Shown: positions 1 to 64,000, numbered from the stretch's first letter. The stretch is DNA of 64,000 bases from Candidatus Aminicenantales bacterium (GCA_049697055.1 JBAVVA010000020.1:219-64218); one strand, 5' to 3'. Numbers and translations: made by a program. The notes: generated from the letters alone by a model not told the origin.

Positions 1-67
1 AATTCTTTACCGACATAGAAAATTCCGGAGGCCGCGGATGATTCCGGAAGGCTAGGAGGAGGCATCC

Positions 68-847
68 ATGGACTGGGGATTGAAAAACCGTCTGTCGCGC
101 ATCATCAAACCCGACACCGGCCGCACAGTCATGCTGGCCGTGGACCACGGCTACTTTCTCGGCCCCACCGCCGGCCTGGAGGTCCCCCGCCGGACCATCG
201 AGCCGCTCCTGCCCTACGCCGACTCGCTGATGCTGACCCGCGGGGTGCTGCGCACGTCGGTCCCCCCCGAAGCCGACATCCCCATCGTCCTCCGCGTCTC
301 GGGCGGGACGAGCATCCTGAGCGAGCTGTCCAACGAAGGGACGACCGTCTCCCTGAAGGACGCCGTCCGGCTCAATGTGGCGGCCGTGGCCCTGTCCATC
401 TTCGTCGGCTCGCCCTACGAGCGGCAGACCTTGCTCAACCTGGCCAACCTGGTCGACGAGGCCGAAGAATACGGGATCGCCGTCCTGGCCGTCACGGCCG
501 TGGGCAAAGACATGGTCCGCGACGCGCGCTACCTCGGCCTGAGCTGCCGCATCGCCGCCGAGCTGGGCGCCCATCTGGTCAAAACTTACTACTGCGAGGA
601 TTTCGAGACGGTGGTGGAATCCTGTCCCGTGCCGGTGGTCATTGCCGGCGGCAAGAAAACGCCGGAAAAGGAGGCCCTGGAGCTGGCGGCCAGCGCCGTC
701 CAAAGCGGCGCCGTGGGCGTGGATATGGGCCGCAACATCTTCCAGTCCGACTCGCCGGTGGCCATGATCAAGGCTGTGCGGGCCATCGTCCACCAGAAGA
801 AATCGGCCGCCGAGGCCTATGACCTATTCAGGCGCGAAAAGAAATGA
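68..847 (+). CDS. Class I (DhnA/FbaB-type, DeoC/LacD fold) aldolase; fructose-bisphosphate aldolase / ADH-synthase / LsrF-like
   Basis: 259 aa; RBS ctaggaggagg before ATG; 'TGRTVMLAVDHGYFLGP' N-terminus and Schiff-base lysine context 'GAHLVKTYY', 'VVIAGG' phosphate-binding stretch typical of archaeal-type class I aldolases. Confidence 0.7.
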   Translation: MDWGLKNRLSRIIKPDTGRTVMLAVDHGYFLGPTAGLEVPRRTIEPLLPYADSLMLTRGVLRTSVPPEADIPIVLRVSGGTSILSELSNEGTTVSLKDAVRLNVAAVALSIFVGSPYERQTLLNLANLVDEAEEYGIAVLAVTAVGKDMVRDARYLGLSCRIAAELGAHLVKTYYCEDFETVVESCPVPVVIAGGKKTPEKEALELAASAVQSGAVGVDMGRNIFQSDSPVAMIKAVRAIVHQKKSAAEAYDLFRREKK

Positions 848-896
848 GAGGGCCGGGCCAGCCCTCGCCATGATTCAGGGGACCGGGGAAAGAACC

Positions 897-1922
897 ATGC
901 GCGTAGCGATGTACTACCGCAACAGCGACATCCGTCTGGAGGAGAGGCCGATCCCGGCCATCGGCCCCGACGAGCTTCTGGTCAAGATCATGGCCAGCGG
1001 CATCTGCGGCAGCGACGTCCTGGAGTGGTACCGGATCAAGAAAGCGCCCCTCGTCCTGGGGCACGAAATTGCCGGCGTGGTGGAGGAGGCCGGGCCGAAG
1101 GTTTCCAAGTTTAAGCCCGGCGACAGGGTCTTCGTCTCCCACCATGTGCCCTGCAATACCTGTCCTTACTGTCTGGCCGGACATCAGACCGCCTGTCAAA
1201 CTCTCCACACCACCAACTTCGACCCGGGCGGGTTTGCCGAATATGTCCGCGTCCCGGCCCTGAACGTGGACCGCGGGACGTTGCTCCTGCCCGAGGAGCT
1301 CTCCTTCGAGGAGGGGACGTTCATCGAGCCTTTGGGCTGCGTGCTGCGCGGGCAGAGGGTGGCCGGCCTGGGGCCGGGTCTGACCGTTCTGGTCATCGGC
1401 AGCGGACTCTCCGGCCTGCTCCACATCAAGCTGGCCGTGTCCCGCGGGGCCGGCCGGGTGGTGGCCACAGACATCAGCCCCTTTCGATTGAAAATGGCCC
1501 GCTCCTGCGGCGCCGGCCACGTATTCCAGGCCGAGGAATTCAACGCCGAAAAGCTCAGGCAAGTCAATGAAGGCCGGCTGGCTGACCTGGTCATCCTATG
1601 CGCCGGGGCGCTCCAGGCCGCCCATCAAGCCCTGGCCTCCGTGGACCGGGGCGGGACGGTCCTCTTCTTCGCCGTCCCCCATCCCGACGACAAGCTCATC
1701 CTGCCGGCCAACGAATTCTGGCGGAATGAGATCACCCTGAAAACTTCTTACGCCGCCAGCCTCGACGATCTGGTCCAAACCGTCGCTCTCCTCCGCTTCA
1801 AACGGATCACTGTCACCGACCTCATCACCCATCGGCTTCCTCTGGCCGAGACGGGGTTGGGCTTCGACCTCACGGCCAAGGCCGGCAACTCAATGAAAAT
1901 CATCATAGAGCCCCAAAGATAG
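897..1922 (+). CDS. Zn-dependent medium-chain alcohol dehydrogenase (threonine/sorbitol dehydrogenase-like)
   Basis: Internal ATG at 897 preceded by ggggaaagaacc; 'GICGSD', 'GHEIAG', structural-Zn Cys cluster 'CNTCPYCLAGHQTAC', Rossmann 'VIGSGLSG'. Confidence 0.85.
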   Translation: MRVAMYYRNSDIRLEERPIPAIGPDELLVKIMASGICGSDVLEWYRIKKAPLVLGHEIAGVVEEAGPKVSKFKPGDRVFVSHHVPCNTCPYCLAGHQTACQTLHTTNFDPGGFAEYVRVPALNVDRGTLLLPEELSFEEGTFIEPLGCVLRGQRVAGLGPGLTVLVIGSGLSGLLHIKLAVSRGAGRVVATDISPFRLKMARSCGAGHVFQAEEFNAEKLRQVNEGRLADLVILCAGALQAAHQALASVDRGGTVLFFAVPHPDDKLILPANEFWRNEITLKTSYAASLDDLVQTVALLRFKRITVTDLITHRLPLAETGLGFDLTAKAGNSMKIIIEPQR

Positions 1923-1986
1923 ATAGGGAATATTTGAAATCATACAGGGATATGTACTTAATTCTCTGGAATTAGGTACGTATCCC

Positions 1987-3300
1987 TTAAGATCTTTGCC
2001 GCTCCATCCTCCGCACATCCAGCCCGCGCTCAAGAGCGCCCAGCCTGTACAAGCAAATTTCCCGCAGAGAAGAGGGGTGGTGGAGGACTTCGGATAGAGA
2101 TTGGCGGCCGGCGGCCCACACGCCCCCACCCCGCACCACGACCATTTTGTTATCTTGTAGAAGCCGGATGATATCGTCCGTTTTCGTCCCGGGGGGCACA
2201 ACGGGCACAACCGGATAGAGGAAACCGCCTTCCGCGTCAATGGCCGTGATGCGCTCGGCCGGCCGGCCCGTGGCCGGGTCAACCCAGTGCGCCTGAGCTT
2301 CGGCCTCCGGCAGATGGCAGTGCAGGAGGGTTTGGAAATCACTCCCGGCCAAGAGGGCCTTATGGCGGCTGATTTCGGGACCGTCGTTCGGCTGCGGATC
2401 GAGGGGAAGACAGAGAAGCGGCCCGGGAAGATCCCGGGGCATGGAGGCTTGGGGTGCCAAGAGCAGGTGCTTCGTCCTGCGCGCCGAAAGCGAACCGGTG
2501 TGAAAAGGCGAAAGGCGTGATTCGAAAATACGGGCGCCCGTCTTGATGAACTCGGCCCGCATCTCTTCCTCCTCCTGGAACTCACAGCCTGGCTCGCTCC
2601 CGGCTTCATAGGGATGAGGCTTGAAATCGAAGCAGGCCGCGGGGTCGTTTTGAATCTCGACCCTCAGCCGGTCCACGTCCACCTTCAATTTTTCCAGGAG
2701 ACGAACGATAAAACCCGAATTATTGGCTAGGCAGGCATGGAATAAAGCTTCCTGGAGCGTCCCCCCTCGGGTGAACACCCCATGAGCCTGGATCATGGCG
2801 GCGGGATAAACCGCCAGGCGGGAGGAAACAATTCCGGCCATCTCAGCGGAACCGCTGGGGACCCGGACCCAGTCCACGGGGATGAGACCCTTGAGATGGG
2901 TGAAGCCCAGAAGGTCCACGGGGACGAAAGGACGGGGGACGTTGGGCTTAGGCTCATCGTCCAGGGTGGCCACCAGGAGATCCTTGGTGTGGGCATGGAG
3001 CGAAGCGCTGACACCCGCCAGGCTGAGAATCCGGGCGTGGATGTTCGACTCCCTGGAAGCCCTGGACGATCTTAGGTCCGTTACAGGTAAGGGGAGGAAA
3101 CAGATCTGTCCAGGCTCCAGATCGCCCTTCTGGGACCCGGTGGCGGTAACGGCCATGACCTCCCGGCCGCCGGCCCCCCTGATTTTCAGAGCCATGTTGC
3201 CCGAATGGCTGTTCTGGATGTCGCCGAGAAGAGAAGCCCGCCCTATGGATTGAAACAGCTTTACGACTTCCCCGGTCGCCATCTGGCCAATAGGCTCCAT
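1987..3300 (-). CDS. Tandem class II aldolase/adducin-domain protein (fuculose-phosphate aldolase / ribulose-5-P 4-epimerase superfamily, duplicated domain)
   Basis: N-half has 'HSGNMALK', 'HAHT' metal site and 'HGVFTRGGTLQEALF'; C-half repeats the pattern ('FHTGSLSAR', 'LHCHLPE', 'RGGGVWAAGRQSLSEVL'). Confidence 0.55.
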   Translation of the reverse strand: MEPIGQMATGEVVKLFQSIGRASLLGDIQNSHSGNMALKIRGAGGREVMAVTATGSQKGDLEPGQICFLPLPVTDLRSSRASRESNIHARILSLAGVSASLHAHTKDLLVATLDDEPKPNVPRPFVPVDLLGFTHLKGLIPVDWVRVPSGSAEMAGIVSSRLAVYPAAMIQAHGVFTRGGTLQEALFHACLANNSGFIVRLLEKLKVDVDRLRVEIQNDPAACFDFKPHPYEAGSEPGCEFQEEEEMRAEFIKTGARIFESRLSPFHTGSLSARRTKHLLLAPQASMPRDLPGPLLCLPLDPQPNDGPEISRHKALLAGSDFQTLLHCHLPEAEAQAHWVDPATGRPAERITAIDAEGGFLYPVVPVVPPGTKTDDIIRLLQDNKMVVVRGGGVWAAGRQSLSEVLHHPSSLREICLYRLGALERGLDVRRMERQRS

Positions 3301-3464
3301 ATGTTCTCCCTCACCCGGAATGAGCGGCTCTCTTGAAATATATCTTTTTTGGAATTATCATTTCAATACAAAACTGGAAAGGAAGGAGGGCCTCCCGTGG
3401 ATCCTGTCGGGACTATTCAAGCCCCTGTCGCAAGAACCGCCGCTTATCTTATAAGGAAAAGCAA

Positions 3465-6400
3465 ATGAAAGAGCCGCGCCGTTTAGGCATTGTCATTGTC
3501 ACAGAAGAGAAATTCGGGGAAAAGAAGTGCCTTGGCCCCCGGGGCGCCAAGAAACCGGTCCTGGGGAAAGCCCTCATTTGGCTATGGTTGAGCCTCCTTT
3601 GCCTGACCCCGGCTCTTCAGGCCCAAGAGGAGCCTTTTCAGGTTCGACGCCTGGCCAACCAGGAAGGCCTGTCCCAAAACGCGGTGAATTGGATTATCCA
3701 GGACCGTAAAGGATTCATGTGGATCGGTACACAGGACGGGCTGAACCAATATGACGGTCTCCGCTTCACCGTCTATGCCTCCGACCCGGCGGATCCCAAC
3801 AGCCTTCCCGACGGCAATATCCTGGCCCTCCATGAAGACGGCCAGGGAAACATCTGGATCGGAACATTGGCGGGCGGGCTCAACCGGCTGGATCGGGAAA
3901 CTAGAAAGATAACAAGCTTTCGTCATGAACGAGGAAACCCCAACAGCCTGGCCAACGACCGAGTCACCTCCATTTGCGAAGACAACTCCGGCACCCTGTG
4001 GGTCGGCACTTACGGAGGGGGGCTCGACCGTTTTGACCCAGCTTCAAAAAAATTCACCCATTATCGGAACGATTTAAAAAATCCCAACAGCCTTATTAAT
4101 GACCGCATTAATTGCCTTATAAGGGACAGTTCCGGGCTGCTGTGGGTGGGCACCTTCGACGGCCTTGATCGATTCAACCCCGGCCCAGGAGAATTTGTCC
4201 ATTTCCGGCATGCCCCCCACGACGCCGCCAGCCTCAACGACAACCAGGTTGTGGCCATCTGTGAAGACCGCTCCGGCAACCTGTGGATCGGCACGGAAAA
4301 CGGAGGGCTCAACGAGTATATCCTCCGGGAAAAGCGTTTCATCAGTTTCGGGAATAACCCCCAGGATCCCCTGAGTTTCAGCACCAACAACATCCGCACC
4401 ATCTTTGAGGACTCCCGGGGGTTGATCTGGATCGGCACCAGAAGAGGAGGCTTGAGCCTGTTGAACCCGGAGACGCAGAAGGTCACCCGCTACCGATATG
4501 ATTCGAAGAACCCGAACGGCTTGAGCAGTGATGATATCCGTTTCTTTTATGAAGATAGGACGGGAATGATCTGGATCGGCACATTCGGCGGCGGCCTCAA
4601 TTGTTACAACCCCGCCAAAAAAGCGTTCATTCACTATACCCGCCAAGAGGGCGATCCACAGAGCCTGGCCGGCTATGCCGTTCGGGCCATTTACCAAGAC
4701 AGGTTGGGGAATTTGTGGATTGGGACATTCAACGGCCTGAACCGCTTCGACCCGAAAACGAAGCGATTCAATCTCTATCAATACAACCCGGGAGCCTCCC
4801 AGGGTTTGAGCAGCAACCTGGTTTATTGTATTACCGAAGACAGGCAGGGAGCTTTATGGGTAGGAACTCAGGGCGGCGGCCTCAACCGGTTTGATCCCAG
4901 GACGAACCTCTGGACTCGCTACCTTCATAATCCCAAAAATCCCGGCAGCCTCTCGGACGATATTGTCAACACTATTTTTTTTGATCGGGGCGGAGTGCTC
5001 TGGGTGGGGACTCTTTTGGGGCTGGACCGATTCGATCGCAGCAAAAACAGTTTTTCCCATTGCCAGAACGATCCGAATGACCCGGCCAGCTTGAGCGACA
5101 ATGACATCCGCGTTGTTTACGAAGATAGGTCGGGGAAGATGTGGATTGGGACCCGCAACGGCGGGCTCAATGCCTTCGACCGTTCTACTGGGAAATTCCG
5201 GCGCTATCTGCACGACCCGGAGAATCCCCAAAGCCTGAGCAACAACTGCATCTTCTGCATCTACGAAGACCGCTCGGGAATCATCTGGCTGGCCACCAGG
5301 GGCGGGGGGCTGAACCGCTTCAACCCGGCCACGGAAACCTTCAGCCATTATACGGTCAAGCAGGGCTTGCCCAACAACGTGGTCTACGGCATTCTCGAGG
5401 ATGACCCGGGGAATCTGTGGCTGTCCACCAACAGAGGGTTAGCCTGTTTCAACCCGAATACTCAAAAATTCAAGAAATACGACGTCCGGGACGGGCTGCA
5501 GAGCAATGAGTTCAATTTCGGGGCTTACTGCAAGACCAAAAACGGAGAGATGCTCTTCGGCGGCATCAACGGCTTCAACATCTTTCACCCCTCCGACCTC
5601 AAGGATAATCCTCATATTCCGCCGGTGGTGATCACGGATTTCCAGATCTTTAACAAGTCGGTCCCCCTAGGCCAGGGGCCGGGCGGGCGCCCCATCTTGA
5701 AAAAGTGCATCACCGAATCGGAAGCCGTCGCGCTTTCCTATAAAGAAAACGTTTTTTCTTTCGAATTCGCGGCCCTGGATTTCATCATGCCGGATAGGAA
5801 TGAGTACGCCTACAAGATGGACGGTTTCGAAAAAGATTGGAATTACGTGGGCCAACGGCATTTTGTGACCTATACGAATCTGCCGCCGGGCCGTTATGTC
5901 TTCAGGGCCAAGGGCTCCAACAACGATGGGGTCTGGAACGAAGAAGGCGCGGCCCTGAAGATCACCATCACCCCTCCCTTCACCCAGACGATTTGGTTCA
6001 GGGGCGGGGCCATCCTGGCCGGCCTCCTCCTCATCCTTTCTTACATCCAGCTGAGGACCCGGGCCATTCGGCAGAAAAATATCCAATTAGAAGAGAATGT
6101 TCAAGAACGCACCTCGGAGCTTCAGAAAGAAATCCAGGAGCGCCGGCAGGCCGAGCAGATCATACAGAAAGAAGCGGCCAAACTGGGAGCGATGATCTCG
6201 GGCATGGAAGAAGGGATCCTCTTGGCCGACCCTCATGATCAGATCCTGGAAGTCAACGGCTACTTCCTCAAGCTTTTGGGCAAGAAAAAGTCCGAGTTGA
6301 TCGGAAAGCCTCTTTGGGATTTCGACCCCTTCCAGGAAGCCGGCGATTTGAGGAAGGATATCCAGGAATTCAAGGAAAAGCCGAATTCCAGCGCCGTCGT

Positions 6401-8108
6401 CAAGGAAGCGCCCTTCCGCGGGCTGGAAACTATTTTCCGGCTTCAGCCGGTCTATCTCAACGGCCACTACGAGGGGTTTATTTTCAACCTGATTGATGTG
6501 ACCGAGCTGGTCCTGGCCAAGAAGGAAGCCCAGGCCGCCAGCCGGGCCAAGAGCGAATTCCTGGCCAACATGAGCCACGAGATCCGAACTCCCATGAACG
6601 GGATATTCGGAATGACCGAGCTGGCCCTGGGCACGGAGCTCACTCCGGAGCAGCGGGAGTACCTGGAAGCCATAAAGACTTCCTCCGAATCCTTGATGAA
6701 CATCATTAACGACATTCTCGACTTCTCCAAAATCGAGGCCAAAAAGTTCGAACTCGATCCCGTCCAATTCAATCTCCGGGACACGATCCATAACATTATT
6801 TCCGTTATGGCCATCCAGGCCGACAGGAAAGGCCTGGAACTGGCTTACTCCATTCCGCCGGATATTCCGGACCGGGTGATCGCCGATCCCGGACGACTCC
6901 GCCAAATCCTGACCAACCTCATCGGCAACGGCATCAAATTTACGGCCAAGGGAGAAGTGATTGTGACTTTGGAAAAAGGCGAGCAGACGCCCTCCGGCAC
7001 GTTGATCCATTTCAAGGTAAAGGATACAGGAATTGGAATCCCCCCGGTCAAACAAAAGATGATCTTCGACCCCTTCATGCAGGTGGACAGCTCCATATCG
7101 CGAAAATACGGGGGGACGGGCCTGGGCCTGGCCATCACCTCCCATCTGGTCGAGATCATGGGCGGAGAAATATGGGTGGAAAGCGAGCTCGGGCGAGGCA
7201 GCACTTTTCATTTCACCGTTCAGATGGGGCTGGCTCAGACTCCGGAGGTGGAGTTGAAACCCGTGGAATTCAAGGATATCAAGGACCTCAGAGTGCTGGT
7301 GGTGGACGACAACGCCACCAACCGGCAAATCCTTCAAGAGATGCTCACCAACTGGCAGATGCTGCCGGCCGCGGCGGAAAGCGGAATCCAAGCGCTGACC
7401 ATGCTGGAAAGCTCCAGCACCCTGGGCCAATCCTTTCCCCTTATTCTTCTCGACGCCAATATGCCCGAAATGGACGGCTTCACTTTTGCCCAGAGAATCA
7501 AACAGGATCCCCGATTTTCCAGCATTCTCATCATGATGATCAGTTCCGCCGGCATCCGCGGCGACGCCGCCCTCTGCCGGAAACTGGGTATTTCCGCCTA
7601 TCTGACCAAGCCGATCAAGCAATCGCTTCTTCTGGACGCCATCCTGCTGACGCTCGGAACGACCGCCGAAAAACAAGAAGCCCTGCCCTTGATCACCCGT
7701 CATTCTCTACGTAAAGCCGGCCGTCCCCTAAAAATTCTCGTGGCCGAAGACAACATCATTAACCAAAAGATGACCGAGCGCGTCCTCCAGAAATATGGTC
7801 ATAGCGTCAAGATTGCCCAAGACGGCGTTGAGGTGCTGTCCCTCCTGCCGACCGACACTTTCGACCTTATCCTGATGGACGTCCAGATGCCCAACCTGGA
7901 CGGCTGCCATACGACCATGGCCATTCGCCAAGAGGAGAAAAAAACGGGCACTCATATTCCCATTGTGGCCATGACCGCCCACGCCATGAAAGACGACAAA
8001 GAACGCTGCCTGGCCTCGGGCATGGATGATTATATCTCCAAGCCCATCAAGCCGGAATTCCTGATCGAAGTGATCAATCGGGTGATCGTGCGAAAAGAGA
8101 CCTTCTAG
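3465..8108 (+). CDS. Hybrid sensor histidine kinase with periplasmic double beta-propeller (two-component-regulator propeller repeats + Y_Y_Y), TM, coiled coil, PAS, HisKA, HATPase and two receiver domains
   Basis: Start at ATG 3465 (RBS aaggaaa). Signal-like 'LIWLWLSLLCLTPALQAQ'. More than 14 repeats of 'DxxGxLWIGTxxGLNRFD'. H-box 'HEIRTPMNGI'; G-boxes 'GNGIKFT', 'GGTGLGLAI'. Two REC domains (asp pockets 'LLDANMPEMDG', 'LMDVQMPNLDG'). Confidence 0.85.
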   Translation: MKEPRRLGIVIVTEEKFGEKKCLGPRGAKKPVLGKALIWLWLSLLCLTPALQAQEEPFQVRRLANQEGLSQNAVNWIIQDRKGFMWIGTQDGLNQYDGLRFTVYASDPADPNSLPDGNILALHEDGQGNIWIGTLAGGLNRLDRETRKITSFRHERGNPNSLANDRVTSICEDNSGTLWVGTYGGGLDRFDPASKKFTHYRNDLKNPNSLINDRINCLIRDSSGLLWVGTFDGLDRFNPGPGEFVHFRHAPHDAASLNDNQVVAICEDRSGNLWIGTENGGLNEYILREKRFISFGNNPQDPLSFSTNNIRTIFEDSRGLIWIGTRRGGLSLLNPETQKVTRYRYDSKNPNGLSSDDIRFFYEDRTGMIWIGTFGGGLNCYNPAKKAFIHYTRQEGDPQSLAGYAVRAIYQDRLGNLWIGTFNGLNRFDPKTKRFNLYQYNPGASQGLSSNLVYCITEDRQGALWVGTQGGGLNRFDPRTNLWTRYLHNPKNPGSLSDDIVNTIFFDRGGVLWVGTLLGLDRFDRSKNSFSHCQNDPNDPASLSDNDIRVVYEDRSGKMWIGTRNGGLNAFDRSTGKFRRYLHDPENPQSLSNNCIFCIYEDRSGIIWLATRGGGLNRFNPATETFSHYTVKQGLPNNVVYGILEDDPGNLWLSTNRGLACFNPNTQKFKKYDVRDGLQSNEFNFGAYCKTKNGEMLFGGINGFNIFHPSDLKDNPHIPPVVITDFQIFNKSVPLGQGPGGRPILKKCITESEAVALSYKENVFSFEFAALDFIMPDRNEYAYKMDGFEKDWNYVGQRHFVTYTNLPPGRYVFRAKGSNNDGVWNEEGAALKITITPPFTQTIWFRGGAILAGLLLILSYIQLRTRAIRQKNIQLEENVQERTSELQKEIQERRQAEQIIQKEAAKLGAMISGMEEGILLADPHDQILEVNGYFLKLLGKKKSELIGKPLWDFDPFQEAGDLRKDIQEFKEKPNSSAVVKEAPFRGLETIFRLQPVYLNGHYEGFIFNLIDVTELVLAKKEAQAASRAKSEFLANMSHEIRTPMNGIFGMTELALGTELTPEQREYLEAIKTSSESLMNIINDILDFSKIEAKKFELDPVQFNLRDTIHNIISVMAIQADRKGLELAYSIPPDIPDRVIADPGRLRQILTNLIGNGIKFTAKGEVIVTLEKGEQTPSGTLIHFKVKDTGIGIPPVKQKMIFDPFMQVDSSISRKYGGTGLGLAITSHLVEIMGGEIWVESELGRGSTFHFTVQMGLAQTPEVELKPVEFKDIKDLRVLVVDDNATNRQILQEMLTNWQMLPAAAESGIQALTMLESSSTLGQSFPLILLDANMPEMDGFTFAQRIKQDPRFSSILIMMISSAGIRGDAALCRKLGISAYLTKPIKQSLLLDAILLTLGTTAEKQEALPLITRHSLRKAGRPLKILVAEDNIINQKMTERVLQKYGHSVKIAQDGVEVLSLLPTDTFDLILMDVQMPNLDGCHTTMAIRQEEKKTGTHIPIVAMTAHAMKDDKERCLASGMDDYISKPIKPEFLIEVINRVIVRKETF

Positions 8109-8118
8109 CCGGAGGCCG

Positions 8119-8631
8119 TTAACCCAGTAAAATATTTTGAAGCGTCTGTTCGGCTTCTTTCATCCTGAAATCAACAACGGGCGCGGGGGGAAGGCCGAGA
8201 GAAGCGAGCAGGGAGGCCAGGATGGTCTCCCGGACGACAAGGAGCGTGGGCCCGGCCCGCACGGCCAAGGCCATGTCCAGCGCTTTCCGCACTCCGCCAC
8301 CCTGAAGCTCGAGGGGCCCCACCTCGTCCACGGCCAGGAGGCCGGTCAAGGGTGCCCGGCGAATGATCCCTACGGCCCGGCGCAGGCCTTGCGGAATAAG
8401 AAGGAAGGGACCGACCTTGGGCCAGCTCGGCCGGCCTTCTCTTCTTAAGAACGGCAGACGGCCGCCCGCCCCAAGGTCAACCAGGTCATATCCTTCAACC
8501 CTGCCCCCTGACCAAAGGGCCGGGGTCGCATAACCCCCGACCTGAAGACCGCCGTCTTGAAGCTTGGGGATGACTTTCCGGAGAAAGGTTGTCTTGCCCG
8601 CGTGGAGGGGACCGGTCAGGATCGCGATCAT
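8119..8631 (-). CDS. THEP1-like P-loop NTPase
   Basis: Internal ATG (MIAILTGPLHAGKTTFL = Walker A), 'LLAVDEVGPLEL' Walker B; ~170 aa as in the THEP1/NTPase_1 family. The longer upstream start would overlap the secretin by 140 nt. Confidence 0.5.
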   Translation of the reverse strand: MIAILTGPLHAGKTTFLRKVIPKLQDGGLQVGGYATPALWSGGRVEGYDLVDLGAGGRLPFLRREGRPSWPKVGPFLLIPQGLRRAVGIIRRAPLTGLLAVDEVGPLELQGGGVRKALDMALAVRAGPTLLVVRETILASLLASLGLPPAPVVDFRMKEAEQTLQNILLG

Positions 8632-8656
8632 ACTCGACCAATGGAACAGGGACCGA

Positions 8657-10798
8657 CTAGCGCACCACCACCCGGGCGTTTCGGGTGGTGAAAGAGACGA
8701 CCTGTCCGCCGGGGCCGTTAGCCGTGACGCCGCCGATGGAGATCTGTGTCTCGCCCGGATTGACCGTTTCAAAGAGGAGAACGGCCAGATTCCCAACGGC
8801 CTTGATCCCTTTGCTCAAATCCGTGCTGGAAATGCCGATGGTGCAGGCGCCCGCGGCATTATCCACGTTCTTGAGAAATGGCGCGTTCTCGCCCAACTGC
8901 TTGACCAAGGGGCCTTCGACCACATCCTTGAGCTTGATGACCTGGCTGTTGAAGTTGAGGTTCAGGGAGAGGTTGCCCACCGGCTGGGCGCTCTGTATGT
9001 TGACCGTAATGCGGAACTCCCCGCGGTTGCGGGACAGCTCGAAATTGGCCGGGCTGAGCACGATCTGATTTCCGCTTTCATGCCCGGCCTCTTCGGGACG
9101 GGGCGGCCGGAGCCGGCTGAGGAGCTCCCGTTCCATGTACTGTTCGTCCGCCTGCGGTTCCCCGGCCGGGGCGCCGGCCTCCTTGATGTCCACCCACAGG
9201 GCCTTGCGGTCCTCGGGGGTCAGGGGGACCCGCCGGATGATATAGGGCGTGATCATCAGAATAACGTCCGTCTGCTCGAGCCGCGTGTCCTCGGAGGAGA
9301 AGAGCCGGCCCAGGAGCGGCAGGCTTTTCAGGCCGGGAATGCCGGTGATGGATTTGCGCTCTTCATCCCGGAGCAGGCCGGCCAGGAGGTTGGTCTCGCC
9401 GTCCCTCAGCCGGAGGACGTTCTTGATCTCCCGGGTGGTGATGATGGGGATGTCGGCCACACCCGTCCCGCCCAGGGAGGTGATCTTCAGCTCCAGGTTG
9501 AGGGTGACCTCTCCCTCCAAGTGAACCTGGGGGGTGATCTTGATGTCGATGCCCACGTCCTGATAATCGTAATTGGTGATGGGCTGCTGGCTGACGCCGC
9601 CCGCGGCGATGGGGGCAAAGGTCGTTTTGGGGATGGGCACCTTCTGGCCGACCATAGACTTCATCTCCTCGCCGCTCAGCCCCCTCAGCCGGGGCTGGGC
9701 GATGATGCGGGTGTCGGCGTCCGATTCCAGGAACTGGAGAAAGGCCAGGGGCAGGGTCAGCATGAAATTCCCGGCCTTGCTGAAGTCCAGGTCCTTAAGG
9801 TTGACCCAGCTTGTCCCTCCCGCGGCCGGGGGTTCGCCGTAGCGCAGGCCGACGATGCTCTGGTCAAAGCTGAGGCCGAGCTGCCGCATCCTGATACGCG
9901 ACACTTCCATGATCTCCAGGTCGATCAGGACCTCGGCCTTGGGCTTGTCCCATTGGCTGAGCAGCCGCCAGGCCAGCTCCACCGTCTCCGGCGTGTCGCG
10001 GACGGTGATGGTGTTGAGGGACTTGTCGGCGAAGACCTTGGACGCTTTGAATGAGCTGGAGATCATTTGCTGCAGGGGTTGGAGGGCCTCCTCGGCCTTG
10101 ATGTTGGACAGGTAGAAGGTTTTTATGGCGTTCATCTCGTACTGGATTCTCTTCATGGGCTGGTCGGGCACGATGATGACCGACCGTTCGTCGATGAGCC
10201 GGTAGAAGTTCTTGGTGGCGATGCACAGGGCCGAGAGGGCCTGCGCGAAGGTGACCTCGGCCAAGTTGATGGAGAAGGGGATATCGCGGAAATTCTCATC
10301 GAAGAGGATGTTCACGCCGGCGGACCGGCCCAGGGCCAGGAACAGGGAGCGGAGGCTCGTCTCCTGGGGAAAATTCAGGGTGACGACTTCGTTCCCGGCC
10401 CGAAGCTTGAAGGGCAGTTCCAGCTTCTCCGGAGCCTGGTTCTCCACCTGCTTGGGAGTCTCGCCCAGGCGGCGGATTTCCTCCAGCAGGAAGCGGTTGG
10501 ACGGATCGTAGGCGCGGGCCTTGGCATATTCGGCCAGGGCCTCCTGGATCTTGCCCTCACCGGCCAGGCGGCGCCCCTGAAGGATGTATCCCAGGCTGGC
10601 GGCATACTTGACCCGGGCCATGGCCAGCCGATAGACGGGCTCCTTGGGATCTTCCAGTGCCGCCGCCTCATAGAAGCGAATGGCTTCGGCCCAGTTCCGG
10701 TTGAGCTCAGCCTGGTTCCCCAGCTTGTAGGAACGGTTGAACGTGGCGCATCCCCATAAGCTCAACATCACAGCTGCCAAAAGGACGAACCTCTTCAT
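8657..10798 (-). CDS. pilQ: Secretin (PilQ/GspD family) lipoprotein with TPR N-terminal region and C-terminal extra beta-sandwich (cohesin-like) domain
   Basis: Lipobox 'LSLWGC'; TPR-like 'WAEAIRFYEAAALEDP...EALAEYAKARAYDP'; secretin hallmark 'ETNLLAGLLRDEERKSITGIPGLKSLPLLGRLFSS...VILMITPYII'; ~200-aa C-terminal extension after the secretin domain. Confidence 0.85.
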   Translation of the reverse strand: MKRFVLLAAVMLSLWGCATFNRSYKLGNQAELNRNWAEAIRFYEAAALEDPKEPVYRLAMARVKYAASLGYILQGRRLAGEGKIQEALAEYAKARAYDPSNRFLLEEIRRLGETPKQVENQAPEKLELPFKLRAGNEVVTLNFPQETSLRSLFLALGRSAGVNILFDENFRDIPFSINLAEVTFAQALSALCIATKNFYRLIDERSVIIVPDQPMKRIQYEMNAIKTFYLSNIKAEEALQPLQQMISSSFKASKVFADKSLNTITVRDTPETVELAWRLLSQWDKPKAEVLIDLEIMEVSRIRMRQLGLSFDQSIVGLRYGEPPAAGGTSWVNLKDLDFSKAGNFMLTLPLAFLQFLESDADTRIIAQPRLRGLSGEEMKSMVGQKVPIPKTTFAPIAAGGVSQQPITNYDYQDVGIDIKITPQVHLEGEVTLNLELKITSLGGTGVADIPIITTREIKNVLRLRDGETNLLAGLLRDEERKSITGIPGLKSLPLLGRLFSSEDTRLEQTDVILMITPYIIRRVPLTPEDRKALWVDIKEAGAPAGEPQADEQYMERELLSRLRPPRPEEAGHESGNQIVLSPANFELSRNRGEFRITVNIQSAQPVGNLSLNLNFNSQVIKLKDVVEGPLVKQLGENAPFLKNVDNAAGACTIGISSTDLSKGIKAVGNLAVLLFETVNPGETQISIGGVTANGPGGQVVSFTTRNARVVVR

Positions 10799-11367
10799 AT
10801 GTTTTCTCCCTTGATGGAGATCGTTTTCGTCTGGCCGTCCGGGCCGGCCAGTTCCAGGGTCTCGGGGCTGATTTTCAGGACAGTGTAGTCGCCGGCCACC
10901 CGGTCGCCCTCGGCCACGGCCAGGGCTTGGCCGTTCACCAGGACCAGCCCGACGATCTTCCGGGCCGTTGTGACAAAGCCGATATAGCGGATATCTGGGC
11001 CGACGGATTCCGGCACGGCCTTGTCGGAGGGAGTCTCGACCTGGGGCGGGGCCACGTTGGCCGGCGGCCCCGGCTCGACGGCTGCTCCTCCGCCGCGAAC
11101 AAAGATGTTCCGCCTCGGCCGCACCTCCGCAGGCCGGGGCTTCACCAGCAGGTCCTTGCGGATGAGGCTTTGGCCGGGCGAAAGTTCCGTCGTTTTAACC
11201 TCCCGTTTGTCCACCGACCCGGCCAAAAGCAGCCCGCCTGCAAGTATTATCAGAATTCCAAGACATACTTCATCTTTCAACCTATTAAAGAAGCTTTTCT
11301 TTTTCCGTAAGGCATCCGTATGAAAAAAGTGGACGGCTGGCGCGAAAAAGCGATCCTTATATCGCAT
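10795..11367 (-). CDS. pilP: PilP/GspC-like inner-membrane pilus/secretion assembly protein
   Basis: Single TM 'LGILIILAGGLLLAG', Pro-rich linker, C-terminal beta-domain 'IGFVTTARKIVGLVLVNGQALAVAEGDRVAGDYTVLKI'; ATGA overlap with the secretin start. Position matches pilMNOPQ order. Confidence 0.55.
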   Translation of the reverse strand: MRYKDRFFAPAVHFFHTDALRKKKSFFNRLKDEVCLGILIILAGGLLLAGSVDKREVKTTELSPGQSLIRKDLLVKPRPAEVRPRRNIFVRGGGAAVEPGPPANVAPPQVETPSDKAVPESVGPDIRYIGFVTTARKIVGLVLVNGQALAVAEGDRVAGDYTVLKISPETLELAGPDGQTKTISIKGENI

Positions 11368-11917
11368 AGTAAGCCGCCAGTGTGATTTTCAAGAGGAGGT
11401 TTCCGCTGCCCGTATCGATATTGAGAAAGTTGATCCTTTCCACAAAAAGAAAACGGGGCTGCTTTTCAACCTCGGCCAGAAATTGCTTAAGCAGCCCGTA
11501 GGATCCCGAAAAATTGAAACTGACCGCGACCTTGCGGGCTTTCTCTTTTTCAAACTCTAAATAATCGAACTTGGCCTGAGGGAATTCCAGGCCTACCCCG
11601 CTGAAGACCTCCTGGAGGTCGAGGCGCAGTTCATTGATGCCGTTTGATTCCCGGTAGAAACGGTCCTGGCGCAAAGCCAGGCCGTCCCGGCCGGCCTCTT
11701 CCCATTGGGAAAACTCCTGCCGGAGGGCGGTTCTTTCCCGGTCGGCCGATTGGAACTGCCGGCGCAGGGAATTCACCGCCGATACCCGTCGGCTGAAGGC
11801 CCCCCCCGCCGCCAGGGAGAAGGCCAGCAGGAATACCAGCAGCGCCCCCAACAGCGCAGACAAGCCGGCCAGGATTTTCCGCTCCCCGGGCTCTAAAAAT
11901 TTAACGAGTTCCTTCAT
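11357..11917 (-). CDS. pilO: PilO-like pilus assembly protein
   Basis: Start at internal ATG (MKELVKFL) 4 codons from the pilN stop; N-terminal TM then coiled coil; position between pilN and pilP. Confidence 0.55.
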   Translation of the reverse strand: MKELVKFLEPGERKILAGLSALLGALLVFLLAFSLAAGGAFSRRVSAVNSLRRQFQSADRERTALRQEFSQWEEAGRDGLALRQDRFYRESNGINELRLDLQEVFSGVGLEFPQAKFDYLEFEKEKARKVAVSFNFSGSYGLLKQFLAEVEKQPRFLFVERINFLNIDTGSGNLLLKITLAAYYAI

Positions 11918-12467
11918 AGACCACCGAGATTTCAGATTCCAACTGACCGTAGCCGTTCTTCCCCTCGCTGATGAGTCGGATGCTGGAAAACCCGCGGGCA
12001 TTCAGGTTCTGGATAAAGGTCAGCAGGTCGTTCAGGCTCTGGAAAACGGCCGTCATCGTCACTTCGGCTTTCGAGCCTCCGCTGAAAGCCGGGCTGAGCG
12101 AAGTGACGGCGCCCGAGGCGGGCAGGGCTTCCTCCAGCCGAGACAGGAGGCCGACCCAGGAAAAGCTCTTGCGCAGAATGAGGTCGTTCATAAAATCTAC
12201 CTGGGCCTTTTCCTTCTTGGACAAATCCAGGGCTCGGGAGCGGAAGCGGGACGATTCGAACCGGGCCGACTCCATAGAGCGCTCCAGGCCGGCCGACTCG
12301 ACGGCCAGCCGGCGGCTCCTGACCTCCTGGCGGATAAAGCTCCAGCCGGCGACAAAACCGACCCCCACCACCAGAACCAACAAAAGGGCCAGCAGCGCCC
12401 GAAAGAGGCGCTTGTTCTGCAGCGGCTGGCTGGCCAGGTTGATGCGGATCGTGCGGTTGTTTCTCAT
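11901..12467 (-). CDS. pilN: PilN-like fimbrial assembly protein
   Basis: 'MRNNRTIRINLASQP' N-terminus typical of PilN, single TM 'ALLALLLVLVVGVGFVAGW'. Confidence 0.6.
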   Translation of the reverse strand: MRNNRTIRINLASQPLQNKRLFRALLALLLVLVVGVGFVAGWSFIRQEVRSRRLAVESAGLERSMESARFESSRFRSRALDLSKKEKAQVDFMNDLILRKSFSWVGLLSRLEEALPASGAVTSLSPAFSGGSKAEVTMTAVFQSLNDLLTFIQNLNARGFSSIRLISEGKNGYGQLESEISVVYEGTR

Positions 12468-13396
12468 GCCCAATATCCAAGAAGCGGCGCCAGAAAATGC
12501 CTCTCCCGGGAAGTCAAGCCGAAGGAGGCCGGAGGCTCGAGGGTGCGGACGGGCAGGGGAAGCTTTTTCTGAAAAGCCTCAGCCAGGGCCGAGACGTCGG
12601 CCCCCAGGCCCCCTCTCAGCCACAAAGTCTTGACCGTCTTCTTCTCCCGGTCCTCAAGATAGGTCAGAGTGCCGGCCACCTCCTTGATGACGCTGTTCTC
12701 CAGGCTGTGTCCAGTCGGCCCGGATTCGGCCAGGTAGGGTTTGAAACGGTAGAGAGCCGGCTCTCCCTCCAGCACGGCCAGCAGGCTGACCGCATCCTCC
12801 TCGACATTGGCCAGGAGGACGTCCTTCTCCCTGTCCCTGTCCAGGAGGTTGAACAGTCCCAAAGTGGGAAGGCCGACGCTCCGGACCTTCAACCCCCCGG
12901 CGGCAAACACATTCTCAAACTCCCCGATGACGGCCGGCCGGGCTACGGAAATGAAGACGCGCTGGAGAGAGCCGTTGCCCAACAGGTCGAAGGACAGCCG
13001 GACGTCTTCCGGCAGGGAGGGCATCTGTTTTTTCAGCCTCCATAGGAGAAGCTCCCGTCGCTCCTCGGCTGAGGCCGGAAATTCATCGAAGGTGAGGATA
13101 AAGCTCTTCAGGCAGGATTCGGGCACCAAGAGGGCAGCCTCTCGGACAGCCGGTTGCGTCCGGCGCAGGGCTTCTCTGATCTTTTCACCCAACTCCGCCG
13201 TGTCCTTGATGTTGGGACGTTCGAAAGAAGGCACCACAGCGCCCGGCTTCAAGGCCAGCAGGGCTTGGCTTCTGGCCCGGCGCTCACGGCCCGGGGCGTA
13301 CAGACAGCTCAGGCTGCGTCCCGTCAGCATGAAGGACAGGGAGAGAACCGGGCCGCGGGCGAAATAATCTTTCAGGCTGTCCAACAGGCCGCTCAT
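12464..13396 (-). CDS. pilM: PilM/GspL-cyto-like actin-fold pilus assembly protein
   Basis: 310 aa cytoplasmic protein directly upstream of pilN with ATGA overlap; order M-N-O-P-Q. Confidence 0.55.
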   Translation of the reverse strand: MSGLLDSLKDYFARGPVLSLSFMLTGRSLSCLYAPGRERRARSQALLALKPGAVVPSFERPNIKDTAELGEKIREALRRTQPAVREAALLVPESCLKSFILTFDEFPASAEERRELLLWRLKKQMPSLPEDVRLSFDLLGNGSLQRVFISVARPAVIGEFENVFAAGGLKVRSVGLPTLGLFNLLDRDREKDVLLANVEEDAVSLLAVLEGEPALYRFKPYLAESGPTGHSLENSVIKEVAGTLTYLEDREKKTVKTLWLRGGLGADVSALAEAFQKKLPLPVRTLEPPASFGLTSRERHFLAPLLGYWA

Positions 13397-13400
13397 CGGT

Positions 13401-15011
13401 TCACTCCGCGAAGGTCACCTTATTCAGCTCTTTCAGGCTGGTCAAGCCTTGGAAAACCTTGTCCATGCCCACTTCTCTGAGAAAGACCATGCCCTCCGCC
13501 TTGGCCCGCTTTTTCACCTCGGATAGGGGCTTGCGCTCCAGGATCATTTCCCGAATGACGTCCGACAGCTCCAGCAGCTCGGCGATGGCCGTCCGGCCGC
13601 GGTAGCCGGTCATCCCGCACTCGGCACAGCCCCGGGTTTCGAAGAAGGCCTGCCGGCGCGATTTCTCCGGGCTCAGCCCGGACTCGGCCAGCAGGGCCTC
13701 ACTGGGCTTGACCAGCGCCTTGCACTGCGGACAGAGGAGCCGCACCAGACGCTGGGCCAGGATGCAGTTCAAGGCGGAGATGAAGCTGTAGGGGTCCACC
13801 TGCATGTGGAGGAAGCGGCCGATGACGTCGAAGACGTTGTTGGCGTGGACGGTGGTGAAGACCAGGTGCCCGGTCAGGGCGGATTGAATGGCGATCTGAG
13901 CCGTCTCCGGGTCGCGGATCTCGCCCACCATGATCTTATCCGGGTCGTGGCGCAGGATGGAGCGCAGCCCCCGGGCGAAGGTAAGGCCCTTCTTCTCGTT
14001 GACCGGAATCTGGGTCAGGCCCTCAATCTGGTATTCGACCGGGTCCTCGATGGTGATGATCTTGTCCTCGGGGCTCTTGATCTCGGTCAGGGCGGCGTAC
14101 AGAGTCGTGGTCTTGCCGCTGCCGGTGGGGCCGGTGACCAGGATCATCCCGTAGGGCTGGACGATGTAGCGGCGGAATTTCTGCAGGATCTCCGCGGAAA
14201 AACCCAGCAGATCCAGGCGCAGCTCGGCGAAGGCTTCAGTGATCATCTCCTTGTCCAGAATACGAATCACCGCGTCCTCGCCGAAGATGGCGGGCATGAT
14301 GGAAATGCGGAAGTCTATGGTCTTGTCCTTGATGCGGAGCCGGAAGCGGCCGTCCTGGGGGACCCGCCGCTCGGCGATGTCCAGTTCGGCCATGACCTTG
14401 ATGCGGGTAATGATGGGCGAGTGGAACTTCCGGTCGACAGGCTCCATGGCCTCGCTGAGGACGCCGTCCACGCGGTATTTGACCCGGACGCCCTCTTCCC
14501 GCGATTCGATGTGGATGTCCGAGGCCCGCTTCTGAACGGCGGTGAAGATGATGGTGTTGACCAGCTTGATGATGGAGCCGTCCTGGTCGGCCAGCTTCTC
14601 GATGGAGATGACCTCCTCCTCCTCACCCCCCTCCTTCTCCACGATCTGGGTGATGAACCCCTCGGTGGCGTCCTTGAGAACCTGCAGGGCGGCCTCGCTC
14701 CTGCGCAAGGCCTCGTGGATGGCCCGCTTGGAAGCGGCGAAAACCTGAACCTTGCGGCCCAGGAAGGACTCCACGGCGTCGATGGTTTCGATGTCGGAGG
14801 GGTCGGCCACCGCCACCTGGACGGCTTGGCCCTCCCGGCCGAAGGGGATGAAGTTGGCCCGGTAGAGGAAGTCCGGGGGGAAGGACTGGACCAGCTCCCG
14901 GTCAAGCGAAACCCGGCCCAAATCCACGGTCGGGACATGATAGCGCTCGGCCAGCTTTCTGACCTCCTTCTCCTCGGAGAGGAGGGTCGTCTCTGTTTCC
15001 TTTTTAGCCAT
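13401..15011 (-). CDS. pilB: Type II secretion / type IV pilus assembly ATPase (GspE/PilB family)
   Basis: Walker A 'GPTGSGKTT', Asp box, His box 'TGHLVFTTVHAN', tetracysteine 'CPQC...CAEC'. Confidence 0.9.
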   Translation of the reverse strand: MAKKETETTLLSEEKEVRKLAERYHVPTVDLGRVSLDRELVQSFPPDFLYRANFIPFGREGQAVQVAVADPSDIETIDAVESFLGRKVQVFAASKRAIHEALRRSEAALQVLKDATEGFITQIVEKEGGEEEEVISIEKLADQDGSIIKLVNTIIFTAVQKRASDIHIESREEGVRVKYRVDGVLSEAMEPVDRKFHSPIITRIKVMAELDIAERRVPQDGRFRLRIKDKTIDFRISIMPAIFGEDAVIRILDKEMITEAFAELRLDLLGFSAEILQKFRRYIVQPYGMILVTGPTGSGKTTTLYAALTEIKSPEDKIITIEDPVEYQIEGLTQIPVNEKKGLTFARGLRSILRHDPDKIMVGEIRDPETAQIAIQSALTGHLVFTTVHANNVFDVIGRFLHMQVDPYSFISALNCILAQRLVRLLCPQCKALVKPSEALLAESGLSPEKSRRQAFFETRGCAECGMTGYRGRTAIAELLELSDVIREMILERKPLSEVKKRAKAEGMVFLREVGMDKVFQGLTSLKELNKVTFAE

Positions 15012-15017
15012 ATCCGG

Positions 15018-16226
15018 TTATCTCGTTATCTTTATTATATTAAAAATGGGCAGGTAAACGGAAAGGAGCATGGCCGCCACGAGAAGCCCCATGACGATGA
15101 TGAGGACCGGCTCGATCAGGGAGACAAAGGTATCCACCCGCGAGCGGACCTCTTCGTCATAGACATCCGAGACCTCGGACAGCATGCCCTCCAGGTTGGC
15201 CGAGGACTCGCCGATACGGATCATGTCAATGGCCAGGGAGGGGAAAAAGCCGGCCTTGACCAGGGAATCAGAGAGGTTCTGGCCGTTTTTGATATCATCC
15301 GGGACGCCGGCTACTCGGTGGACCAGGAAGCGGTTGGGAATGGCCCGGCAGGAAATGACCAAGGCCTGAATGAGCGTAATGCCGGCTCCCAGCAGGAGCC
15401 CCATCGTCCGGGAAAATAGGGAAACGCCTGACTCGATCCAGATCCGCCTGGCATAGGGAAGGCGGAGTTTGATACGGTCGAGCCAGACGCGGTTCCTCTC
15501 CCTCCGCTTCAACCAGAAATAGGCCGCCCCGAGAAGAACTCCGAACAAGAGGAGGAAGAGCATGGAACGCCGGATGGCCAGGGCGGCAGCCATGATCCAG
15601 CGGGTAATCCCCGGCAGTTCGGACCGGAAATCGGCATAGAAACCGGAAAAGCGGGGCAGGATGAAATTAATGAGGACCATCATCAGGGAGAAGGAAAAGA
15701 CCAGAAGCAGGCTGGGATAGATCAGGGCCGACCGGATGCGGGACTTGGTCTTGTTGATGTCCTTGGCATAATCCGTGTAGCGGTTGATGGCCTGGGCCAG
15801 GTTGCCGCTCTGCTCGCCGGCCATCAGGGAAGCGGTGTAGACTGTGGAAAAACGGTCTTGAAAAGGAGTGAAGGCCTCGGACAGGGTCCTTCCGCTGCGC
15901 ACATCGTCCGCCACCCGCAAGAGGACCTCCTTCATGTTCTGGTTCTTGGTCCGGCTCATGATAAGCTCCAGGCTCTTGAGGACCGGATAGCCGGCCCGCA
16001 GCAGGTACATCAGCTCCTGGTTGAACAGGATGAAATCCTTTTCCCGCACCCGCCGGTCCAGGCTGGAGAGCGAGAGCTGGACCTTGCCCCAATCCTTGCG
16101 GACGGACAGGACGCACAGGCCGCGGGACTCGTAATATTTGCGGCATTCTTCGCGGGACGGCGCCAAGCAGGATTCTTTGATCAACCGGCCGTCATCCGTG
16201 GCTAAGCGGCAGAGGAAATAAGGCAT
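15018..16226 (-). CDS. pilC: Type II secretion / type IV pilus platform protein (GspF/PilC family)
   Basis: 402 aa, duplicated T2SSF domain with three TM segments, 'LIEPVLIIVMGLLVAAMLLSVYLPIF' C-terminus. Confidence 0.9.
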   Translation of the reverse strand: MPYFLCRLATDDGRLIKESCLAPSREECRKYYESRGLCVLSVRKDWGKVQLSLSSLDRRVREKDFILFNQELMYLLRAGYPVLKSLELIMSRTKNQNMKEVLLRVADDVRSGRTLSEAFTPFQDRFSTVYTASLMAGEQSGNLAQAINRYTDYAKDINKTKSRIRSALIYPSLLLVFSFSLMMVLINFILPRFSGFYADFRSELPGITRWIMAAALAIRRSMLFLLLFGVLLGAAYFWLKRRERNRVWLDRIKLRLPYARRIWIESGVSLFSRTMGLLLGAGITLIQALVISCRAIPNRFLVHRVAGVPDDIKNGQNLSDSLVKAGFFPSLAIDMIRIGESSANLEGMLSEVSDVYDEEVRSRVDTFVSLIEPVLIIVMGLLVAAMLLSVYLPIFNIIKITR

Positions 16227-16412
16227 AAGATAAAGATTACCTCATTAAGAAACTCGATGGCTCGTCTTTCTGTTGCCAGCTGTTGCTAGGAAATCTCCAT
16301 GTTAGGGGAACCAGGGGCTGTTGTCAAATTCATGAAACAGCTTTAGATCTGGCAAATTGGAGATTCCGCCGAATTGGTTGACAAACCTGATGGAAAGCCT
16401 TAATTTTAGAGT

Positions 16413-16703
16413 GTGAAAAGAAAGGCATGTCTGGCGGCCTGCTTCGTGGCAGCCCTGGGGCTGGCCTCCCTCCTCTCCCCTCCCCAGAGGCCGACGACGC
16501 CGAAGGGTGGGGCCTACTCCGGCGTTTTGCAGGCCCAGGAAAACGTCCCCGCCCAGAAACCATCATTTGATTATATGAGCACCTTTCTATCCCGCAACAC
16601 CAAGCCCTTGGGGTTGGAGGAGGACAAGGAGGTCAAAAAGCTGAAGCAGCAGCCGGCCATCAAATGGGCCGTCCGGTCCAGCCTGCGTCATTCGCTTCAA
16701 TAG
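16413..16703 (+). CDS. Small secreted hypothetical protein (GTG start)
   Basis: 96 aa, signal peptide 'KRKACLAACFVAALGLASLL'; putative sigma70 promoter TTGACA-N17-TAATTT upstream. Confidence 0.3.
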   Translation: MKRKACLAACFVAALGLASLLSPPQRPTTPKGGAYSGVLQAQENVPAQKPSFDYMSTFLSRNTKPLGLEEDKEVKKLKQQPAIKWAVRSSLRHSLQ

Positions 16704-19602
16704 GATATTTTTTTTGCATAATGGGTTCAATTTTTTGGATTTGATACGATGAACAAACGTCTCACCTCCCTGGCCATCCCTCTCATCCTCATTCTCCTCG
16801 GCCTGGGAGGGTTCAATATCTATCGCCGCGTCACTTGGAAAGAACCGACGGACGGAGTGCAGTGGGCGGAACGGTCCACCGGCCTCATCGCGGTCAAGGT
16901 CATCAGAGACAGCCCGGCCTATCTGTCCGGGATCAAACTGGGCGACATCCTGTTCAAGATCAACGGCAATCCGGTCAAGAACCGAGCCGACCAGGTTAAG
17001 CTGCTGTGGGTGATCTACCAAACGGGCCAGAAGGCTATCTACGAGATCGGAAGGGAAGGGCAGCCTCCCCTGTCCCCTTCCTTCTATCTGGCCGTCAAAG
17101 GCACGGCTTTGAGCTATTATTATCTGGCCCTGGTGGGGCTCACCGCCTTCGTCATCGGACTTGTCGTCCTGTTCAGCGCGAAATCCCCTTTGACCCTGCC
17201 CTACATTTATTTCTATCTGGCCTCCCTCTGCTTGTATGCCATGTATATCTTCTCTCCCACCGGCCAGCTCGACACATTCGACAGCCTCTTCTTCTGGCTG
17301 GATAAGCTGGCCTTCCTGTTCTTTCCGCCCCTTCTCTTCCACTACTTCAGCATCTTCCCCCAACGGAAGAGGTTTCTAAAGCGCCTGCCCGCCCTCCCCA
17401 TCGTCTTCTACATCCCCGCCCTGCTCCTGCTGGCCGGCCAGGCAGCCCTATTCCTCCCCTGGTTCCAGGGCCTGGAGTCGGGGCGGATGCTGGACCTTTA
17501 CGGCGGGCTGGATAAGATCGGGCTTCTCCACTTCTGCGCTTTCGCCCTGCTGACCATCGGCACGACTTATCACAGCGCCCGCCGCACCTCGAGCGTCCTG
17601 GTCCGCAAGCAGTACACCTGGATCGCTTACGGCCTGGGCATCGGCACCATCCCCTTCCTGGCCTTGGACGCCATCCCCCACCTTGTGGGCCGGGTGCCCA
17701 CGGGCACCGGCGAGCTGACCATCCTCTTTCAGGCGCTCATCCCATTGACCGTGGCCTATTCCATCTCTCGGCATAAAATCATGGATTTCGAGATCGTCCT
17801 TAAAAAGGCCGCCACCCTGGCTTTTTCCTACTTCGTCATCGCCAGCCTCTACCTGGTAGTCAGCTCCCAGACGAGATTTTTCTCCGAAAACCGGCTGAAC
17901 GTGGTCATCCTGGGAGTGCTGGCCATCGTCCTGGGGGCCACGCTTTTCGGCCCGCTGAAAAAGCTCTTTCAGTCCATTCTCGACCGAGTCTTTTATAGGC
18001 GCAGCTACAAGTACCGAAAAACGCTTCTATTCATCAGTCAGGAGTTGAGCCGGGAGCGCAACCTTCAGCAGCTCAGCCAGCGGCTGCTGGAACTCATCGC
18101 CAACGCCCTATCCTTGAAAGGCATCGCCCTGCTGCTGACCGAGGAGAAAGTGCCCCATGCTTTCTCCCTCCTCCAGGCCAGGGGAGAATTCCCTCCCCTG
18201 CCCTCCCGGATCATCCTCGACCCGGACCTCTTCCAGTCCTTCAAGGAATCGGAGCATTTGTCCTACTACGCCTTCCCCGACCGGCGCGACCTTCGCTTCC
18301 GCCTGGAGAAACTATCGGTGTGGGGCTTCTTTCAGTTCATGCCCCTCAAGGTCGAGGACAAGTTCATCGGCTGCTTGGCCATGAGCAAAAAAACGAATGC
18401 CGCCTACCTCACCAGCGAGGACTGGGAGCTGCTGACTACCATCTCCTACCCGGTGGCCTTGGCCCTGGAGAACGCCTATCTCTACGACCAGGCCAGCCTG
18501 CGGACCATGGAAATGGAACGGCTCAAGGATTACAGCGAGAACATCATCGAAAGCCTGACCGTGGGCGTGGCCGTCCTCGACCAGGAGGGAAAAATCATCG
18601 GCTGGAACCGGGTCCTGGAAGAGACCTTCCTCCGCCGGAAGGACAGCGTCCTGGGGCAGAGCCTGTCGGCCATGATCGGTGAGACGAACTTCTCGGCCAT
18701 ATTCCTCCCCGACACCCAGCAGGAGTACCAACTGCTGAGCGAGATCCGCATGGACATCCGTCCCGGCTTGACCAAGATCTTCGACATCGCCAAAACCCCT
18801 CTCCTGGACAACCGGCTCAACCCCTACGGCACGATCATCGTCTTCGAGGACATCACCGACAAGATCATGCTTCAGCAGCAGCTGATAACCTCGGAGAAAC
18901 TGGCCTCCATCGGGCTGCTGTCGGCCGGCGTGGCTCACGAGATCAACACGCCCTTGACCGGCATCTCCAGCTACGTGCAAATGCTGCAGAAAAGGCTGAC
19001 CGATCCCCATTTCGCCCAGATCCTGGAGAAAATAGAGGCCCAGACCGACCGGGTGGCACGGATCATCAAAAACCTGCTCAACTTCGCCCGGAACCCCTCC
19101 GGGATCGCCTTCAGCCGGGTCAACCTCATCGACAACCTGAAGGAAATCCTGGCCCTCATCGAGTATAAACTGAAGGCCATGAACATCCGGCTGGAATTCA
19201 ACTCCGCGCCGCTGCGGCCCATCTGGGCTCAAGGCGAGCGGCTGCAGCAGGTCTTCATCAACATCATCCTCAACGCCCTGGACGCCATGCCCGAGGGCGG
19301 CATCCTGCGCCTCGACATCAGTCAGCAGAACAGCGAGGCCCTGGTGCGCATCGCCGATACGGGCACGGGCATCAAGAAAGACCACCTGCCTCGGATCTTC
19401 GACCCCTTCTTCACCACTAAGGGTCTGGGCAAGGGAACCGGGCTGGGGCTGTCCATCAGCTATGCCATCATTAAAGAACACGAGGGTAGGATCACCGTGG
19501 AGAGCCTGGAGGGCAAAGGCTCGACCTTCAGCGTGGTGCTGCCCATGGACTTGGACGTCCGACGCCGGCATCCGGAAAACTCTCGCCCTCAAGGAACAAA
19601 CC

Positions 19603-20991
<1,389 letters not shown>

Positions 20992-21017
20992 CGCTCCGCC
21001 TTGTCAGTTTTGAGCCT

Positions 21018-23642
21018 CTAGCGGACAACCGTCAGGCGTCCCGGCACGAGCCTGACCGGGTTGACCTTCACCTCGGCGAGCCAGCCGCGGAAGGGCAGGC
21101 TGAAGGATGCCTCCTTCGTTTCCACAATGATTTTTCGGTTGATCTTGTTTCCCGCCTCGGACCATTCCAGCCAGAGGGGAAAGATAAAAACGTCGGACTT
21201 CTGGTTGACCTCGACCTGGAGAAAACGCTCCTGGCCCTTTTTGACCTCGCTCAGAATGATCCTGGCCTCGGGCAGGGTGTAGGAATCGAACCACGGCCCG
21301 AAGAACACATCGAGCTTTCGTCCGGAGGCCTGCTCCATAGCCTGGATGAAATCGCCCGTGCTGGCCGCGCCGTAGCGATGCCTGGAGAAGAAATCCCTGA
21401 TTCCGGACCAGAAGGCCTCCGGGCCGATGATTTCCTGGAGGAGGTTCAGGACGGCCGAAGTCTTGTTGTAGAGAATAGCCTGGTAGGCATCGAAATTAAG
21501 AAAACTGAGCCGTGAGCCGAGAGAGATTTGTCCCCACACGGACAGCTTGTCCGTCCATTGACAGAACCTATCCATGATGGAGGTGTAAGTCCGCTCGCCG
21601 TATTTCCGTCTCAGGAACTGGGTCGTGCCGAACTGAGCCAGCCCCTCGCTGAGCCACTGGTCACGATAGGATTTCCAGGTCAGGCCTTGGCCCCACCATT
21701 GATGGGCGATCTCATGGGCGACGAAATATTCCTTCCAGCGGGAAAGGTCCACGGGGCTGGCCGCATTGAGGAACGGCTGGTTGCTCTCCACCGAGCGCGG
21801 CAACTCATTCAGGACGGCGAATGAGGCGGGGCTGTGGCCTCCTCCGGAAGACCACAGGCGGTGGATGACGGCCAGTTTCTCGTAGGGGAAAGGACCGAAC
21901 AGCGCTTCATAGAAATCGAGAATTTCGCTGATTGTTGAAATGGTCAGCTTTCTGAGGAACATATTAGAGGTCACGTAATAACTCACCGGCAGGGGTTGGG
22001 CGATTTCGCCTTCCAGGTCGAAATCGCCGACTATGAAGGACAGATACTTGACCGGTTTTTGGGTATTAAAGACAAACATCACTCGCCCGGATTTGTTGGG
22101 TTCCCCCTCTGTCGGCGGGCCGTTGAACGTGGAGCGCTCCTGGAGCAGGCCGTTGGCTTGGCAAGAATATTCCGGCGGGACGATGATGCTCTGCTGGGCG
22201 GTGAAGTAGTCTTCCTCGGAAGGCTCGGGATACCAGGCGGCCGAACGGCTGAAGAGGAAACTGTCGTAGCGGGGAGGAGTCAGGATCAGCGTTTCGCCGA
22301 ACTGCCCGGCCGAAACGATATCGGTGGTCTGCTCGGGCGGGAGCAGCCGGCCGCGGTAATGGATGTCGAGGGAAAAAATCGTATTCTGATTGCAGGACTC
22401 CAACAAATAGATATACAGCAAATCCCGGAGCTTATCCTGGGTATAAAACAACTCCCGCCCCTTGGAGTCTAGGATGCGGACGATCTCCAGGTCCCGGTTG
22501 AGGCGGAACTTCAGGCTGTCCAGAGAATCCCTGTTGGATAGGACGAAAACTCTGGCCCGGACCGAAAGCCAGGTCGTCTGAGGCCAGAAGCGGACCTCCA
22601 GGTCATAATGCTGGACGTCGAATTTCTCCTGGAAGGAGATGAACATATTTTTCCCCGCGCCTTGCCCGGGCGGAGAATAAAGGTTGATCAGCCTCTGCCT
22701 GGGCTGTTCGATGAGATGAATCTCTTCCTGAGCAAAGGGCGTGAAAATGTAGGAGAACTCCTTCTTCTGGCTCGTCTGGAACTCAAGGATGGCCTCCTCC
22801 CCCTGGGGCAGGAAGGAGAGGCGCTCCCGGCCCAGGGAACTGACCACGGTGAAAAAGCGGGGGTAATGCTTATCGAAAAGGGCCGCCGCCCTGGTCCTGA
22901 CCGCCTCGGAAAGGGCGACGGGCCGGCTGGCCTCGTTCTGTTCAATCCGGATATTCTCATTGAAAAAGGAATCGGAGAACCGGCAGAAGGCATACTCGAT
23001 TTTTTCTTGGAGCTGGCGGGTCCGGTAGGCCAGTTCGAGCTGATGCTCTTCTTTCGGATCGGAGGGCCTATAAGAAACAAGCCCAGGGCCCATGACCAGG
23101 AGGGCCGTCTCCAGGCCGGGTATATTATCGTAGAAGACTAAAGCGTTGGTGAAGGTGAGGGAGATGTCCTGGTGGCTGATCTCAACCCGCGAGGCGAGCT
23201 CGACCCGCTCGGAAGGGAGCTTAATCTTGTACAAGAGGCCGAGGTCGCCCCTGACCAACTTATCGGCAATCAGCCAGCCCCCGCCGTTTCGCTCCAGGCG
23301 GAGCTCCCAATACTGGACAAAGGCCGAATAATCATTCTCAAAAATCGCCTGGAAAAAGACCCGCCCATCATCCGCGGCAACGGCCTTTTCACTCGACAAA
23401 AAAAAGGAAGCCCGGTCCATGGTAAAGATTTCGAAAAGTCTGCGCTGGAAAACGGCTTCCTGTTCTCGGATGGCTGGGGCAAAGAAGTCCACATAGGCCG
23501 TGCTGTTCTTGTCCATGATGGAGGCCCGCAGCTTGGCGGCCAGGTCATCGAGCCCCTGACCGGCCGGCAGCAAATCCGAAGCCTGGGATAGGATAAAAAA
23601 TAGCCAAAAGAAAAGGGTCGCCCGAGCCGCTTTATTGGTCAT
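21018..23642 (-). CDS. M1-family zinc metallopeptidase (aminopeptidase N-like) with long N-terminal extension, secreted
   Basis: 'VAHEIAHQWWG' + E 18 residues downstream (HEXXH-X18-E); start at internal ATG giving signal peptide 'MTNKAARATLFFWLFFILSQA'. Confidence 0.8.
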   Translation of the reverse strand: MTNKAARATLFFWLFFILSQASDLLPAGQGLDDLAAKLRASIMDKNSTAYVDFFAPAIREQEAVFQRRLFEIFTMDRASFFLSSEKAVAADDGRVFFQAIFENDYSAFVQYWELRLERNGGGWLIADKLVRGDLGLLYKIKLPSERVELASRVEISHQDISLTFTNALVFYDNIPGLETALLVMGPGLVSYRPSDPKEEHQLELAYRTRQLQEKIEYAFCRFSDSFFNENIRIEQNEASRPVALSEAVRTRAAALFDKHYPRFFTVVSSLGRERLSFLPQGEEAILEFQTSQKKEFSYIFTPFAQEEIHLIEQPRQRLINLYSPPGQGAGKNMFISFQEKFDVQHYDLEVRFWPQTTWLSVRARVFVLSNRDSLDSLKFRLNRDLEIVRILDSKGRELFYTQDKLRDLLYIYLLESCNQNTIFSLDIHYRGRLLPPEQTTDIVSAGQFGETLILTPPRYDSFLFSRSAAWYPEPSEEDYFTAQQSIIVPPEYSCQANGLLQERSTFNGPPTEGEPNKSGRVMFVFNTQKPVKYLSFIVGDFDLEGEIAQPLPVSYYVTSNMFLRKLTISTISEILDFYEALFGPFPYEKLAVIHRLWSSGGGHSPASFAVLNELPRSVESNQPFLNAASPVDLSRWKEYFVAHEIAHQWWGQGLTWKSYRDQWLSEGLAQFGTTQFLRRKYGERTYTSIMDRFCQWTDKLSVWGQISLGSRLSFLNFDAYQAILYNKTSAVLNLLQEIIGPEAFWSGIRDFFSRHRYGAASTGDFIQAMEQASGRKLDVFFGPWFDSYTLPEARIILSEVKKGQERFLQVEVNQKSDVFIFPLWLEWSEAGNKINRKIIVETKEASFSLPFRGWLAEVKVNPVRLVPGRLTVVR

Positions 23643-23793
23643 GGATGGTCCGCCCTTATATCGATCATGGCCACAGATACCAATTTTTATTTGCAGTATT
23701 TGTGCCAAGAAAAATAAGGCTTTTCTAGATATAAATTCTAAACCAAGGCTAAAAAAATGTAAATTCTTTTTACAGCGGAATCTGGAACACGGT

Positions 23794-24099
23794 TTATTTT
23801 TTCAATAGTCTGTGGAGGATGCCCTCGATGTCCTTGACTTTGCCCTCCAGCCGGCCTTTGGCCCCCTCCCGGTCATCGATGGCAATATGGGTCATGACTC
23901 GGCCGGCCTCCTGCCTCATCTTGGAGTGGCACTCTTTAATCAAGGCCAACACGGCCTCCCATTCTCCCTCGACGATGGTCCCCATGGCCGTCACTTTATA
24001 GGGCAAGCCGCTGTGGTCAATAATGTCCAGGAGCTTGGCCACGGGCCCGGCCAGCTCTTCGCCGCGGCCTATGGGCACGATGCTGAATTCAACTACCAT
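23794..24099 (-). CDS. MTH1187/YkoF-family (DUF77) small protein
   Basis: 101 aa 'MVVEFSIVPIG...' family-typical size and N-terminus. Confidence 0.65.
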   Translation of the reverse strand: MVVEFSIVPIGRGEELAGPVAKLLDIIDHSGLPYKVTAMGTIVEGEWEAVLALIKECHSKMRQEAGRVMTHIAIDDREGAKGRLEGKVKDIEGILHRLLKK

Positions 24100-24550
24100 T
24101 ATTTCTCTCCTTGCGCCGCTCTTCTTCCTTTCTCTTGCGCAGGTCTTCCTCCCAGGTCACAAAGCTGTGGTAGAAGACGGCATCTCCCTCGTCGATGCCG
24201 CGGGTGATCTCGGTGATGTGCGAGGTCGAGGCGCCGAAGGCCTCCACGGCAAAAAAAACCGCTTTTTCCGGGTCCACTTCCGCGCCGCAGGTGTAGATGT
24301 CGAGCGCTCCGTAGCCGTGTTCGGGCCAGGTGTGGATGGAGATGTGAGATTCGGAGATAACCACCACGCCGCTGACGCCGTTGGGCGGGAATCGGCTGAA
24401 GGAGATAGCCCACACTTTGGCGCCGGCTATCTCAGCGGACTTGACCAGGATTTGTTGCACCTTCTCTATGCTGCCGATGATGTTCGGGTCGCAGTTTGAG
24501 GCTTCCACGATGTAATGATGGCCGATGGTCTGGAATTCCTTCTCCGCCAT
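24089..24550 (-). CDS. speH: S-adenosylmethionine decarboxylase proenzyme (pyruvoyl-dependent, SpeH type)
   Basis: Self-cleavage motif 'VVVISESHISIHTWPE'. Confidence 0.85.
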   Translation of the reverse strand: MAEKEFQTIGHHYIVEASNCDPNIIGSIEKVQQILVKSAEIAGAKVWAISFSRFPPNGVSGVVVISESHISIHTWPEHGYGALDIYTCGAEVDPEKAVFFAVEAFGASTSHITEITRGIDEGDAVFYHSFVTWEEDLRKRKEEERRKERNNGS

Positions 24551-24608
24551 ATCTCACCTCCTGCCCGGAAAAGCCCATTATGGCACAATGGGTCCGCCTG
24601 TCAATCAG

Positions 24609-25052
24609 TTACACCAGCACCCGCCGCTCTTCCTTGACCGTATTCAGCACGAGGTGGGTGACGCTGCGGTCCACGTTGGGCAGCGACAGCATTTTTTTAA
24701 TGAAGGCGTTGAGGTCATCCCGGCTGCGGAAACGGCCGATGACCAGGGAATCCCATTCGCCGGTGATGTCATAGACGGCGCTGACCCGGGGGTCCTCGCC
24801 AATACGCTTTTGCGTTTCGAGCAGCTTCCCTTTGGAGATGCGCAGGGCAATGATGGCCGTCAGGTCCAGGCCGAAAGCGGCGGCATTGACCACGGGAATA
24901 TAGCCCTGGACGGCGCCCGTGCTCTCCATCTGCTTCACTTTATGGATAACGGAGGTGACCGAGGTGCCCGCTGCCTTGGCGATCTCGCGGAAGCTCTGAC
25001 GGGCGTTGACATTCATTATACCGATGATCTTCCGGTCAAGGTCGTCGATCAT
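24609..25052 (-). CDS. lrp: Lrp/AsnC-family transcriptional regulator
   Basis: N-terminal HTH 'LDRKIIGIMNVNARQSFREIAKAAGTS', C-terminal RAM domain; divergent from glnA. Confidence 0.85.
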   Translation of the reverse strand: MIDDLDRKIIGIMNVNARQSFREIAKAAGTSVTSVIHKVKQMESTGAVQGYIPVVNAAAFGLDLTAIIALRISKGKLLETQKRIGEDPRVSAVYDITGEWDSLVIGRFRSRDDLNAFIKKMLSLPNVDRSVTHLVLNTVKEERRVLV

Positions 25053-25210
25053 GGGCTCCTCCTTGATCTATTGAACTTATTTTTACGTTATTTGATGTCA
25101 ATTGTCAATAAATAAGATTTTTAGCTTGACATTTGACTTTTATTAATTTATATTTTGCTACAATAAGCATGGCCCAAGATAGAGCTTCATATAAAAAAGG
25201 AGGCCCGCTC
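25053..25210. promoter_or_regulatory. AT-rich divergent lrp/glnA control region with direct repeats TTGTCAAT-TGTCAATA and TTGACATTTGAC
   Basis: Visibly AT-rich relative to flanks; repeats read directly; RBS aaaaaggagg before glnA ATG. Confidence 0.4.
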
Positions 25211-26614
25211 ATGACCCCCACGGCCAAAACGTCCAAGCCCTTCGGCTTCAAGTCCGAAGAGGATGTGCTGAGGTACGTCCGGACTCCGGCTCACAATATC
25301 GAATTCATCAGGGTGATATTCCCCGATATCCTGGGCCGGCCCATGGACTTCACCTTTCCCCGCGAAGAGTTGGAGTCGGCCTTCCGGGAGGGGAAAGGCT
25401 TCGACGGATCCTCCATCGAGGGGTTCGTCCGCATCGAAGAAAGCGACCTGGTCATCCGGCCGGAAGCCCGCACCTTCCGCGTCCTGCCCTGGGAATACGC
25501 CGGCTTCCAGCCGGACACCCGCTGGCGGGAAGGCGTCATGTTCGGAGACATTCTGACCCCGGAGGGGAGGCCCTACGAGGCCGACACGCGCCGGATTCTC
25601 CGAGAGGCCTTGAAAAAGGCTAAAACGGAATTCGGGGTTGATGACTTCAAGGTGGGGCCCGAGCTCGAATTCTTTTTCTTCCCCTCCAATAAAGAAGCCC
25701 GTCCCCTGGACGAAGGCGGCTACTTCTTTTCCGGCCACCACGGCGAGGTCCGCAAGGAAATCCAACTCCTGCTGAAGAAAATGGGTATCGCCTCCGAGTA
25801 CGATCATCACGAAGTGGCCCACGGCCAGCACGAGATTGATCTGAGGTACGGCGGGGCGCTGGACATGGCCGACATCGGGATGCTCTTCCGCTACATGGTG
25901 AAGAAAGTGGCCCGCATGCACGGCCTGTATGCCACCTTCATGCCCAAACCCCTTAACGGCCATAACGGCAGCGGCATGCACGTCCACCAGTCGCTGTGGC
26001 GCGGAGGCAAAAATATTTTCTTCGACCCCAAAGACCGTTACCACCTCTCGGCTACGGCCCGCCACTATGTGGCCGGTCTGATGACCTATGCCCGGGAAAT
26101 TTCCTCCGTGCTCAGCCAGTGGGTCAATTCCTACAAGCGCCTGATCGAGGGCTACGAGGCGCCGGTTTACATCGCCTGGGGCCAGCGCAACCGCTCGGCC
26201 TACATCCGAGTGCCCCAGTACCAGCCGGGCAAAGAGCACGCCACCCGCATTGAACTGCGCTGCCCGGACCCGGGCTGCAACCTCTACCTGGCCCTGACGG
26301 TGATGCTGGCCGCCGGGCTGCGGGGCCTAAAGGACAAGTCTCCCCTGGCCTCCTCGATCGAGGAAAACATTTATCATATGAGCAATGCCCGCCAGAAACA
26401 GTTCGCCATAAAAACCCTGCCGCGCAACCTGGAGGAGGCGATCAAGCTCACCGAGAAGAGTGACCTGGTCCGGGGGGCGCTGGGCGAGGTCCTTTTTCAG
26501 AAATTCCTGGCCAACAAACGGGAGGAGATCGAGGAGTACAATCAGAACGTATCCGGCGAATATGAAAAGCAGGTCAGCGACTACGAAGTCCAGAAATACA
26601 TGGTCTTTCTCTGA
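25211..26614 (+). CDS. glnA: Glutamine synthetase type I
   Basis: ATG 25211 after RBS aaaaggagg; 'KPLNGHNGSGMHVHQSLW' ATP-binding signature, 'GFDGSSIEGF', 'DPGCNLYLAL'. Confidence 0.9.
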   Translation: MTPTAKTSKPFGFKSEEDVLRYVRTPAHNIEFIRVIFPDILGRPMDFTFPREELESAFREGKGFDGSSIEGFVRIEESDLVIRPEARTFRVLPWEYAGFQPDTRWREGVMFGDILTPEGRPYEADTRRILREALKKAKTEFGVDDFKVGPELEFFFFPSNKEARPLDEGGYFFSGHHGEVRKEIQLLLKKMGIASEYDHHEVAHGQHEIDLRYGGALDMADIGMLFRYMVKKVARMHGLYATFMPKPLNGHNGSGMHVHQSLWRGGKNIFFDPKDRYHLSATARHYVAGLMTYAREISSVLSQWVNSYKRLIEGYEAPVYIAWGQRNRSAYIRVPQYQPGKEHATRIELRCPDPGCNLYLALTVMLAAGLRGLKDKSPLASSIEENIYHMSNARQKQFAIKTLPRNLEEAIKLTEKSDLVRGALGEVLFQKFLANKREEIEEYNQNVSGEYEKQVSDYEVQKYMVFL

Positions 26615-26815
26615 TTATAGAGTCCATTAAGTCGTCCGCTGTTTTCACCATCTCCTCCACGGCGGGGGGAGGACTGTCGGTGGAAAAATAAATAATCAAG
26701 ACAAAATATCCCAGCCTCATGATGGAGTTCCAAGCCGGGATCAGAAAATGGGAATATAGGAGTCAATAATCCCCCGGCTAAAACAAGGGGAATGCCGCAA
26801 GGTCCGGCCCTGCGC

Positions 26816-26845
26816 TTGACAAGCCGGAAAAAACTCTGATATAAG
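26816..26845 (+). promoter_or_regulatory. Near-consensus sigma70 promoter (TTGACA - 18 nt - TATAAG with TGn extension) for the nuoE-like/GOGAT operon
   Basis: 'cTTGACAagccggaaaaaactcTGaTATAAGttt' read directly; leaves ~225-nt 5' leader before the first CDS. Confidence 0.5.
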
Positions 26846-27074
26846 TTTGAGTTCTTTTATAGGTTGAGTTCGTATTTATCGGTTGAGAAGAGGAGTCATA
26901 CATTCTTAGCCTAGCGGTTTCTCCGCACCTTCAGGCGGGGGGAAGCGGCTCTTTCTCCGGCCTGAAATCAGCCTTCTCTGTTCGATTTCCAGCCCGGGCT
27001 CTATTCCCTCTGGCCCCCAGCCTCTGCCGCAGGGGGAATCAAGCTTGAGCCATATTGCCGTGGGAGGGATAGCG

Positions 27075-27548
27075 GTGCACGTCGAAACACAAAAAGTTAA
27101 GAAAATCCTGGCCGAGCATAAGAACCAGAAAAAAGCGCTCATCCCCATCCTCCAGGACATCCAAGCCGAATACAATTATCTTCCCCCCGAGGCCTTGAAG
27201 ATCGTCTCCCAAACCCTGGCCCTTCCCTTGATTGATGTGGTCGGTGTGGCCACCTTTTACCGGGCTTTCAGCTTAAAGCCTCGGGGCCAGAATGTGGTCA
27301 CGGTCTGCCTGGGAACGGCCTGTCACGTGAGAGGGGGGCCGAAAATTCTCGATGAATTTGAAAAAAAGTTGAACATCAAAGCTGGCGAAACGACAAAAGA
27401 CAATCACTTTACCCTGGAAATCGTCAACTGCCTGGGCGCCTGTGCCCTGGGTCCCATTACCGTCATCAATGGAAATTATTTCGGGCAGATGAAGATCAAA
27501 AACGTTGACCGCCTGATCAAGAAATTCGGCCCGGCCAAAAGGAGTTGA
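27075..27548 (+). CDS. NuoE/HoxE-like thioredoxin-fold [2Fe-2S] subunit (24-kDa subunit family)
   Basis: GTG 27075 with RBS gggaggga 5 nt upstream (TTG 27045 is an alternative start); 'ALIPILQDIQAEYNYLP', Cys ligands 'CLGTAC...CLGAC'. Confidence 0.8.
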   Translation: MHVETQKVKKILAEHKNQKKALIPILQDIQAEYNYLPPEALKIVSQTLALPLIDVVGVATFYRAFSLKPRGQNVVTVCLGTACHVRGGPKILDEFEKKLNIKAGETTKDNHFTLEIVNCLGACALGPITVINGNYFGQMKIKNVDRLIKKFGPAKRS

Positions 27549-30500
27549 TGCCCCTAATGAAACCAACAGTGGATTTTGAAAAATTAAAAGAAATCAGGGC
27601 TGAAATTCTAAAGGATAGAAAAAAACGCAAGAGGACGATCACTGTTTGCGGAGGAACGGGGTGCCATGCCTATGGGTGCCTCAAGGTGGCCCAAGCCTTC
27701 CAGCGGGAAATCAAAAAGCAACGACTTCAAAATTCTGTCGAGGTCAGAACCACCGGCTGTCATGGCTTCTGCGAGAGGGGACCGATCGTCGTGATTCAGC
27801 CCGAGGGGATCTTCTACCAAAGGTTAAAACTGAAGGACGTCAAAGAGGTCATTTCCAAAACAATTAAAAACAAAAAAATAATCGACCGGCTCTTATATGT
27901 GGATCCGGAGACGAACAAGAAAATCGTTTATGAGAAGGCCGTCCCCTTTTATAAAAAGCAAAAACGCATTATTTTCGGCCACAACGGCCTCATCGATCCT
28001 ACAGAAATAAAGGATTATATCGCGGTCAACGGTTATTCCGCCCTGTCCAAAGTCTTGAGTCGAATGACCCCCCCGGAAGTTATTGAAGAAATAAAAAATT
28101 CCGGACTCAGGGGACGCGGGGGGGCGGGCTTTCCCACGGGGTCCAAATGGGAAGTCACGGCCAAGGCGCCAAGCCCGGTCAAGTATATTGTCTGCAACTG
28201 CGACGAAGGCGATCCCGGAGCCTATATGGATCGAAGCTTGTTGGAAGGAAATCCCCACAGTGTCCTGGAAGGCATGCTGATTGGAGCCTTTGCCATAGGG
28301 GCCCAGGAGGGATACGTTTATGTCCGGGCTGAATATCCCATTGCCGTAGAAAACATTTCCATCGCCATTGAACAGGCCAGGAAATACAACCTGCTGGGGA
28401 ATAATATCTTGGGGTCCGATTTCAGTTTCGATGTTTTCGTCTCCAAAGGGGCGGGCGCTTTTGTGTCCGGGGAGGAGACAGCCCTTTTGGCCAGTATTGA
28501 AGGCAAAATTGGGGTCCCCCAACAAAGGCCGCCCTATCCGGCCCAAAAAGGACTGCGGGGAAAGCCGACCAATATTAATAATGTAGAGACATGGGCGAAC
28601 GTGCCCTTCATCATCAATAAAGGCGCTTCCTGGTATTCTCAAATCGGGACCAATGGAAGCAAGGGGACCAAGATATTTTCTCTGGTGGGGAAAATCAACA
28701 ACACCGGCTTGGTCGAAGTGCCCATGGGAATGACCCTTAGGGAAATCATCTTTGATATAGGCGGAGGAATTCCAGAAGGGAAAAAATTCAAAGCCGTCCA
28801 GACCGGAGGACCCTCCGGGGGATGCATTCCCCAAGAACTCATTGATTTGCCCATCGACTATGAAAGCCTGGCCAAGGCCGGCTCGATCATGGGCTCGGGC
28901 GGCATGATCGTCATGGACGAGAACACCTGTATGGTGGACGTGGCCAAGTATTTCCTCAACTTCCTCCGTGACGAGTCCTGCGGCAAATGCGTTTCCTGCC
29001 GCGAAGGCACCCAGCGAATGTGGGAGATCGTTAAGAACATCACCGACGGCCGGGCCAAGATGGAAGACCTGGCACTCCTGGAGGAACTGGCCGGCGCGGT
29101 CAAGGACGCCTCCCTGTGCGGATTGGGCCAGACGGCGGCCAACCCGGTGTTGTCCACGCTCCGCTATTTCCGCCACGAGTACGAGACGCACCTTAAGCAG
29201 ATGCGCTGCCCGGCTTTGGTCTGCAAGGAGATCGTCGGGTCTCCCTGCCAGTATATCTGCCCTGCCGACCAGGAAGCCTCGACCTACATCGCCCTGATCG
29301 CCCGGGGCGACCTGGCGGAAGCCTATCGCATCATTCGCAAGGACAATCCCCTGCCCAGCGTCTGCGGCCGGGTTTGCAACCATCCCTGCGAGAAAGTCTG
29401 CCGGGCGAGCGAGATGGGCGAGCCCATCGCCATCCGCGCCCTCAAGCGCTTCGTCCTGGACTGGGCGGCTTCCCACAACTTGAAGCCCTCGCTCCCCTCC
29501 CGTGAATTGAAGAGCGAGAAGGTGGCCGTGGTAGGCGCCGGGCCGGCCGGCTTGTCCGCCGCCTACATTCTTAGCCTGAAGGGCTACCCGGTAACGGTCT
29601 ATGAGGCCTCTCCGGTCGCCGGCGGCTGGCTGGCTCTCGGCATCCCCGAGCACCGGCTGCCCCGCCAGGCCCTCCAGGCCGACCTGGACCATATCCGGAA
29701 GGCCGGGGTGACCATAAAAACCAACACCGTCCTGGGACGGGACATCACCGTCTCCGGTCTGTTCAGCCAGGGGTTCAAGGCGGTGTTCATCGCCACCGGA
29801 GCCCACAAGTCGATGAAGCTGGAAATAGCGGGCGAGGAAGCCCGGGGCGTGCTCAAGGGGACCGAATACCTGAAAAAAATCAACCTGGGCCAGAAGGCGG
29901 AGCTGGGCCGCCGGGTCGCCGTTATCGGCGGCGGCAATACAGCCATCGACGCCGCCCGGGCGGCGGTGCGCGACCCTGCCTGCCAAAAAGTCATAATCCT
30001 CTATCGCCGGACGCGCGAGGAGATGCCGGCCTTCTCCGAGGAAGTGGAGGCGGCCATCGAGGAAGGGGTGGACATCAGGTTCCTGGCGGCCCCCGTTAAA
30101 GTCCTGACCGAGGGAGGCCGGGTCATCGGCCTGGAGTGTATCCGCATGAAGCTGGGAGACAAAGACGAGAGCGGCCGGCGGAAACCGGTGCCCCTCCCCG
30201 GCTCGGAGTTCAAGGTGAAGCTGGACACGGTCATCGCCGCCATCGGCGAAAGAGCCGACGCCGCTTCTTTCACCAAGGGTGAGTCCATCGACATCAGCCA
30301 GTGGGAGACGATCGTAACCGACCCGGAGACTCTGGCCACCAACCGGCCGGGCGTCTTCGCCGGAGGCGACGTGGCCACCGGGCCGCGGACGGTTGTGGAG
30401 GCCATCGGCCAAGGCAAGCTCGCGGCAGAATCCATGGCCCACTATCTGGAAGGCGTTCAGCCGGTGCGCGAGTACAAGCTCAATCGGCCGTCGCTGTACG

Positions 30501-30706
30501 TCGAGCCGATGGAACTCTCCGAAGAAGAGACGGCTAAAGCTTCCCGGCCGAAGATTCCTCGTCTGACGGTCAAAGACAGACACCTTTCCTTCCGCGAGGT
30601 CATCCAGGGGTTGAACGAGGCGCAAGCCGTGCGCGAAGCGCGGCGCTGCCTGCGCTGCGACCTGGAGACGGAAGACGGCAAGAAAGCCATAGGAAAGAAC
30701 ACATGA
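27545..30706 (+). CDS. Fusion protein: NuoE-like [2Fe-2S] domain + NuoF-like NADH/FMN/[4Fe-4S] module + GltD-like FAD/NAD(P) oxidoreductase (glutamate synthase small-subunit / NfnB / SudA-like)
   Basis: 'TVCGGTGCHAYGC...TTGCHGFCERGP'; NuoF 'GRGGAGFPTGSKW', 'GAGAFVSGEETALLASIEG', 'ESCGKCVSCREG'; GltD part two [4Fe-4S] Cys clusters, 'VAVVGAGPAGLSAAY', 'VAVIGGGNTAIDAAR'. Confidence 0.85.
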   Translation: MMPLMKPTVDFEKLKEIRAEILKDRKKRKRTITVCGGTGCHAYGCLKVAQAFQREIKKQRLQNSVEVRTTGCHGFCERGPIVVIQPEGIFYQRLKLKDVKEVISKTIKNKKIIDRLLYVDPETNKKIVYEKAVPFYKKQKRIIFGHNGLIDPTEIKDYIAVNGYSALSKVLSRMTPPEVIEEIKNSGLRGRGGAGFPTGSKWEVTAKAPSPVKYIVCNCDEGDPGAYMDRSLLEGNPHSVLEGMLIGAFAIGAQEGYVYVRAEYPIAVENISIAIEQARKYNLLGNNILGSDFSFDVFVSKGAGAFVSGEETALLASIEGKIGVPQQRPPYPAQKGLRGKPTNINNVETWANVPFIINKGASWYSQIGTNGSKGTKIFSLVGKINNTGLVEVPMGMTLREIIFDIGGGIPEGKKFKAVQTGGPSGGCIPQELIDLPIDYESLAKAGSIMGSGGMIVMDENTCMVDVAKYFLNFLRDESCGKCVSCREGTQRMWEIVKNITDGRAKMEDLALLEELAGAVKDASLCGLGQTAANPVLSTLRYFRHEYETHLKQMRCPALVCKEIVGSPCQYICPADQEASTYIALIARGDLAEAYRIIRKDNPLPSVCGRVCNHPCEKVCRASEMGEPIAIRALKRFVLDWAASHNLKPSLPSRELKSEKVAVVGAGPAGLSAAYILSLKGYPVTVYEASPVAGGWLALGIPEHRLPRQALQADLDHIRKAGVTIKTNTVLGRDITVSGLFSQGFKAVFIATGAHKSMKLEIAGEEARGVLKGTEYLKKINLGQKAELGRRVAVIGGGNTAIDAARAAVRDPACQKVIILYRRTREEMPAFSEEVEAAIEEGVDIRFLAAPVKVLTEGGRVIGLECIRMKLGDKDESGRRKPVPLPGSEFKVKLDTVIAAIGERADAASFTKGESIDISQWETIVTDPETLATNRPGVFAGGDVATGPRTVVEAIGQGKLAAESMAHYLEGVQPVREYKLNRPSLYVEPMELSEEETAKASRPKIPRLTVKDRHLSFREVIQGLNEAQAVREARRCLRCDLETEDGKKAIGKNT

Positions 30707-31395
30707 TCACCATCACCCTCAACGGTGTCGAAGTCCAGGTTGAGGAGCATTGGTCCGTCCTCGAGGCGACTAAGTTCTACGGCCTGGCCATTCCGACGCT
30801 CTGCTATCACGAGGGGCTGAGCCCCTTCGGCGGCTGCCGCCTGTGCCTGGTCGAGATCGGGGAAGCGCCCCGGACCAAGCTCATTTCCTCCTGCACTTAC
30901 CGGGTCGAGCCCGGCCTCATCGTCAGGACGGACACCCGGCGGGTAGTCGAAGCCCGGCGGATGATGATCGAGCTGATGCTGTCCACGGCGCCTTATTCCA
31001 AGGTCCTCCAGGACCTGGCCTCCAAGTACGGGGTAACCCGCCAGAGGTTCAAGCCGCGCAACGACGAATGCATCCTGTGCGGCCTGTGCGTCCGGATTTG
31101 CGCCGAGCAGATGGACGGACGGGCCATCGGCTTCCAGAACCGGGGCCATAAGAAGAAGGTGTCCACGCCTTTCGACAGGCGCTCCGAGGAATGCCGGCTG
31201 TGCGGCGCCTGCATGTACATCTGCCCGGCCTGCCAGCTCCGCTGCCAGGGGCCTCAGGCCGACACGGCCCTGTGCAACGCCTGCCTGACCATGGAGCCCA
31301 CCTGCCTGGAGCAATATGACGAGCTCCGCTGCTGGATGTACGACGCCGGACGGTGCGGGACCTGTGTCCAGCCCAACCCGGATCAAAGCAAATAG
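30703..31395 (+). CDS. NuoG/HydA N-terminal-like ferredoxin ([2Fe-2S] + His-ligated [4Fe-4S] + 2x[4Fe-4S])
   Basis: 'ITLNGVEVQVEE...CYHEGLSPFGGCRLCLVEI', 'CILCGLCVRIC', 'CRLCGACMYICPAC'. Confidence 0.75.
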   Translation: MITITLNGVEVQVEEHWSVLEATKFYGLAIPTLCYHEGLSPFGGCRLCLVEIGEAPRTKLISSCTYRVEPGLIVRTDTRRVVEARRMMIELMLSTAPYSKVLQDLASKYGVTRQRFKPRNDECILCGLCVRICAEQMDGRAIGFQNRGHKKKVSTPFDRRSEECRLCGACMYICPACQLRCQGPQADTALCNACLTMEPTCLEQYDELRCWMYDAGRCGTCVQPNPDQSK

Positions 31396-31463
31396 AGCCA
31401 GGAAGCAAGCGATGCCCACGACTGGCTTGATCATAGACGGACACCAATAATAAGGAGGTCATC

Positions 31464-33041
31464 ATGTCTTATACGAAACTCAATCGCAGCGCAGCGACCC
31501 TGACCAAGAACAGAACGGAAGGCTCGATCAGCCCCTTCAGCGGGATGTGCGTCACCTGCGTGGACGGCTGCATCGGGATGTGCGAGATCGGCAAATCCGC
31601 CTACCGGGGCCCGGAAGTCCTCTATCCCCAGCCCTTCGGCCTGATCACCGCGGCCTCGGAGAAAGAATATCCCTTCGACCTGTCCCATTTCAGCATCATG
31701 GGCACGGCCGTCGGCGCCCACGGCTGCGCGGCCGATTCCGACGTGGCCACCTTCGAAAAGGTCACCGTGGAGACCAAGATCGGCCGGGACAAGTCCATCA
31801 AGCTCAAGCTGCCCTTCGTCCTGGGCGGGATGGGCTCGACCAACGTAGCCAAGCAGAATTGGGAGGGGATCGGCATCGGGGCGGCCATTTCCGGCGTCAT
31901 CCTGACCGTGGGCGAGAACGTCTGCGCCATGGACGAAGAATCCGAGATCAAGAACGGCCGGGTGGTCCGCTCCCCGGATATGGAAATGCGGGTCAAGAGC
32001 TTCCAGAATTGGTATGACGGCTACGGCACGGTCGTCGTCCAGGCCAACGTGGAGGACACCCGGCTGGGAGTTCAGGAATACGCCATCAACAAGCTGGGCG
32101 TCCAGGCCGTCGAGCTCAAGTGGGGCCAGGGGGCCAAGGACATCGGCGGCGAGGTCAAGATCAAGAGCCTGAAAAAGGCCCAGGAATTGCGCGGGCGGGG
32201 CTACATCGTCCTGCCCGACCCCGAGGACCCCAACGTCATCAAAGCCTTCGAGAAGGGCAGCTTCAAAGAATTCGAGCGGCACTCCCGGCTGGGCATGGTC
32301 GAGGAGGAAAGTTTCATGAAGCGCGTGGAGGAGCTCCGCCGGGCCGGGGCCAAGCACGTCTTCCTCAAGACCGGCGCCTACCGTCCGGCCGACCTGGCCC
32401 GCGCGGTCAAATACGCCTCCCAGGCTAAAATCGACATGCTGACCGTGGACGGCGCAGGCGGCGGCACGGGCATGAGTCCCTGGCGGATGATGAACGAGTG
32501 GGGCATCCCCTCGGTCGAGATCTGGTCGCTGACCCACCAGTATGAGGATAAACTGGCCCAGCGGGGCGAGTACGTGCCCGACACCGTTTTCGGCGGGGGC
32601 ATCACCTTTGAGGACCAGATCTTCAAAGCCCTGGCCCTGGGCTCACCCTACGTCAAGGCGGTGGGCATGGCCCGCGGCCCGCTGGCCTCGGCCATGGTGG
32701 GCAAGACCATCGGCAAGCGGATCGCCGAGAGCCAGATCCCGGTTTACGTCGAGCGGTTCGGCTATTCGGTCGAGGAGATTTTCGTCACCGCCCCCGAACT
32801 CAAGCACAAATACGGCGACCGGTTCGCCCAATTGCCCACCGGAGCCATCGGCGTCTACACCTACTTCCGGCGGCTGAGCCAGGGCCTGCGCCAGCTCATG
32901 GCCGGCAACCGCAAGTTCGGACTGGAGCACATCACCCGCGACGACATCGCCTCCCTGACCAAGGAAGCGGCCGACATCTCCGGCATCTCTTATGTCCTGG
33001 ACGTGGACAAAGACGAGGTGGAGAAGATACTGAAGGGCTGA
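31464..33041 (+). CDS. Glutamate synthase large-subunit FMN/[3Fe-4S] synthase domain as stand-alone protein (archaeal-type GltB)
   Basis: RBS taaggagg; 'CVTCVDGCIGMCE' Cys cluster, 'GGMGSTN', 'DGAGGGTGMSPW' FMN-domain motifs. Confidence 0.8.
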   Translation: MSYTKLNRSAATLTKNRTEGSISPFSGMCVTCVDGCIGMCEIGKSAYRGPEVLYPQPFGLITAASEKEYPFDLSHFSIMGTAVGAHGCAADSDVATFEKVTVETKIGRDKSIKLKLPFVLGGMGSTNVAKQNWEGIGIGAAISGVILTVGENVCAMDEESEIKNGRVVRSPDMEMRVKSFQNWYDGYGTVVVQANVEDTRLGVQEYAINKLGVQAVELKWGQGAKDIGGEVKIKSLKKAQELRGRGYIVLPDPEDPNVIKAFEKGSFKEFERHSRLGMVEEESFMKRVEELRRAGAKHVFLKTGAYRPADLARAVKYASQAKIDMLTVDGAGGGTGMSPWRMMNEWGIPSVEIWSLTHQYEDKLAQRGEYVPDTVFGGGITFEDQIFKALALGSPYVKAVGMARGPLASAMVGKTIGKRIAESQIPVYVERFGYSVEEIFVTAPELKHKYGDRFAQLPTGAIGVYTYFRRLSQGLRQLMAGNRKFGLEHITRDDIASLTKEAADISGISYVLDVDKDEVEKILKG

Positions 33042-33057
33042 CGCGCCGCAACAGGAT

Positions 33058-33098
33058 AAAAAGGGCTCCTCGCTATAAAAACGAGGAGCCCTTTTTAT
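33058..33098 (+). terminator. Rho-independent terminator after the GOGAT-like operon
   Basis: 'AAAAGGGCTCCTCG-ctataaaaa-CGAGGAGCCCTTTTTAT' perfect 13-bp stem + T-run. Confidence 0.8.
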
Positions 33099-33119
33099 AT
33101 AAATCATTTCTTTTCGGTT

Positions 33120-33284
33120 GCATCTCCAAACGTTTGATATATGGGGAGGGGTGGCACGGCGCCAGTTCCCGCCCGCCCGAAGCGCATGGTGGTGGGTGGG
33201 CGGGTCTTGCGCGAGGACGGACGGGAACGCGCCGTGACAGGACCCCTCCTCTTTTTAAATGCTAGATCATACATTTGGAGATGC
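33120..33284. repeat. Hairpin-forming repeat element copy A (terminal GCATCTCC...GGAGATGC, core GGGGAGGGGTGGCACGGCG / GCCGTGACAGGACCCCTCCTCT)
   Basis: Shares 8-bp inverted termini and ~20-nt core arms with the copy at 40780-40913; variable apical region is internally complementary. Confidence 0.6.
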
Positions 33285-33364
33285 AACCTTTCTTTTCACC
33301 ATTTTTTTCACCATCCCTTTACCGCCCGAAGGCGATATGCTATAAATAGCTGCGGTTTGCTGAC

Positions 33365-34060
33365 ATGAACATCCTCTTCACCGCCATCCAGCTGTTCGTG
33401 CTCCTGTTCGCCATCACCATCCATGAGACGGCTCACGGCTGGGCGGCCATGAAGAAGGGAGACCTGACCGCCTACAGCATGGGCCGCGTCTCGCTCAACC
33501 CCCTGGCCCACATCGACCCGTTCGGCACGATCCTGGTCCCGCTCCTACTCGTCCTGCTCCGGGCCCCGGCCTTCGGCTGGGCCAAACCCGTGCCGGTCAA
33601 CCCTTTCAACCTCAAAAACCCGCGCCGGGACAGCTTATGGATCTCGGCGGCCGGCCCGGCCTCCAACATCCTAACCGCCATAGTGGCCCTGGGCCTCATT
33701 ATTCTTCTTAAGGCTGTCAGCCCCGGCGTCCAACTCTTTTTCGAAAACCTAAGCACTTTTCAAGCCACGCGGGCCGGAGGGGCTGTAGGCATCAGCCTCG
33801 TAAACGGCCTGGCCCTCATCCTCTTCTTCGCCGTACTGGTCAACACCTACCTGGCCGTTTTCAACCTCATTCCCATCCCCCCGCTGGACGGCGGCGGCGT
33901 GCTCATAGGGTTGCTTTCCCCGGCAGCCGCCTCATCCTATGAGCGGATCCGGCCCTACGGCTTTTTGCTGGTGATGGGGCTCATCTACCTGCGCGTCCTG
34001 GATATCATCATCCAGCCCATCCTCTCCCTCATTTTCACCGTCATATTCATCAAGCTATGA
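33365..34060 (+). CDS. Site-2 protease family (M50) membrane zinc metalloprotease, short form
   Basis: 'HETAHG' HExxH in TM helix, 'NLIPIPPLDGG' LDG motif, polytopic. Confidence 0.7.
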   Translation: MNILFTAIQLFVLLFAITIHETAHGWAAMKKGDLTAYSMGRVSLNPLAHIDPFGTILVPLLLVLLRAPAFGWAKPVPVNPFNLKNPRRDSLWISAAGPASNILTAIVALGLIILLKAVSPGVQLFFENLSTFQATRAGGAVGISLVNGLALILFFAVLVNTYLAVFNLIPIPPLDGGGVLIGLLSPAAASSYERIRPYGFLLVMGLIYLRVLDIIIQPILSLIFTVIFIKL

Positions 34061-35055
34061 ACCAGAACATCCCCCGGAACAAAGTCATCCTGAGCGGTGT
34101 GCGGCCCACCGGGCCGCAGCACTTGGGCAACCTGGTCGGCGCGCTCCGCAACTGGCTCAAGCTCCAGGAAGCGAACCTCTGCCACTTTACCATCGTGGAC
34201 TGGCACGCTCTGAGCTCCGAGTACCAGAACCCGCAGGTCATCCGCGGCTTTGTCTTCGAAGTGGCCGCCGACTGGCTGAGCATCGGCCTCGACCCCGAGC
34301 GCAGCGTCCTGTTCGTCCAGTCCCAGGTCAAGGAGCACGCCGAGCTTCACCTGCTGCTGTCCATGTACGTCCCCCTGCCCTGGCTGGAGCGGGTTCCGAC
34401 CTACAAGGAGATGCAGCAGGACCTGGCCGACAAGGACATCAACACCTACGGTTTTCTGGGCTATCCCGTCTTGCAGACGGCGGACATCATCATCTATAAA
34501 GCGGAAGTCGTGCCCGTGGGCGAAGACCAGGTGCCCCACGTGGAGCTGGCCCGGGAGATCGCCCGGCGTTTCAACCGCCTCATCCGTCCGGTCTTCCCCG
34601 AGCCCCAGGCCTACCTGACCGAAGTGCCCAGGCTGGCCGGCACCGACGGCCGGAAGATGAGCAAATCCTTCGGCAACTCCATCTACCTCAAGGACCCGCC
34701 CGAGGTCATCCGGGCCAAGATCGAGCCCATGACCACCGACACCCGGCGGGTTCGGCGCACCGACCCGGGCGAACCGGACGACTGTCCGGTCTTCACCCTG
34801 CATAAAGCCTTCGTCGAAAAGGAAAAGCGGGAGGAGTTGGCCGCCGGCTGCCGCACGGCCGGCATCGGCTGCCTGGACTGCAAGAAAGTGGTCATCGACC
34901 GGATCATCACCGAGCTGACTCCTTTCCGGGAGAAGCGCAGCCGCTTGGAGAAGAACCCTCAACTGGTTTGGGACATCCTGGCCGAGGGTGCCCGCAAAGC
35001 CAGGGACAGGGCCCAGCGAACGTTGGAGGAAGTCCGGAACAGCCTGGGTCTGTGA
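34057..35055 (+). CDS. trpS: Tryptophan--tRNA ligase
   Basis: HIGH-type 'PQHLGNLVGAL', 'KMSKS', 332 aa. Confidence 0.9.
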   Translation: MNQNIPRNKVILSGVRPTGPQHLGNLVGALRNWLKLQEANLCHFTIVDWHALSSEYQNPQVIRGFVFEVAADWLSIGLDPERSVLFVQSQVKEHAELHLLLSMYVPLPWLERVPTYKEMQQDLADKDINTYGFLGYPVLQTADIIIYKAEVVPVGEDQVPHVELAREIARRFNRLIRPVFPEPQAYLTEVPRLAGTDGRKMSKSFGNSIYLKDPPEVIRAKIEPMTTDTRRVRRTDPGEPDDCPVFTLHKAFVEKEKREELAAGCRTAGIGCLDCKKVVIDRIITELTPFREKRSRLEKNPQLVWDILAEGARKARDRAQRTLEEVRNSLGL

Positions 35056-35086
35056 CCCGGCTTCAGCCCGAACCGGAGACCATCCC

Positions 35087-35857
35087 ATGGACATGGAACA
35101 GGTCGAGACGACGGAGAGCGAAAGCTACCACATCAAGATCGAGGTCTTTGAAGGCCCCATGGACCTCCTGATTTTCCTCATCCGGAAGAAAAAGATCGAC
35201 ATCACCGACATCCCCATCGCCGCCATCACCCACGAGTACCTGATCTACCTCGGGCGCAAGGAACAGATCAACCTCGACCGGGAGGCCGAGTTCCTGCTCA
35301 TGGCCGCCCTGCTCATCTCCATCAAGTCCCAGCTCCTGCTGCCCCGGCCCGAGCCGCTGGGCGATGAGGAAGACCCGCGGCGGCCGCTGGTCGACCGTCT
35401 GCTCGAGTACCAGCGCATGAAAACGGCCAGCTCCCGGCTCCGGGAACGGGAGGAAGAGCAGCTGCAGATGTGGCAGAGGTCGGTCCCCCCTCAATCCGAA
35501 GCCGGGGATGAGCCCGGCCTCATCGAAGTTTCGCTCTTCGAGCTGGCCGAGTCGTTCTTCCTTCTCCTCAAGCGGCGGGAGACCGACCACTTCAGATCTC
35601 TCAAGGGCCAGGAGGTTTCGCTCGAGGAAAAGATGCGGGAGATCATCCGTGAGCTCGAGGAGCGCCAGTTTCTCGATTTTCTGGATTACCTGGGCCGGCA
35701 GGAGACTCTGGAGGAAGCGCTCATCGCCTTCTTCTGCCTGCTGGAACTGATTAAAAGCCGCGTCGTCATCGCCGTCCAGGAACAGCTATTTCACACCATC
35801 AAGGTCTGGCTGCGCCGCAGCCGGCCCGCCCCGCAGGCCAATGGACAGTCAGCTTAA
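35087..35857 (+). CDS. scpA: Segregation and condensation protein A
   Basis: Internal ATG (MDMEQVE...); 'IEVFEGPMDLLIFLIRKKKIDITDIPIAAITHEYL' ScpA N-terminus. Confidence 0.8.
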   Translation: MDMEQVETTESESYHIKIEVFEGPMDLLIFLIRKKKIDITDIPIAAITHEYLIYLGRKEQINLDREAEFLLMAALLISIKSQLLLPRPEPLGDEEDPRRPLVDRLLEYQRMKTASSRLREREEEQLQMWQRSVPPQSEAGDEPGLIEVSLFELAESFFLLLKRRETDHFRSLKGQEVSLEEKMREIIRELEERQFLDFLDYLGRQETLEEALIAFFCLLELIKSRVVIAVQEQLFHTIKVWLRRSRPAPQANGQSA

Positions 35858-36392
35858 AGACATCCTGGAGGCGCTCATCTTTATTTCGGTCGAGCCCCTG
35901 ACCCTGGACCGCATCAAGGAAGTCCTGGCCGACACGCCGGAGGAGGAGCTGCGCCGGGCGTTGGACGAGCTGGCTCAGGAATACGGCCGGCCCGGCCGGG
36001 GCATCAGTCTCCAGAGCGCGGCGGGAGGCTATCTCTTCACCACCAAATCGGAATGCGACCCCTGGGTGCGGCGCCTGCTCCAGATCGAGCGCAAGAGCAG
36101 GCTGTCCCGGGCCGCGGTGGAGACACTGGCCGTCATCGCCTATCATCAGCCGGCCACCCAGGCCGAGATCCAGGCCATCCGCGGGGTGGACTCCTCCTAT
36201 ACGGTCCACACCCTGCTGGAGAAAAAACTGGTAAAGATCAGCGGCCGGAAGAAGGCGCCGGGCAGTCCCCTGCTCTACAAGACAACCGATAGGTTCTTGA
36301 CTTATTTCGGCCTCAACGACCTGAGCGAACTGCCTTCGGTTGAAGAGGTGGCCAAAATGCTGGAAGAAGAAGAGCAGCATGCGGAGAAGTAA
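35841..36392 (+). CDS. scpB: Segregation and condensation protein B
   Basis: 'LEALIFISVEPLTLDRI', winged-helix 'AEIQAIRGVDSSYTVHTLLEKKLV'. Confidence 0.85.
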   Translation: MDSQLKDILEALIFISVEPLTLDRIKEVLADTPEEELRRALDELAQEYGRPGRGISLQSAAGGYLFTTKSECDPWVRRLLQIERKSRLSRAAVETLAVIAYHQPATQAEIQAIRGVDSSYTVHTLLEKKLVKISGRKKAPGSPLLYKTTDRFLTYFGLNDLSELPSVEEVAKMLEEEEQHAEK

Positions 36393-36435
36393 GCATACCG
36401 CGCCACCCCTTTACGATTACAGGGAATCACGGAAA

Positions 36436-38169
36436 ATGGGATGCTTCCCGAGGAAAATTCGCGATTTGTTTTTCTGTATTTTAATATTATCGGCCGGGTC
36501 GGGAAACTCTCCTGCCGTCATCTCTGCTCAGGAAGCCCGGCCGCCTTCCGACCGCCATCAACCCTATAATTTCACGGGCTGGCAGGGCATGGTCGTGGCG
36601 GCCAACCCCCTGGCCGCCGAGGCGGGCCTGGAGATGCTCAAGGAAGGCGGCAACGCCGTGGACGCCGCGCTGGCCACCTCCTTCGCCCTGAACGCGGCCG
36701 AGCCCTTCGCCTCAGGCCTGGGCGGCGGAGGCTGGATGCTCATCTATCTGGCCAAGGAAAACAAGATCACCGTCATAGACTACCGGGAGCGGACGCCCGC
36801 CGCGGCCTCCCCCCGGATGTTTGAGGAGAACGGTGAAGTCAAACAGGAATGGCGGGAAGCCCACGGATTGGCCGTCGCCGTTCCCGGCACCCCGGCCGGC
36901 TGGGAATACGCCTTGAAGCACTACGGCACCAAGACCTTAGCCGAGGTCAGCCGCCGGGCCGTGGAACTGGCCGAGCAGGGCTATCCGGTAAGCCCCACCT
37001 TCGCCGGCATCAACAAGGACGAGTACGAGAAGCTGCTGGCCAACGCCGGAGAGACGACCTGCTACCTGAACCGGGGCGTTCCCTATGAGACGGGCGAAAT
37101 CTTCAAAAACCCGGACCTGGCCCGCACCTTCAAGCTCCTGGCTGAAAAAGGGATGGGAGAGTTTTACCGGGGCGAACTGGCCCGTAAGATCGTTGAGGCG
37201 GTGAAGGCCAAGGGAGGGATTCTGACCCTGGAAGACCTGGCCTCCTTCCAGGCCAGGGAAGTGAAGCCGCTGCGGGGCGTCTATAAGGATTATGTCCTTT
37301 ATACCATCCCCCCGCCCAGCTCGGGCGGGCTCCATGCCATCCAGCTCTTGAACATCCTGGAAGCCTGGCCGCTGCGCGACTGGGGCCAAAACTCTCCGGC
37401 CACCATCCACCACTTCAGCGAGGCCCTGCGCTTCGTGTTCGCCGACCGGGAGCGCTACCTGGGCGATCCGGATTTCGTATCGATTCCAACCCAGGCCATC
37501 TGCGAAAAGGATTATGCCCGCCGCCTCGCTTCTCTCATCAAACCCGACCGGGTGCTGGGAGATTATCCCTCCGGCACGTTTGAGAAGCACAGCCCCACCG
37601 GCAACACGACTCACCTCTGCGTGGTGGACCGGGAGGGCAATATCGTCTCCCAGACTCAATCGATCAACCTCTTCTTCGGCTCGGGCATCATCCCCGAAGG
37701 AACGGGCTTCCTGCTGAACGACATCATGGACGATTTCTCCGAGGACCCCGAGTCTCTGAACGCCCCCCGGCCCGGCCGCCGGCCGCTGAGCTCCATGGCC
37801 CCGCTTATTCTATTTAATAAGGACAGGCCCTACCTTGTTCTCGGCTCCCCGGGCGGCACCCGCATTTTTTCCAGCCTGGTGCAGATCATCCTCAACGTGG
37901 TGGAGTTCGGCCTGTCCCTCGACGAAGCCATCGAGGCTCCGCGTTTCTTCTCTGATTCGGTCAAGGGCAAAGCCCGGCCGGTGGCCCTCGAGTCGCGCAT
38001 CCCGGAAGCGACGCGGGCGGCCCTGGAGAAACTGGGCCACCAAATTAGCTTGAAGGAAGCTTATGACAAGTACTTCGGCGGAGCCCAGGGCTTGCTGATC
38101 CTGCGCGACAAACGGCTCATCCTGGGCGGCGCCGACTCCCGCCGCGACGGCTCAGGCGCCGGCTACTAG
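36436..38169 (+). CDS. ggt: Gamma-glutamyltranspeptidase
   Basis: Signal peptide 'FFCILILSAGSG'; autoprocessing 'GNTTHLCVVD', 'GSPGGTRI', 'LNDIMDDF'. Confidence 0.85.
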   Translation: MGCFPRKIRDLFFCILILSAGSGNSPAVISAQEARPPSDRHQPYNFTGWQGMVVAANPLAAEAGLEMLKEGGNAVDAALATSFALNAAEPFASGLGGGGWMLIYLAKENKITVIDYRERTPAAASPRMFEENGEVKQEWREAHGLAVAVPGTPAGWEYALKHYGTKTLAEVSRRAVELAEQGYPVSPTFAGINKDEYEKLLANAGETTCYLNRGVPYETGEIFKNPDLARTFKLLAEKGMGEFYRGELARKIVEAVKAKGGILTLEDLASFQAREVKPLRGVYKDYVLYTIPPPSSGGLHAIQLLNILEAWPLRDWGQNSPATIHHFSEALRFVFADRERYLGDPDFVSIPTQAICEKDYARRLASLIKPDRVLGDYPSGTFEKHSPTGNTTHLCVVDREGNIVSQTQSINLFFGSGIIPEGTGFLLNDIMDDFSEDPESLNAPRPGRRPLSSMAPLILFNKDRPYLVLGSPGGTRIFSSLVQIILNVVEFGLSLDEAIEAPRFFSDSVKGKARPVALESRIPEATRAALEKLGHQISLKEAYDKYFGGAQGLLILRDKRLILGGADSRRDGSGAGY

Positions 38170-38347
38170 CGCGCCTCCGTGCACTTCCATTTAAGTTTCT
38201 TAAGCCAGTTCTTCCGCCAAAATAGAGGCCGCCAAGGGGCAACCGCTGCCAAAAAAGGGCTTGCCATCGCCCGTGGATAGTTTTAAGATAATATTGTCTT
38301 TTTAGGGGGACGGTTGATGGGACCAGGCAGGAGACAACGTTCTTGTC

Positions 38348-38371
38348 ATGATATTTTTTCGAAAAAATCAT
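38348..38371. promoter_or_regulatory. Imperfect inverted repeat ATGATATTTTTTCGAAAAAATCAT ~40 nt upstream of the PLD gene (candidate operator)
   Basis: Read directly; centred on TTCGAA. Confidence 0.3.
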
Positions 38372-38411
38372 AGCGTCTCAGAATCACTAGATTCCGGGAG
38401 GATACCAAGAC

Positions 38412-40076
38412 ATGAAAATCAAAGTTTTTCACAACGGCGACGATGTCTTCATCGCTTGGAAACCAAAGGGATTCATACCCGGCTGCCGGGGTTTTGCGCT
38501 CCTGCGCCGGCGCAACGGCCTGGAGGAGGTGGTCAGCACTTGGGTCGGCTTTGTGGATGATGAATACCAGGACGGCGAGCGCCGGGCCTCGACGAACTGG
38601 CCGATCCAGAAATACCAATGGACGGATTACATGGCCAAGCCCGGTGACAAACTGCAGTACCGCGTCGTGCCGATGGTGGGGCCGGACAAAAAGAGTTTGA
38701 GGGCCGAGGCGGCCGAGGCCAGCCAGTGGACCGAGGAAATCTCCCTCCAGCACGAAGTGACGCCGAAAATCGAAGCCGTTTTCAACCGCGGCATCGTGGC
38801 CGCCCAATGGGTGTCGCGCCGGCTGGGCATTACCGGGCAGAACGGGCAGGCTCAGAAACTCCGCACGGTGATCAGCCGGCCGAATGACCCCTTCCGCGAC
38901 TATCTGGCCGGGCCGCTGGGGGCCCGGCTGTTTGAATTGCTGGCGGCAGCGGCCAAGGACAAGCGCGAGATTTACGCGGCCCTCTATGAACTGGACGACG
39001 AACAGCTGGAGATGGCGCTGGAGAAGCTCGGCCGACAGGCCCATGTCGTCCTGGCCAACGGCAGCGTTAAAAAGAAGGGCGAAGACCAAAACCGCCGGGC
39101 CCGGAAGCGGCTGGCCGGCAAGATCGACCTGCACGACAGAATGATTTCGCCCCGGGCCCTGGGGCACAACAAATTCCTGGTCATTTGTGATGGCCAGGGA
39201 AAACCGCGCTGGGTCTGGACGGGGAGCCAGAACTGGACAAAAACCGGGCTATGCACCCAGGCCAACAACTCGGTGCTGATCGACAACGGCCGCTTGGCGG
39301 CGGACTATCGCGCCCAATGGGGCTTGCTCGAGGACGCCGGCGACGAAACGCCCCAGGGCCTAAAGGCCAGCAACAGCAAGCCGCGCGACCATAAGCTGGG
39401 GGCGACGCCGCTCCGCCTGTGGTTCACGCCTACCGTGGGCCAGGTCGACCTCAACGAAGCGCGCCGGCTCATCGCCGGCGCCAAACAGGCCATCCTCTTT
39501 TTAATGTTCAACCCGGGGCCCAAGGAGACCTTGCTCAATGAAATTATCAAAACGGCCCGGGCCGGCGTGACGGGCCGGCGTCTTTACATCCACGGAGTGA
39601 TCAACCAGGACCCCAGCACTTCCCAGAACCCGGTCGAGCTCTTTCAAGGCAAGAACTCGGAAAAGGCCGATTTTGAGGTCGTCCTGCCGGCGGCCGTCGA
39701 CGAGGTGACATCCTTCTGGCACAAAGAATTGAAACAACTGCCGGGCACCTTTGCCATGGTCCACAGCAAGGTGGTGCTCATCGACCCGTTCAGCGCCCAT
39801 CCGCTGCTGCTGACCGGCTCGCACAACCTCGGCCCCAAAGCGAGCGGGGTCAACGACGAGAACCTGCTCGTCATCCGCGAGGCGCCCCTGCTGGCGGCCG
39901 CCTACGCCACAAACATCATGGCCATCTACAACCAATATCGCTGGCGCTTCCGCCGTCAGACCCAGCCCCAGAGCAAGCGGTGGAAGGGGCTGATGGATGG
40001 GGATGCCTGGCAGAAGGGCTACCTCAAGCCCGGCAGCCAGGCGCTGCGCGAGATCGATTTCTGGGTGGGCGACTGA
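38412..40076 (+). CDS. Phospholipase D superfamily protein with two HKD motifs (no signal peptide) and ~120-aa N-terminal beta-rich domain
   Basis: HKD1 'GHNKFLVICDGQGKPRWVWTGSQNWT', HKD2 'VHSKVVLIDPFSAHPLLLTGSHNLGPKA'. Confidence 0.75.
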   Translation: MKIKVFHNGDDVFIAWKPKGFIPGCRGFALLRRRNGLEEVVSTWVGFVDDEYQDGERRASTNWPIQKYQWTDYMAKPGDKLQYRVVPMVGPDKKSLRAEAAEASQWTEEISLQHEVTPKIEAVFNRGIVAAQWVSRRLGITGQNGQAQKLRTVISRPNDPFRDYLAGPLGARLFELLAAAAKDKREIYAALYELDDEQLEMALEKLGRQAHVVLANGSVKKKGEDQNRRARKRLAGKIDLHDRMISPRALGHNKFLVICDGQGKPRWVWTGSQNWTKTGLCTQANNSVLIDNGRLAADYRAQWGLLEDAGDETPQGLKASNSKPRDHKLGATPLRLWFTPTVGQVDLNEARRLIAGAKQAILFLMFNPGPKETLLNEIIKTARAGVTGRRLYIHGVINQDPSTSQNPVELFQGKNSEKADFEVVLPAAVDEVTSFWHKELKQLPGTFAMVHSKVVLIDPFSAHPLLLTGSHNLGPKASGVNDENLLVIREAPLLAAAYATNIMAIYNQYRWRFRRQTQPQSKRWKGLMDGDAWQKGYLKPGSQALREIDFWVGD

Positions 40077-40083
40077 CCCAGCC

Positions 40084-40707
40084 TTAATACATCACCCCGC
40101 ACTGGTCGATCAGCGTCCCGCTGAATTTTTTAAGCTGCAGGTAGAGATGACCCTTCATGATGCCGGCCTGCACCTCTTTACTATGCGGCGTCGCCTCCGT
40201 CACATAATCAAAAACATGGTTCAAGGTGAAACCACTTTCCGTAAACTGCATAGGGGGGACTTTGGGAATGCGGCAATCAAACACATAATCCTCCCATTCC
40301 TGGTTGATGTTGAGTTTGAAAAGACAGGCCTTGAGTTTTTCTCCGGATACAAGTCCATCGATGTCGATCTTTCCCTTCAAGGCCGCCTGGCACTTTGCCC
40401 CATTGGGGGCAGTCGCTGTGGAAGTCCCCTTGGCATCTTTAACCAAACCTTTTATGGCCCAGATGCCGACCTTATCATTCCAGGAGATCTCGAAAGGGAT
40501 ATTTGCCCTTAAGTCAATTTCATGGACGCCATGGCTGACATACTTGAGAGTCTCGTGGAACTCAAATTCCCCGGTGAAGTTCGGTTTTGTTTCGCCCGGT
40601 TGGCTGGGCGGGGAGGAATGGGCAGTTCCGTCGGCCGGCCCGCCGGCTAAGAATGAGATTAGCCCAGCCGCCAATACCAAGGCCAAAAAGGGAATAGCTT
40701 TTTTCAT
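40084..40707 (-). CDS. Exported hypothetical protein
   Basis: Signal peptide 'MKKAIPFLALVLAAGLISFLAG'; visibly lower GC than neighbours; no recognisable domain. Confidence 0.4.
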   Translation of the reverse strand: MKKAIPFLALVLAAGLISFLAGGPADGTAHSSPPSQPGETKPNFTGEFEFHETLKYVSHGVHEIDLRANIPFEISWNDKVGIWAIKGLVKDAKGTSTATAPNGAKCQAALKGKIDIDGLVSGEKLKACLFKLNINQEWEDYVFDCRIPKVPPMQFTESGFTLNHVFDYVTEATPHSKEVQAGIMKGHLYLQLKKFSGTLIDQCGVMY

Positions 40708-40779
40708 GACCCCTCCCCCATCGCGAGGGAGTATAAGGCCCGCCTCAAAAAAATGTCAAGGAAAGTTCTGACAAAAGAA

Positions 40780-40913
40780 GCATCTCCAACCCTGTGATAT
40801 AAGGGGAGGGGTGGCACGGCGGAAGGGCTCCCCACCCGCGCGCAGCTTGGCGAGCACGGATGGGGAGGAGCCGTGACAGGACCCCTCCTCTTCTTGAAGC
40901 TCAAATCACACAA
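40780..40913. repeat. Hairpin-forming repeat element copy B
   Basis: Same termini and core arms as 33120-33284; apical part differs but keeps complementarity (GGCTCCCCA...TGGGGAGGAGCC). Confidence 0.6.
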
Positions 40914-41067
40914 AAGGAGATGCTTTCTCTGATAAACTGGATCTATCACGAAAAAAGTGATGCTTTCCTGGCCGTTTCTCTCATTGAGAAAATCAGGAGA
41001 ATATGAGATAAATAAAGGCCGTGCCTCATCAAAAGCTTTCCCAGCCTTTGCCGTCAAAGTGAGGAGA

Positions 41068-41595
41068 ATGATGATGAAAATCCGATGGAGCCCTGTTCTT
41101 GTCCTTGTCTTTCTGTCGCTGGCCCTTGTCTGCTGCCAGCGCCAAGGGGAGGAGAAGCCCGCCGGGACCCTGCCCGTCAGAGAGCTCCTGGCAGCCGGAC
41201 GGTCGCCGGTGGAGATCCGGTCCATCGTCCCCATGCTGGTCAGCCTGGCCGCCCCGACTTTCAAAGTCACAGTCAAGAACGTCACCGATGCGCCCTTGAC
41301 CTCCATCGTCTGGACGGCGGTGGCCTTCGATGAAAACGGAAATCCCATCCCCGAGGGGGAGGTCGAGGGAGGCTATGCCGACTCTCTCAACCCCATGGCC
41401 GCCGGCGAGACCAGCGAGCTCAGCTTCATGATTCAGGTGGAGAAGACCGCCAGCGTCAAACTGGTGCTCAAGGAAGTGATCTACAAGGCGCCCAACCCGA
41501 TGGGCAAGAAGTATGGCGACCTGCCCTATAAATGGACCAACCCTTACTACCAAGCGGAGCTGAAAAAAGCCAGGGGGATCTCCATCAGTGACTGA
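41068..41595 (+). CDS. Hypothetical lipoprotein/secreted protein
   Basis: Internal ATG giving 'MMMKIRWSPVLVLVFLSLALVCC' signal; no recognised domain. Confidence 0.35.
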   Translation: MMMKIRWSPVLVLVFLSLALVCCQRQGEEKPAGTLPVRELLAAGRSPVEIRSIVPMLVSLAAPTFKVTVKNVTDAPLTSIVWTAVAFDENGNPIPEGEVEGGYADSLNPMAAGETSELSFMIQVEKTASVKLVLKEVIYKAPNPMGKKYGDLPYKWTNPYYQAELKKARGISISD

Positions 41596-41605
41596 ACGAG
41601 AAGGA

Positions 41606-42166
41606 ATGAAAAAGCTGCTTTCTTTGATTTCAGGAGTCATGCTCCTGGCCTCCCTGGCCCTGGCCGCAGCGCCGGCCGGTCAAACGGATGGAATATTCGT
41701 GCAGCCCATTCTCCTGACCTCAGCCGGCCAGAGCGCCGACATTCAACTGGCCTCCGTGCTCCTTAAAAGGGGCGGCCTGAACTACACCCTGGTCAAGCTG
41801 GCCACGGACAAAGACCTGGAAGGATACAAGACCGTGGTCCTGGTGCTGGGCGCCAGCCTCAAGGGATTGGGCGCGGCCGGGCTCGACCTGCCCCGGGAAA
41901 GGGAGCGGGTCAGCGCTCTGCTCAAAACGGCCCGCGACAAAAACATTCCCGTCTTCTGCCTTCACCTGGGCGGGGCAGACCGGCGGGGCCAGACCACGGA
42001 CGAGCTGGTGACGGCTTTCCTGCCGCTGGCTAGGATGGCGGTAGTGGTCAGGTCGGGCAACCATGACGGCTTGTTCACCAGGATTTGCCGGGATAAAAAC
42101 ATCCCGCTGGTCGAGGTGGACAAGACCATTGAGGCGGCCGAGCCAATAAAAAAAGCCTTTAAATAA
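41606..42166 (+). CDS. Secreted hypothetical protein, possibly transporter-associated
   Basis: ATG 41606 after gaaggaa; signal 'MKKLLSLISGVMLLASLALAAA'; immediately upstream of a polytopic permease gene. Confidence 0.35.
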   Translation: MKKLLSLISGVMLLASLALAAAPAGQTDGIFVQPILLTSAGQSADIQLASVLLKRGGLNYTLVKLATDKDLEGYKTVVLVLGASLKGLGAAGLDLPRERERVSALLKTARDKNIPVFCLHLGGADRRGQTTDELVTAFLPLARMAVVVRSGNHDGLFTRICRDKNIPLVEVDKTIEAAEPIKKAFK

Positions 42167-42193
42167 TCTGAAAATTTATCGCCGACAGCCATA

Positions 42194-43687
42194 ATGCCGG
42201 AATACCTTGTCTTCATCCTGATGGTGGCGGTATTCGTGGCGCTGGCCATGGCCTTCAAGCTGCCCATCGGCCTGGCCCTAGTGGCTTCGGCTGTGGCCGG
42301 GATGCTGGCCGGCGGCCAAGGGTTCAGCCTCCGTCACTTGGTCGAGGGAAGCTTCGGGTTCTTCGACGTCATCCTCATCATCTCGACGGCCATGATCTAC
42401 ATGAAGGTCCTCCAGGCCTCCGGCATCCTGGACAGCGTCACCGCCCTGCTCCTGCGGGCCTTTTACCGGAGAAAGACGCTGCTGTTGCTGGCGGCCATGC
42501 TGCTGGTCATGTTCCCCGGCATGATCACCGGCTCGTCGGTGACCTCGGTGCTTGCCGCCGGCCCCCTGGTAGCGCCCGTGCTGCAGAAGCTGGGGATGTC
42601 GCGGCTCAAGACCGCGGCCTTCATCGCCATGGGCGGCATCCTGGGCATGATCGCCCCGCCGGTCAATATCCTGGTCATGATCATGGGCGGCGGAGTGGAC
42701 CTCCCCTACGTGGGCTTCACCCTCCCGCTCCTGGCGCTGACCTTTCCACCCGCGATTTTCACCGCCCTGTGGCTGGGAGGCGGGGGGGTCAAGGTTATCA
42801 GCCGCCGGGAGATGACGGCCATTCTGCCGCAGTCCTGGTTCCCTCAGTACGGCTTCAAGCTCTTCCTGCCGCTGGCCGTGCTGGCCGCACTTTTCCTCGG
42901 TCAGGGCGCGCTGGCCCGCGTCATGCCCGACCCGGGCATTCCGGCTTTCTTCCTTATCAGCAGCCTGGTTGGCCTCCGAACCGGCCGGCCCTTCAATTTT
43001 TTCAAGGCCGCCCAGCAAGCCATTGGGGAGGTGATCCCCCTGCTGACCCTCCTTTTCGGAGTCGGTATGTTCATCCAGGTCATGACCCTGACCGGGGCCC
43101 GGGGCTGGACGGTCATCACCATACTGTCCCTGCCCGCTTTTCTGATCTATCCGGGAATGGCCCTCAGCCTGCCGATCTTCGGCGGCGTGTCGGCCTTCGG
43201 CTCGGCCTCCATCCTGGGCGTACCCTTCATCCTGGCCCTCCTGGACAAGAATGCCGTCATCACCGTCTCGGCCCTGTCGGGCATCGTCGGGCTGGGAGAC
43301 CTGATGCCGCCCTCGGCCATCGCCGGCAGGTTTTCGGCCAAGGTTGTCGGCGAGGGTAGTTTCTTCAAAGTTGTCCGGCACTGCCTCGTGCCGGCCCTGG
43401 TCCTGCTCGCCGCCGGCCTGGCCTTCCTTCTGCTGGCTCCCCAGTTGGCCAGCCTGCTCGTGCCCGGCCCGGGAGCCGTTCCGGTCAAAACCGGCGCCCC
43501 TCTCCCAAGCTCTTCCTCATTCCAGGACATCATGGCCGGCGGCTTGCCCATCGCCTACCAGCTCATCGTCTTATTCCTGGCCGGAAGCCTGGTGTGGTAC
43601 CTTTGGCGGGAGAAGAAATTCCTCGGCCAGCTCAGCGCCTCCCTGGTCCTGGTCATGTTCCTATTAAGGCTGTTCCTCATCAAGTGA
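42194..43687 (+). CDS. Polytopic membrane transporter permease (TRAP DctM-like / TctA-like)
   Basis: 497 aa, 12 or more hydrophobic helices, Gly-rich 'MIMGGGVDLPYVG', no soluble domains. Confidence 0.5.
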   Translation: MPEYLVFILMVAVFVALAMAFKLPIGLALVASAVAGMLAGGQGFSLRHLVEGSFGFFDVILIISTAMIYMKVLQASGILDSVTALLLRAFYRRKTLLLLAAMLLVMFPGMITGSSVTSVLAAGPLVAPVLQKLGMSRLKTAAFIAMGGILGMIAPPVNILVMIMGGGVDLPYVGFTLPLLALTFPPAIFTALWLGGGGVKVISRREMTAILPQSWFPQYGFKLFLPLAVLAALFLGQGALARVMPDPGIPAFFLISSLVGLRTGRPFNFFKAAQQAIGEVIPLLTLLFGVGMFIQVMTLTGARGWTVITILSLPAFLIYPGMALSLPIFGGVSAFGSASILGVPFILALLDKNAVITVSALSGIVGLGDLMPPSAIAGRFSAKVVGEGSFFKVVRHCLVPALVLLAAGLAFLLLAPQLASLLVPGPGAVPVKTGAPLPSSSSFQDIMAGGLPIAYQLIVLFLAGSLVWYLWREKKFLGQLSASLVLVMFLLRLFLIK

Positions 43688-43694
43688 GAGGAGG

Positions 43695-44831
43695 ATGACC
43701 AAGCCCCTCAGATCAATCCTGGCCGGAGCCGGCCTGCTAGCCTTCAGCGCCGCGGTCAGCCTCCTGGCCGGCCTCAGCTTCTGGAGCCTGCACCGGCCCG
43801 AGCCCCTTTATCCCGGCGCCGGGCTGGCCGGCCGCAGGATGCTCAGCGACTATTTCCCCGGCCTCAAAAAGACAAAAGGCGATACCGAAGTTTTTCTCTT
43901 TGAAGGGAAAGAGCCGGGCGGGACAATGCTCATCCTGGGGGGCACTCACGCCAATGAACCCGGCGGGTTCATTACCGCCGTGGTTATGCTGGAAAATATC
44001 GCCGTCCGCCGAGGCCGGGTCCTCATCGTGCCCCGGGCCAACTCGAGCGCCTTCAGCCACAGCGATCCTCAGGAAGCCGCGCCCCAGCGTTTTTTCCTGG
44101 CCAGGCCGGGCGGAGGCCGGCGCTGGTTTCGCTACGGGTCGCGCTTGACCAATCCCGTTGACCAGTGGCCCGATCCAACCCTCTACATCAACCCGGCCGG
44201 CCAGTTGCTGTCCGGGGCCGAGGCGCGGAACCTCAACCGCTGTTACCCCGGCCGGCCTCACGGCTACCTGACGGAGAAGATCGCTTTCGGGATCATGGAA
44301 CTCATCCGCCGCGAGAAGGTGGACCTGGGGTTGGACGTCCACGAGTCTGCGCCGGAGTACCCGGTCATCAACGCCATCGTCTTCCACGAACAGAGCGCGG
44401 AGCTGGCCGCCCTGGCCAAGCTCGAAGTGGAGGCGGGGGGCTTCGACATCCGGCTGGAGGGGTCGCCCCCGACCCTGCGCGGCCTCAGTCACCGTGAATG
44501 GGGAGATTACGCCGGCATCCACTCCATCTTGATCGAGACGGCCAACCCCTCCCAAGGCCGCCTCAAGGGCAAGCCCACCGCGAATCTTATCCTGGAGGGC
44601 AAGGACAAGTTTTATCTCCGGGCGGCGGGGCTCGGCCGCCTGTTCGTGCCATACAGCCGGGAGGGCATTCCCCTGCGGGTTCGACTGGCGCGTCACCTGG
44701 CCACCATCCAGGCCCTCGTCTCGAGCTTCAACAGCCTCTATCCGGCGAAGGAGATCCTTATCGACAACCTGCCCGCGCCGTCCGAAGTGCAGAAGAAGGA
44801 CGTGGGCTTTTTCCTCAGGCCCCCGCCCTGA
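43695..44831 (+). CDS. Succinylglutamate desuccinylase/aspartoacylase (AstE/AspA) family zinc hydrolase, membrane-anchored/periplasmic
   Basis: N-terminal TM/signal; Zn site 'LILGGTHANEPGG', 'CYPGRP', 'HESAPEY'. Confidence 0.7.
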   Translation: MTKPLRSILAGAGLLAFSAAVSLLAGLSFWSLHRPEPLYPGAGLAGRRMLSDYFPGLKKTKGDTEVFLFEGKEPGGTMLILGGTHANEPGGFITAVVMLENIAVRRGRVLIVPRANSSAFSHSDPQEAAPQRFFLARPGGGRRWFRYGSRLTNPVDQWPDPTLYINPAGQLLSGAEARNLNRCYPGRPHGYLTEKIAFGIMELIRREKVDLGLDVHESAPEYPVINAIVFHEQSAELAALAKLEVEAGGFDIRLEGSPPTLRGLSHREWGDYAGIHSILIETANPSQGRLKGKPTANLILEGKDKFYLRAAGLGRLFVPYSREGIPLRVRLARHLATIQALVSSFNSLYPAKEILIDNLPAPSEVQKKDVGFFLRPPP

Positions 44832-44840
44832 ACCCGTTGT

Positions 44841-45869
44841 CTAAAAATTCCGTTTGGGCCAGACCGGGCTGGACGGGTTTTGTCCAGGTTCCCAGACCAT
44901 CCGGCCCTGCCGGTCCACATAGCCCTCCCGGCCGAGAAGGCTGACCCGGGCCAAGCCGTTGATGAAACAATCGGCTTGGGCAAATCGGAAATCGATGACC
45001 GTCTGTCCCTGCCGGTCGAGGTAGCCCCATTTCCCGCGCTGGCTGACGGCGGCCAGCCCTCCGCAGAAAGGCAGGGCCTGTTCGTAGCGCGGCAGGATGA
45101 TGGTCGCCCCTTGGGCATTGATGAACCCGAAGCGGCCGGAGGGCGCCAGGCGCACGGCCGCCAGGCCCTCGGAAAAATACTGGGCTTCGGGAAAGTCACG
45201 TCCGGCAAAAAGAACCCGGCCCTGAGGGTCAATAAAGTTCGCGCCCCGCGGGGTCCCCACCACGGCCCGCCCTTCCTGGAATTCTTCCGCCGCCAGGAAG
45301 CGGGGGGTAATGACGACTTTCCCCGTCTTGTCGATGTAGCCCCATAGACCTCTCATTTTGACCGCGGCCAGGCCTTCGAAGAAATCACGGGCCTCCTCAT
45401 AGCCGCCCAGCCCGATGCGGTTCCCCTTGGCATCCAGGTATCCCCACAGGCCGGCCAGTTTCACTCTAGCCCGTCCCTCCTGGAAGGGGCCGGCCTCCTC
45501 GAATGCGGCGGCGATGACCCGGCGCCCGGTCTGGTCGATGTAACCCATCCGGCCTTTAACGGCCACCACGGCCAACCCCTCGGAGAAAAAGCCCGCTTCG
45601 TCGAACTGAGCTTGGATCACTAAGCGTCCCGTCCGGTCGATATAGCCCCACAGCGGCCCTCTCCGGGCGGCGCACAGGTCCTCGGAGAAAAAGCCCACGG
45701 CCTCGAACTGGGGATTAATGACCAGGCGTCCGGAAGAATCGATAAACCCCACCCTGGTCAGAACGCGGACATCCCACAGCCCGCTGGTATTCTCCAGCCG
45801 CTTTTCCTTGGCCGGCAGAGAAACGCTCAAGGCCAGGAAGATGATCAGGATTTTTGCATATTTGGTCAT
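44841..45869 (-). CDS. WG-containing repeat (KWG) protein, secreted
   Basis: ATG after ggggaggaag RBS; signal 'MTKYAKILIIFLALSVSLPA'; about 10 repeats 'GLWGYID.TGR.VI...F.EA..F.EGLA.V'. Confidence 0.7.
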   Translation of the reverse strand: MTKYAKILIIFLALSVSLPAKEKRLENTSGLWDVRVLTRVGFIDSSGRLVINPQFEAVGFFSEDLCAARRGPLWGYIDRTGRLVIQAQFDEAGFFSEGLAVVAVKGRMGYIDQTGRRVIAAAFEEAGPFQEGRARVKLAGLWGYLDAKGNRIGLGGYEEARDFFEGLAAVKMRGLWGYIDKTGKVVITPRFLAAEEFQEGRAVVGTPRGANFIDPQGRVLFAGRDFPEAQYFSEGLAAVRLAPSGRFGFINAQGATIILPRYEQALPFCGGLAAVSQRGKWGYLDRQGQTVIDFRFAQADCFINGLARVSLLGREGYVDRQGRMVWEPGQNPSSPVWPKRNF

Positions 45870-46077
45870 TAGCTTCCTCCCCGGAGCGAGGCCGCCCCGG
45901 CCCAATCTTGTACAAATCATAGGTCAACAGCCCGAAAAAACCAAGAGTCCCCCCCGCTGGGCACGAGCTTCTGGGGGGGCGTCGGGCTGCCGCTAAGTGA
46001 AGATTTTATTTAGACTTAGGGTTGACAAAAGGCCTCCCCTGGAGTAGTATGAGGGACTATTTTTTAAGACATTTTTC

Positions 46078-46962
46078 TTGAGTATGGAAATCATCATTGC
46101 CAAAAACACCGGGCTCTGCTACGGTGTCAAACGAGCCCTCCGCTTGGCCCGAGAAGTCCGCGAATCTCAGGCCGGGCCGGTGACCGCTTTCGGCGAACTC
46201 ATCCATAATCCCCAGGTCATCGGGGCTCTCAGCCGGCAGGGCATTGTCTCCTGCAGCGACCTCGACCGGATCTCAGAGGGAACAGTCATCATCCGCAGCC
46301 ACGGCGTCTCGCCCGAAATCTATGAGCTCCTCAGCCGCAAGAACCTGACCGTAGCCGACGCCACCTGCCCCATCGTCCGCCGGATCCAGAAGCGGGTCGA
46401 ACGGCTGGCCCGCCGCGGCGGAGAACTGGTCATCGTCGGAAATCGTGAGCATCCCGAGATCATAGGGCTGCTGGGTTACAGCCGCGGCCAAGCCGTGGTA
46501 GTGGAAAACGAGAGCCAGGCCGAAGAGCTTCCTTTCTGCCGGAAGCGGTCCGTCCTGGCTCAGTCCACCCTGGACCTGGACTTGTTCGAAAAGGTCGTAT
46601 CCCGGCTGCTGGAGAGGACCGAAGTGCTGGCCGTCTTCAACACCATCTGCCGCTTCACCCGGGTCCGCCAGCGGGCCGCCCTGGATCTGGCCCAGCAGGT
46701 TGAGGCCCTCTTCGTCATCGGCGGGCAAAACAGCTCCAACACCCGCACCCTCTTCCAGCTTTCCCGGCGCCTCCAGCCGCGCACCTACTTCATCGAGTCC
46801 GCCGCCGAGATCCGGCCCGAAATGCTGGAGGGGGTCGAACGCATAGGAATCTCCGGGGGAGCCTCGACTCCGCCCGAAGCCATAGACGAAGCTGTCCACT
46901 CCATCAAAAACAGTTTCAAATCCAAAACGCACAGGGAGATGAACGTCCAATGTCAGAAATAA
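46078..46962 (+). CDS. ispH: 4-hydroxy-3-methylbut-2-enyl diphosphate reductase
   Basis: 'GLCYGVKRA', 'HNPQV', 'TCPIV', 'SSNTRTL' motifs. Confidence 0.9.
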   Translation: MSMEIIIAKNTGLCYGVKRALRLAREVRESQAGPVTAFGELIHNPQVIGALSRQGIVSCSDLDRISEGTVIIRSHGVSPEIYELLSRKNLTVADATCPIVRRIQKRVERLARRGGELVIVGNREHPEIIGLLGYSRGQAVVVENESQAEELPFCRKRSVLAQSTLDLDLFEKVVSRLLERTEVLAVFNTICRFTRVRQRAALDLAQQVEALFVIGGQNSSNTRTLFQLSRRLQPRTYFIESAAEIRPEMLEGVERIGISGGASTPPEAIDEAVHSIKNSFKSKTHREMNVQCQK

Positions 46963-48701
46963 CCAAGCGACCAGACAACGATGAGAAGCAGGAGAACGAG
47001 GACTACGCCAGCCTGCTGGACCAGTACCAGTTCAGCGCCAAGGGAGTTTCACCCGGAAAGGTCGTCCGCGGCCGGGTGGTCCGCATCACCCCCAACCATG
47101 TCCTGGTGGATATCGGTTTCAAGTCCGAGGGGATAATCCCCGTGGAGGAGTTTGACAGCCATGACTTGCATAAGCTCAAGCCGGGAGATGAGGTGGATGC
47201 CATCTTGGAGCGGACCGACGCCAAGGAGGGCACGCTGATCCTGTCCAAGCGCCAAGCCGATACCCTCCACGCCCTGGACAACCTGGAAAAAGCCTACCAC
47301 ACCAAAAGCTGGATCACCGGCAAAGTCATAGAAAAAACCAATAACGGCTACATCGTCAACGTGGGCATTAAAACCTTCCTGCCCGATTCCCACGCCGACC
47401 TGCGCATGGTCCGCAACCCCGAGACCCTCATCGGCAACGCCTATAAATTCAAGGTCATCAAGTTCGACCGGAAGAGCGAGAATGCCGTCCTGTCGCGCAA
47501 GCTCTTCCTTCAGGAGGAAAGGGAGAAGAAGAAGAAAAAAGTTTTCGGCGCCCTGGCCCAGGGCCAGCGGCTCAAGGGCCAGGTCCGGTCCCTGACCAGC
47601 TTCGGGGCCTTCGTCGACATCGGCGGGGTGGAAGGGCTTCTCCACATCTCCGATATGACCTGGGGCAAGCTGGGCCATCCCTCGGAAATGCTCAAGGTCG
47701 GCCAGGAGGTGGAAGTGGTCGTCCTAGACTTCATCGAAAAAGAGGAGCGTATCTCCCTGGGCCTAAAACAGCTTACCCCCGACCCCTGGTCCAATATCGC
47801 CGACAAATATTTCCAGGGGCAGCGGGTTCACGGCAAGGTGGTCAGCCTGACCGACTTCGGGGCCTTCGTCGAGCTGGAGAAGGGCGTGGAGGGGCTGGTC
47901 CATATTTCCGACCTGAGCTGGTCGCGCAAACTCGTCCACCCCAAGAAAGTCCTGAGCGTGGGCCAGGAGGTGGAGGTCACCGTGCTCGACGTCAACCCCG
48001 AGTCCAAGCGCATCTCCCTGGGCTTGAAGCAGATCCAGCCCCACCCCCTGGAGCTCCTCAAGCAGAGGATCAATCCCGGCAGCCGGATCAAGGGCCGCAT
48101 CACCAGCCTGACCGACTTCGGGGCCTTCCTGGAGGTTGAGCCCGGCATCGAGGGCCTGATCCACATTTCGGACATCTCCTGGGAGAAGGTCAAGCACCCT
48201 TCGGAAAAGCTCAAGGTCGGGGATGAGGTTGAGGCCGTAGTCCTCAACATCGACGTCGAGAAACAGAAAGTCTCCCTGGGCATCAAACAGCTGCAAGGCG
48301 ACATTTGGGAAGATTTCTTCTCCCGCCATAAGCCGGGCGACCTGCTCAACGTCAAGATCGTCCGCTTGGCCGACTTCGGCGTTTTCGTCGAGGTCATGCC
48401 CGGAATCGAGGGAGTCGTTTTCCTGTCCGAGCTGGACGAACGGCGCATCGACAACCCCGCCGAGGTTTTTAAAGCCGGCGAGGAAAAAACGGCCAAGATC
48501 ATCAAGATGAGCGCCAAGGACAAGAAACTGTCCCTCAGCTTCCGCCAAGCTCAGGACGAGTTGCACCGGATGGAATACCAGAAATTCATGGACAGCCAGG
48601 ACGACCGTCTGACCCTGGGCGACCTGATGCGGGAGAAGCTGGAGAGCATCAAATCGCAAAGGCTTGCCGCAGCCAAGAAGGAGGGGAAGAGCGATGATTA
48701 A
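46950..48701 (+). CDS. rpsA: 30S ribosomal protein S1 (six S1 domains)
   Basis: Repeated 'G.V..LTDFGAFV.....EGL.HISD.SW' S1 motifs; classic ispH-rpsA adjacency. Confidence 0.9.
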   Translation: MSEITKRPDNDEKQENEDYASLLDQYQFSAKGVSPGKVVRGRVVRITPNHVLVDIGFKSEGIIPVEEFDSHDLHKLKPGDEVDAILERTDAKEGTLILSKRQADTLHALDNLEKAYHTKSWITGKVIEKTNNGYIVNVGIKTFLPDSHADLRMVRNPETLIGNAYKFKVIKFDRKSENAVLSRKLFLQEEREKKKKKVFGALAQGQRLKGQVRSLTSFGAFVDIGGVEGLLHISDMTWGKLGHPSEMLKVGQEVEVVVLDFIEKEERISLGLKQLTPDPWSNIADKYFQGQRVHGKVVSLTDFGAFVELEKGVEGLVHISDLSWSRKLVHPKKVLSVGQEVEVTVLDVNPESKRISLGLKQIQPHPLELLKQRINPGSRIKGRITSLTDFGAFLEVEPGIEGLIHISDISWEKVKHPSEKLKVGDEVEAVVLNIDVEKQKVSLGIKQLQGDIWEDFFSRHKPGDLLNVKIVRLADFGVFVEVMPGIEGVVFLSELDERRIDNPAEVFKAGEEKTAKIIKMSAKDKKLSLSFRQAQDELHRMEYQKFMDSQDDRLTLGDLMREKLESIKSQRLAAAKKEGKSDD

Positions 48702-48975
48702 AGCCGATATGATCTCCAAGATCTCCAAGGACATGAACATTCCCAAGCAGGAGGCCGAGCAGGGGGTAAACCTGTTCTTCACCACCATCCGCGACGCCCT
48801 GCTCAAGGGACAGGAGATTGAGGTCAGGGGGTTCGGCAGTTTTCGCTTCCGGACCCGGCCGGGCCGCACGGGCCGCAACCCCCGTACCGGCACCCCGGTC
48901 AGCGTGCCTCCCAAGAAGGTCCTCTACTTCAAGCCCAGCAAACAGCTCAAGGAGCTGATCAACAAGGCCAAGTGA
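48694..48975 (+). CDS. ihfB: Integration host factor beta / HU-family DNA-binding protein
   Basis: ATG 48694; 'GFGSFRFRTRPGRTGRNPRTG' beta-arm; rpsA-ihfB synteny. Confidence 0.85.
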   Translation: MIKADMISKISKDMNIPKQEAEQGVNLFFTTIRDALLKGQEIEVRGFGSFRFRTRPGRTGRNPRTGTPVSVPPKKVLYFKPSKQLKELINKAK

Positions 48976-49487
48976 TGGAGTACCTGGCCGCCCCCTGGAG
49001 AGAAGTGTACGTTCGGAAGCTCGCCGCCCAGGCCAAGGGCTGCATCTTCTGCGCCGCTCTCCGCAAGAAGGATGACCGCCGGGCCTACATCCTTTATCGG
49101 GGCAACCACAACTTCATCATGCTCAACAAGTTTCCTTATACGCCCGGCCATCTGATGATCGCTCCGTTCCGCCATATGGCCTTCTTCGAGAAGTCGGCCA
49201 AGCCCGCCTCGGACGAACTGGGCGACTTGCTGAAGCTGTGCCTGCGGGTACTGCGGCGCCGCTACCGGCCCCACGGTTTCAATACCGGCATGAACCTGGG
49301 CCAGGCGGCCGGGGCCGGTGTCACCGATCACTACCACCTCCATGTCATCTGCCGCTGGGCGGGCGACTCAAATTTCATGCCCCTAGTGGGCGGGGCTAAG
49401 GTCGTCATCGAGGATTTGGACACGACCTTCCGCCATCTGCGGCCCCTATTCCAAACGACGGCCAAGAAGGTGAGCCATGGACTTTGA
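48972..49487 (+). CDS. HIT (histidine triad) family nucleotide hydrolase/transferase
   Basis: 'HYHLHVI' histidine triad, 'NKFPYTPGHLMIAP'. Confidence 0.75.
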   Translation: MMEYLAAPWREVYVRKLAAQAKGCIFCAALRKKDDRRAYILYRGNHNFIMLNKFPYTPGHLMIAPFRHMAFFEKSAKPASDELGDLLKLCLRVLRRRYRPHGFNTGMNLGQAAGAGVTDHYHLHVICRWAGDSNFMPLVGGAKVVIEDLDTTFRHLRPLFQTTAKKVSHGL

Positions 49488-50622
49488 ACTGAGCGAAGAA
49501 CAGCGTCTCCTCCAGGACTTGGTCCGGGATTTTGCCCGGAAGGAGATCGCTCCGCAGGCCGAAGAGTTGGAGGAGCGGGCTGAATTCCCCAGGGATATCC
49601 TGGGCAAGCTGGCCGGCCTGGGCCTGATGGGCATGACCGTTCCGTCCGAGTACGGCGGCATCCGGACGGATTCCCTGTCCCTGGCCCTAGCCTTGGAGGA
49701 ATTGAGCAAAGCCTCGCCCTCGGTCTGCGTCATCCTCAGCGTCCACTGCTCCCTGTTCTGCCATGCCCTCCTGACTTTCGGCACGGAAGAACAGAAGCGC
49801 CAGTACCTTCCGCCGGCCGCCCGCGGCGAGATTTTGGGCGCTTTTTCCCTGACCGAGCCCAATGCCGGCTCGGACATCCAGGCTCTGCGGACCACGGCCC
49901 TCCGCCGGGGCGACCGGTTCATCCTGAACGGCCAGAAGGCCTGGGTAACCGGCGGCAGCGAGGCCAAGGCCCTGCTCCTTTTCACCGCCGCGGCCGACCC
50001 CTCGGGCAAAAAAAAGCTCAACGCCTTCATCGTTGAGCGGGGCTTTCCCGGCTTTAAGGTATCCAAGGTCGAGAACAAAATGGGCCTGCATTCCTCGCTG
50101 ACTGTCGAGATTGCGCTGGAGGATTGCGAAGTCCCGGCCCAAAACCTCCTGGGTGGAGAAGGCCGGGGCATGACTATCGCCCTCCAGTGTTTGGATTACT
50201 CCCGCATAGGGATCGCCGCTCAGGCCGTCGGCCTGGCCCAGCGGGCGCTCGAGGAAGCGGTCCGCTACGCTAAGCAACGCGAGGTTTTTGGCGGGAAGGT
50301 GGCCGACCTGCAGGCCATTCAGGTCATGATTGCCGATATGGCCACCCAGGTCGAAGCGGCCCGGCTGCTGACCCATCGGGCCGCCGCACTCAAAGACACC
50401 GGCCAACCCTTTACCGCCCAGGCTTCCATGGCCAAGCTGTTCGCCTCGGAAGCGGCCAATAAAATAGCCTACCAGGCCCTCCAGATCCATGGCGGCTACG
50501 GATATTCCCGGGAGTTCCCCATCGAACGGCTCTACCGGGACGCCCGTGTGCTGACCCTCTACGAAGGGACCTCGGAGATCCAGCGGCTGGTCATCGCCCG
50601 TCAGCTGCTAAAAGATATGTGA
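49477..50622 (+). CDS. Acyl-CoA dehydrogenase (short/butyryl-CoA type)
   Basis: 381 aa, 'FELSEEQ', 'GAFSLTEPNAGSD', catalytic 'YEGTSEIQ'. Confidence 0.9.
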   Translation: MDFELSEEQRLLQDLVRDFARKEIAPQAEELEERAEFPRDILGKLAGLGLMGMTVPSEYGGIRTDSLSLALALEELSKASPSVCVILSVHCSLFCHALLTFGTEEQKRQYLPPAARGEILGAFSLTEPNAGSDIQALRTTALRRGDRFILNGQKAWVTGGSEAKALLLFTAAADPSGKKKLNAFIVERGFPGFKVSKVENKMGLHSSLTVEIALEDCEVPAQNLLGGEGRGMTIALQCLDYSRIGIAAQAVGLAQRALEEAVRYAKQREVFGGKVADLQAIQVMIADMATQVEAARLLTHRAAALKDTGQPFTAQASMAKLFASEAANKIAYQALQIHGGYGYSREFPIERLYRDARVLTLYEGTSEIQRLVIARQLLKDM

Positions 50623-50625
50623 GGT

Positions 50626-52584
50626 GTGATCATGCTCAAAACGATGCGCAAGAATTTCAAATCGTTCGCCCCGGCCCTATGGGTCGTTATCATCACCTTT
50701 ATGGTGGCCATCTTCGCCGTATGGGGCGCCGGCGGGTTCAACCGGGAGGACAAGAACAGCGCCGACAACGTTCCCGTGGCCGAAGTGGCCGGGCGGACGA
50801 TTTACGCCCAGCAGTACGCCAACGGCCTGCAGATGGAGATTCAAAAAAACAGCCAGAGAATTGGCGGGAAATCAACTATAACCAAGAACCTCATCCAGCA
50901 GCTGGACTTGCCCAACAGGACTCTGCGGGGACTCATCCAGTCCACTCTCCTCCTGGAGCTGGCTAAGGAACGGCATGTGCAGGTTACGGACCAGGAGTTC
51001 CAGGGGGAGGTGCGGCGCCTCTATCCCCTGTTCTTCAACGAGAAAAGCGGCCAGTTTGTGGGCCAGAAAGAATACGAGCAGATCCTGGCCTATTATAAGG
51101 TTTCGGTCGCCGAGTTCGAACGGAGCGTCGAGGATTCCATCCGCTTGCAGAAGATCCAGAGCTTGCTGACGGCCGGTCAATCGGTGACGCCCGAGGAGCT
51201 CTGGGACAGCTACCGCAAGGATAAAGAGACGGCCCGCCTGGAGTACCTGGTCCTGGAAAAGGACAAGATGAAGCTGGAGGCCCAGCCGGGCGAGGCGGAG
51301 GTCCAGGACTACTTCAATCGTCATAAGGACGAGTTCCGCATTCCCGAAAAGCGGGAAGCGGTCTATGTTTTCTTTGACCGCTCCGACCTTAAAAAGCAGG
51401 TCGAGCTTTCTTCTCAGGAGATCGAAAAATACTATCAGGACAACCGGGACCAGTTCAAGAATCCGGAGGAGATCAATGTCAGCCGCATCTATCTCCCCTT
51501 CGCCGGCCGGAACAAGGAAGAAGTGAAGGCCGAGATGCGCAGCCTGGCCGAACAATTGGGCCGGGCCGAAGATTTCGCCGAGCTGGCCAAGAAGCACTCC
51601 AAGGATGCCAAAGCTTCCGGGGGCGGCGCCTGGGGGCCCTTTGAATGGCGCTCGCTTTCGGACAAAGAACAAACTGAGATCAAAAAACTCTCCGCCGGCC
51701 GGGTCTCGGGAGTCGTTGAGATCGAGGACGGCCTGTCGCTGCTCAAGGTGACGGCTAAGAAAGAAGCCTCCGACATTCCCCTGGAGGAGGCGCGCCAGCG
51801 CATCAAGGGTATCCTGGAGGACCAGAAGGCCCAGCCCCTGGCCGCGGAGCGGGTCGGCCGGCTGGAGAAAGAAGCCAAGAAAGAGAACAGCCTGGAAAAA
51901 GCGGCTTCCCGCCTGGGCTTGACAACGGAGAAGAGCGGCCCGCTCAAAAAAGGCGATCCCCTGGGCCAAGTGGATCCATCCGGAGTGGTCAGCCAGGCCC
52001 TCTTCCAACTCCAAAACAAGGGCATCTCCGGGCCGCTCTATTCCTACCAGGGAGTCGGGTTGGCCCAGCTCCTGTCCGTCCTTCCCGCACATCCGGCCAC
52101 CTTGGAAGAAGCGCGGGGCGATGTCCTGAACAGGGTGACCGAGGCCAGGAAAAAAGAAATGATCTTGGGCAGGCTGCAAAGCCTCCGGACCCGGATGGCC
52201 GGCCAGAGCTGGGAGGACCTGAGCGCCAAGGAAAAACTGGAATATAAAACGGTCAATGAACATAAGCGCGGCCAGTATCTGGGCACCATCGGAGAAAATG
52301 AGGAAGTGGACCAGTTGGCCTTTTCCCTGCCGCTCCAGACGGTCAGTGAGCCGGTGGACTTCGGCAACGGCTATGTGGTCCTGCGTGTCCTGGCCCGCCA
52401 GGAAGTCACCCGGGAGGATTTCGAAAAGAACAAAGAAGAGATGCGCAGCGCGCTGCTGGAGATGAAGCAGAATCTCTTTCTGGGCTCTTATCTATCCAAG
52501 GTGCAGCGGGAACGGGGCACCGAGGTCAACTATGAGAACTACCTACAGGTCGTCTCGTCCATCCTGTCCAGGTACGAGGACTAA
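50626..52584 (+). CDS. ppiD: Periplasmic chaperone PpiD-like (N-terminal TM, SurA-N, parvulin domain)
   Basis: TM 'FAPALWVVIITFMVAIFAVWGAGGF'; parvulin-like 'GGGAWGPFEWRSLSDKEQTEIKKL...LLKV'. Confidence 0.7.
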   Translation: MIMLKTMRKNFKSFAPALWVVIITFMVAIFAVWGAGGFNREDKNSADNVPVAEVAGRTIYAQQYANGLQMEIQKNSQRIGGKSTITKNLIQQLDLPNRTLRGLIQSTLLLELAKERHVQVTDQEFQGEVRRLYPLFFNEKSGQFVGQKEYEQILAYYKVSVAEFERSVEDSIRLQKIQSLLTAGQSVTPEELWDSYRKDKETARLEYLVLEKDKMKLEAQPGEAEVQDYFNRHKDEFRIPEKREAVYVFFDRSDLKKQVELSSQEIEKYYQDNRDQFKNPEEINVSRIYLPFAGRNKEEVKAEMRSLAEQLGRAEDFAELAKKHSKDAKASGGGAWGPFEWRSLSDKEQTEIKKLSAGRVSGVVEIEDGLSLLKVTAKKEASDIPLEEARQRIKGILEDQKAQPLAAERVGRLEKEAKKENSLEKAASRLGLTTEKSGPLKKGDPLGQVDPSGVVSQALFQLQNKGISGPLYSYQGVGLAQLLSVLPAHPATLEEARGDVLNRVTEARKKEMILGRLQSLRTRMAGQSWEDLSAKEKLEYKTVNEHKRGQYLGTIGENEEVDQLAFSLPLQTVSEPVDFGNGYVVLRVLARQEVTREDFEKNKEEMRSALLEMKQNLFLGSYLSKVQRERGTEVNYENYLQVVSSILSRYED

Positions 52585-52643
52585 GCCCAGCTAATGCAGG
52601 AGCATTTCCGGCACTCTAATCTGAGTGGAGGGGTGACGCGGCC

Positions 52644-53585
52644 GTGAATAAGCTGGACCGAGCGGCCCGCAAAGCCATCAGCCAATGCCTGAAACTCAAG
52701 CCCACGGACAAGTTCCTGCTGGTCACTGACGAGGCCAAGCTGGAGATTGCCGAGGCCCTGGCCGCCTGGGCTCGGCGAAGCCGCGCCGAGACCACCGTCT
52801 ACCTGATGGCTGAAGCGCTGCGGCCCATCAGCGAGCCGACCGGCCTCTTCCGGGAAATGGCCAGCCGGGCGACGGCCATGGCCTATGTCCTAGAATCCCG
52901 CCTCGAGGAGAAGCCCTTCCGCAGCTTCATGGTCAGTTCGGCCCGTCGGCGCGGCCGCATCCTGATGATGCCCGGCCTGACCCGCGAGATGATGGAGCGG
53001 CTGGTCAACCTCGACTATACCAAAATGATAAGCTTCACCCGCCGTCTGGCCCGCGTCCTTCAGGACGCCGCGGAGGTCGAGGTGGAGAACCCCGACGGCA
53101 CGCATCTCGCCTTCAGCCTCAAGGGCCGGGCCTGGAACCTGAGCCTGGGCGACATCAGCCGCCGCGGCAGTCACGGCAACCTGCCGGCCGGCGAATGCTA
53201 CACCGCTCCGGTGGAGGAGACCTTCTCCGGCCGGCTGGTCCTGCGCCTCATCGACGACAAGGTCGGCCGGGGAGTGATGGACTTCAAGCGGGGCCGGCTG
53301 GTGCGCTGGAGCGGGAAAGGCGTGGCCGAGGTGGTCAGGCTCATCGGCAGCGACCGCTCGGGTTTTATCATCGGCGAGTTCGGCATCGGCACCAACCCCG
53401 GAGCGCGCCTCTGCCCCAACATGCTCGAAGCGGAAAAGGCCCTGGGCACGGTCCACTTCGCCATCGGCGACTCCTACGGCCTGGGCCGGAACCAAAGCCG
53501 GCATCATTACGACGCCCTGGCGGTCAAGCCCACCATCCGGGTCAGAGGCCGGGTCATCGCCCGCCACGGGAAATTCCTGATCTAA
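52644..53585 (+). CDS. M29-like (AmpS/PepS-type) aminopeptidase, short form (GTG start)
   Basis: 'GECYTAP', 'GIGTNPGA', 'EAEKALGTVHFAIGD' resemble M29 metal-site blocks; only 313 aa. Confidence 0.45.
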   Translation: MNKLDRAARKAISQCLKLKPTDKFLLVTDEAKLEIAEALAAWARRSRAETTVYLMAEALRPISEPTGLFREMASRATAMAYVLESRLEEKPFRSFMVSSARRRGRILMMPGLTREMMERLVNLDYTKMISFTRRLARVLQDAAEVEVENPDGTHLAFSLKGRAWNLSLGDISRRGSHGNLPAGECYTAPVEETFSGRLVLRLIDDKVGRGVMDFKRGRLVRWSGKGVAEVVRLIGSDRSGFIIGEFGIGTNPGARLCPNMLEAEKALGTVHFAIGDSYGLGRNQSRHHYDALAVKPTIRVRGRVIARHGKFLI

Positions 53586-53652
53586 GCCTTCCTCAAGCTA
53601 TCCGATCCGGGTTCCTCATAATCGTCGTCCGCTATCTGCGCCTCAGTTTGGC

Positions 53653-54417
53653 CTATGGCCGCAGCAGCTCGAAGAACAATGATTCGACCCTGGCTTCCAG
53701 GGCGGTCCGAAACCGCTCCACCGACTCCTCGGCGCTGCCGGCCAGATGGTCGGTGATGAACATCGGCCGGCCCACGTTCAGCCGGACCCGGACCGGCAGG
53801 AATAACGGACGGTGGGTGCCGAAAAAGGCCAGGGGGGTGACGGGTATGGTTAGGCCGTCGCGGACGAACAGGTCGTGGACGATGTGAGCCACCCCGCTGC
53901 GGAAAGTTTCCACGAAAGGATTACGGAATATCTTTCGCAGCCGGCCCCGGCCCTGGAGGGCGACCACGGCCCGTCCCTGCCGGATATGGTTGGCGATCTT
54001 CTCCAAGGTCTCCCCTTTCCTGCGATTTGGAGAAATGTCCACCGGAATGGTTCCCACCTTGCCGATGTTGGTGGAAATGAAGCGCACCAAAGGGGACCGG
54101 AGGGGAGCCAGCAGGCTGTTGAGGCTTAGCCCCGGCTGCCCCAGGCTGCGCTTGAGATGCCGGCGGATGAGAAAATTGAGTTTATTGAAATCGAAAACCT
54201 CTTTGTTGGCCGTAAAGAAAATGGGCCGGGGCACTGATTTGAAAAGAACGGCCACATCCTTGAAGCTGCCGATGTGATTGCCGACCAGGATGTTGGGGCC
54301 CTGCCTCACAAAATTTTCGGCGCCCCGGACCTCAACCTTTTTCCCCAGTAGAGCCAGGCGGGTCAGCCTCCGGATGACCGGCCCGAACCTCTGGAGTTCC
54401 TGCTCATAGGTCGCCAT
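53653..54417 (-). CDS. 1-acyl-sn-glycerol-3-phosphate acyltransferase family (PlsC-like)
   Basis: Internal ATG; 'VGNHIGSFKD' HX4D, 'VALQGRGR', 'PVTPLAFFG'. Confidence 0.7.
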   Translation of the reverse strand: MATYEQELQRFGPVIRRLTRLALLGKKVEVRGAENFVRQGPNILVGNHIGSFKDVAVLFKSVPRPIFFTANKEVFDFNKLNFLIRRHLKRSLGQPGLSLNSLLAPLRSPLVRFISTNIGKVGTIPVDISPNRRKGETLEKIANHIRQGRAVVALQGRGRLRKIFRNPFVETFRSGVAHIVHDLFVRDGLTIPVTPLAFFGTHRPLFLPVRVRLNVGRPMFITDHLAGSAEESVERFRTALEARVESLFFELLRP

Positions 54418-54734
54418 ACAAGCCCTCGCGGCTGAGCGTATTTTATGTGGGGGGAAGAATTTTGACAAGGGAAAGGGAGCTTCGACCACCCACGGCCGAC
54501 TCTTTAAGAAGAATAATGTATAAATATGATAAAATTTCAGAGGTTTAAAAGGAGGTCTGATATGGCAGAATACCCCAACCCATCGTTTTATTCATAGCCG
54601 CCCCGCAGACGGAAAAAGCTCAGCCTTGGGCAATTCAATGCCATTCCCTTGTCACCTCTAAACAATCATGATACTGTAAAGCCCATCTAATTGTTTTTGG
54701 TGTTAATATTTAAAAAAAGAAAGGAGTCGAAGGC

Positions 54735-55907
54735 GTGATCACCCTGATCCGCAACGGAACAGTCTTTGCTCCCCGGCCCTTGGGCCGTAAAGACATCCTG
54801 ATCCTGGACTCTAAGATCGGCGCGGTCAGCGATCCGGGCGCCGTGCAGATGAAGGGCCTTGAGGTCAAGGTCGTCGAGGCGGAGGGCCTGAGCGTCCTGC
54901 CCGGCCTCATCGACAGCCATGCCCACTTCCTGGGCGGCGGGGGCGAGGGCGGGCCGGCCACCCGGGCGCCGGAGATCGACATCGAGGACATGATCCGCAG
55001 CGGAGTGACCACGGCCATCGGCTGCCTGGGCACGGACGGCATAACCCGCCACCTGTCCTCATTGCTGGCCAAGGCCAGGGCGCTGGAGCTGGAGGGCGTG
55101 ACGACTTATATCTTTGTCGGCTCTTATGATGTGCCGGTGCTCACTGTGACTGGAAGCGTCCGTTCCGATATCGCCCTCCTGGACAAGGTCATCGGCGCCG
55201 GTGAAGTGGCCATCTCCGACCACCGTTCCTCTCAGCCCACCTTCCAGGAGATCGCCCGTCTGGCGGCCGAGTGCCGGGTGGGCGGAATGCTGGGGGGTAA
55301 AGCCGGCGTCCTCCATCTCCATTTAGGGGCGGGCCAGCGGAAGTTGGAGATGCTCTTCCGCCTGGTGGCCGAAACCGAGATCCCTGCCACTCAAGTCATC
55401 CCCACCCACATCAACCGCAACCGCAGCCTTCTCGAGGAGGGGTTGCGCTGGCTTCGGGCGGGCGGCTGGGTGGACTTTACCGCGGGAACGCCGCCGGAAC
55501 AAGAAAGCGATGACGACATCAGCGTGGAGACTGCCGTGCGCCTCTGCCGGGAGCAAGGCTTCCTCGGCCGGATTGCCGTGAGTTCCGACAGCAACGGCAG
55601 CCTGCCGGTTTTCAACGACAAGGGCGAACTCATCGGCCTGACCATCGCCCGGCAGGACACCTTATTTTTCACTTTTCGCTCGCTCGTCCGCCGCAAGATT
55701 CTGACCCTGGAGGAGGCGGCGGCTCTCTTCGCTTCAAACCCGGCTGCCTTTTACAAGCTAGGCCAAAAAGGCCTGGTGGCCAAAGGCAAAGACGCCGACC
55801 TACTTCTTCTTGACGGCGACCTCAACCTGAAAGGTGTTTTTTGCCGCGGCGCGGAGATGATGTCAGAGGGCCGGCTGCTGGCCCAGGGGACCTTCCGCCG
55901 GACTTAG
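54735..55907 (+). CDS. iadA: Isoaspartyl dipeptidase (amidohydrolase superfamily)
   Basis: GTG after aaaggag; near-colinear with IadA: 'GLIDSHAHFLGGGGEGGPATRAPE', 'AISDHRSS', 'VGGMLGGKAGV', 'IPTHINRN', 'SSDSNGSLP'. Confidence 0.85.
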   Translation: MITLIRNGTVFAPRPLGRKDILILDSKIGAVSDPGAVQMKGLEVKVVEAEGLSVLPGLIDSHAHFLGGGGEGGPATRAPEIDIEDMIRSGVTTAIGCLGTDGITRHLSSLLAKARALELEGVTTYIFVGSYDVPVLTVTGSVRSDIALLDKVIGAGEVAISDHRSSQPTFQEIARLAAECRVGGMLGGKAGVLHLHLGAGQRKLEMLFRLVAETEIPATQVIPTHINRNRSLLEEGLRWLRAGGWVDFTAGTPPEQESDDDISVETAVRLCREQGFLGRIAVSSDSNGSLPVFNDKGELIGLTIARQDTLFFTFRSLVRRKILTLEEAAALFASNPAAFYKLGQKGLVAKGKDADLLLLDGDLNLKGVFCRGAEMMSEGRLLAQGTFRRT

Positions 55908-55917
55908 GAGATCGGGG

Positions 55918-57360
55918 GTGAACGCACCGTCGGCTCCCAACGGCCCCCCTGGCCGCAAAGTCCCTCTGCCCGTAGCCCTCCTGCCCCTCCTCTTTATGGC
56001 CGGCCTCCTGGGGGTGGGCTACGGAGTCTACAAGATCAAGCCCCAGGTGCTGCTGGTGGTGGCGGCCTTCTTCACCGGCCTCCTGGCCCTCCTCCTCCAC
56101 TTCAACTGGAAAGAGATGGAGCGGGGCATCGTGGACAGCATCCACAAAGCCATGCCGGCCATCCTCATCATGCTGACGGTGGGCATCCTCATCGGGGCCT
56201 GGATCTCCTGCGGCACCATCCCCCTGGTCATCTATTACGGTTTGAAGATCATCTCCCCCCAGTTCTTCCTGGTGACGGCCTGCCTGGTGTGCACTATAGC
56301 CGCCATGGCCACCGGCACCTCGTGGGGCACGGTCGGCACGCTGGGCGTGGCCTTCATGGGCATCGCCATGGGCCTGGGCATCCCTCTGGGTCCGGCGGCC
56401 GGCGCTGTGGTGGCTGGCTCCTACATGGGCGACAAGATGTCCCCTCTATCCGATATCCCCAACCTGGCTACGGTCATCTCCGGGTCGAACCTCTTCGACC
56501 ACATCAAGCACATGATGTGGTCGGCCGTTCCGGCCTGGCTCATCGGCCTGGCCGTTTACGGCCTGGCCGGCCTGGGCTACGGCCAGGGCGGAGTCAGCTC
56601 CGAGACGGTGAACCTCATCACCGACACTCTGCGCCGGGAGTTCCTCAACCGGAACCCCTGGCTCAATCTGCTGCTGCTCCTGCCCATGGCCATCGTCTTC
56701 TTCTTCGCCGTGGCCAAGAAGCCGACCATCCCAGCCATGCTCCTGTCCTCGGCGGCGGCCGCCGTCCTGGCCCTGGTCCTCCAGAAAATGCCCCTCACCG
56801 AGTTCGCCGTAGCGGTCAACTCCGGCTACCGGGCCCACAGCGGCGTGGAGATGGTGGACAAGCTGCTGTCGCGGGGCGGGATGATGAGCATGATGGAGAC
56901 CCAGCTGGTGGCCTTCACCGCCTTCAGCTTCGGGGGCATTATGCAGAGCACCGGCATGCTGCGCGTCATCCTCAATTCCATCATGGGCCTCTGCCGGAGG
57001 GTGTGGAGCCTAGTCCTGACCACGGTGGCCACGGCCATCGTCTCGGCCCTGGTCACGGGCAGTTCCTACCTGTCCATGATCATCCCCGCCGAGCTGCTGG
57101 CGCCGGCCTTTAAGGAGAAAGGCCTGGCGGCCAAGAACATGTCGCGGATCATCGAGGAAAGCGGCGGGATCATCGTCCCCCTCATCCCCTGGAGCATGGC
57201 CGGCGTCTACATCACCGGCACCATCGGCGTCCCCACCTTGTCCTACCTGCCCTGGGCCATTATGAACTATGCTTCGGTGGCCATCCTCATCCTCTTCGGG
57301 GCCACGGGCTTCACCATGGCCGCCCGCAAACGGGAAGACGAAACGCAGGCCGGAAGCTGA
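55918..57360 (+). CDS. NhaC-family membrane transporter (Na+/H+ antiporter NhaC-like), co-transcribed with iadA
   Basis: 480 aa, about 12 TM, 11-nt gap after iadA. Confidence 0.65.
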   Translation: MNAPSAPNGPPGRKVPLPVALLPLLFMAGLLGVGYGVYKIKPQVLLVVAAFFTGLLALLLHFNWKEMERGIVDSIHKAMPAILIMLTVGILIGAWISCGTIPLVIYYGLKIISPQFFLVTACLVCTIAAMATGTSWGTVGTLGVAFMGIAMGLGIPLGPAAGAVVAGSYMGDKMSPLSDIPNLATVISGSNLFDHIKHMMWSAVPAWLIGLAVYGLAGLGYGQGGVSSETVNLITDTLRREFLNRNPWLNLLLLLPMAIVFFFAVAKKPTIPAMLLSSAAAAVLALVLQKMPLTEFAVAVNSGYRAHSGVEMVDKLLSRGGMMSMMETQLVAFTAFSFGGIMQSTGMLRVILNSIMGLCRRVWSLVLTTVATAIVSALVTGSSYLSMIIPAELLAPAFKEKGLAAKNMSRIIEESGGIIVPLIPWSMAGVYITGTIGVPTLSYLPWAIMNYASVAILILFGATGFTMAARKREDETQAGS

Positions 57361-57811
57361 TCCAGTCCAGCCGAGGCTTATTTCTTTTGACAATCACTCA
57401 TTTAATGGCGAAGTTTGCCGGAGGCGGGAATAGCGCGATCAAAGGCCCAGTTCTTGATCTGTTTAACGAATTATTACTCCATTCTTATTAATATCTTTAT
57501 ATATATCATTTATATCTTTTGAAAACTTGGCACAGGCGCCCGGCTTTCCCCAAATTGTTGTAGCTATAAAGAAATTATTGTTTTCTGCTTTCGTTTCATC
57601 TGAATAGAGCTGTATTACATTCGAATTAAAAATATGTATCCGCATTTTTAATAATATAGAATATGCATACTGCGAAAAATTATCAATAAGGATAATATCT
57701 TATGGCAATAATAGGAATAAAATGGGGAAAACCATTAAAAAGAATTCGGGGTATTGAACTGTCTGTTTCCGATTTATTGACATTCCTTAGAGATATCCTC
57801 AAAATGCAATT

Positions 57812-59191
57812 ATGAAAAAAATGGGCCTGCTTTTTCTTGTTCCTTTGGTTTTTTCGCTGTTAACTTTTCCGGCACTCTCTGTCGCTGCGGCGGTCGACGA
57901 GACAGAGCTCCACCAAATCCTGAAGGACGCGGTGGAGAATCGGCGTACGGTCGGCATCGTCGTGGGGATCGTCGATGCCAATGGCAAGATGATCTCCAGC
58001 TATGGAAAAACCGCAATTGGCGGCGGCGATGTCGATGGAGACAGCGTCTTCGAGATCGGCTCGATTTCCAAGGTATTCACAACCACGCTGCTGGCCGACA
58101 TGATCCAGCGGGGCGAAATCAGCCTCGATGATCCCGTGTCGAAGTACCTGCCCAAGAATGTGACGATGCCGGCACGCGGCGGCAAAGTGATCACTTTGCT
58201 CGACCTGGCGACGCACCGGTCCGGGCTTCCTCGCCTTCCGGATAATATCAAGCCGGCAGATCCCATGAATCCGTACGCCGGCTACACGGCCGAGATGCTG
58301 TTCGATTTCCTCTCGCGTTGCACCTTGACCAGGGACATCGGCCAGAGCTATGAATACTCGAATCTCGGCGTCGGCCTTCTTGGCGAGGTGCTGGCGCGGA
58401 GAGCTGGCAAGAGCTATGAAGCTTTGCTCACCGAGAGGATCTTCCGCCCCCTGGATATGAACAGCAGCGGCATTGTCTTGAGGCCCGAGATGTCGGCCCG
58501 GCTGGCCATGGGGCATTCGGCCGGATTGGTCCAGGTCAAGAACTGGGACATTGATGCTCTCGCCGGCGCGGGCGCGATCCGCTCGACCGCTACCGATATG
58601 CTCAAATTCATGGCCGCCAACATGGGGCTGGAGCCTTCGCCGCTGGCTAAGTCGATGGCCATGGCCCGGCAGGACCTCAAGGACACGACGATCCCCGGCA
58701 TGCGCATCGGCCTCGCCTGGCACCTGATGACACGCCCGGACACGGTGATCGTGTGGCACAACGGCGGAACCGGCGGGTACCATAGTTTCGCCGGGTTCGA
58801 TTTGAAGAAAGGACTGGGCGTCGTGGTCCTGTCGAACAGCGCGAATAGCATTGATGACATCGGCTTTCACATCTTGGATGATCGATTGCCGCTGGCCAAA
58901 CCTCCGAAGGAGAGGAAGGAGATCGCCTTGGAACCGGCGGAGCTGGATGCGTACGCCGGGGAGTACCAGCTGGCGCCGAATTTTATGATCACCATCACCA
59001 AAGAGGCGGACGCGTTGTTCGCGCAGGCAACAGGGCAGGGCCGCGTGCGCCTGTATCCGGAGGCCGCTGGGGAATTCTTCATCAAAGAAGCGGACGCCCA
59101 GATCTCTTTCGAGAAGGACGCGACGGGGCGGGTGACGCACCTCGTCCTCCATCAGGGCGGCGTCGACCAGAAAGCAAGCAAGGTCAAGTAA
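57812..59191 (+). CDS. Class C beta-lactamase / penicillin-binding-protein family serine hydrolase, secreted
   Basis: Signal 'MKKMGLLFLVPLVFSLLTFPALSVAAA'; 'SISKVF' SxxK, 'YEYSNLG' YxN, 'HNGGTGG'; preceded by a very AT-rich 450-bp spacer. Confidence 0.8.
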   Translation: MKKMGLLFLVPLVFSLLTFPALSVAAAVDETELHQILKDAVENRRTVGIVVGIVDANGKMISSYGKTAIGGGDVDGDSVFEIGSISKVFTTTLLADMIQRGEISLDDPVSKYLPKNVTMPARGGKVITLLDLATHRSGLPRLPDNIKPADPMNPYAGYTAEMLFDFLSRCTLTRDIGQSYEYSNLGVGLLGEVLARRAGKSYEALLTERIFRPLDMNSSGIVLRPEMSARLAMGHSAGLVQVKNWDIDALAGAGAIRSTATDMLKFMAANMGLEPSPLAKSMAMARQDLKDTTIPGMRIGLAWHLMTRPDTVIVWHNGGTGGYHSFAGFDLKKGLGVVVLSNSANSIDDIGFHILDDRLPLAKPPKERKEIALEPAELDAYAGEYQLAPNFMITITKEADALFAQATGQGRVRLYPEAAGEFFIKEADAQISFEKDATGRVTHLVLHQGGVDQKASKVK

Positions 59192-59315
59192 GCGACCCGG
59201 AAAGAATATTCAATGAGGCTCTAGAGCCGGTCCGCACGGCCGATGCCAAGGACATGGCCAGGCGCCTCGCGCGGGAGGAGGCCCTCTTTGTTATAATCTG
59301 GCCACAATTGTTCCC

Positions 59316-59362
59316 GCCGGGGTGGCGGAAGTGGCAGAGGCAAGGGATTTAATACCCTCCTG
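59316..59362 (+). pseudogene. 5' half of a tRNA-Leu(TAA) gene (acceptor 5' strand, D arm, anticodon arm) with upstream TATAAT (59292-59297); no T-arm/3' acceptor follows
   Basis: 'GCCGGGGTGGCGGAAGTGGCAGAGGCAAGGGATTTAATACCCTCC' parallels bacterial tRNA-Leu(UAA) through the anticodon arm; no GGTTCGA-like T-arm nor CCCCGGC follows. Confidence 0.45.
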
Positions 59363-59469
59363 TGGGAGATGATTTGTCTTTTTATTCATAGTGGAAAGAA
59401 GCGCAAGGGGGCACAAAAAATGACTTATGAAGCAATAATTAAAAGGAGAGTTAGGGGCGATACTCACGT

Positions 59470-60669
59470 TTGTCTTTTATTGTGGCTTATCTGTTCAGTT
59501 GCTGGCTGGCCAGTACCCAGCACGCCCAAAGCGCTATCACGCCTTTGATGAAGCCGGACCCCTGGAGTCAAAACATCATCACTCAAAAGGTCCAGATTAT
59601 TCTGCAGATCAAGATGAAATCAGTTTTCAAGGATAGGATCTGCGGCCTCATTACTGAGGATTTCACCTACGATTATGAAATCAATTCAGAGGGCACATTT
59701 CAATACGCGCCGGACTTCAGCCTATTTAGCCTATATGGATATAATGAGGCCCTTGCTCCCAAGCAGATCCGAATCCGGGACGCCAGCGGATATTGGATCC
59801 GGTTCGAGAGCGGATGCCAGGGGGGGACCCGTCATAATTACTCAACTCACCAAGTCCAATACAACGATTGGGCTTATTATGACCTCAGGATCGAGCATCC
59901 CCCACGCTCTGAACACTGCAACGTATATTTTGACAACCATGTGTACCTCCGGTTTCCTGGCTATTCGGGAAATGTTCTCACATCTCCAGAACCGGGTTTC
60001 TATTATGACACCGAGAATATTGACTATATGGTCACTCCGGCGATTATGCAGCAGGCGGTGAGGGAAGGAAGCTATCATAAGACCTTGCAAGTCAGGAGAG
60101 GAGACGGTTCTGAGTATCGCGATTTGACTCTGGACATCACAGTCCTCTTTGAGCCCAAGGAGGAAGGAGTCCTCAAGGTCACGCCACCTGACGGCCTGGA
60201 TGAGTCCTGTCCCAGCTCAAATTGTGATTTCAAATCGCTGGCCAAATCCTATACCCTAACCAACGCGGGCTCTTCTCCGATCAATTACACTGTCTCCAAA
60301 ACGGCAAGCTGGCTTGAACTCACCCCGACTGGTGGCGTATTGCAGCCAGGCGCTTCCACAACTGTAACAGCATCCATTAGCGTTGAGGCCCAAAAAGAAC
60401 TCAAAGAAGGGGTACACAAAGATACTCTTAGCTTCACTAACACGACTAATGGGAAAGGAAACACATCACGCGCTGTCAAGCTGGAGAAGTCTGAACGACA
60501 ATGCTGGCGCGTCACCCTGACTGGACAGGAAACAGATGACATGGGTGGCAGCTTAATGACCATTAAGATGGAAGATGTTTGGAAGCAGGTAACCGTTGAC
60601 TATGGGGTCCGGTTTGACTATCAACTGGTTGCCGAATTCAATATTAGAGCTTGTTCCAAAGTTACGTGA
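59470..60669 (+). CDS. Hypothetical protein, lower-GC, with C-terminal Ig-like/BACON-like beta-sandwich; 3' end created by IS insertion (likely truncated)
   Basis: TTG/GTG start uncertain; 'YTLTNAGSSPINYTVSKTASWLELTPTGGVLQPGASTTVTASI' pattern typical of Ig-like surface domains; last 7 codons (ACSKVT*) lie inside the IS left inverted repeat. Confidence 0.4.
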   Translation: MSFIVAYLFSCWLASTQHAQSAITPLMKPDPWSQNIITQKVQIILQIKMKSVFKDRICGLITEDFTYDYEINSEGTFQYAPDFSLFSLYGYNEALAPKQIRIRDASGYWIRFESGCQGGTRHNYSTHQVQYNDWAYYDLRIEHPPRSEHCNVYFDNHVYLRFPGYSGNVLTSPEPGFYYDTENIDYMVTPAIMQQAVREGSYHKTLQVRRGDGSEYRDLTLDITVLFEPKEEGVLKVTPPDGLDESCPSSNCDFKSLAKSYTLTNAGSSPINYTVSKTASWLELTPTGGVLQPGASTTVTASISVEAQKELKEGVHKDTLSFTNTTNGKGNTSRAVKLEKSERQCWRVTLTGQETDDMGGSLMTIKMEDVWKQVTVDYGVRFDYQLVAEFNIRACSKVT

Positions 60670-62080
60670 TGGCATTTGACAGCGATAAAAAAGAAGGGCT
60701 ACAACCCTCCGTGGTGTCTCCCACAACACTAGGAGGTGTAGCCCAATGGACGACCTCGAAATCAAGATCGCCATCACCTATAAGGTACCAAAAAACAACC
60801 TCACGCTCAACGGTCTTCTGCGCGGGTTGGAGCTCAACCGGGATGAGATCATGAGGGCCATCCTCGGCCGCATCTTGGAAGCCTTGGAAGAGAAGGCCAA
60901 GGACGATTATCCCCCGGGTCGTTATGTCCTGAACGGCCATCAATCGACGGCTCGGAACCTTCGGACCTCGTTCGGGCGGATTCGTCACCGGATGGCTCAG
61001 GTCCTGGATCGGACGACGGGAGCGGTCGTGTTCCCTCTGATCGAACGGTTGAAGATCGAACCGTATCGCCAGTATCAGAGGGAGACGCTGGAAGCGCCGG
61101 TGGGCCAGGCGATCCATCTGTCCTACCGCTGGGCGACGAAGGAGACGCGACGCCTCCGGGGCCATGGACCGAGCACGAGCACGCTCTGGCGTCGGCTTCA
61201 GGAGGTGGCCGAATCTCAGGGCGGCTGGCCGCCTCTCAAACATCGACCGTTTGCCTTTCTGATGGTCGACGGGACCAAGGTCAGGCGCCAACGCCGAGGA
61301 GTCTCCTTGGAGCCGGCGGAAATGCGCTGGGCCTGGGCCTCGGAAGGCGTTGGTAAACCGTTTGAATTGGTGGGGTTCTGGGTGGGAGACAGATGGGAAA
61401 CGATTCGCCGGGACCTCAGTCGCCGTCTGAGCTATGGGCGTCTGCGGATGCTGTTTTCCGATGGCGGGCCGGGCATCGAGGACAACCTCCGTTCGGCGCG
61501 GATGGAGTGTCAGCGGTGCCTCTGGCATGGTCAACACGACTTTCGCTTTCTTCTCTACGCCGATGAGGTCAAGGGACCGGCCCAACGGGAGTTCCTGGAG
61601 CTTTTGAACCGCAATCCTCTCTTCCACCTGCGGCAGGCGGAGCTGGAAACGCTGAAACCCCAGGACGAGCCTCTGGTGCGCAAGCTCGCCCGAACGATCC
61701 GGAGCGGCTTTGGAGAGCTTCTGGCGGCGTTGCCGGAGAGCCGTTATCCGAAAACGCGGACCTACCTTCTGAACTTCTCGAGGCAGGCGTTGGCGTTTTT
61801 CGATTACTGGCTGGACCATCAACAGTGGATTCCGTTCACGACGAACATTGCCGAGTCGGCCTTCAGTCGGGTGGTGAATCGAATCAAGCGAATCGGCCGC
61901 CGCTGGAGCGAGACCGGACTCCTGAACTGGCTGACCATGGCCTTCCGTAAAATCTTTCACCCCGCGTTGTGGACGTCTCTTTGGCGCCAGTATCTGCGGC
62001 TCCATCGCAGCTTGCATCTGGCCTCTTTAATCTCCGAATACCGATGGATCGATGCCATCACGTAACTTTGGAACAAGCTC
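60647..62080 (+). mobile_element. Insertion sequence with 29-bp perfect terminal inverted repeats (GAGCTTGTTCCAAAGTTACGTGATGGCAT ... ATGCCATCACGTAACTTTGGAACAAGCTC) carrying one DDE transposase gene
   Basis: IRs read directly at 60647-60675 and 62052-62080 (imperfect extension to about 60640/62087); encloses ORF 60746-62065. Confidence 0.75.
60746..62065 (+). CDS. DDE transposase (ISL3/IS256/ISLre2-like C-terminal N-x2-E...IKR motif)
   Basis: RBS aggaggtg; 'FLMVDGTKV', 'MLFSDGGPGI', 'TTNIAESAFSRVVNRIKRIGRRW'; stop codon lies within the right IR. Confidence 0.75.
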   Translation: MDDLEIKIAITYKVPKNNLTLNGLLRGLELNRDEIMRAILGRILEALEEKAKDDYPPGRYVLNGHQSTARNLRTSFGRIRHRMAQVLDRTTGAVVFPLIERLKIEPYRQYQRETLEAPVGQAIHLSYRWATKETRRLRGHGPSTSTLWRRLQEVAESQGGWPPLKHRPFAFLMVDGTKVRRQRRGVSLEPAEMRWAWASEGVGKPFELVGFWVGDRWETIRRDLSRRLSYGRLRMLFSDGGPGIEDNLRSARMECQRCLWHGQHDFRFLLYADEVKGPAQREFLELLNRNPLFHLRQAELETLKPQDEPLVRKLARTIRSGFGELLAALPESRYPKTRTYLLNFSRQALAFFDYWLDHQQWIPFTTNIAESAFSRVVNRIKRIGRRWSETGLLNWLTMAFRKIFHPALWTSLWRQYLRLHRSLHLASLISEYRWIDAIT

Positions 62081-62195
62081 GTTTATTAAGAGACAGGCGT
62101 CCTAAAACGAGGACAAGGTCTGCTATCATTTAAGAGTTCTTTTCATTCAATATTTGGCATAAAAAATGCTTATTAATATGCCGAGGAGGGGAAAG

Positions 62196-64000
62196 ATGAG
62201 CAAACATCAAAAAACTTCAATATTTCTGATTATTTTGGGCTTGCTCGCATTCACTTCAGTCGCATCCGCTGAACAGCCCTACAAGGTTGCCTTCAGCCCG
62301 GCCAACCTCTACCTCGGCCATATTTCTTATGTAGAAATCAAAAACGACGGTCAAGACCCAATGATTTTAAGGGAAGGACAATCCGTGCCGGAGATGGCTG
62401 TCCTCAATGCACCCATCGGTCCGGGGGATGTTATCCGGACATCCGCTATCCGGCGATGCGAGATCCAATTTGACACGGCGACCATTATCCGGCTGGACAC
62501 CGACACGGAACTCAGGATTGAGACAGTCTTAGCCCAGACGTTGTCAGCCAGTGACAGAGCGACCAACCTGGTTCTGGCCAAGGGTCAGCTCTACATCATG
62601 TACAAAGAATTCGATTTTCGTGAACTCTTCCAGGTCATGACCCCTGCCGCCGCCATTAAGTTCAGTCAAGATACGGTGGCTCTGGTCAAGGCCGCGACCG
62701 ACGGGGCGACCGAGCTCCAGGTGAAGCGAGGAAAAGCAACAGCGCTTTTTGGCCCGTCGGCGGCCCAGGCTAAGGGAAGAGGGGTCGGAAAATTGGAGAG
62801 CCTGATCGTTTCCAAAGACGGCCTGGTTCAAAAGGCGGCCTATGCCGCTGATACGGATTTCGGGCGCTGGAACGAAGAAATCAACGCCGCTTTCAATGAT
62901 CTGCACAAAGGTCTGAGCTTTTTGCCCAAGCCCGTGCAGCGCTTTTCCCCGGCCATCGTCGCCTGGGCCGAGAAGTATTCCAGCCGATACGGCAGGTGGA
63001 TTTATGACATGCTCTACGGTTATGTATGGCGCCCTGACAACAATGATGTCTATCCGTGGGTAAACTGGCGGCCCTATTTCTATGGCCATTGGACAAGAGC
63101 CTATGATCAATTGTTCTGGGTCTCCGATGAGCAGTGGGGTTGGGCCCCCTATCATCTCGGCGTTTGGGTTTGGGACAAGGAGTTAGGGTGGATTTGGATC
63201 CCTGGCTCTGTCTTTGCCTCGGCCTGGGTAGGCTGGGGATTTTTCAACGGCTACTATTCTTGGTGGCCCTACGAATTCAGCGATTGGTGGATGTGGAATG
63301 CTTGGGGCAGTAATTATTATGATAACTATCAGTCCTGGTATGTTTACTCTACCACCCCGGGCAAAACGCTGAGGAAGATCTCCAAGGCGCAGTTGAAAAA
63401 GCCCGAACCGCCCCTACCCCTGCCCAACGACCTCAAGGCTGTATATGACCGGTTTGCGGCGGCCCTGAAGAAGCAAGACCCACGCCTGATTGCCTCCCTC
63501 CAACAATCGGTCAAGCGCATCGTCTTTGCATATCCTGCTGACATTCATTTCCCAAACATCGCTGAAAGGGCCATCCCTCTTAGCCAGCTTTCTTCTGCGT
63601 CGGAACTTTTGAAGGCCCAGCCAAGCCCGGCCGATAAAATCCGCCATGAAAATCCCCGTGCTGCGGCCGCCTGGGATTGGAAAAAAAATATCCAGCTTGC
63701 GGCCGCTAAAGAGCCGTCTCAGCGAGCCATAGAGCCGATCAATAAAATTGAGTCTTTCCCGGCCAGCGCAGCCGCCCCAAATATTCAAGCCCCTTCCATC
63801 CGCTTTCTGGACTGGAACCCCGACCTGAAAACGGTCACGCGGTTCGGCGGGACTATTCGCTACTCAAGCCGGACGAATGAAGTCCAATGTCCGGAGCTGG
63901 GATTGACCTCTCGCCTCGTATCTGTTATCGGCCTCCCCTTTCGCTCCGCGGTCGTTATAGACGCCTTCATGGGAGGGGCTAGTCAAGGCTCTTCGGCGTT
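62196..64000 (+). CDS. Secreted FecR-domain protein with extremely Trp/Tyr-rich region and Pro-rich linker (3' partial, runs off window)
   Basis: Not in supplied ORF track (no stop before window end), translated manually with no in-frame stop. RBS gaggagggg; signal 'MSKHQKTSIFLIILGLLAFTSVASA'; FecR-like block 'GPGDVIRTSAIRRCEIQFDTATIIRLDTDTELRI...LVLAKGQLYI'. About 21 W in ~115 aa ('WGWAPYHLGVWVWDKELGWIWIPG...WWPYEFSDWWMWNAWG'). Confidence 0.6.
   Translation, partial: MSKHQKTSIFLIILGLLAFTSVASAEQPYKVAFSPANLYLGHISYVEIKNDGQDPMILREGQSVPEMAVLNAPIGPGDVIRTSAIRRCEIQFDTATIIRLDTDTELRIETVLAQTLSASDRATNLVLAKGQLYIMYKEFDFRELFQVMTPAAAIKFSQDTVALVKAATDGATELQVKRGKATALFGPSAAQAKGRGVGKLESLIVSKDGLVQKAAYAADTDFGRWNEEINAAFNDLHKGLSFLPKPVQRFSPAIVAWAEKYSSRYGRWIYDMLYGYVWRPDNNDVYPWVNWRPYFYGHWTRAYDQLFWVSDEQWGWAPYHLGVWVWDKELGWIWIPGSVFASAWVGWGFFNGYYSWWPYEFSDWWMWNAWGSNYYDNYQSWYVYSTTPGKTLRKISKAQLKKPEPPLPLPNDLKAVYDRFAAALKKQDPRLIASLQQSVKRIVFAYPADIHFPNIAERAIPLSQLSSASELLKAQPSPADKIRHENPRAAAAWDWKKNIQLAAAKEPSQRAIEPINKIESFPASAAAPNIQAPSIRFLDWNPDLKTVTRFGGTIRYSSRTNEVQCPELGLTSRLVSVIGLPFRSAVVIDAFMGGASQGSSA

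Follow-up and report, generated by a model that had tools for sequence, protein, structure and literature searches.

Why does a bacterial chromosome carry the front half of a tRNA-Leu(UAA) gene, with a promoter-like box ahead of it, and nothing of the back half? Partial tRNA genes are known to arise commonly when mobile elements integrate, and now and then through other processes (PMC9897764, PMC4383910). The case considered here comes from an uncultured Candidatus Aminicenantales bacterium, in a stretch of 64,000 nt (GCA_049697055.1, JBAVVA010000020.1:219-64218; hereafter the window, with positions counted from its first letter). A preliminary description of this DNA, made from the sequence alone, had pointed out the lone tRNA half and read it as the leftover of an integration or deletion. 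We therefore consider what the half is and where it ends, whether the rest of the gene is nearby, whether the assembly can be trusted, what surrounds the half, and how it may have arisen.

Identity and End Point of the tRNA Half

The sequence GCCGGGGTGGCGGAAGTGGCAGAGGCAAGGGATTTAA at 59316-59352 on the plus strand corresponds to positions 1-37 of tRNA-Leu(UAA). It comprises the 5' strand of the acceptor stem, the D arm, the anticodon stem's 5' strand, and the anticodon loop as far as its TAA anticodon. Intact genes for comparison came from a scan of metagenomes with a 32-mer from the tRNA half carrying one ambiguous position, which led to two contigs (L007 and L008) on which ARAGORN calls a complete tRNA-Leu(taa), at 2825-2910 and 3306-3391, respectively. 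The tRNA half is identical to the L007 gene at 36 of 37 positions (E 7e-14) and to the L008 gene at 35 of 37 (E 2e-11; both blastn-short, 64-kb window). This significant identity, in register from position 1 and inclusive of the anticodon TAA, identifies the half as derived from tRNA-Leu(UAA), and as the match begins at tRNA position 1 (59316) and not internally, the piece is an end fragment. The sole mismatch to the L007 gene, a G for C at 59339 (sequential position 24, canonical position 23), breaks the G12-C23 pair of the D stem, which is compatible with decay.

Past the anticodon the sequences part, the L007 gene continuing with TTTAAAATCCCTCGCCCC and the window with TTTAATACCCTCCTGTGGG. 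The CCCTC that follows the anticodon in the window differs from the anticodon-stem 3' strand, which it imitates, by one substitution and the loss of 1 nt, and may be either tRNA-derived or attP-like; given this imperfect stem mimic, the tRNA-derived end is placed between 59352 and 59361. The match that the preliminary description had drawn from the acceptor 5' strand through the anticodon arm therefore holds through TAA, but the 3' strand of that arm is imperfect and may not be tRNA-derived. A junction spacer (59353-59385, plus strand) follows, the first part of which, TACCCTCC (59353-59360), is the stretch that mimics the anticodon-stem 3' strand; the spacer is not significantly similar to either the tRNA 3' half or the upstream region of the related downstream gene on contig L010 (see below). 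The leader and tRNA start read CACAATTGTTCCCGCCGGGGTGGCGG, and the junction at the tRNA break reads ATTTAATACCCTCCTGTGGGAG.

Search for a Complete Gene, a 3' Half or an Intron

ARAGORN finds no tRNA in the whole 64-kb window and none in 58001-64000 when introns of up to 3000 nt are allowed, and the relaxed tRNA search that had been proposed for the region, run over 58001-64000, yields only noise and no tRNA starting at 59316. Similarly, Rfam searches of 58500-61500 (E<=10) return neither a tRNA nor an intron family of group I or group II, and the sequence cut at 59353 or 59362 gives no truncated tRNA match; the generic Rfam model lacks the power to recognize a half, and it is the alignment to intact genes that identifies the fragment. 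The variable arm, the T arm and the 3' acceptor strand are absent after 59352 and elsewhere in the window, where matches to the 3' half are at chance level (<=12 nt). The locus lacks the complete cloverleaf of a functional bacterial tRNA gene, and an intact tRNA interrupted by a long intron was rejected as a candidate on the ARAGORN and Rfam results.

The best-known interruption of this tRNA species is the group I intron of tRNA-Leu(UAA) in cyanobacteria and plastids, which likewise lies in the anticodon loop. There the insertion point is between U34 and A35 of the anticodon, with the 3' exon no more than a few hundred nucleotides further on. Here, in contrast, TAA is unbroken, so the classical intron position is ruled out, and neither an intron in Rfam nor a gene in ARAGORN is found. 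Both statements of the preliminary description on this point, that no 3' half follows and that a group I intron does not explain the break, are borne out by these searches.

A -10 Box Ahead of the Fragment

An extended -10 promoter-like box, TGTTATAAT (59289-59297, plus strand; TG at 59289-59290, TATAAT at 59292-59297), is separated from tRNA position 1 by an 18-nt leader (59298-59315, plus strand) read from the sequence. TGnTATAAT is present a single time in the 64 kb, both strands counted, where 0.15 occurrences would be expected, and TATAAT three times on the plus strand; because these motifs are so rare in the window, a chance placement of the box 18 nt before tRNA position 1 appears unlikely. 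The box had been described as a promoter lying 17 nt upstream of the tRNA. The TATAAT is indeed there, but the spacing is 18 nt, and what is present amounts to a -10 box with the putative remains of a cysteine-synthase-like gene just upstream. By sigma-70-type rules, which may not be those of Aminicenantes, a TG-extended -10 element is found and a -35 hexamer is absent, and a two-hexamer scan reports nothing. The leader bears no resemblance to the sequences upstream of the tRNA-Leu genes on L007 or L008.

Assembly Support and an Implied Second Copy

Two Logan contigs from SRR27973238 agree with the window without a mismatch, L001 over 57185-59345 and L009 over 59318-60672. The latter runs from tRNA position 3 across the break and the following BACON gene up to a repeat of an insertion sequence (IS), and a second, conservative assembler thus reproduces the truncated half ahead of the BACON gene, from a read set that may be that of the metagenome-assembled genome (MAG) itself. 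Logan assembles with k=31, lets no 31-mer occur twice and leaves contigs of <150 bp unreported (PMC12424806). L001 and L009 overlap by only 28 nt, and under these rules the two 31-mers over 59316-59347 must form a separate node with other neighbors. Another sequence in SRR27973238 therefore shares exactly tRNA positions 1-32, the G at 59339 included, and in the Logan graph this implied second copy has other bases immediately ahead of position 1 and immediately past position 32.

The same node bears on whether a 32-nt tRNA-Leu repeat led to a false join in the MAG contig. The true continuation of the -10 box and leader would then be an intact tRNA-Leu gene, with the BACON side belonging to another locus. 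The short overlap of the two contigs, the other in- and out-neighbors of the node and a drop in G+C at the junction are what such an artifact would produce. A repeat of 32 nt is, however, shorter than the usual final k-mers or reads of metagenome assemblers, so the path in the MAG is probably read-supported, and the unusual G at 59339 on both flanks fits one contiguous molecule. Moreover, L009 alone crosses the break, so the half would still exist and only its upstream partner would change. We consider a mis-join improbable.

A Mosaic of Broken and Transplanted Neighbors

The tRNA half is one tile of a 4.7-kb mosaic that joins two core-genome stretches and consists, in order, of a bla block, a cysteine-synthase-like relic, the -10 box with leader and tRNA half, a BACON gene, an ISH6-family IS and a FecR block. 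Compared with close relatives, at least five breakpoints fall within these 4.7 kb, most of them at arbitrary positions inside genes, and the neighbors of the tRNA half are all fragments or transplanted pieces.

Genes upstream of the mosaic are housekeeping genes, for example those for IspH, ribosomal protein S1, an acyl-CoA dehydrogenase and a PpiD-like chaperone, with no integrase among them (window proteins at NCBI include MGB9004336.1, MGB9004337.1 and MGB9004339.1). The bla block (57738-59218, plus strand) consists of a gene for a class-C/CubicO-type serine hydrolase (CDS 57812-59191; Pfam Beta-lactamase and DUF3471) with 74 nt upstream and 27 nt downstream of it. The closest genome relatives of this serine hydrolase are in Candidatus Aminicenantes MAGs, and the block is 95-96% identical in nucleotides to four contigs (L013, L015, L016 and L017), all four of which show the order two-component system, bla, 619-aa gene. 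The homology ends sharply at 57738 and at 59215-59218, the window flanks differ on both sides, and no repeats or recombinase were seen at the block ends; the block behaves like a transplanted cassette. Between a Na+/H+ antiporter gene and the bla block lies a very AT-rich stretch (57400-57737; G+C ~0.33, versus ~0.62 around it) that is not common to the relatives carrying the block.

The next tile (59221-59292, plus strand) is a stretch of ~24 codons in one frame, LEPVRTADAKDMARRLAREEALFV, that resembles the ARRLAREEG(L)(L)VG region of cysteine synthase and cystathionine beta-synthase. Its only NCBIfam matches at E<=10 are cysM (0.035), cysKM (0.042) and CysM (0.11), at profile positions 230-257, and all five PDB matches are to cysteine synthase or cystathionine beta-synthase (residues ~242-267, E 0.2-1.7). 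Pfam returns nothing, and among 1.84 billion representatives the only match is a spurious TPR-repeat protein. These weak but consistent matches are suggestive of a putative internal relic of a CysK/CysM/CBS-like cysteine synthase gene, which ends exactly at the start of TATAAT.

Downstream of the junction spacer lies a BACON/Ig-like secreted-protein gene (59386-60646, plus strand; ATG at 59420; Pfam BACON_2; a 399-aa hypothetical protein, WCB96_01290, at NCBI). Its protein is 65% identical in amino acids to P0002, a 604-aa protein encoded on L010, and nucleotide homology to L010, covering the upstream region and coding sequence of the BACON gene, begins at ~59386, so that only ~35-45 nt of upstream DNA in common with the L010 homologue is retained. 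A 1-nt deletion in a T-run at 59475-59478 shifts the frame within the signal peptide; with one T added, an open reading frame from the ATG at 59420 aligns to residues 71-470 of the 604 of P0002, and the coding sequence breaks off at the IS, ~134 codons short of its end. The gene is a double pseudogene, through frameshift and 3' loss. At the edge of the spacer, TTTGTCTTTTTATT (59373-59386) recurs as TTTGTCTTTT-ATT 96 nt downstream (59469-59481). The second copy is the BACON frameshift site and the first has a frame-keeping T5 run; this repeat of TTTGTCTTTTTATT and TTTGTCTTTT may be due to chance in T-rich sequence.

No tRNA half lies upstream of the BACON gene on L010. A decayed one at that place was suggested by MAFFT and was rejected, local alignment against shuffles being not significant. 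L010 also carries a tRNA-Arg(ccg) (7450-7523) ~265 nt downstream of its BACON homologue, at a locus flanked by Ser/Thr kinase genes; it has no link to tRNA-Leu.

The IS (60647-62080, plus strand) has a transposase gene at 60746-62065 (NCBIfam NF041731, E 1.8e-123; Pfam UPF0236) and perfect 29-bp terminal inverted repeats, and its flanks, CAATATTA versus GTTTATTA, show no clean 8-bp target-site duplication. The name ISLre2, suggested by Pfam UPF0236, was replaced by ISH6 family on the NCBIfam match. Beyond the IS, the FecR/DUF6600 block (62081-64000, plus strand; CDS from 62196, running off the window) is core DNA with 90.7% nucleotide identity to L011/L012 and 91.7% to L018. In both of these relatives the left neighbor is ArgRS, unlike anything in the window, and homology to them starts exactly at the right end of the IS, which consequently marks a synteny break and not a simple insertion. 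This synteny break lies 1.3 kb downstream of the tRNA break.

Relatives were also surveyed for an intact site. Neither an intact tRNA-Leu gene nor a fragment of one lies near the bla gene in L002-L005 and L013-L017 (54-96% identity), the BACON homologue on L010, or the FecR orthologues on L011, L012 and L018, and no tRNA or integrase is found within 10 kb beyond FecR in the relatives. In the window itself, no integrase or phage genes are present in 38-64 kb; the interval 59353-64000 contains only the BACON pseudogene, the ISH6 transposase and FecR/DUF6600, with no cognate full-length tDNA. An att repeat was not found, and the downstream DNA and the tRNA half have no matches in phage, plasmid and IMG/VR collections. 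The G+C content downstream of the junction is 0.47-0.51, versus 0.60-0.65.

Origin of the Truncation

We estimate a probability of roughly 0.55 that the half is a dead tRNA-Leu(UAA) fragment produced by illegitimate recombination or stepwise deletion at a rearrangement junction that is partly IS-associated. Illegitimate (non-site-specific) recombination and stepwise deletion would have cut a tRNA-Leu gene, and the same process would have cut the neighboring cysteine-synthase, BACON and bla-flanking sequences. In favor of such erosion, the neighboring tiles are cut at non-att positions, the DNA 22-33 nt past the break is ordinary chromosomal BACON upstream DNA, and the available DNA contains no integrase or island gene. 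Against it, identity stops right after the anticodon, TACCCTC keeps an imperfect inverted repeat of the stem, as an anticodon-centered crossover would, and a random break falls in the 7-nt anticodon loop with a chance of only ~8%; the second sequence with tRNA positions 1-32 implied by the Logan graph likewise counts against it. No direct link can be drawn between the tRNA break and the IS, which lie 1.3 kb apart, and the fragment could also have arrived already truncated, no relative with a syntenic intact tRNA-Leu gene having been found. As for the integration or deletion to which the preliminary description had attributed the truncated tRNA, the truncation, the mosaic breaks and the synteny break at the IS agree with it, and the cause itself is what we infer from them.

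The position of the break would also fit an integrative element that recombined at the anticodon loop and was later eroded. Such an element would have brought its own promoter and 5' half, regenerating the tRNA at the far end of the island and stranding the native promoter and 5' half at the near end as a displaced, attL-type 5' tDNA fragment; deletion and IS-associated rearrangement would then have removed the integrase and the far end. Precedent exists in Islander, in which 159 islands have a 5' tDNA fragment and 3760 a 3' fragment (3919 in total), and 2083 islands have an anticodon-centered attP (PMC4383910). The retention of the 5' part asserted in the preliminary description, here limited to positions 1-37, accordingly belongs to a documented minority (159/3919 islands). 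The break directly after the anticodon with an imperfect stem-like CCCT(C) next to it, the start exactly at tRNA position 1 with the -10 box kept at a sensible distance, and the lower downstream G+C would all be in keeping with this origin, as would the second copy of tRNA positions 1-32 that the Logan graph indicates for the same sample. That copy, however, already diverges after position 32, whereas identical att cores would part only past the anticodon, and the relic directly upstream of the -10 box is cysK-like and not a native tRNA upstream region. Furthermore, 59353-64000 lacks an integrase, an excisionase or any mobile gene except the unrelated ISH6 transposase, the L010-type chromosomal homology that resumes 22-33 nt past the break leaves no room for an attP arm, and from FecR onward the DNA is core in relatives, which have no tRNA or integrase within 10 kb. 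A displaced island end is hence a possible but rather unlikely origin.

Function

With the entire 3' half gone, and with it the T arm and one strand of the acceptor stem, the fragment is predicted neither to form a cloverleaf nor to undergo tRNA processing; both RNase P and aminoacylation require those elements. Judged from its anatomy, the fragment is probably non-functional. The genes of the window use UUA for 6 of 421 Leu codons, and since this codon is rare but present, a working tRNA-Leu(UAA) gene presumably exists elsewhere in the genome. The one plausible residual activity would be read-through from the retained -10 box across the fragment into the BACON gene, which no longer has its native upstream DNA and is already broken.

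A half that is nearly intact (36/37), lies behind a well-placed extended -10 box unique in the window, and ends beside the anticodon calls to mind a functional stand-alone unit, either the 5' piece of a split tRNA or a promoter-driven small RNA or 5' UTR resembling a tRNA half; archaeal split tRNA genes and tRNA-half cleavage have their ends at the same place. In Nanoarchaeota and some Crenarchaeota, split tRNA genes have a separately promoted 5' half ending beside the anticodon. They are archaeal, and need a complementary trailer and leader pair together with the archaeal splicing endonuclease. In contrast, the host here is bacterial (Aminicenantes), and the window contains no complementary partner: the complement of 59355-59372 (<=3 mismatches) is not found in it, and neither is a 3' half in its 64 kb. 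To our knowledge, bacteria do not have the archaeal splicing endonuclease pathway for split tRNAs. Moreover, the predicted RNA fold is no better than that of shuffled sequences (z = -0.01), no terminator follows the half, the D stem carries a mismatch, related loci that were compared have no conserved counterpart, and the gene downstream is the BACON pseudogene. A functional unit of either sort is very unlikely, and it is just as far-fetched that the 5' half was kept because it is used, as a split tRNA-Leu(UAA) piece or a mimic of a tRNA half, with the second copy in the Logan graph as its partner locus.

Relation to Known tRNA Gene Fragments

The nearest counterparts of the fragment are the tDNA fragments that Islander and TIGER catalog and that van der Gulik et al. 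(2023, PMC9897764) discuss, which are likewise end fragments from a gene terminus, missed by gene finders and located in variable, rearranged regions. The anticodon loop is one of the recognized crossover sublocations of such fragments, next to the T loop and the T/acceptor junction; identity at our locus ends after the anticodon (59352), and with CCCTC ambiguous the break falls somewhere in 59352-59361. Unlike those fragments, the present one has no cognate full-length tRNA, integrase or island body in the available sequence, ordinary chromosomal DNA adjoins it, and its neighbors show non-site-specific breakage. As no integrase lies in between over the available DNA, we class it not as a demonstrated island end but as a pseudogene or fragment of a tRNA gene situated at a rearrangement junction, a kind that is already known. 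Relics at IS-associated junctions are similar in being short, collinear, same-strand remnants beside an IS without target duplication at a synteny break, whereas the tRNA break here is 1.3 kb from the IS.

The fragment matters mainly for annotation and for the bookkeeping of genome dynamics, and opens no new biological question alone. In this uncultured Aminicenantes genome it flags a rearrangement junction with several breakpoints, and it indicates that tRNA fragments keeping the 5' part occur besides the classic 3' fragment at an island end. Should an integrative element have been involved after all, the locus would be a rare example of a 5'-displacing island in a phylum whose mobile elements have hardly been characterized. 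Annotation pipelines pass over tRNA fragments of this sort, which is why they seldom attract notice; ARAGORN and Rfam miss them as well, and only comparison with intact tRNA genes reveals them.
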